From NCBI GenBank assembly GCA_964199315.1, contig OZ116699.1:30628001-30692000 (forward strand): DNA of 64,000 nucleotides, given 5' to 3'. The notes under the pieces are model-generated. The model ran no database searches, had not been told where the DNA came from, and saw only the letters and a list, made by a program, of their open reading frames with translations. A program made the translations under genes and the position numbers. This document shows, in pieces, positions 1 through 64,000 of the stretch (positions are counted from its first letter, which is position 1; the number at the start of each line of letters is the position of its first letter). Origin of the DNA: Orbicella franksi (taxonomy: Eukaryota).

Positions 1-19
1 ACTAACTGGTCTGCTTTAC

Positions 20-3000
20 CTCACTAATCAATGGGTCAACAATACTCCACATACTCGACACGTCAATTTCTTCTCCACTGTTTTTAGAGACATAGTCCAG
101 CAAATCCTGACAAGTGTCGATAGACAACATCGTTAATAATACCGTATATATTGGGGTTAAAACGTACTCCTCTCCCCGCCCTGACATAGGCATCCTTTCC
201 CAACGCATGGTATCAAATTCAAGATCATTTACGACAGAGGCCCATCACTAGGAGCGTGCAACTCCCATCCTAAGCCTATGTCACGGCAGTTTTACAGACC
301 TGTCTATATTTAGGCTTCCTTTCCCGCGAAATAGGTCAATTCCAGTCTACATGAGCATGCATCGGTGAGGAAAAAAATGGCGGTTTTTCTTTTTAATCTT
401 CTAGTGAAATGATGACGTCGGTTAAAATTTAAGTCCGTGCTTGTGATTGATCACTGCTTGTGGTTCCAGCGGGGATCTGAATTCGCGGTAAATTCAAACT
501 AAAAACAAATCGGTCGGTGCCGCCGTGACAGGAATATGGGGTAGTTGCACGCTCTTAGTTATGGGCTCCTGTGTACAGTTATAGCCAAACTTTCTCGTAC
601 AATAGATTTTTTCACCCAACAGTTCAAAGACAATCTTTTTGGCTAACGATCGGACTAATTTAAATCCAGAGACTTGTTCAATGGGCGACGTAAATAGTTC
701 ACATTGTATTGCGAAGAAGGTTTCGTGCAATGCACTTTTACTTTTAAATGTAAAATTAACCACCCTATGCCACAGTATTTCTTTCCCTTCCAGTTCTCTA
801 AGTTTGCTGCGACAAGTTAAGCATGACGACTGAAAACACATCATTGTATAGGGGAGAAGGGATAGATAGATAGAAACTTTATTGACGTGTCAATGCCTTG
901 AAGCCTTGGAAAATCCCATACTAATTTGGGGAAACAAAATAAATAGAGGAAAAGAGGAAAAAAGAAACAATTGAAAAAATACTCAGTATAAATATTTAAC
1001 ATGTCTAATAATAATACTGTATAAGATCTAATCAAATCATCCTCTATCCCAGGACCTCTCTTTTTCCCTTCCCTATAGCATTTGTTTGTAAACTGCTGCT
1101 GTTGCTGAACAAGGGTCTCTCTATCTCTCGCTTCAGGGGAAGGGAAAAAGAGAGGAGTAACCTGGGAACGAAATTCAATAAAACCAGGGTGAATGGTCTA
1201 CTGACAACGAAATGAGGTTCAAAATAACAATGCGTCAACAATATCGTGGCCCCCCCTATAGGTGTGTTATAGACTATGGTCTGGTAAATCCTGTTGTACT
1301 GTGTTTTGTTTCACACTAGAATTGCATGCTAAGTCCACGTGGCATAGTAAGTAGATTTTTACCTTGTATTTCAGGGACATCTCTATGTATTCGGGCTGCT
1401 TTTTGCCCTCGTCGTAAAGTTTAAAATAGCGATCGCAGGGGTAGTCAAAAGGTGCGAGCAGCTGCGTCGAAGCAAAACAATTTGTTAGTCAATAGCAGAA
1501 GTTATAATCCTTGTACATTATTACTGACTTGTTTTCCCTCCTACTTGGTCCTCTCTACTATAGTGCAGTCCGGTCCTTCGACACAGTCCCTTGACAATTC
1601 TTAAATTGCTAGTAGTGCTTATTACTGAAGACTAACTGAATTGGTTGCTATTTATACTTAAAGCGACGATGAACATATACAGGAAAAAACTTACATAATC
1701 GTCTTCCAACGGTACTACATGGATTCCTATTGGTTGCCAGTCTAAATTATCTCGCCATATCTGAAGATGAACACAAAAAACATCCCCTTATTGCTCGGCA
1801 TTGATGACCTTTGATGCTGACTTCGTTCTCGTTTTCTGCTTCTCGGACGCAAAACTTGACCAACATGTAGCCAACTTGGCTGATATTTGTTCAATTACCC
1901 ATTATCGTATTCCGTGTGCTGTACAAGTGTTTAAAGTGTTTAACACTGTACTTTTAAATCGCAACAGCATCAAGAAACATAATGGCTTAAAACAACTGAA
2001 TAAAATTAGTCGCAGAGACAGCCGCTCAGTGTAAACACCCGTAAAGAGCGAAATAAACTATTCGAGAGTTGAAAACATACATAAATCCGCTTGTCAGCGA
2101 GAATCTGATTGTGGTGGAGAAGATGTCACTTCTTCTCTCAATTGAAAACTCAAGCTACGGGCACCGTCTTTTTCATGACATCATAACCTTGTGGAGTAAA
2201 ACGTTCGTGAGACACATCCCCATTTTTTTTAGTTGATCAATGAAAATCGCTGTAACGTTGAAGAGAAGAGAGTTGCAGATATGTTTACCTGATGACCTTT
2301 TGGTGGGTACAGGCCATTCAGCTGTGTCTGTGCACTCATTAGTGTTCGGTCATAGTCACTACTCCGAATGTAGATCTGTTTGGGAAAACCAGCAGGTAAA
2401 TGAAAACAAACGTCTTGATGGAAATGTCGTGCAATAAGTTGATCTTATAAGCCAGTGCACATTGTGAACAGGACGGATATCAACATTTGAAAACAACATC
2501 TTCGATATGCTGAACCACTATGCTGTCTGGAGTAAGGAGAGCTTTTTACTGTCCCTACGAAATTCGCAAAACATTCACTAAGTCTGATCCACTGGTCAGC
2601 GGAATCACTCCATAAAGTTTACAACTCATAGGCTGACCGACTGCACGAGCTAACACGATTTCAGTTCTTATTCCTAATCGCACCTGTTTGGTGCGCTTCG
2701 GCGGCATATCAGTTTGGTCAAGCCATGGTTAATATTTTGGCCAGACGTAGTCGAGCCAAAATACCCAAGGCGAGACCAAACGAGTCTAATATGCCGCCGA
2801 TTAAGATTAGGTATTTATCGTACAAGAATTCGGCCAAGTGACTTGATATCGCAGGATATCAGGACAGTAGATACAGTTTCTGATTGGCTAATTTGGATAC
2901 GTTAAACAGATATACTCGTTCATTGATGTGTATTCACTCGTAAAGAGGATGAAAACTCCCTTACCTCTTTGAGAATGTAAGTGGCATTTAATAGCTTATA

Positions 3001-5354
3001 CTCTTCGACATATCGACTCTTGAGGAATTTACCAAGAGCATATTCTCCTCGCATTCCTTTCTAAAAACATGGAAATAGTCTATGTCATTAAGGAAGCCTG
3101 TCAAAACAACTTCAAAATATGAATGACAATAGCCACGCTTAAAAGATAAGGTTCAGATTTATTTGCATTGCTTTCATTTAGAAAGGTCGATGTCTTGACT
3201 AAAAGTGGGGAAGTTACCGAGAGCATATGTCGCCCACCCCCGCGGGGGGGAGGCCTTACTGCTTGTCGTACCTTTCAGGGGTTAGAACAGCAGTTTTGGT
3301 GCCTCTTAGGATGTTCAGCCTCGAAAGTTCCTCAGCAGGATCTTTCGGGCTGCCTTTTAGTACATTGAGCCGAAAAAAAATATGACAGGAGATAATGTGG
3401 TGCCTCTTATTAGGGGTGAAAAGAAAATTTCAAGCCACGCCCACAAAGCAGGATCTTGGTACCAGTCAGGGGTTCTCTTCAAAATTTCCGACGAGCACCC
3501 TCGTCCTTTTTATATGGGACCTCCCTCCCACCGGATGCCGGCTTGGCGCGTTTCTTTGTGAAAATATAAACATACTCCAGTCATTATGAAGCCTGTCTAG
3601 ATAATTTAAAAATGTCAGCAAAAATGACGACTTTTTTAATGAAAATCTGATGCCTTGAATTCATTGAAATTGTGCAAAAAAGCATTTGCACAAATAGTTA
3701 CGTCTAGTTATCTAGTTACGTCTTGTTTTGTGGTTGTCTCTGTCCTGATCCTCTCCTACGCAGAGGCTCGAAGGGTTTTTTGGGAGGAGAAAATCTGCTG
3801 AACACGATATGAGTGCAGGCCTTAAGTTACGTTGCGCCTGCGCTCACCTCGCACAGCGGCATTCTATAACGAACGTTTCAAACTTCTGCGGAAGAGAGAG
3901 GGATTTTGTCACTATCTGGGAAAAATTTTATCGGCACTGACTTGTGTTAGCATTCCAATTCCCTGCGGCCACACGTCTTCTTGGTACGGATCATTTGGAT
4001 AAATATGAGTAGGAGAGCGGTCACCATGGCGATAAACCTGCCGAGAGAGAAAGCCTATCTTTACTTCTCCACGTTGTATGAATATGTTAGCACATCCATA
4101 GATGCATTATTAAAGAGACACGTTTTGACATAAAATCTACAACATCCTGAACATGAAAACATTTACAAAGAGTTGAAAATCAATTGCTGCAATTTGATAA
4201 AAAGAAAATTGAAAAAAATATTTCTTAGTTTTCATGCTCCAAACAAATGCACTGTAATTCAACGCCTTTTCAGAAAGAAAAAAGGACGCTTCACCTGGGC
4301 TCAACCTCATACCGAAATTAGACGATTTAGACCAAAAATGAGTTTATGTGAGGGAAATTGGCAGGAAAATTTTTGGAGTAAAGCATGGCGTAGGAAAAAA
4401 ATGAAAAGATGGACAATGCAAGCCGACAAAAGAGAATGAGCGGGAGGAGAGTGGATAATATAAACCTTGATGCTTCAGTGAGCGTGGAAGTAAAGTTACT
4501 ACAGTAGACCACCTGACTAAAAGGATTGAAAATTCCCTTGAGCGATCGGCAGTTGAGGGTGTGACGCACGATAGAACGCAACTAGCAGCAACTAAAATCA
4601 GGAATACGCTGAGAACAGAATGGTTTGTCTGTACTTTTCGAGAAGACGTTGTTCCTATAAAGGGTCGAAAATGATGAGTCCAATTCATAGAGGCTAATAT
4701 TTAAATGGGATTCAAAGCCATTTAAACATCATCAGTCCCTTTGTTCACTTTCGTGACATCAGAAAAGAATATGATGTTCTCGTTAGGGAATTCCAAAGAA
4801 TAAAAAATATATATGTGTTGATATCATGCTCACAGGCTCGGATCAGATAACAGTGATTAGCAACAACTTAGAAATTCATTCATTATTACCTAGGCTTGAC
4901 GATTGACCGTTCTCAGTGAAAAAAAAAAAAAAAAAAAACTATTACCACAATTAATTTTGATGCGTTTTTGAAAAAAAAAAAAAACACCTTGGCTTTACCT
5001 TTGCGTATTTCAGTTGGAATGTATTGAAAGTTCAGGATTTTTAGAAAGAACAAAGCGGATTATGCATCAACGTGGTTTGTTCTAGACCTTGTCAATATTC
5101 TGTAACAATTTCAATCTCATGAAACGGTTTATAATCTCGTTGCTGGAAAGTGACAACAAAAAGGTAACAATTTCTTCCGCTCAAAAGTCGAGTCTCCTTA
5201 TAGCGTGTAGTATTTAAAAGCACAAGTTATTACTTTGACTCACCACATTTACCATCACAAGTTTTCGCTGGGTCTCGCAGGTTACTGAAGTTGGGTGTTG
5301 GGACCAAAACAGAAACGCGATAAGGTAACAGAGGCGCAAATAATGTCGATCCAT
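20..5354 (-). CDS. Histidine acid phosphatase (prostatic/lysosomal ACP family), paralog B; exons 1-7, 3' end lies beyond window start
   Basis: Exons 5354-5244 ([37 protein letters not shown], signal peptide-like), 4037-3942 ([32 protein letters not shown], RHGxRxP motif), 3060-2965 ([17 protein letters not shown]..), 2375-2289 ([16 protein letters not shown]..), 1760-1695 ([17 protein letters not shown]..), 1461-1363 ([12 protein letters not shown]..), 106-20 ([17 protein letters not shown]). All introns are GT-AG, phase 0, and match paralog A positions. Confidence 0.93.
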
Positions 5355-6495
5355 GTTTATGTTTTCTCCGAGAAAGCTTTTAGTAAACTTGTGGTTTTGC
5401 TTCGGTATGTAGAATTTAAGAAGTTCGCAAACAACAATCGTACCGTTTTTCTAAAGAATTATGTTTCGGAAATGTTATTCAGCCTTTGTCTATTATATTA
5501 TGTCCAAGTCAGGAACAATTAACATATACCTTTATGCCCTCATTAGTTATTTTGTCCTTTGTTTATCAAACAGAGACGCTTGTTAAGGACTCAGTATTAA
5601 ATGTTTTTCTCTCTCATTTCGTTAAAGCAACTGCTCACATCTTTCCATCTACTTCAACTGTGTGACAGAAACGCGGCAAAACAAAAAAAAACTATCTCAA
5701 AAACTGATTGTCATTTTTTCAGGAAAAACGTTGTTCCCTGACAACACCCAATGCCTCGAGCTCTTAACGTGGCGTTCACGAATATCCAAATTATTTTGAA
5801 AATCTATGGACATGTTTAACAGGTTCTCTATGTGATTTTGAATATATTTAGTTCTAGATCTTGAAATTGATCTTGCTGGGACTCCTAAGCTTCTTGCTTG
5901 TTCAGAGAGTGAAACATCTCTGCAAAACTTGTTTTTACAACCAGAGTTCAGACAATATCTGTTATCTTCTGGTAGCAATCTTCAACGACAACTAATTTAT
6001 CGGCGTCTCACCAAAATCAGTAGATTAAGCAATTCTGTGGGCTTATTGCCAAATAATAATAAAAAAAGGTGTTGAGGGTTGTATATTACTTTCTCTGACA
6101 TTTGCCTTTGGCAAATTAAAACGGACTTAAAGTCAAATGATATGAGGTATCCAGGTATTCTGTTTCACTTGGAAGAACTACATTATAATTCCCAATCAGC
6201 AAAGCAATGACAAAAGAATTAAAGCGAAAGAAGGTCGAGAATTGTGTTTTTGTGGTGACAATTGGAGCAGCGTTAAATTTTTCTTGAAGTTTTCCCACGA
6301 GGAAGAAATAACTTTTTCGTTTATAAGTTTTCGATTTAACTAGATCCATTAGGCGCTTGATGGACGTCATACGGTATGCGAGGTTTCAAATTAACTATTT
6401 TTGGAATTTGACTGTTTCATTAGACGTGAGAATTGCGAACGTTTCTGTTACTATAATTTGAGCGCGTTTGCACTATTCGGGCTTTGTGTTCGGTG

Positions 6496-6567
6496 CAGGG
6501 GCGGGGCAGAAGACTCCTGAAATTTTCGTATAGGCATCATCCAACAAAAAATGACGTCACATCCGGT
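6496..6567 (+). promoter_or_regulatory. Promoter module (GC box + CRE + ETS-like core), copy 1
   Basis: GGGGCGGGG at ~6498, then ATCATCCAACAAAAAATGACGTCACATCCGGT (6536-6567) containing TGACGTCA and CATCCGG. A YY1-like AAAATGGCG follows at ~6604. An inverted copy with the same 32 nt lies at 14120-14151. Confidence 0.6.
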
Positions 6568-7392
6568 TTAAACTGCGCTTCGCGGCTCGTTTCACAAAGC
6601 GAGAAAATGGCGTTTCGATTACTCGTGGTTTCCCTCTATTTGTAAACCATCAGTTTCGTTTCATTTTATATTGAGTATGGAAGGATGTTGCAGACACATT
6701 ACTTCGACTTTTGAAGCAAAAATTTCGGGAAAAGAGAAAAGTTTATTATTGTTTTGAAGCAAAATAACGGAGAGCCTTCCGTCATCGTCGGGCGAATTTT
6801 ACACATTTGTAAAACTGGTGTTGTTCCGACTTTTGGTTCTTGTTGTTCGTGATTTAGTGATAACAATAAGTGCAATAGCCTATAATGTTAACAACAACCT
6901 GGATGAAGTATTGCTGGCCATAGTTTGCACTGTGTACTACGGGAACATAATTAACAGAAGCCGTTTAGCTCCGAAAGTCGCTGTCACCAGAACTTTTGTT
7001 ACTCTTGGCTCACGTGTATTGGTAGAAGAGACAAGCTGGATCGCATGCTGAAGGTCAGTATCCCACATTCCTACATCTCTCGTTGAAGATTGTTGTTTTC
7101 AGTAAGATACAGTACATATGTATCGGTAGTTTGGGGTCATCAGTCTCTTTCTCTTTGGTGAGTGCTTTTAAAACGCCCAGTAAAAACTTGATTCACGACA
7201 TGGAAACTTATGCCTCGCTGGATCGAAATTCGAGCAAGATTTTTGAGTTCTAGTCCTCTTGAAAAGTAATTAAATCAATTATTCAAATCCAAGCCATCAG
7301 AGGGAATCTGCCATTGAAGCTGCCCTAAGTTAAGGTCCTGTTCATGGACCTTCCCCTTTGAAAATCGTGGGGGTGTTCTTTGAGGCAACACA

Positions 7393-7906
7393 GGTCCCAT
7401 TTGTATGGTCTCGGGTACCCGGGATAACCCTCCCCCTGAGGCAACTTTATCAAGTGTTTGTATGAGAAAATGTAGCCCATGTAGGCCGAGTAAAAGTTGA
7501 CCCTGCATGATTATTCGTAACTCCTATTGAATAATCAAATGTGCAACTATCCCTCTTTGTTTAGGTTTCCCTCACTCATTTGATCAGAGTGGGTTTTGCT
7601 GAGTTAATTTTCTCTTCTTTGATACAAATTGCTGCTTTAAATCTTAAATCTAGGCATTACGTGACACTCGCCATGCTGAGAGTTGTTCCAGTTAGGCGAG
7701 CCAAAGTGTTTATGTATACTCAAAGAAAAGTTGTTGGTTACTTTAGCTGCCAAGGCGAGTCAACTTGCCCACCTGAATTGTCTCACCCCCAAGTCTGGTT
7801 CGTCATCCTTGTGTAAACGGTTGGTTGAATTTTGCAAAGAAATAAGTGAAAAGTTAGCTCCGCCAGGGTAACTCGGGGAAAGGGTTGTCTCTGGTACACA
7901 AGAGCC
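7393..7906. mobile_element. Non-autonomous TIR element (degenerate)
   Basis: The left end ACCCGGGATAACCCTCCCCCTGAGGCAAC is roughly reverse-complementary to the right end GTAACTCGGGGAAAGGGTTGTCTCTGGT. No coding capacity; boundaries approximate. Confidence 0.45.
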
Positions 7907-8337
7907 ATTCTATTTTATTTCCATTTTCCCTCTTCCTCTTCCAACTGATTATGCAAAATATACTGTCCAAACTCTTTATGGGTACTGGTGTTTGAGAGTG
8001 TCATCTTTATCACTACTGTGGAATGTACCTCACCATAGAGCCACCCCCGTTAACACAGCCACCTAGTTATTATGGCCACTCTATTCTGGCTCAAACAAAA
8101 TCTCAGTCGGTCATTTTCTTATTTATTAATTATACAGTCAGATTTTTGAGACCTGTTGGTGACCAGATTAACAGAATTCTGGCACATTGTAGGAGTAATT
8201 TATATACAATTTACAGCAAGCAACAGGCATCATTTTGTTAGTGAAGTCCCATGCATATATGTAACTCTTGATTATTTTGAGATTTTATCTTTATTATGTC
8301 ATCAAGGCAATAATATTTTGATTCCTGCTCCAGCGGT

Positions 8338-8690
8338 AGGGGGGGGGGGGGGAACTCTCCTCTATGTGCTATATACAGCTGTGCAGCCCCAAAGGGTATG
8401 GTTATTCAGCCGTTTTGGTCATAAATACTCTAGGGTAAGGCTTTTGCCCTCTAGTCTTTAATTTGTTATGTTTTTTAGAATAAGCTACCTCAATTTTCAT
8501 CATTATTGATAAGACCATCAACAAAAGTCCTTCAAAACTTATGTTTAGGGCAACTGTAGCAGTCGCAACAGTCACAAATGGGGTAGGGAAAATCACAGAT
8601 TATGGTCATAAATAGGTTAAGAGTTTAACTTTTGTGAAGAGGGCTGCACTGACCCCCACCCAATTTTTCTGGGATGTACAAAACACATTT
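8338..8690 (+). repeat. Dispersed MITE-like repeat, same family as 50013-50404
   Basis: Shares CCCCAAAGGGTATGG..TCAGCCGTTTTGGTCATAAATA, GATAAGACC.TCAACAAAA, TATGTTTAGGGCAACTGT and CCCCACCCAATTTTTCTGGGA with 50013-50404. Confidence 0.7.
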
Positions 8691-11600
8691 TCTTAGCAGT
8701 TACTACAGTCTTGCTTTAGTAAATCAAAATAGTACTTGCTGCCAGGTACTTTATAAATTAAAGTATAACCCCTCCAGAAGCCTTCACAAAGTACATGTAA
8801 TATCTGGTGCTAACAATTTTTTTTTGCGGCTGATTAAAATTTGGTATTAAATTGTACTGAACTGGTGCAGGTTTAATATACATGATATTTTGTCACACTT
8901 AGTTCACTTATTTTAAGACTACTCAGCAGCAACTAGTACCTCTTGTATGACCATGCAGTAACAGTCTATTCCAAACAAAAAAAAAGTACATGTATATGTA
9001 TTACTATCCTGCCTGGAAGAGTGTGTAGAGAGAGCACACAGTGCAGTGCCCTACTGTATGCATTTTGTTAGGTATAATAATCTTAAATTTAGAAGACTCA
9101 TATTGATCTTAGGATTCACAAAAAAGTTGATTTCTTGGCAACTCTCCTTTAGCTGTGTCACTTCATAATAAATTAGCAGTTTGGTATGTTGTAGCATAGA
9201 ACTTTAATTAATTAAGTTATCACACTGGTATCACAGAGGTCATGGGTTAGAATCCAGTTCACACCTAATTTTTTTCAGGCTATAATTTCACCTTTGCTTA
9301 AGTTTTGTATAGTACGTTGCAATGATCAATCATGTCTTTATAAGTTGATCAATGTATATATGTCCCACTGACTTATACTTCAACATTTTATCTTAAAGTT
9401 TGTTTATTTGTTTTATTGTGTGGTTCTAGAAAATATCCATACCCACCCCAAGGAGATTACTGGAAATTCCAGGGATGGGGAGGGTCTCAAAAGCCAAACT
9501 TTTTAAAGAAATTAAAGTATTAATAAAAATTGGAATTTCCATAGGGAGGGATGGGGAGATCTCTGTTTAATAAATACATAAATAATATGTACAGACCATT
9601 ATCTGATGTGAAGACTGTGCAATATATCCTGGCCAATGAGTTGCCAAGGTGTAGCGTCCTTGTTATCAATTTCAAGTACCAAATTAAAGAAGATCAGCAT
9701 GTTAGATGGGAGAGGGGAATTTTTCAAAATATCATAAACTAAAAATATACATATTTTCCAAACTCAATCATGTTAGTAGTGTTAGTGTCTATTTATTTAT
9801 TTATTTATTTATTAATGAATACCTGTGAAGAGATAGTCATACATTCTTGCAAATATTCTGGGAGTCTCCCATATACCATTTAGATCATCCAGTCCCCCAG
9901 GAAAGTTATGAAATTTATTGTCCAAGTAAACTAATGAACCATGGGCTCCAGTGGGGACAGTGCTATTACGATGCAATTTGCAGATGTGCTACATAATATG
10001 AGCTTAACAGTTTTGTTACCATGGCAACAGACTGCATTTCAGACCTTCCCTGATATTCTAGGCTTTTCTGGCCACCTCATGGTCTTGATTAATGTTTTTC
10101 AAGCTGAAAATCACTGCATTATTGAAATTGGGTTAGAGGGAACTGGAAAAGATTGAGTTGCCAATTGGGAACATATTTTTATAGCCATATTAGTGTGTTG
10201 CCTGTAGAACTATAAGGCTACCAAGTTTCAATGATCTCTGCTGTATATATGGTCTGCACTTGATGTAATATTGGGTTTGGTGTATGACATCATCAGTCCT
10301 CTCATTTGCATATATTTTACACATTTTAAACTTAAATATCTCCAGAATTAATGCAAATATTTGTTAAGGTAAACAGCATTTGTAATCTATAGTGGAATTC
10401 TATTTGATACTCCTAAAAATTCTGAATCAAGGGGTAAACATTTGATGATAGTAGCAATATGCCAAATCATTGAGGTGAATTTATGCTGCTGACATTTACA
10501 TGTACTGTAAGGTGTTGAAGAGAATTTTGCAGGAGAATTTGGTGTGTTTATTGAATTGCCAGAGGTTGGTTGGCTGGTTTTGTTATTGCTTTGTCATTAT
10601 CTTCCATGTATTTTTTTTTTTAAAGAAGAGTGGTTGGTGGCAAAAGCAAAACTGGCAATATTCTCACTTACCTGTGTTTCTAAAGTCATGTTTTTAGGTT
10701 TTTGTGGTCAATCTATTAGTAGCTGCACTGTCTTAAATTACAATAGAAAAGATGTGATATTATTATGTAAGTTATACTTTGGTATTGTTCATACCAAAAT
10801 TATAGTATTTTCTGGTTCAATGTTTGCCTCTGCATTAATTTGATTAAACTACTGTAGTTTATTTTTTAATGGAATTTAATTCTGTCAAAAGGGAGGTGGG
10901 AATCTGAGAACAATAGCTGTGAACTAGACCAACAAATATACAGAAATCTACCACCATTGCTTTCATGGCTGAGTGGAGATGAATCTAAGTCAGACCGAAA
11001 TTAGAAAAAAAATTACTGATTTATTGGAGAGTTGAAATGGGATCCTGGCTATGGGAGAGTAGGAATTGGGGCTGAGGGGGGTGGGTGGTGTGCTTGTGAA
11101 TTTAAGAACCTCTCTGAAAGTGAAAACAAACTGTAGGTTTGAAAAGTTTAAAGCGAGGTTAAAAATTATACTTTAATATATCTTGTTTATTAAGGTGGTA
11201 ATGAGCATAATGCCCACTTAGGGTGAGTCATTGAAACAATGACATAATTTATGTTTGTCTTTTCTTAGGTGGTTACCTCCTGGCATATACACCCCACACA
11301 GGCATACAATGTTATGATTAGATGATACAACCTGCTTTCCCATGTTTAACATACACGTAAGAGTATTGATCAGTGGACCAGTGTACAAGTGTGATTTCTC
11401 TACTGATAATGAGAATTATAATAAAGATACAAAGCCACTCTGGTGTGATTTATTTAATTATTGCTTAACGGTAAAGTGAACCAGTTAAACCAAAGGTTGC
11501 ACTCTGTAAGATCAGGTGAACAAAAATTAAATAGAAAATTTCACTACATCAATTTTATTAATTAAGTATACTTCTCTGCAAAATATAGTTGGTATTTTGT

Positions 11601-14119
11601 TGTACTGGTAAGAATATAATTTGGAAATTTTTTATGGGAAATGTTTCCATTTAAAAATGTAGCTCAGATGCCACAACTATAGTTCTCCTTTCTGTGGTGT
11701 TTTCTTTTGTGGTAAATTGTGAAAACAAATTATGTTGACCTACATGTAAGTTAAAAAAATATACAAGTAGTAGCTCTTCTGAAAAAAAAAGTTAATTTGT
11801 TGTTGTTTCTTCCTGTTCATTTTTTCCTTGAACATTTTTATTTTCCTAATAAGTAGTTTAGCTAGCCATAAAAATGTTTTGTTGTCTCAGACCATTTTCA
11901 AGATAAAAAAGTGATTTGTATATAAAATTTGAATATTTGGGGGGGGGGGGGGTGGGGACCTTTTCAGAATTTCCCTACAAAGATCACAAGGTACAAGGGA
12001 AGAAGCAAAAATAGAATTTTAAGTGTTAAAACATATGTTTTCATCATCAGTTTGGGCCTCTCTGTGAAGCTGCATAGTATACTTGAGGATCATGTTATAC
12101 CCATTTTAATTCAAAATACAAATGGAAACTTGCATTGACAATCACTTAATCTCTTGGCACTGTTTTGTTTTTTAATAATTGCCTTTTTTCACAAAACAAT
12201 AATTTGAACATCTTTGTTTCCCAAGCTGGGAGGGGGGGGGGGGGGGGGAGGGGTATTTTACAAAGTTTTAAATGGAAAGGTCTTATCTCAAGGTCCATTA
12301 CCCCTTACCCTTTTGTATACATTTGTACCATTTTGATAGAAATGCCACCTCTTTTGTCGACCTTACATTGCAAAAGGGTTAATGTACCCCTTTAACAAAC
12401 CTATTTAAGAATACTGCATCCCTTTTCTATTCCCTTGGAAAAAAGTTAATAAATAATATTATAGAATCTCTTCATTCTGGCTGAGGAGAGTAAATGAGAG
12501 CTTTTCAACAACATTTTAGAACCAGAAGAATGGAATCCCTAAATGACAGATTTTCCTACCCTTTCATACACCTCAACTTGTGAAATTCCTATCATTAATT
12601 TTATACCTGAAGCCTGAAATAGGTACTCATCGTGAGCTGAGCCACCCCATATAGTTCATTACAGAGAGCCTTCCCACATACACAAATCAGGAACTCTTGA
12701 CAAGTACTGTAAGTAGATGCTGGCTTTAAGACTGGTCTGAGCCAGCTTCAGTTTTTTAGCACAAACTTGTTGCTCTCTGTCAATTTCTAGTACAAAACCT
12801 TTTCTTTGCTGATCTGGTCCAAGTTCACAGACACTAGCATCACTCTCACGACACTGACTCTATCACTGTCACTCACAGTCTGATTCTTCAGTTTCACTGC
12901 ACCATGCTTCATCATCACCCATCATTGTTAGACATGAGTTCATTAGCTTGTAAAATTCATCAGCCTGGCAGTGTCATTGTTGCTATTGCCTGTTCCCAGA
13001 CTTCCTTTTATGGCTAGGTGTAGGGGCATGAAATTTCACTACTGTTTACAAACAATTTGTTTAGATGGCATATTGAAAGTGATGAATTACTGAAAATTGT
13101 CAGTATTGCTAGTGTTCTCTCGTTTCCTTAGGGAGTGAAATATCTTGATGTAAGATTACAAAGAGAAAGCACACTGAAATATAATGCACAACTTTTTAGT
13201 AACCTTTCAAAATGGGTTGCCAATATGACAGGGATTAATAGATGAGGAACTTGGTCTGCAAACAGGGCAAATGAGAGGGTTTGAAGAAATTAAAGGTGCA
13301 TGCTTGACCTCAGTTGGGGGGGGGGGGTATTGGAACTTAGCGCTGCTGACGTCAAACACTGTTGAAACGGAAAAATAAATTTGATTATAAATGAGAGACA
13401 ACCACGACATGTCCAAATTACTTAATCGCCGTTAAAACTAATCCTCTTGCTTTTTTTTAAGGGGTTCACGGCCTGCCTGTAACGAAGCGTTTATCAATTA
13501 AGGGATTGCTTAGGGAAAACATATCTTGTTTAAGGTTCTTAACCAATCGTAACATATTTTATGGCATCAGTTTGAGTCATGAGCAAACACACGAGTTTGT
13601 GTTAGTGTCGATCGGCAAGAAAGTTATGCAAAGCGCGTTATGTGTGTGGGTCTATTCTTGCAGTGATACGATTAACAGCACTCAAGTACTCTCGAGTGTT
13701 TGGCAACAGTAAATTTAAAAAAAGGCGCTTCTGTTAATAAGGTTCCCCATGTCTAGAAACCTGTCATTGTGCATTTTTCTTAGTGTAATGCCTACCTAAG
13801 AGAATAGGATATTTGAATTGAGTGCAACTTACCTAGAATTCATTATCTCCACACAAACGATGACTCCTGTGGTATTCAGCGATGAAGAAATGGCGACATT
13901 TCGTAAAAAACACACCTTCAAAACAGCGTGTTTTTGAATAAATAATTACCCTGTCCTTCAAACAAACTGATATGACGAGGAAGAAGACAAAATTTTGTTT
14001 ATCGTGGCCAAATAAAACGTTAAAAATATCCGGCCGATTGCAAAATATTACCATTTTACTTACTGAGAGAACGATTATGCCATGTTCAAATTTGATTTTG
14101 CCGCTCAGCGCTCTTTTTT

Positions 14120-14202
14120 ACCGGATGTGACGTCATTTTTTGTTGGATGATTCAGATACACAAAAAGTGCCAGGCGTCGCAGAGTGTTCTCCCCCGCCCC
14201 TG
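14120..14202 (-). promoter_or_regulatory. Promoter module (GC box + CRE + ETS-like core), inverted copy 2, upstream of NADAR
   Basis: The reverse complement of 14120-14151 is identical to 6536-6567. GC box CCCCGCCCC at ~14192-14200. Lies ~300 bp upstream of the NADAR ATG. Confidence 0.6.
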
Positions 14203-14444
14203 GCTCGGTGTAATTTCCGGACAAGAAGACTCTCCAGGCATATGGATGGGTGTCCTGTGCCCCTACCGTGGGTCCCAGGCCTTCGTGTAGTTCAGTCATT
14301 CCAACATGGCGGATGAGAAGTCGACGTCCGGAAATTGCACCATTTGATGTAATTTCAGCCATACAATTTACATTTATGTGTTCTTTTCCATTCACTTGGC
14401 CTAAACGGTGGTAATAACGGTGTTTTGGAAAACGTCTGGCAGTA

Positions 14445-15038
14445 ATGTCATCTTCAAGCCTTTCAAAACAAAGTGCAAAAAGCGCTGAAGAAAATCTGGA
14501 ACCGATATTCTTTTTCTCTCGTTCTAGATTGCCCTATTGCCAATTTTCAAATTTTTACGAGGTTGATATCGAGATGCCGGAAGGTGTGTTTCCGTCAGTG
14601 GAACATTATTTCCAAGGCATGAAGTTCATTCCAGAAGACAGGGCACGGTTCATGAAAGGTGGAGAATTTGACAAGAAGAAGAACGAAACTTCAGCCAGAA
14701 ATGCTAAAGAGGAAATCGCGAAAGGAAAACTTGCCAAGTCTGCCGGTTCAAAATCTGGTTCTGCCAAGTACAAGTTGACTTTAGCTGCTGACGGTTTAGA
14801 CCAAGGAGTGGCTAAGCATAGGATGAAAAGAGCTTTGCAAAGAAAATTCGAACAAGAGCCTTATAGAAGCCTCCTTTTAGAAACTGTGGGCACACAGCTA
14901 ATCCACATTCCAACTCGAGGTCAAACGGATTTTTGGACTGGAAAAAAGGACAAGAAAACAGGTGAAATTGTTGGAGAGAATACCATGGGAAAACTACTCA
15001 TGGAAGTCAGAGATGCCATTCTGGGTTCAACTTGCTGA
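14445..15038 (+). CDS. NADAR / YbiA-like family protein, intronless, 197 aa
   Basis: Motifs FSNFY, FPSVEHYFQGMKF, MKRALQRKFEQ, LLLET, DFW and GENTMGKLLMEVRD match the NADAR pattern (FSNF..EHYFQA.KF..KF.Q..LL.TG..D..WG..G.N.LG.LLM.VR). Single open frame; AATAAA at ~15322. Confidence 0.9.
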   Translation: MSSSSLSKQSAKSAEENLEPIFFFSRSRLPYCQFSNFYEVDIEMPEGVFPSVEHYFQGMKFIPEDRARFMKGGEFDKKKNETSARNAKEEIAKGKLAKSAGSKSGSAKYKLTLAADGLDQGVAKHRMKRALQRKFEQEPYRSLLLETVGTQLIHIPTRGQTDFWTGKKDKKTGEIVGENTMGKLLMEVRDAILGSTC

Positions 15039-15970
15039 TGGCAATTATTCATGAAATCCTAAGAGAGGCTGAGATTTGGTGAAACTTTTACTGAGAGTGG
15101 ATCCTGGAACAACATTGTTAGGATAATTAGAAAAAAAACATAACAAAACAAAACAAAAAGAACCAATCCACCCATCCCGGAAAAAAACCAAACACATAAG
15201 AAACACAACACTAAACCACTGAACAACAACAACAAAAATAAAATAGAAAAAGGTATATGTTCCACTATGAAATATCTAAATCAGGCATTGAATTAAAATC
15301 GAGGCCTCATAAATACACTGTAATAAAAGAAAGTTACAAATTAGAAGGAATGACATTTATTACTCTAGGTATATTGGGGTGTTTCTCAAGGACTATCTTC
15401 ATCTCCATCTGAGATGTGTTTTATAAGAAGAGGGCAAGAGAGACCAGCGGAGGAGAAGGTTGGTTGTTTAGCGATGGTTGCAAAGAATGCTGCAAATTTG
15501 ATTTCAGTCACTTTTTTTGTTTTCTTCAGTTTGAGGCTGCAACTCACCTTTAACCTGAATCTTACGCAAGTGGTATAAGTCTGGGGGATTAAAACAAAAG
15601 AATTTTTTTCTAATTCTTCTGTCACCTGTGCCATGGAGCCAGATTAAAAACTCAACTAACTTTGAGAATAGACCTGTTATAGGTGCTGATGCTGGCAATT
15701 GAGCACTCAGTTCAAAATGAGTGACAGTAATGTTTGCAATTGTTTTCAGTCTCGAATTTTTCTGCTGTTGTAAAAAAAAAAAAATGTCAGCAGGCAGAAA
15801 ATTTAACGCTCTAAACAGTATAACAATGAAAAAATACAGAGAGAAATCTGCATGTTTTATTTTGAATAGTTTTCAGTTTGAAGTTTGTTTATTTTAGAGA
15901 CTTCGCTGCAAGCTTCCGGGTCGAAGCGCGCGGTTAGGGAACTGGTAACAGGTCCTGTGCGAAACTGAAA

Positions 15971-18900
15971 ATGGTGGACGGAAGCAGACGTCACTTCAGT
16001 TGTTTTAGTTTTCTTTTATGGCTTCTACAGGCTTTAACATTGTCATATGGAGTTCAGAAACTACGAATGGTGAATGTGGTGAGTATGGTTTTAGTTCCAG
16101 CTTGATTAGTTTTTCATTTTCTGAAGGAAACGAGAAGGGGTCTTACATGTAAGCAAGTGCTATACACAATGACTACTATTCGTTCGACTAGGAATTATGT
16201 CCGAATGACTCACTAGAAAAGCTTCATTCGTCTTAACATGCATATGACATTTTGGATCAGCAAGAATAAGTAGTCACGTATACATTTAACGACACTTCTA
16301 CTTCTGTAAGAATAGCGAACTAAGTCGTATAAATAATATCGTACGGGTGTCATTCGAATAGCCATTATTAAGCTTATGTAAGCTTAATTTCTATGACCTC
16401 ATTACTATGTTAAGCTTATGTACACGTGGAAATTTCCTTGACTTTCCCGTTTATACGTTACTTAACGCTCATTGAAAACTATATTGAAGAGAGTTCTTCG
16501 TACATCTTATATCACGGTAACGAAATCGCTTATGAGAAATATTTGTTGGGGCATGTAAGCTAGCTTAATAGAGCGTAAAGTGATTCCATCGAAAAAAATT
16601 GGTAATTATGTTATAAATGCTGTCGAAACGCGAAATTAAACAAAGGGTACCATACTCTATTTTGCACAATGGCTTGATGTTATCGCAACTATTCAATCCA
16701 CAAGGCTTTCCTCAGGAATCCTTAAATAATTTCCTGAGAAAGGTCATTTCTTGCATTAAAATATTGGAGCTGTTAAACAAAGCAGGCTTTGAGTTCAGAT
16801 TATAAGCTGTTTTTCTTAAAATTATGAAACAAATGTAATGATTTGCTGTATGCGCATATACCCAGCGTTTCATTAAGATGTGTTTGTCACAGCATTCAAA
16901 TATAATTGTGTATGCATGCCATTATGACGTGAAAAATTATGCACAGCAAGGATGCTCAAGGAGGGTCCCCTATACCCCTTTGTAAAACTCCACCATGTGA
17001 AAATATTCACCCTTTTCACATATCACAAATAATATCCAAAATTCTTTCATGTTCACACGAAATTCGAGGTGATCAAGTTTCACATAAAAGTAAAAAAACA
17101 AGTTTACGAATTAATATTTCCACTTCTTCTAACCTGGTTATAAAGCTTTTTGTCCCCCAAGTTCGGCTCTTTGTCTAAATCGCAAACAGGTCTGTGACCT
17201 CTCCTCATCTTGCAAAGACAGATGGTTGTCTTGATTCCACACTGCCAAAGTTAAATATGAGTTGAACTCTTAGTCGTACAACTTCCAAGGGAGTCACATT
17301 TCAATTTTGACTCCTAACTAATGCAACCTGTTACTGGTCTTTGTTACTTTCGTAACTCGTTTTCTTCTTTGTTTTGTTTACATAACTATTACTCATTAAC
17401 AATTTTGTACATTTTTAAAGTTTTTGCTATTCATGCTGTGATTGCTGTGATGAATGCAAGTTTCATAATGTAACCTTTGGAATCATGTAATTACTATAGA
17501 GACACCACATTTTTATCAGTTTAGTTGCGCCATCTACGTTTTCGCTATTTTATGCTAGTGCTGTCATCGCTATCATTCTAAGCTATCGTTTCTCCAATTG
17601 CCACCCTTGCAAGATCAAGATTAAAGTAAGTCTACATATCTTTAGTCATAATTGTGTCGTTATGGTTTAAGATCTATGTTCCATCAGTATCCTTGATTTA
17701 TGTTTTGTATCTTAGCTAGTATTAGCTTACATAACCCTTTTGTATTGTGTTGCTTTTAGTTTGAACCACACAATCACAACCACAACCATAACTTCGACTT
17801 CACATCACAAGTACATCTCTATTTTGTTATCCTGATTCCTATATTGTTGATTTATCGCTCCTTTCCAATAAATGCTATAATGATTGATTTTACTTTGACC
17901 TGGTTTCTTTGGAATTACATTACAATGTGTGTTTGAGTGTTTCAAGCTCCTGGGGTTAAACGGTCCTAATCTACATGTACACGTGGCTTCGCTCCTGGAA
18001 AGTCACAGTCTTTACTGCTAGTCTTTTCCAGAAGATGAGGTCGTGTTGGTGTATGTGTTCCTTTAAGTGCTTTTCCACATTCCTCAGTAGAATTTCAAAT
18101 AGAAGTACTTTAGACAGAGTACACCTGGTACACTTGCAAGGAATATCTATGATTTATAGAGATAATTTGGAGGCGCTGCAGTGGCCTGATGGTTAGTGTA
18201 CTGTCTAGACACTGGATTGATCAGTGCAGGTTAAAGTCTTGGCCAGGGCACTGCATTGTGTTCTTAGGCAAGACACTTTACTCTCACGGTGCTTCTCTTC
18301 ACCCAGGTGAATAAATGGTAACAATGAACAATGCTGGGGGTTGACCCTGTGATGGATGCTTCATGCTAGGGCATTACTAACCGGGATAAGCTCCAGATTT
18401 GCTTTAATAGAGATACCAAAGTCTCCGAAGCCCCATATCCACATAGAGGTTACTGGCCAATAAAACATCATTTTGATGCTGAAATTTTATTTCTAGGGTT
18501 GTCCTGGGCATATGCGGCAAAAGATGACGTAATGTCTTATCTTATTTGTTCAGAAACCATTAGTGGTCTATTTTAGGAGTTTTATTAATCCATAAGAAGT
18601 CCATGTCATGTCAAAACCCTAAACAATTTGTGCATTTTCAAACTGTAAGATAGCTGGAAATTCATCATGCAAAACAAAATGGTTCGCAAATCCTGTTTAA
18701 TTCAACTCTTCATTCACGGGTCACGTTTGAATAAAATATTTGTTTATGTGGACATGAAAAGATCTTACCATCTTTAATCATGAATCACGAATAAATTTCA
18801 AATCACGATTTACAAGAAAATAAATTACCCAATCACGCTTCACGTAAAGAGTATAGGGGACCCTCCACATGGCCATTCAATGGAATAACTTTAAATGGCA

Positions 18901-21900
18901 GTCAGATGTTTGGAGGAGAAAATTTATGACCATATTTAAAAAAAAAAAAAACTTTTAATTGATATTATCTGAGAGTTTCATTGACTTTCACTTACATGTA
19001 ACTTATGCTACGAATACCTACATGTGCTTCAGCTAATCATGCACATGTCCTTTTACTGCATTGATCAGGTGACTGATATACCAGTGAGCCATCAAGCCAC
19101 TATTGATAGTGCAGATAACACTATCCCTTTGTTCTCCATAAGCATTGGCAACTGACAAAATCACTGTCTACCAGTCCTCAGCATGCTGACCACTCTTGAC
19201 ATAAACACTTTGAATGTGTGATTTTTCAGTGAAAGAAGTACAGGCCTTTTCAAATTATTTAACATATTATTAGTCATGGAGTGTAATTCGCAAACCATTG
19301 TGCACATATTCAGCCAGTAATTCCTGGATGACAGTGGGTGTTCTTTTGAACTAAAACTGTATATACATAGTATATGGAAGTTTACAAAGTTCTTGGTGTT
19401 ACAGTAAGAATGTACAGTAACACACTTTGGAAAGTCAAGTTGGAAGGCTATATCTAATCAACTTGACATGCAAGAACATGTTAATATCTAAGTGGAATTA
19501 AATATCTGCTTTTCAGGTATATCGTCATGGTGATCGGTCTCCAGTTGGTTTTTTCCCAGCAGATGAGCATCAGGATTACTGGCCTCAAGGACCAGGACAA
19601 CTATCTCAGGCTAGCTGACTGTTTTTTGAATCCACATAATATTTGTCTATGACTGTTGCTTACAGACACCTCTTGAGAACATGTAATTTAATTCTTTCCC
19701 TGTTTCACCCACCTCTATTGTACATGTATTAAGGACTAGGTTTGCTGTTTCGTCTGCATTGTTTCCTGTTGTTTTCTCAGCCTAATTCCTGTTAAGCCTT
19801 GTGAGAGGTGTGCAGGTGGTTTACAATGCGTCATTTTCATTGCTTATGTCTACAGGGCTTGGAAAAAACCCTTAATTATAATAAATTCCAGCTGGCCCTT
19901 CAGGACAAGAGGATTATTATCATTATTTAAAATTAAAGTTTGCTTTATTACAATGAGAAAAGGTTTACGATACTTTTGTTCTATTTCAAAGTCTTTAGTT
20001 ATGCAATTAGAATCAAAACAAGTGGGCAACGTACAGTAATTTTTAATTATTAACTGAAGGCTTAATAAGGCATACAAAGAAGTTATGTAATGATACAGTG
20101 GAACCCCGTTTATCCGGTCACCAACGGGCCATGAAAATCTGGCTGTATTAACGGGGTGGCCGTATTAAAGGGGTTCTTTAAATAAGAAAATGACTGACTG
20201 ATTTTTTTTTTTTTTTTGGCCAGAATAAAGTGACTGTAATGATGAGGTGGCCGTATTAACGGGGTGGTCTTAAGGCGGGGTTCCACTGTGTATAACATGA
20301 TGAGATCAAAGAAAAAGATCTAACCCATGCTACCTGTGACTTTTATTTCCAATTTTATAGATTGGCATGAAACAAGAATATGAACTTGGCAAGTTTCTGA
20401 AGGATCGTTATGTTACAGAGTATAAGCTTCTGAATTCATCATATCTGTTGAACGAGGTAGAAAAACTTTTATAAACATTTAATTATTCAATTATATCTTG
20501 TTTACAATCCAGGCCAAAATGTATTGGGACACTTTCTCATTTTCCTATATTACTAAAAAATGGCATTCCAATTTACCCCCCACCCTCCCTGGGCAATGTA
20601 GGGTGTCACAAATGTTCTACAGTCAAAGGACTTTGACAGCAATTTGTTCAGGGGAAGCAGGGGAAAAATCTTTGTAACTGCAGTTGTAAAGGCTGTTTCT
20701 CTGAGTGTAAATTGTTGGTTAAAAAAGTTCCCCCCTTCAAAAAGTGAGAAAAAAGGGAATTGTCCCAAAATCCTTTTGGCTAGCAGTTATGGAGCCTCTT
20801 GAGGCACACGAGGAGTAATAATAATTATGTTCTCTAAAACACGGGTGTCTATGGGATATCTGGACTCCCACGGGCTAAAACCTGGCACAACCATATCCCA
20901 GGGATGGTGGACTACAACATATAACTCCCATTGCTTTTTTATTTAATCAGCTATAAATTTGTGAATGGATCTATCTACCCACTACAGTGTAGGGTTACCA
21001 TTCAGTAGGAACAAAAAAGAAGCAAGCCTATTGTGATTTTACAATTTTATTTCAAATATGTTTAAATCATTATTCAGGGCTCAAAAAATTCTTGAATTCT
21101 AGCTTGCCCTTTTGGACAAGCAGCTCTCAAATTTTGCTAATCCTGGGGAAATCTTAGTTGAGTTTTTAAATTAAGTTTGCAGACAACTTGCTTGGGCCCT
21201 TGCCCATCGAGTAAGTGACAGTCATGAAAAGTTATTGCTCAGCAGGAAAATCTACTTGTTCTGGTTGACTGGATAGCACTGTTTTCAAGCCCTGATTATT
21301 TTAAAATTTTCACATTATCAGGGAATGCAGCCATAGTTGTCATGCAATTTGTAGCTTCCTGCTGCCAAAACAAAATTACTGGTGGTGTCACATCGCATGA
21401 TTTAACTGAGGCTAGAAAATGAATTTGTTTGGTCTTCCAGCTAGGTGATTTCTATTTTCCCCTTGTGCATCCCCTTCTGTACCTTGTACTGTTATTTTCT
21501 TTGTTTTCTGCCTGCTACACAATACCTTGCTTATAACGTCTATAATTAGCCGACAACTTGAATATTGTCTTACAGATCTATGTGCGGAGTAGTGACAAGG
21601 ATCGTTGTATAATGAGTGCACAGACACAGCTTAATGGTCTCTATCCACCACATGGAAAACAGGTAAACTCAATATTGCCTGAATCTAGAAAATCTCAAGG
21701 TTAGTAAATCATTGTCAAATAAATGGTACTATTCCCCTTTAGTTTTTCAACTTTTAAAAATTGCTATTAATAACAAGGTGGGAGTAAGAGGAAACATCCC
21801 CGCATTCTTGTATAGTGCAAGTCACAGCAGTTTTTTGTAGTATGCATTTTTAATACTTTTACTTCATTTGAGTATTTTGCAGGAAAAATTCTTCGGGATT

Positions 21901-24900
21901 TGTGACGTTTATTTTGTGATACACATAGTTAATCAAAACTGGCAAATAACAATTTTTTTTGCAGTTGCACACCAGTCCTACACCTCATGCTTGTCAATAA
22001 CATGCACTGAAGAGGGTTTTATCTTTAGTTAGGTAAACATCTCTCTTCAGTACTGTTTCTGTAAAATAGATGGAATCTGTCACTGAGATTTTGACTAAAA
22101 GAAGGTTCTCACACACTTTTTAAACTCGATTTTTGTTGAGTTGCCCTTGCTTAAGTTAAAACCACTCACCCAGTAACTCCCCGAGTTCCTCTGTTCAATT
22201 ATTACATTCATGTTCCTATCTTTAGATATGGCAGGATAATTTAGACTGGCAGCCAATTGGAGTTCATGTAGTACCAAGGACGGAAGATTATGTGAGTTAC
22301 TTTTTTCAGTCATAAAATATGTTTTCATAACACAGTGCAAATTTTAATGCAAACAAATCCTGAACTACTTTGGATGAACTTGGTGTATACGTAATAATTT
22401 GATTTTAATTAGCACCCAGGGCACTAATTTACTTTTGGTAGCTCAAGGGAGGGAGCTTATATTGGAAAGGGTGTGCTTGTATGGGATGGGAACCTTAATT
22501 TGTTTGAAGTTACGCATTTGAATCTGGAACAATACATGTACTTAATGAAAAACAAAAGATACTTTAGCTCTAAAACTTACTGTTATAATTAAAGTGGCTC
22601 TAACAGTCAAAATGTTCAATAGAGCATTTTCACATAACATCAAGGCAGCCATGTTGGTGTCCCAAAACAATGAAATGGTGGCCATGTTGGTGTACCAAAC
22701 CAATCCTGTGGGAGGTTGAACTCTTTTCGTATGACTGTAGACACTGCCTTTTGTTCCGGTAAATTTGCGTGGCTGGTGGCCATGTGAATGGAAATGCTTT
22801 ATATTATTTTCAGATGAGAATGCAGACTTAATAATTCATTTTTAATAATTTGTAATCATCCTATTCTGTTTCAAAGTCTTGGATGTCACTATCACTATTG
22901 GGGGTGCTTATTAGGAGAGGGGACAAACATGGCACTTAAATTAGAATGGAAGCACTTATTAAAAAGAACTGTTTGTACACTTTTTGGACACGTTTGATCA
23001 TGTTTGAAGATCTACAAACATTACAGTTGATCAATTATTGTAAAAATTATCATTTTGTTTACTCAAACACCTTTGATATTGTTTGGGCACATCAACATGT
23101 TTGGTCACCAAACAATGCTTGATCATGTTTGCTTGAACCAAACATCTCCTAACTTATTACAGCTTCTAAGACCATTTGACTACAAATGCCCTCGACTTTT
23201 GGAACTTTTGGCAAAGTCTAAACAAGACAAAGAGTATCTGGATATGGCCAAACAGAACGAGGTAAGCCTGGTCCAAACAACAGTGAGAGTTGTGTGACTA
23301 GATATTTGGTCAACTCTCAGCACTCAAAGACCTGAAACTCTTAGTGACCCCCCTGACCCCCTCCACACCCCCCCCCCCCAAAAAGAAAAAAGAATTGGGC
23401 TCTCATTCAAATTTGACGTCATTGCACAAGTGTCTGTTACAGTTAGTTTTCAGTCACTTAGATTGCAAAGGTCAAACATCAGTCAAACAACAGTCACTCA
23501 GTCAGTTGTCCGTCTGTCCGTCCGTCCATCCATCCGTCCATCTGCCCGTCCGTCAGTCAGTCAGTCAGTCAGTCGATTGACTACAACTTGCTTGAGGCTT
23601 GTAAAAATTCTGCATGCAAAATCTCATGCAGAATAGGCCATTTTAGACTCTTAGCATTATGTCAACAGAATGATAAGGAATTTTCAAGCAGAATTTAAGC
23701 ATAAAGTTTAGGTAAATATTCATTGCAAATAATTTAAATATCGAGAAAGCTTGACATTTTTTATGAGATAAAATATGATATTCTATGCTGAGTTTCACCT
23801 GAATGATAGTAAAACGGCAGCAGTATTGTGACATGGCACTGTAAAGAGTCAAAATAGATCAAATTGCTGTCTCTGAAATTTTCTGAATTTTTCTTTTTAA
23901 CCGAGGAGAATATACTTGTACTGTAGTATATACAGGGCAAACGTTTGAGTGGAATAGGCAATATAGGCAGAATTGGTCAGTTTATGAGCACGTAAATTAC
24001 ACCCTTAGCTGTATATATGTACAGTTACATTTGTATGCCTTGATTAACCCAGTTCTGAAGACTAACAATACTGTTTGATGCTCTTTCCTTTTTTACAGGA
24101 ACTGCTGTCATATGTTTCAACACATGCTAAAATGAAAGTAACAGTAGATACAGCCCACCGAATCTATGACACACTTTTTTGTGAGGTACATGTATATGTA
24201 TTTTATGAGTTTTTTGTCTGTTTTGTAACGTAAAACTATGCCACATGCATTAGTCATTTAGAATATGTTTGCATCAAACAGATATACTGTTTAACAAAGA
24301 GATTTCCATGTTGCTGTGCTTCTGTTCAGTAATAGATCACAGTGACGTCAAAAATGTGGTATTAAAGAACAAAAAATTGGCACGCAAGCCGTTATTCGAG
24401 TGTGTCACAGAGGGTCTTTACGGCATTTTGACATCTTCTGTGATCTGTCACTGAACAGACGCGCGTCCATCCACTTGTTTTTTTATTATAAAGAAGCAAA
24501 ACGTAATGTTAATGACGTCATCTATACGGCTGTCTTCCAATAGATAACAGGTAAAAAGTAAGATTTTTACATTACATGCAACTCTCATCTTCATGTAGTA
24601 GAACGCAATTCAGAGACTTGAACTTAACCGTCTTCTTCAATAAAGAGCCTGAAAAAATAGTAAATACTCATGTTTGACCATCTCGCGTGGCTTGACAGTC
24701 GTTTGTAGTGATTGCCACGTGCTGAATCTACTTGTGCCTGCTCTGAGCTGTGTTTTCTCTTAATGTATATCTTATATCTGCGGCAGAAATCTCACAATCT
24801 GACGCTACCAGCTTGGTCCACAAATGGAACAACTTGGGCGGGCTTGAGGAACTTGAGCTACTTTAACATGATGTGGCTGTTCAAATCTCCAGAGAGAGCT

Positions 24901-27900
24901 AAGTTAACTGGAGGTTTGTTTAGTTGTATTGTTTACTCATCATTACAATTTCATGTACTAAAGTTGTGGGTATTATTTTGCCGCTACGTGCAGTTGAATT
25001 AGCAATGGCCACCTCTGGTTAGAATTCACTGGGCGTTGTTGTAGGGAGCTTTCAACCAGAACAGGTGGATAAATGGGTGTCTAATAACCACAAAAAAGCC
25101 CCCAGTCTTTAATGGCTTAAAAAAAACTAAATTGTTGTATCATTTCTTGGATTGTGTGTGACCAACTACACGTTTTCAACGCCCTGAGAACGTAAAGACT
25201 CAAAATCTCAGTTTTCGAAGTGTTTTGAATTTCTGAAAAGACCAAAAATATTGCCAAGCTTTTTTAAAAATTCTGAGGGAACAGTGGTACAGTGGTAATA
25301 GTACTACTTACCCAAACCTCTGTCTGTTGTTTTCCCGACAACGTGTCAAGTATTACGCTGACGTCCTGCTGCTTGTTTTGTAAATTGTTATAGCGTACTT
25401 TTCATTCATTGGTAGTTCTTCTAGATCGCCATAGCAGCAGAGACATGAACTAAAGAAAGTAGTTGATAATCATTGACCTTTTTGGGTTTGTTGTTTTGTA
25501 GGTAATTTGGTGGGGGCGATTGTTAACAATATGAAAGACTACCTCAAACCAACGAGTAAGAAATTATATATTTATTCAGCGGTAAGTAACAAATTTCTTT
25601 TGTTTTATCTTTGCCTTGTTTTCTATGATTGTCCTCAGTTCACTCTGACTTCTTGCCCAAAGTGGCCTAATGTTTGGGTTTCAATTTCCCTCATTACATT
25701 AATGCTTAGTCCTTATATAGATAAATGAAGCACTTAAGACATTGGTCAAGCACCTTATGATAGTGCTTTTTACATGGCTTTCGTAATGCAGCAGTTCTCA
25801 CTTGTGGGTCGAAAGTAATTCGCAGTTGCCTTGGTTTTACCTCACTTTAAGGAAAAAAAAAAAGAACTCGAGCCACTTTGTCATCCAATCAAAAGTACTT
25901 TCAGAACCAATCGTTACTCGCTCGCTCACGTTTCGCCGCGCTTCCCCTCAGCTACATGTATTTTGAGTTTTGATGATTGATTCATTGTGATTGGCGATAG
26001 TGATAACTTTTAAAACCAAAACTTAAAAGTTTTGGTTTTACGGCACTCGATTGAAAACCGCTCTATCCCACACCAAGTCATTATATTTGACTAAACACAA
26101 CAAACTTAAACAGCTGCATCAAGGTTATCACAGTTACCAGATAGTGGTCCGGAGGCTTTATTCTGACTGTAAAGAGCTGAGCCCACGGTAGCTATCGAGC
26201 TGCGAATGCAAGGGCAAAGCTGTGCGGAGAATGCAAAGAAGTAGATCCCGGCTGTTATACAAGCTACTCACAGTATGGCAAAATCAAAGCAAACACTTAC
26301 ATCACCAAAATGAACCCATCAGAACATGGGGCAGAACATACTACTCGCGAAAAGACCACCATGAAATGCGCCTGAAGGGAATCATGGTAGTTGTATTCAT
26401 CATCTTGGACTGGATATTTGTTTTGATGAATACAACTACCATGATTCCCTGCAGGCGCGTCACATAAAGGGAATTGGTCATTTTGCTCTTGCGACATTTC
26501 GCGCGCTTTTCACCGCTTTAGTTGCTTTGAGTTGTGATTGGCGGTGTTGTCATTTTAGCGGAGAGCAGCGTTTCTGAGCGGTATTTGGTTGTGATCAGTT
26601 TGTTTCTTGACTCTTACAGCACGACACTACAGTTTCTGCATTGCTGAGTGCCTTAGATGTATATGACGGAATCGCGCCGGCTTACTCCAGTGCAGTGATG
26701 ATTGAACTTTTCTCAGATGAAAATGATAACAAGTAAGTAGAACAGGCGGTTTCCAAGTCGCCTTTTGTCTCAAAATGAGTGCAACGTTGGCTGATAATTG
26801 AACACAATCACTGCCGGAACTGCCACTGATAATGATTTTTCCCTTTCTTCAATGTCGACGTTAGGAAGAATCTGACAGTGCGTATAATGTATCGATATGG
26901 CCAAAGCTCAGTGCCAAGAAAGCTCAAGTTGGCGACCTGTTCAGAATTTTGTCCTCTTGATGACTTCATCAAGTAAGTATTTTTGGTAGAGCTTCTTTGG
27001 AGCGTTTAACTGTGAGGAAATAAAGAATGTTAAAGTATGTTCAAGGAATTTCTGCTGTTACACTTACTGTTTCATGCAGTAGTCGTTTGAATCAATTGTC
27101 TTGCTCCGTGCTTGTGAAAAGCTACGTGTATTTATTATTCGAATGAGTTTGATTTGCAAGACCATGAACGTGCAAGAAAATCTCATCTCCACATGAAAGG
27201 TTGTGCACCAAGACTCATTTTGAAACAGAGGTAAAAGGAACACGGAAATGGCGTATAAGTTACCCGTTGCAGTCTCAAACTTGAAATATTTCTGCTCTGA
27301 ACTGACTACTAGACATTTTTTTGAAATATAGGTTCAGATAAAATAGATTAAAAAAAGAAACGTTTGCTTACCCTAGACAAGAGAATTAGTAACAAAACTA
27401 ACAAAACCCTGCATTGAAACACTAGAGATAAATAATTTAAATTAAACATAACAAGGTTAAGAACCTTAACTGGCAGAAGGCGGACCAGTTGGCTAGTTAC
27501 AAGCCTGGCCACGAAGATGAACTGGGTTCTACCGTGAAACATCTTCAGTTTGTGGTCAGAGAGAGAGACCCGCGACCTGGGGAATTTAAATCCATCACCT
27601 TGGCCATTCTGTAACTTTCCCTCTTCTCTAGCACTCCTATAACTTGTGCTACCGCGATTGGGTTGTTGCTACGTTGATCGCCATTGGAAATAAAGATTTT
27701 GGTTTGCTTTGCTTCATCAGAAAGACAGCTGATGTTATTCCTGACGATATCGACAAGGCTTGTGGTGTGGGAAATGAGGAAGAAGAAAAGTGTGTTAGGA
27801 CCGAAGTCTACAAAAGTATGTGTAGTCGTGTTATTCCGTAAACATCCGACAGCAACGACCCTCGTAACTTTCGGAATAAGCAGCCTTTGGGGCTCGTTAC

Positions 27901-28361
27901 TTTCGCGGGATCGTTACTTTCGGGAAGGAAAAGCGGTATGTAAAGTCGCTCAGTCGTAGCTCACCACCTGAGTTCTCCGCACGACCTCGTAAAGATCTGA
28001 GTTCACCTGGGTTTTCGGTCACACTTACATACAGTGTGTGTTTAGGGCTTAATGAAAAGTGACATCAGGAACTGGCAGTGACTCAGCTCGACCTGTGACA
28101 GGCTTATATTTTACTATATTAAACAATCAGGCTGTTATTTGCTTCTAGTTGAACAATTTTTCACAATAGTTCATTTGTATTGCAGGTTTCTTGGCGGCCT
28201 TTGTTGCTGTGACTGTTTTACTGGGGCTTATTCTAATGTGTCTGTGCATCAGGTGTTGCCGCCAAAGATGCTGTCGTGGAAATAATCTAACTGTTTACAA
28301 TACTGACCTGCTGAAAGATGCGCGATTATTGGATAAACAGGATTATGATTCGGACACATGA
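15971..28361 (+). CDS. ACP2: Lysosomal-type histidine acid phosphatase, paralog A; 13 exons, 444 aa; signal peptide, C-terminal TM and cytosolic tail
   Basis: Exons 15971-16078, 19517-19609 (VYRHGDRSP), 20361-20456, 21576-21662 (RSSDKDRCIMSA), 22226-22291 (WQPIGVHVVP), 23163-23261, 24099-24185, 24787-24913, 25502-25581 (YSA), 26620-26732 (HD motif), 26865-26972, 27721-27815, 28186-28361 (TM FLAAFVAVTVLLGLILMCLCI). Total 1335 nt, in frame throughout. Intron 2 has a GC donor. The symbol means ACP2-like; orthology is untested. Confidence 0.95.
18169..18398 (+). mobile_element. tRNA-derived SINE (degenerate) in ACP-A intron 1
   Basis: A-box-like GTGGCCTGATGG and B-box-like GGTTAAAGTC, followed by a central GTGTTCTTAGGCAAGACACTTTACTCTCAC..CACCCAGGTG domain and a CCGGGATAAGCTCC tail. 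Related to 56910-57480. Confidence 0.7.
20096..20288. mobile_element. Tc1/mariner (pogo-like) MITE
   Basis: TIRs CAGTGGAACCCCG / CGGGGTTCCACTG, preceded by TA. A reversed family member lies at 29657-29805 and a decayed piece at ~8040-8160. Confidence 0.8.
22619..22802. mobile_element. MITE with ATAGAGCATTTTCAC-type ends
   Basis: Left end ATAGAGCATTTTCAC is roughly complementary to right end GTGAATGGAAATGCTTTAT. Internal direct repeat GCCATGTTGGTGT appears twice. Confidence 0.55.
23495..23575. repeat. (CAGT)n/(CCGT)n tetranucleotide microsatellite
   Basis: cagtcactcagtcagttgtccgtctgtccgtccgtccatcc...gtcagtcagtcagtcagtcagtc. Confidence 0.85.
24297..24560 (+). repeat. Dispersed repeat with internal inverted repeat, same family as ~30398-30680
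   Basis: GATTTCCATGTTGCTGTG..CTGTTCAGTAATAGATCACAG...CTGTGATCTGTCACTGAACAGAC is mirrored at ~30400-30560. Boundaries approximate. Confidence 0.6.
26361..26466. repeat. Palindromic (hairpin) mini-repeat, copy 1
   Basis: ATGAAATGCGCCTGAAGGGAATCATGGTAGTTGT ... ACAACTACCATGATTCCCTGCAGGCGCGTCACAT. Second copy at 37305-37408. Confidence 0.75.
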
Positions 28362-29656
28362 GCTGTGAAGCAGTTACTAGATTTTAACTTTTTCCAATTG
28401 CCAGTTAGCCTGGGAAACAACATTTCGTCCTTGCGAATCTTTCACTTTTTACTTCACTTTTAGCCATATCCCCCTTGGGGTATTGGGCCGGAAAGGGGGG
28501 AGAGGGGTGGGGAGTTATTGCGACGAATCTTAAGGATTTCCAGCTCTAATTATCCAATCAGCGTAAAGTTCCGAGCTAGCTGCGTGACGTCAGTAAGTAA
28601 CGTCATGCCTTCTTATTGGAGGCTGGACCAACCTACTAAACAACTTCGTTCCCAGGGTCCTCTCTCTAAACGAGGCAGAGAGAAGACTCTGGGAACGAGT
28701 TTGACTACAACGTAAATGGCAGTGAGGCCATCGCCAAACAATAGGTTGAATGAGCAGTTATCAGCTTTGCAAACCGCGTGACCAAATTCTTTGTAATTTT
28801 GAGGACGTGAACCCCGACCGCGGTGATACATGTTATTATAGAAAGCTTTGTTCCCTGACTGTAGTTATCACTACTACAGAGTGTCTGAAGTGGGGAGTAT
28901 GAATAGTCTGAATAGTCGAGAATTGGTCAAAACTTTTAGCTGAGAAGTGCCACGTTTTTTAACCGATGTCTGTGATCTGAGAAATGCGCTGAAATATTCA
29001 CGATAAGCTAAGAAATCATTGAAATTTTCGGCGCCGCCGAAAATTTGACTGGTAACAGACATAACTTAGTGGTGTTCTTTTGTATTAAGGGTTAAAGCAG
29101 GTGGCCTTAGTCACATGTCGGTGGACCATAGTATTTCCAGTTTTTGAATAACACATCAGGGCTATGCACAGTGGACAGAGAAATATTGTTTGCCACATAC
29201 AACCTTGATTTGCACCGGTATTTAAAAGATGCCTGAGAAAACGGTGCCCGTCGTGTTGTGCTAACTTGTGTGTTTGTTAGTGTTGTTTTTTGTTACTTTG
29301 ACATTTTTTTTTCGTAGTTATTTTACTGAGTTATTTATTATAAAATAGCCAGCTGAAATTTCTTTTTTCTGTCGAAAATCAGTTGACTTGCCCAGTTTTT
29401 CCCATGATTTCAAATCCTTCTTTGTGATATCGGATTGCTTATTCTTCTTGCAGTGGTTAGTTGTTAGTGGTTAGGTTTCTCTGGCATAGCAAGCCATTAT
29501 TTTGGGGTTTTTATTGGGGTTTCAAGATTTGCGTGTAAATTTAATTGTATTAGACACCAGTGTTAATTTTGGGACCAGCAAGAGCGATGCCTGGGATATA
29601 ATTAAGAAATGAATTTAGATTTTGCTGTAATGAAGGTGGATACATGTGTGGATGTA

Positions 29657-29805
29657 CAGTGGGACCCCGCCTTTAATACGGCCACTTTATTCTGGCCCGA
29701 ACGAAAGCTCAGTCAATCATCCGAGAGCCCTTTTAATACGGCCACCCCATTAATACGGCCAGACTTTTGTGGCCAGTTGGTGACCGGATTAACGGGGTTC
29801 TACCG
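29657..29805. mobile_element. Tc1/mariner (pogo-like) MITE, same family as 20096-20288
   Basis: TA-CAGTGGGACCCCG ... CGGGGTTCTACCG-TA; internal TTAATACGGCCA repeats. Confidence 0.75.
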
Positions 29806-30082
29806 TAGTTTTGTCTAGTATGAAAGAATACTTTGAGCTCCATTTTCGAGCACAGAAAGTCTTCATAGAATTTACTGTCTAACAGAATTAATACTAGCTA
29901 ACTTCTGTTAACAATAAAAAGTTTAAAATGAGCAGCAAATCACGCTATTGCAGTTAGTTGTTTCCAGAGAAGCTAGCCGAAGTGAAACGAACAACATCGC
30001 GAGAATGCTGTCGTTGCGAAGATTCTGCAACCTCCTCCGGACTCGTCTTTCTCCTATAAGTCCCTCGTTTTGTCCGGGTGAT

Positions 30083-30269
30083 GTGCGTTCGTTTGGGATG
30101 ATATGGATCAGGATCAGGATCAGTAATCCAAGATCACTCGGATCATGGTGCATCACAGGAGCCGATGAATCCGTGACCAGAGTGGATTCATCCGCTCCTT
30201 TGGTGTAGCATAATATGACTGATCTTGGATCACTGATTCTGATCCAAATCACCCCAAAGGAACGCACCC
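30083..30269. mobile_element. Palindromic MITE (PIF/Harbinger-like ends)
   Basis: GTGCGTTCGTTTGGGATGAT..GGATCAG..ATCCAAGATC at the left and GATCTTGGATCACTGA..ATCACCCCAAAGGAACGCACCC at the right; the whole element folds back. Confidence 0.8.
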
Positions 30270-31091
30270 TAATCAGTCGCAGCTTCAACTTGGGTTTTGG
30301 CCAAGAAAATCTTGCGTGGCAGTCACTCGTGCTATGAACGAGGAGATTATCCCAACTCACTTTCCTCGGGAATAGCGTGCGAGCCGTCTGTAACAAATAG
30401 ATTCCATGCTGCCGTGTGTCTGTTCAATAATTGATCGCTGATGACGTTAAAATAAGGTAAGAACGAAAAAGTGGCACACGTGGCGATAGCCGAGTGCGTC
30501 AGTGATGTTCTTACCACATTTAATTTGACGTCTGTGATCAACTACTGAACAGACACACCGCAAAATGGAATCTACTTGTTCTCTATAATAAAGAAACAAG
30601 CAAAGAAACAAGCAAACAAAAACCATTTTAGCGACGCCATCGATGCGTCTGTCCTCTAATTGATCATGAGTGAACAAATCATAATGCGAGAACATTTTAA
30701 ATTTCACTTATGAAATAAATTAAATTTAACTTATGAAATAAAAAATGATACGATTTGCTGAATCAAATTTGCGATATAAAATTGATAAAATACAAGAAAG
30801 ATAATAGCCAGACTTATGCTTCTTCAAGCCCAGGTAACTTAAGAGGGCAAATTTTAATGGCCTTTAACAAAAGGGGGCAGATTCAACTTGTCAATAAGGT
30901 AGTGAAGAAGGCTTTGAGTTTATAGCTTTATGCAGGACGTAGTATATTTGCGTCTTAACTACAGGTGTGAAACATCGTGTTTCCTGTGCGCAAGTCCTGG
31001 AGCACCGCACTCCCGCGGAATGCGATGTCAAAAAGAAAATTTCCGCGCGGGGACTTTGTGCAGCTGTACTTCACTGTAATTATTAATTTTA

Positions 31092-31387
31092 AGTGCTATT
31101 TACATGATGTATTTGGAAATTGTCAGTTACCGCTCCCGTAGGCACTGTAAAAAGCTCTAATCAACCACTCTAAATTCAAAGGGATTTGATTATCAATCAA
31201 TGTTTCGACGCACTAATATTTATTTGTTCTAACATTTAGTGCTATTTACATGATGTATTTGGAAATTGTCAGTTACCGCTCCCGTAGGCACTGTGAAAAG
31301 CTCTAATCAACCACTCTAAATTCAAAGGGATTTGATTATCAATCAATGTTTCGACGCACTAATATTTATTTGTTCTAACATTTAGTG
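31092..31387. repeat. Direct tandem duplication, 2 x 146 bp
   Basis: 31092-31237 and 31238-31383 differ at one position I could see (ctgtAaaaag vs ctgtGaaaag); a partial AGTG follows. Confidence 0.92.
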
Positions 31388-32822
31388 TGGCTGATTACCG
31401 AACACAGCAGACGTCTGTCTTTGCGAGCCAGTTGCAAATGTAAGCTGTTAAAGCAATAAAAAAGGTGTAATTTCAGTAGAAACCCCAAACGTAATTAAGT
31501 TCAATAAAGTAAGTGTGCGGAGAAGAAAAATATGGAAATAAGATAAGAGAGAGAAAAAAAGAGAGAAAAAATGCCAGGCTATCTAGCAGCCGTACCGTGG
31601 ACAGCCAAATGGAAAAAGTACTCCCCTAGGCGTACGTCCTATTTAACAAATAAAAAGAGGCTTTATCGGCTTCGTTCTGTCTCAATCAAAACAACACGCA
31701 ATGAGGAAGTCACTCGATATTACGACATAAGTGTAGGGCGCGGCTCGTGCTTCTCCCTGCTTTTCGAGTGTTCCCGTCACTTCCTTGAGTCCTTTATAAC
31801 AGGTCAAAGCCCGGTGAATAGATTGCGGAATTCGAGGCACAAGGTTGCTAAAGCTAACAGTATGTTTGATCAAAGTATGAATAATCAACTGCCATTTGGT
31901 AAATAGACTCAAACATTTTGTTCTGTAGTCAGTCCATCTTATTTTAAAGTTCTATTTTTCGTGAACGTGAATAGAAATTGGTAAAGCCATCAATGCCAGA
32001 ACCTGTCAAATCTTCCAAAGAAACCAGTGACTGAGTGTTATAAAAGGTAATTTGACTCATTTAGAGGGTACACACAATAAATGACGTCAAAACTACCACT
32101 TTGTCAGGCTGGAACTCTGAAACGGCATAATTTATTCTAGCTTCTTGTTGAAGTCGTAAACGTTCATTGGAGCATACAGTACTCGTTTATATATTCACCT
32201 CTACACGAAGATTGAGATCAACAGAGGCGTACAATAATTAGCTCTGTGAAAATTATTTTATCTACATAGCGACCAATGTTATGTTTTGTCGTTTAAAATT
32301 CAGTTTACCTCAATATAAATCCACTTTGTTTTTCGATGCCAATAAAAAACCTTACACACATATCGTTTGCTTAAGCAGGAACTGGACTGAAGTGAAAAAG
32401 AAAATGGCTTGCACCCTTATATTGTTAGCACACGCTCGATGCCCTGATATTCTCATTGGTTTGCGCAATCAAAGACACCGACAACTGACTCCAGTGCGAG
32501 TATCTACGGCTCAAACGAGAAAGTTTACTTAACCATGGTCTAGCCTGCAGCAACTCATATACACATCTCGTACCACTAATAATTCGAGAATATGCAATAG
32601 GTGATAAGAATAATTTGTTTTTGCACCTGCAGCAACGAAGGCTTTGTTACTGACAGCGCGCTAGCAGCTTCCACGGGTAACAAGAGGATACGCACTGTAT
32701 CGACAATTGGACGATTCGTTACTCTATTTATTCGAGGTGAAATGACAATTTAGCTCCCTGGCAACACGTAGAGGGAAGAAAACGCAGGCATATTGTCGTA
32801 CTAGCGGCTTCAAAGCGACGAA

Positions 32823-35800
32823 ATGGCGGACAACACAAGACTTGTCTTGATCGCAGTTGACGATTGTGATCACAGCGAAAAAGCTTTTGATTGTAAGTTG
32901 GGAATCTTTGTTTGCAATCAGTGTCTCTTGACGCTGTTGAAAATAGCAATTGCAAATATTCTTCCCCTTGACAATTTTGTTCCTATGACGGTCAAAATGA
33001 TTTTGTTCGTTTTCTTGCTAGCTTTAGTCCAGTTCCTGCCTCGAAGGCGAAGTTATTTCATTCTAGTTATCTCTTTGCAAAAAAGTTTAAACGGGAAGAA
33101 ACTTTAAATACGAAGCAACGACAATTTTTGCGATAATTTTGCTAACGGAATTTTCCCGCGCGAGAAAGTTATCGCTGACTAGTAAGAAAGAATTCTTCTT
33201 CCTTGCATGCAGCGAACAGAATATTCGGTTTCTTCGATTCAATCGCAAAACCATTTTCGATGGAAAAACGATTAAACGACAGTATTTACACTCTTTTCTT
33301 TTCGCGAAAATAGAAGGAAATTCGTTTACCGTTATTTATCATAAACGTACAACAAGCGAATACGAAACAATTCTCTTTTAGTTATCTTTAGGGAGATTTA
33401 TTTCAGTTTATTTGAGTGAGCGCATCGGATGTAACTTCATACGTATACAATTTAAAATGTTTAAAATGTGTAACGAGGATCACAGGAAGTCGTAGGGTAT
33501 CTGAAAAATTAGTTGTTGAAGTAAACTATATTTACCTTCCCGAGTTTTAATCCGGCGACGCGCGCATTCGAACGAACGTTTTAATCGGTTTTGTGCGCGC
33601 TAAGCCAAAACACAATATACATGAGTACGCTTAAGATAGTTATTTTTGTATTGCCTTTTTCGCTTATATTATTTCTTCGTTTCTTCTTTCATCATACAAT
33701 TTAGGTTTTTGCTTCAGCTGTTTTTAGTATTCTGTTGCGGACGTCAACTTGTGTTTTAAAAGACATATTTTGGATGTCAATCACTCGTTCCATTGTGTAA
33801 AAAATTATGTATAACAATATACTGAGGAGAAAAAGCTGACAACTTCCGTGAAAATTGATTTTCCTTGTTTCTTCGTCGTTAACATTTGATAAGAATCATG
33901 TAGGGTGTGTTGCAATATATTTTTTTATCTAACATTTGCAAGCTGGTGACAGCAACTTTTTTTCGTTTTTTCTCGAGCTTTTTATTTTGGAAAAAAAACA
34001 CCCAGTCCTTCAAGTTGGCTTTATTTCTTTCGACATTGCCATCGCATTTTGAGAAAACGTCCGACTTAGACGGCTACAAAAATATAGCAAGAAAAAAATG
34101 GAAATTCATCTATCTTTTTGTATCGCCCAAAAGCAATTATTAAGCACCTTGTGGTCAGAATTTGGAAATCGGACTTGATGAGTGATAAATAATTCACGAA
34201 AATGAATGTTTGCGGAGCGCATAATCATCACAGGCATTCAGAATTTTATCGATTGTCCACTCTTTTTTATGTTATTCTAAACGACAAAAACCTGCCTCGC
34301 CTCTCGTTGTTCAGTTTGGACATTTCATAGTTCTTAGCAAGAGACAACATCATAGTCTCTTGTTCTTAGTCTTTCTTAAATTTCCATATTGCAAAAAATG
34401 TAAGTTGCAAGAAGCGAGATTTTGTAAGCATAGGACTCTGAGACTTTCACCTCGTCCAACATGCCTTAATCGCAGTCCATTTGGCGCCAATCCTCCAGTA
34501 TCTGCCCCTCAATAGACCAATTTCGATATATTAAAATTCAGCCTAACACAATAGACCTCAGCACGAGGCTCTGGGGAATAAACCCCACAAACTCTGTAGT
34601 TATCTCCCAGAGCCTCGCACTGAGGTCTATTGTTTTAGGCTGACTTTTAATATATCGAAATTGGTCTATTAAACGCGCGGCGGTCTAATGGTTGGAACGC
34701 TGGTCTCCGGATCGAGGGGTGCGGGCTCAAGTCCTGGCCGGGGTTGCTAGAACCTCAGTTATCGGTTAAATTTTCGGCGGTTTCTCAGTTAAGATTTAAA
34801 ATTTCAGCCCTTTTCTCTAGCAAATCGTCAGCATTAGCTCTAGCACTAGCAAATCGAAACGCTTTCAACTCGAAACTAAACTAAAATCGGTACAAGAAGA
34901 TAGCATCCTTGGAACAGCGTGCGTTTGGTAACATATATATGCAATGTGGCGATAATTTACAAATCAGCCCAAATGAGGAATACAATCTCTTAATATTAGT
35001 TTAATTGACGAATAGCACTCAGTGAGGCTAAGCGTATTGCTACTCCCCCCTGGATGGGATGCGAGCCCATTGCAGGGATACCCTCTAGCATTCTGTCAGG
35101 TGCCAATTCGCCGCTACTCATTGTATACTTTATACTTTCCTGTCTGCGTGGAGATCCTCTTTGCAATGTTGAAACAATTTACAGCAGTTGTAATAATTAA
35201 GAACTAAGTTCCACGGTTCCAGAACTAACTGATTAATAGGTTGTCGCCAGATCAGTGCTATTCACACTGAATTTCGTCCCACACACTCACTTGCTTCATA
35301 GATACCTCATCTTCACAACTAGGCCTTTCTTGATAAAAAGTGTTTTCATTTTGGCAGGGTATTTGAATCACGTGCACCGCGTTGAAAACTCATTGATTGT
35401 GCTGTACTGTCACGAGAAGCTGGATCCTCCTGCTCTGTTGCGTACGTAGGTTCTACGAATCTTAAGGCCCGGCCAAATGGACTCGCAAGTAGATGCAAGT
35501 TGATAACTTGGGTCTACTTGTGACTCCGTTTTGCCAGGCCTTGCGTGCACTTACATTGACTTGCGATGACTTCCTCTCACTTTAGTGGAGATCAAATTTG
35601 CACGCAAGTCGACGCAAGTTTTGGCCACCCAGGCCAAGTCGAAGGCCAAGTCCGTTTGGCCACTCAACGCATGTCTCTACGCAAGTTCAACTTGCGGCTA
35701 CTTGCGAGTCCGTTTGGCCAGGGCTTTACTACCGTTAAGCTTATCTTTGCTTGTCTCACAAAATTTTTAGGACAATTTTTAGTACCACAAGGTGGACGCA

Positions 35801-36896
35801 TGTGCATGACAAAGCAACCTCTCTGCTGGGAAAAACATCTACTGATCGGTCATGTCTCGTTTGTAAGGCTTGCATGGCTGCTTTTGAAAAACTCCAAAAC
35901 AAAGTTCCGGCGAAACAAAAATTATTGTCCCCTTCTGGGAACATTCTTTTTTTTTTCTTATAAGAATATTGTTTTTCTGGCCCAGGCTGAATATTCCTAG
36001 CTGAATTAAAGAAAATCTCGCGAAGTAGGCAGTTTTAGATTAACACTTGATCCTTGCTGAGAGCTCTTTCGTTTCATAAATCTGCAGATTCTGCACATTC
36101 AGAGGAATGGAAACAAACATTAAAAGAACATGAAGAGAAGAAGGATCGGGTGATAGAGAAGTACAAGGGCAAATGCGAGGAAAAGAAGGTAGAAAGAACG
36201 TTTATCCTAAGCAAATATTTTTCTTGTCTTTACTCAGTGATCATAAAAAACTCGAAAGCGTCCGTTACGAAGACTCGTGACATAGCTGGCTATCTTTACC
36301 ACCTGGGCATTGCATGTACTGCTACAAGAGAAGATCATATAAGAGAATAATTCTCCCATACATGAGGTGTTCCCTAAAATAATGCTTTTTAAATCTATTT
36401 GTAGACAACGATTTTTTTAAAGAAAGATGCCTGATTGGAGAAACGTTATTACGCGTTACCGCAGATTGTGATAGCATACAGTATTTTTGCCCGTGCAGTT
36501 TTACCATGAGTTTATTGCTGAAAAACAACATGCGAAATATCTGGATCCCGCCACGAGCTACGAGGTTACGAAGTCGTGCAGGTGATTATAACATGTGCCA
36601 AAAGGTTATGAAACCTTCGGAAAATTGTTATAGAGCACTAGGAATTGTTATCTTTGATCATGATTCACCCTTGACTTGTATTATATATGTCCTTATAGCT
36701 GAAAGCAAAAATTAAGGTAGAATTTGGAAAACCTGGAGAGACCATCCACAGAATAGCCGAGCAAGAGAAAGTAAATGTCATTGTGATGGGAGGCCGCGGG
36801 CTGTCAACATTGCGGCGCACGCTGTTAGGCGGAGTGAGCGACTACGTCATCAAGCATAGCCAGATCCCAGTGATCTTTGTACCCGGTCTGCACTGA
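32823..36896 (+). CDS. Universal stress protein (UspA-like), 4 exons, 150 aa
   Basis: Exons 32823-32892 (MADNTRLVLIAVDDCDHSEKAFD), 35358-35441 (WYLNHVHRVENSLIVLYCHE..), 36088-36188, 36699-36896 (GKPGETIHRIAEQEKVNVIVMGGRGLSTLRRTLLGGVSDYVIKHSQIPVIFVP). Total 453 nt with consistent phases; USP IAVD and G-xx-G-x9-G motifs. Confidence 0.93.
34511..34670. mobile_element. Palindromic MITE in USP intron 1
   Basis: AATAGACCAATTTCGATATATTAAAATTCAGCCTAA... / ...TTAGGCTGACTTTTAATATATCGAAATTGGTCTATT, a near-perfect fold-back over ~65 bp. Confidence 0.88.
34675..34746 (+). mobile_element. tRNA-derived SINE head (truncated)
   Basis: A-box-like CGGTCTAATGG and B-box-like GGCTCAAGTCC; no complete acceptor stem. 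Confidence 0.55.
35464..35726. mobile_element. MITE (Harbinger-like) in USP intron 2
   Basis: TIRs AAGGCCCGGCCAAATGGACTCGCAAGTAG / CTACTTGCGAGTCCGTTTGGCCAGGGCTT. Confidence 0.85.
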
Positions 36897-37304
36897 GAAG
36901 CCTGGACACAACTTTGCTTAGTTGGCCTATTGCTGTACCATTTAGGATGTCTACAATCAAACAACTGTTTTTAATCTTAATATGTAACACATCACTTTCA
37001 GTTCTAAAAAGAATCAATGCAAATTGTATTTCGCACCGTTTTTACTGTTGTGTAAACGATTTCATCAGCTCATTGTCTCACTAAGTGGGGCAAAAAGTGG
37101 TTTAAACATGTAAAAGGCATTTTTTAAATTGTATTGCAGGAGAGTGTTATAGTCGGCCTAGATCTCTTAGGTTCTCCACCACGCACCGGATTGTTCCAAT
37201 TAAAGCGGATAACGCAATCCTGTGGAAAAGTATATGTGACCAAAAAAACTACGCTGTCAATCTGATCTTTCTATCTATTCTTTGAGCAACTCTCAGTTTC
37301 CTCT

Positions 37305-37408
37305 ATGAGACGCGCCTGCAAGGAATCACGGTAGCTGTATTCATCATCTTGGACTGAATATTTGCTTCGATGACCACAACTACCATGATTCCCTGCAGGC
37401 ACGTTTCA
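37305..37408. repeat. Palindromic mini-repeat, copy 2
   Basis: ATGAGACGCGCCTGCAAGGAATCACGGTAGCTGT ... ACAACTACCATGATTCCCTGCAGGCACGTTTCAT. Confidence 0.75.
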
Positions 37409-37886
37409 TAGAGGGAATTGGCCACTGGGACCTGGTTGATATCTGCAGTTATTCATGCCGACTTTGAAGAACGGAAGTCAGTTCCGAACACGAGATTCAC
37501 TCAATAGTTAAGATGCGCGAGAGCGCACTCACATGAACCAGTGTTTTTTTCAATCTATTTCCCAGAGGCCTCTATCCTTTTGGTTAGCAACAAGAATCGA
37601 GACTCCTGTAAGAGAACGGAAGGTGAGCCAGCATTAGTCGGAGCGGTTATTCTTTCTACACAAGCTCAGAAACCGTTATTGAACTTGGATGCCTGCGTGC
37701 AATCAAACCGGAACAATAATTTTCTGGTTCAGGTTTTCGATTTTGTCAGGGCGCTTAGATGTAGGGCGACGTTTTTCTGCCCTGGTCACTGCTGACCGAA
37801 AACGCGGGCTTGTGACGTCGTTTTCAGTGGCGGAAAAGTCATTCACGTGACGTCACAGTGGTCCTATTGGTGTTCCGAAACAACGA

Positions 37887-38063
37887 AATAGGCCATTTCC
37901 GAGTAGCCTTGTGCCTCTGTTTCAAACCGAGTCTTCGTGCAAAACCGTGATCTTATGAAAATGAGTTTGATTTGCATGAAAATCAACTCATTTTCGTATG
38001 AATGGTTTCGCACGAAGACTCGTTTTCACACAGAGGCGAAAGACAACTCGGAAATGGCCTATT
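37887..38063. mobile_element. Palindromic MITE (AATAGGCCATTTCCGAG ends)
   Basis: AATAGGCCATTTCCGAGT / ACTCGGAAATGGCCTATT TIRs. Decayed relatives at ~27140-27256 and ~43987-44132. Confidence 0.85.
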
Positions 38064-39320
38064 TCTCTTTCCTTCGAAAAATGATCTGGCTCTTTTCTGA
38101 TACATACATTTTCTACCGTTGGGAACTCTCCAATGCGTCAGTATTAGCTCTTGCTGCACTCCTATTAAACCAATAATCTTTAAGAGCGACCAACGTAGAT
38201 ATCAGTTGAATTCTCGTTTCAAAATTACTTCACTGTCAAGCAAACATGTGACGTGAATAAATAGGCATATGGTCTTCATGAACGCCAGTTATCCTCGTGA
38301 CAACAAAAAAGAACTATGTGTCGTTTATTATGACAGGAATCAGAATATTTTAGGCTTGTGAAAGTGTCTAAAGACTGCTAATTGAAAATTCGATTTTTTT
38401 TGATACCTTTCTTTCAATTGTGAGTCTTTTTTAAGGCAGGCTCTAAAACCTCTAATGGAGAATCTTAAGTGCATTATGGATCACTCGTGTAAGATTATTA
38501 GTTTTATTATCACTCAACTTTGAACAGAAAAGAATAACAATTAAAGTTTACGTTGTAAGACTAAACGTATGCAATTATGAGGTGATAAAGCTTGTCGTAT
38601 TTTGCTTTCACAATGAAATAATGAATCTTTGAATATTTATGAAACAGCGTAATACGTATCATGCATTAACTTGCTTTTCATGTAAACAACACAAAGAAGG
38701 CCGCCTTTGGAAAACGATCTTTCATACTTCATCAACGAAATTTTCGATCAAATACGCATTAATTGTGTTGTATTCTTTGTTCCCCGCTTAGTAATTACGA
38801 TCATTTCACACTCTATTGACGGTCTTAATTAATTCGATGTACCTTTTGTTAGGAGCAGTTCGTGGGCATAAGAGCGAAACAAAGGCAGGAGCAGAGTTCA
38901 ATGTACTTATGCTTCACTCTTTTCGTGGCTGTTTGTGTACATGTCGAGTGATCAATATTTTAGCAATTTTCGTGTCAGTTAAGTCAAATATTTGATGACG
39001 GAAAGTCAGTTATTTTCTCTTTCGTAAGGGACGTTTCAGATGTTTCGCCTTTGATGCTGTTTCCAGGTCTTCTTTTCAAAACCGGCTCATCTCCTGAGCG
39101 GTTTGAAGTGGAGTAATTTTACTCGGCTTCAATAACTTAACGAAGAGATCAGGAAGAGGGATTTTTTTGTTTGCTGTCAGAGCAGCGATGAATTTCAGCT
39201 GTCTTAAAACACAAACCTCAAAACAAACAAGCGAAAAGCGATCGAGGATTAGAGAAGAATCACTTAGGACATGAAACTGCGTGAGTTAAAAATTTAAAAA
39301 CGGGATATCGAACGGACATC

Positions 39321-63822: not shown

Positions 63823-64000
63823 CTTTGATATGTTGGCGTATTCTAAGGAGTAGAAGGGACAGGAAGGGAAGGTGGAAGAAAGGGATGGGAAGGCAACTGC
63901 GCCAGAAATCAGTTTGATAATTAATCTTGATTCATAAATATCGCTGGGTTCTAATATGTTTAGTGAACGAGTCAGTCGAACGATTTTTTTCTTGGAGCTC

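What the first reader, a model, noticed from the sequence alone, without database searches (positions are those of the whole stretch)
14445..15038. Intronless, divergent NADAR gene present in only one arm of the duplication; possible horizontal or viral acquisition
Characterised NADARs either hydrolyse reactive riboflavin intermediates (YbiA/PyrR-type) or remove ADP-ribose from guanine as antitoxins of DarT1. Animals do not make riboflavin and no DarT-like partner is visible here, so its role is open. By eye, the usual LVE..D..WG segment reads LIHIPTRGQTDFWTG (E to H, G to T), while the EHYFQ glutamate is kept, suggesting an atypical subfamily. The gene has no introns, unlike the flanking ACP genes, is followed by an A-rich tract (15130-15250), and has no counterpart in the mirror arm (5400-6450). 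It may be an inserted gene that captured the duplicated promoter, providing host-encoded repair against microbial nucleic-acid ADP-ribosylating toxins.
Basis: partly seen in the sequence, partly recalled or inferred. Interest (0 to 1): 0.7.

Follow-up and report, generated by a model that had tools for sequence, protein, structure and literature searches.

The report
Giant-virus-like histidine NADAR across corals
Stony corals, sea anemones and soft corals share an old, conserved enzyme gene whose closest relatives found are in giant viruses and unnamed environmental DNA, and which likely strips toxic ADP-ribose tags from DNA or RNA using a histidine previously described as the mark of phage versions.

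Summary
The 197-aa ORF is a real NADAR (Pfam above cut-off; YbiA fold, Z 14.9) under purifying selection. It is not a recent insert. Orthologues at 53-99% identity occur in stony corals, anemones and octocorals; the tree separates octocorals from hexacorals; and octocoral copies appear to carry an intron. The 'duplicated promoter' is the terminal inverted repeat of a young 7.7-kb transposon (8-bp target duplication, at least 40 near-identical copies, empty site seen in another allele). Profile alignment puts E53, K60 and H154 on E36, K43 and the histidine of T4 gp30.3, an active guanine-ADP-ribose hydrolase; the literature describes that histidine as the phage-NADAR mark. The fold and C-terminal motif are YbiA-like, not phage-like. 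The anthozoan clade (100/98) groups (96/98) with NADARs of giant-virus contigs and unnamed environmental proteins, which suggests an ancient transfer into the anthozoan stem; direction is not shown. Likely function: removal of ADP-ribose from guanine in DNA or RNA (untested). No toxin partner was found in this genome, but those searches had no positive control.

The parts
14445..15038 (+). NADAR gene, 197 aa, single coding exon; predicted catalytic E53, K60, H154
14301..14312 (+). Conserved CCAACATGGCGG motif near the inferred 5' end of the transcript (YY1-like or short upstream-ORF start; label recalled, function untested)
   Evidence: the core CAACATGGC is kept in 8 of 8 coral loci aligned; RNA-run contig X18 record 16 starts at 14315
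6496..14202 (.). Young 7,707-bp DNA transposon-like element (ends CAGGGGCGG, hAT-like by recalled criteria); absent from other alleles; not part of the NADAR gene
14100..14202 (.).
6488..6495 (+). Left 8-bp target-site duplication GTTCGGTG
14203..14210 (+). Right 8-bp target-site duplication GCTCGGTG (7 of 8 match)
5244..5354 (-). First coding exon of acid-phosphatase paralogue A (signal-peptide-like, ends MVNV before the RHGDRSP exon); about 1.4 kb head-to-head from NADAR at the empty site
   Evidence: read from sequence
15971..16078 (+). First coding exon of acid-phosphatase paralogue B, 0.9 kb after the NADAR stop
   Evidence: read from sequence
15130..15250 (+). A/C-rich low-complexity tract in the inferred 3' untranslated region; variable between corals, not a retrocopy tail

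Best explanation
This is an old, conserved anthozoan NADAR gene, likely taken up once from a giant virus before stony and soft corals split, that is predicted to cut ADP-ribose off guanine in DNA or RNA. Shown: NADAR family and fold; orthologues in stony corals, anemones and octocorals; purifying selection; E53, K60 and H154 align with the catalytic positions of characterised NADARs; the nearest sequences found are from giant-virus contigs and unnamed environmental DNA; the neighbouring 'mirror' element is a transposon. Inferred mechanism, by analogy with PDB 8BAU and T4 gp30.3: K60 holds the pyrophosphate, E53 and H154 grip the distal ribose from opposite sides, and the N-glycosidic bond to guanine N2 is hydrolysed. 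Because T4's His-type enzyme acts on guanine but not cytidine adducts, this one is predicted to be guanine-selective. Inferred role: cleaning up guanine adducts made by CARP-1/pierisin/Scabin-type transferases of microbes or of the coral itself, in the nucleus and, in octocorals, possibly in mitochondria. Separate odds: vertical within Anthozoa 0.97; guanine-ADP-ribose hydrolase in vitro about 0.65; giant-virus donor about 0.5.
For: Family and fold: pLDDT 88; H154 ends a beta-strand; Z 14.9 to YbiA, 13.6 to 8BAU, 7.5 to DarT1-NADAR. Orthologues named Acropora, Porites, Orbicella, Desmophyllum, Nematostella, Actinostola, Paramuricea and Dendronephthya; H154, K60, D162, W164 and N179 are invariant in 38 of 38 aligned. 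dN/dS 0.04-0.23 against 4 coral loci, and 0 non-synonymous against 4 synonymous changes against a fifth. GC3 0.38 lies at the low end of four other long ORFs in the window, 0.39-0.46. hhalign puts E53/K60/H154 on T4 gp30.3 E36/K43/His and on YbiA's Glu; E36 and K43 are needed for AdfN activity (PMC11257639, passages). All NADAR subtypes tested remove guanine-ADP-ribose (PMC11125620, PMC12945103, PMC11833690). Tree: anthozoa 100/98; with the Glu-type long-insert clade 96/98; with the His-type HFER group 96/83. Grouping anthozoa with 8 named cellular YbiA-type rows is rejected, p-AU 1e-6. Members of both neighbouring groups lie on giant-virus contigs, two of them beside intronless RNA polymerase Rpb1 or Rpb2 genes. 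The two best viral fold matches reach TM 0.69-0.70, the named one a mimivirus protein, against 0.55 for YbiA. A giant-virus-to-octocoral transfer is published for mtMutS (PMC8438181, abstract). A CARP-1 homologue is listed for Acropora millepora (PMC12945103 supplement).
Against: No activity was measured. In Streptomyces NADAR even Glu-to-Asp or Glu-to-Gln at this position kills activity (PMC12945103), so a His needs a re-tuned site, and the Asp before the conserved Trp is shifted by one residue here. The anthozoan clade is sister to, not nested inside, the viral-rich clade; most neighbouring rows are unnamed and some look eukaryotic; I chose the viral rows for the tree; the sister group differed between trees (His group, Glu group); identities are only 25-38%. 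No other animal NADARs were in the tree, because none surfaced in the searches. No guanine-modifying transferase was found in this genome (no positive control rang). This species lacks both the presequence-like extension (two in-frame stops upstream) and an NLS-like tail motif. The one raw-read RNA run laid gave 0 reads, which is no test.
Confidence: 0.5

Rival explanations
1. Same enzyme, but inherited from an ancient eukaryotic lineage and lost in other animals; giant viruses picked up their copies from eukaryotic hosts.
For: Anthozoa are sister to, not inside, the viral-rich clade. Many unnamed His-type relatives have basic, NLS-like tails or TFIIS-type fusions that look eukaryotic. Octocoral copies appear to have an intron.
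Against: No close relative carried a cellular organism's name or among the 32 best hits. The profile score drops from 281 bits or more for full-length anthozoan rows to 94 for the next full-length hit. It needs losses in every other animal phylum sampled. Hexacoral copies are intronless, so the intron can be a later gain.
Confidence: 0.3
2. The histidine changed the job: the protein acts on a small molecule (a damaged nucleotide or an ADP-ribose derivative) or only binds ADP-ribose.
For: YbiA also cleaves riboflavin intermediates, and stand-alone NADARs may have other targets (PMC11543638, passages). The catalytic Glu is intolerant of change in one NADAR (PMC12945103). Strong conservation in all anthozoans suggests a housekeeping substrate rather than an occasional toxin. 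No partner transferase was found here.
Against: His-bearing T4 gp30.3 is active on guanine adducts; E53 and K60 are kept; TIGR02464 (riboflavin N-glycosidase) scores 54.7, below its 73.7 cut-off; NLS-like motifs occur in the tails of 16 of 34 orthologues scanned.
Confidence: 0.25
3. One reading: a recently inserted bacterial or viral gene that captured a duplicated acid-phosphatase promoter.
For: Single coding exon, one copy, no counterpart beside paralogue A, viral affinity.
Against: The 'promoter' is a transposon end that is absent from other alleles; gene order is conserved in other corals; orthologues span Anthozoa and split into octocoral and hexacoral branches; composition is host-like; phage matches are at most 31% identical and viral loci found with the anthozoan alignment 25-34% over the domain.
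Confidence: 0.02

Closest known systems
YbiA-type NADAR (E. coli YbiA, PDB 2B3W) and stand-alone Phytophthora NADAR (PDB 8BAU)
   Same: Fold (Z 14.9 and 13.6), SNF, (S/T)xEHxFQxxK, and the C-terminal W..G.NxxGxxLMxxR motifs.
   Different: His instead of the defining Glu in the last strand; an insert of about 20 residues in the middle; T-D-F-W-T-G instead of D-A-Y-W-G; 22-29% identity.
Phage NADAR gp30.3 / AdfN (T4)
   Same: His at the last-strand catalytic position (LIH against LKH), plus the Glu and Lys shown to be needed in AdfN (PMC11257639).
   Different: gp30.3 lacks the W-G...G-N segment; no Pfam Phage_30_3 hit; 22% identity; host-encoded and conserved in animals rather than a phage counter-defence gene.
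Animal NADARs tested or listed in print (Amphimedon NADAR, ladybird NADARs from bacteria, Dendronephthya XP_028391651)
   Same: Animal-encoded NADAR; a protective role against microbial guanine/cytidine ADP-ribosylating toxins has been proposed (PMC12945103).
   Different: Those are described as Glu-type and did not surface as relatives. I could not check whether XP_028391651 is the same gene as my Dendronephthya hit (LOC114525710).
Octocoral mtMutS (giant-virus gene in an anthozoan)
   Same: A nucleic-acid maintenance gene in anthozoans whose nearest kin are in giant viruses (PMC8438181, abstract).
   Different: mtMutS is mitochondrial and octocoral-only with a confirmed transfer; this gene is nuclear, pan-anthozoan, and the transfer is inferred.
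DarT1-associated NADAR antitoxin (PDB 8BAT)
   Same: Superfamily; conserved Glu and Lys.
   Different: Asp at the last-strand position there; weaker fold match (Z 7.5); no DarT gene beside this one.

Membership tests
NADAR superfamily | Pfam PF08719 above gathering score | tested here: met
   49.9 bits against 35.1
NADAR superfamily | YbiA fold (helical core with two small sheets) | tested here: met
   AlphaFold2 model pLDDT 88; Z 14.9, rmsd 2.8 over 149 residues to 2B3W; Z 13.6, rmsd 2.9 over 152 to 8BAU
NADAR superfamily | Conserved Glu (ribose) and Lys (pyrophosphate) in helix 1 | tested here: met
   E53 and K60
NADAR superfamily | Hydrolysis of guanine-N2-ADP-ribose | not testable with these tools
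   needs an in vitro assay
YbiA family | Glu in the last strand | tested here: not met
   H154 aligns with YbiA's Glu; His in 38 of 38 aligned orthologues
YbiA family | TIGR02464 above cut-off | tested here: not met
   54.7 against 73.7
Phage gp30.3/AdfN family | His in the last strand | tested here: met
   hhalign LIH to LKH, probability 94%
Phage gp30.3/AdfN family | Pfam Phage_30_3 match and minimal core without the W-G...G-N segment | tested here: not met
   no PF08010 hit at E 0.1; the segment is present here and absent in T4
Phage gp30.3/AdfN family | Tree placement with gp30.3 | tested here: inconclusive
   T4 fell outside the clade but was misaligned there, and was left out of later trees
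DarT1-associated NADAR antitoxins | Asp in the last strand | tested here: not met
   His
DarT1-associated NADAR antitoxins | Linked DarT toxin gene | tested here: inconclusive
   neighbours are acid phosphatases; the genome search for PF14487 found 0 but no control rang
hAT-type DNA transposon (element at 6496-14202) | Terminal inverted repeats and 8-bp target duplication (criteria recalled) | tested here: met
   7 of 8 match here; exact 8-bp duplication at a paired copy on contig C7, one-base-shifted at a copy on C1
hAT-type DNA transposon (element at 6496-14202) | Transposase gene | tested here: inconclusive
   no transposase Pfam hit in 20 of the 65 listed stop-to-stop frames scanned

The most novel reading that the evidence does not exclude
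The common ancestor of corals and sea anemones captured a giant-virus NADAR, tuned it to a phage-like histidine active site, and has kept it ever since as a nuclear and (in soft corals) mitochondrial eraser of guanine ADP-ribosylation. That would imply a reversible guanine-ADP-ribose mark or a constant toxin pressure in anthozoan cells, and a second giant-virus nucleic-acid repair gene in the group after mtMutS.
Probability: 0.25. Interest if true: 0.75.

Novelty: new variant of a known kind. Interest (0 to 1): 0.45.

Why it matters
The physiological role of animal NADARs is stated as open in the field (PMC11125620). This gene gives a tractable test case: one copy found here, conserved across Anthozoa, and present in Nematostella, where knock-outs are possible. 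It also breaks the published rule of thumb that the last-strand histidine marks phage NADARs, by showing a large YbiA-fold group with histidine in animals, giant viruses and unnamed microbes. If the giant-virus origin holds, it is an older, class-wide counterpart to octocoral mtMutS.

Tried and rejected
Retrocopy with a poly(A) tail: the tract is mixed A/C and variable, and gene order is conserved. Assembly chimera or contaminant: coral loci and RNA-run contigs are continuous across the gene. Bacterial or phage donor: the scan of 185,579 prokaryote genomes with three anthozoan-derived patterns gave 2 loci at 29% (this only finds close relatives); phage records at most 31%; one plasmid hit with a His-type relative at 31%. 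Toxin partner in this genome: Scabin-like, DarT and Enterotoxin_a families gave 0 matches with no control ringing, so no evidence either way. N-terminal presequence in this species: rejected, two in-frame stops upstream, and the upstream frame is not kept among 8 coral loci. One origin of the histidine shared with the HFER group: neither shown nor rejected (p-AU 0.31). ESM Atlas: generic NADAR clusters only; three attempts with homologues returned no result. Raw-read expression test: run X24 gave 0 reads, no test. Whether NADAR and acid-phosphatase B share a transcript was not tested. One bootstrap tree timed out and was redone on fewer rows. Viral scans with P0274 and with one motif pattern found nothing. 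Earlier-findings look-ups gave nothing relevant.

Full report
Observation. The window holds an uninterrupted 197-aa ORF at 14445-15038 on the + strand. It matches Pfam NADAR above the curated cut-off (49.9 against 35.1 bits) and TIGR02464 below its cut-off. The AlphaFold2 model (pLDDT 88.2) matches YbiA (Z 14.9, rmsd 2.8, 149 aligned), Phytophthora NADAR 8BAU (Z 13.6) and, more weakly, the DarT1 antitoxin 8BAT (Z 7.5). Three searches of the 497-Mb genome (protein, PF08719, TIGR02464) each returned this locus alone; spliced, divergent NADARs could be missed.

The 'mirror arms' are two separate things. The acid-phosphatase genes on either side are old inverted paralogues: only exons align, at 74-81%. 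The shared non-coding block (6496-6586 against 14100-14202) is a pair of terminal inverted repeats. Both ends read CAGGGGCGG and are flanked by GTTCGGTG and GCTCGGTG. The right end has 40 full-length matches at 99-100% among 40 scored of 367 candidates, each of the 20 fetched ending at the same base, with 19 different flanks. The left end has 40 matches at 97-100% among 40 scored of 359. A paired copy on contig C7 has an exact 8-bp duplication. Locus L003, 99% identical, lacks the element and keeps one target copy, and a contig from RNA run X1 joins the same two flanks. No transposase Pfam hit was found in 20 of 65 frames scanned. Without the element the order is phosphatase A (-), NADAR (+), phosphatase B (+), with about 1.4 kb and 0.9 kb between coding regions. 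L004 shows the upstream link and L006 and L007 both links; L008 and L009 are too short or too distant to tell.

Range and age. The single-sequence search gave 38 hits among 737 candidates at 54-99% identity. Named members are Acropora, Porites, Orbicella, Desmophyllum, Nematostella and Actinostola and, with the profile, the octocorals Paramuricea and Dendronephthya. I treated the unnamed close hits as anthozoan by their place in the tree; P0026 and P0033 in particular have no name. Twelve N-terminal half ORFs stop resembling the family after KMK(E/D/Q)G or KMTQG, seven C-terminal half ORFs start at LxxKF after unrelated sequence, and full-length octocoral proteins read through the junction. 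Five half pairs share the same longest-contig length. I read this as one coding intron in octocorals; I did not see the DNA. dN/dS is 0.04-0.23 against four coral loci. Eight RNA-labelled runs from four studies hold 77-100% of the sampled words. In run X18 one contig spans 14315-15133 with no joint and no depth at 14224-14275; contigs cannot prove transcription, and the one raw-read run gave no reads.

Active site. Published work defines the last-strand residue as Glu in YbiA, Asp in DarT1-linked and His in phage NADARs (PMC11125620, parts 1-3 of 6 and supplement read; PMC11543638, passages; PMC12945103, parts 1-4 of 8 and supplement). hhalign places E53, K60 and H154 on T4 gp30.3 E36, K43 and its His, and H154 on YbiA's Glu. 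E36A and K43A inactivate AdfN (PMC11257639, passages). T4's enzyme removes guanine but not cytidine adducts (PMC12945103); NADARs also act on RNA guanine adducts (PMC11833690, passages) but not on the guanine-N1 adduct made by PARP15 (bioRxiv 10.64898/2026.03.31.715305, passages; its supplements are closed). H154 is invariant in 38 of 38 aligned orthologues and present in the octocoral sequences. Activity is therefore predicted, not shown. Against it, Glu-to-Asp or Glu-to-Gln kills the Streptomyces enzyme, and the Asp before the conserved Trp is shifted by one residue here.

Targeting. In 15 octocoral-type sequences the 35-51 residues before a second Met hold 5-11 basic and 0-4 acidic residues, like a mitochondrial presequence (composition only, no predictor and no control). 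NLS-like motifs lie in the tails of 16 of 34 orthologues scanned before the script stopped. This species has neither: two stops lie 9-10 codons upstream.

Origin. After the anthozoan sequences the best full-length hits are 25-38% identical and unnamed. They form two groups: a His-type group (LxHFER..WG) and a Glu-type long-insert group. Motif scans of IMG/VR found both on giant-virus contigs: 6 loci for the His type and 16 for the Glu type, two of them beside intronless Rpb1 or Rpb2 genes and one beside DUF5767. A FastTree on 338 domains (of 502 extracted, redundancy removed) nested anthozoa in the His group. IQ-TREE on 118 and 142 rows made them sister to the Glu group. The bootstrap tree on 71 hand-picked rows gave anthozoa 100/98, anthozoa plus Glu group plus one further row 96/98, and these plus the His group 96/83, with octocorals split from hexacorals (99/94 and 84/88). 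Joining anthozoa to 8 named cellular YbiA-type rows is rejected (p-AU 1e-6); a single origin of the His is not rejected (p-AU 0.31). So the kinship with giant-virus NADARs is supported, while the donor and direction are not shown: anthozoa are not nested among viral rows, most rows are unnamed, and other animal NADARs were not in the tree. NADARs are known in several giant-virus groups (PMC9503650, passages), and giant-virus-to-octocoral transfer has a precedent (PMC8438181, abstract).

Role. No Scabin-like, DarT or Enterotoxin_a match was found in this genome, without a ringing control. A CARP-1 homologue is listed for Acropora millepora, and PMC12945103 already proposes that NADARs of sponges and corals protect against actinomycete toxins. 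The most likely role is removal of guanine-ADP-ribose from nucleic acids, whether the writer is microbial or the coral's own.

Novelty. Paper searches found no description of a His-type anthozoan NADAR or of its giant-virus kinship; the library misses most subscription papers, and I did not read the 2012 paper that defined the families. One published tree includes a Dendronephthya NADAR (XP_028391651) that I could not match to or exclude from this family. Verdict: a real, old gene and a new variant of a known enzyme family; the promoter-capture story is refuted; the viral link survives as an ancient and unproven event. Interest 0.45.

Noticed in passing
window 6496-14202: Young, polymorphic 7.7-kb element with terminal inverted repeats, about 360 candidate ends in the genome and many full-length pairs of 7.7-7.9 kb; no transposase found in the frames scanned. 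It sits in the divergent promoter region of acid-phosphatase A and NADAR.
   Followed up: partly
L147:914-4159 (-) and 5347-7602 (+): On a giant-virus contig a His-type NADAR lies directly upstream of an 845-aa ORF with an ADP-ribosyltransferase exoenzyme match (PF03496, 28.7 bits) and near a MutS gene: a possible viral writer-eraser pair.
   Followed up: no
P0128, P0135, P0272, P0369-P0397, L143-L148: A large unnamed His-type NADAR group (LxHFER..WG), some fused to a TFIIS helical bundle or labelled Rpb7 fusions; not found described.
   Followed up: partly
P0256, P0257, P0105 and related octocoral proteins: Octocoral orthologues carry long acidic C-terminal tails with repeated KRK and PKIKRKK motifs, and a conserved presequence-like N-terminus before a second Met.
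   Followed up: partly
window 51202-55302 (-): Single-exon 1,366-aa ORF with a repeat-rich N-terminal region and a multi-pass membrane C-terminus by eye; no Pfam hit at E 0.1.
   Followed up: no
window 61373-62798 (-): Exons of a MACPF/perforin-domain gene (PF01823, 85 bits).
   Followed up: no
window 39321-40514 (+) and 42168-43022 (-): Two convergent single-exon basic ORFs (397 and 284 aa) with no Pfam hit.
   Followed up: no
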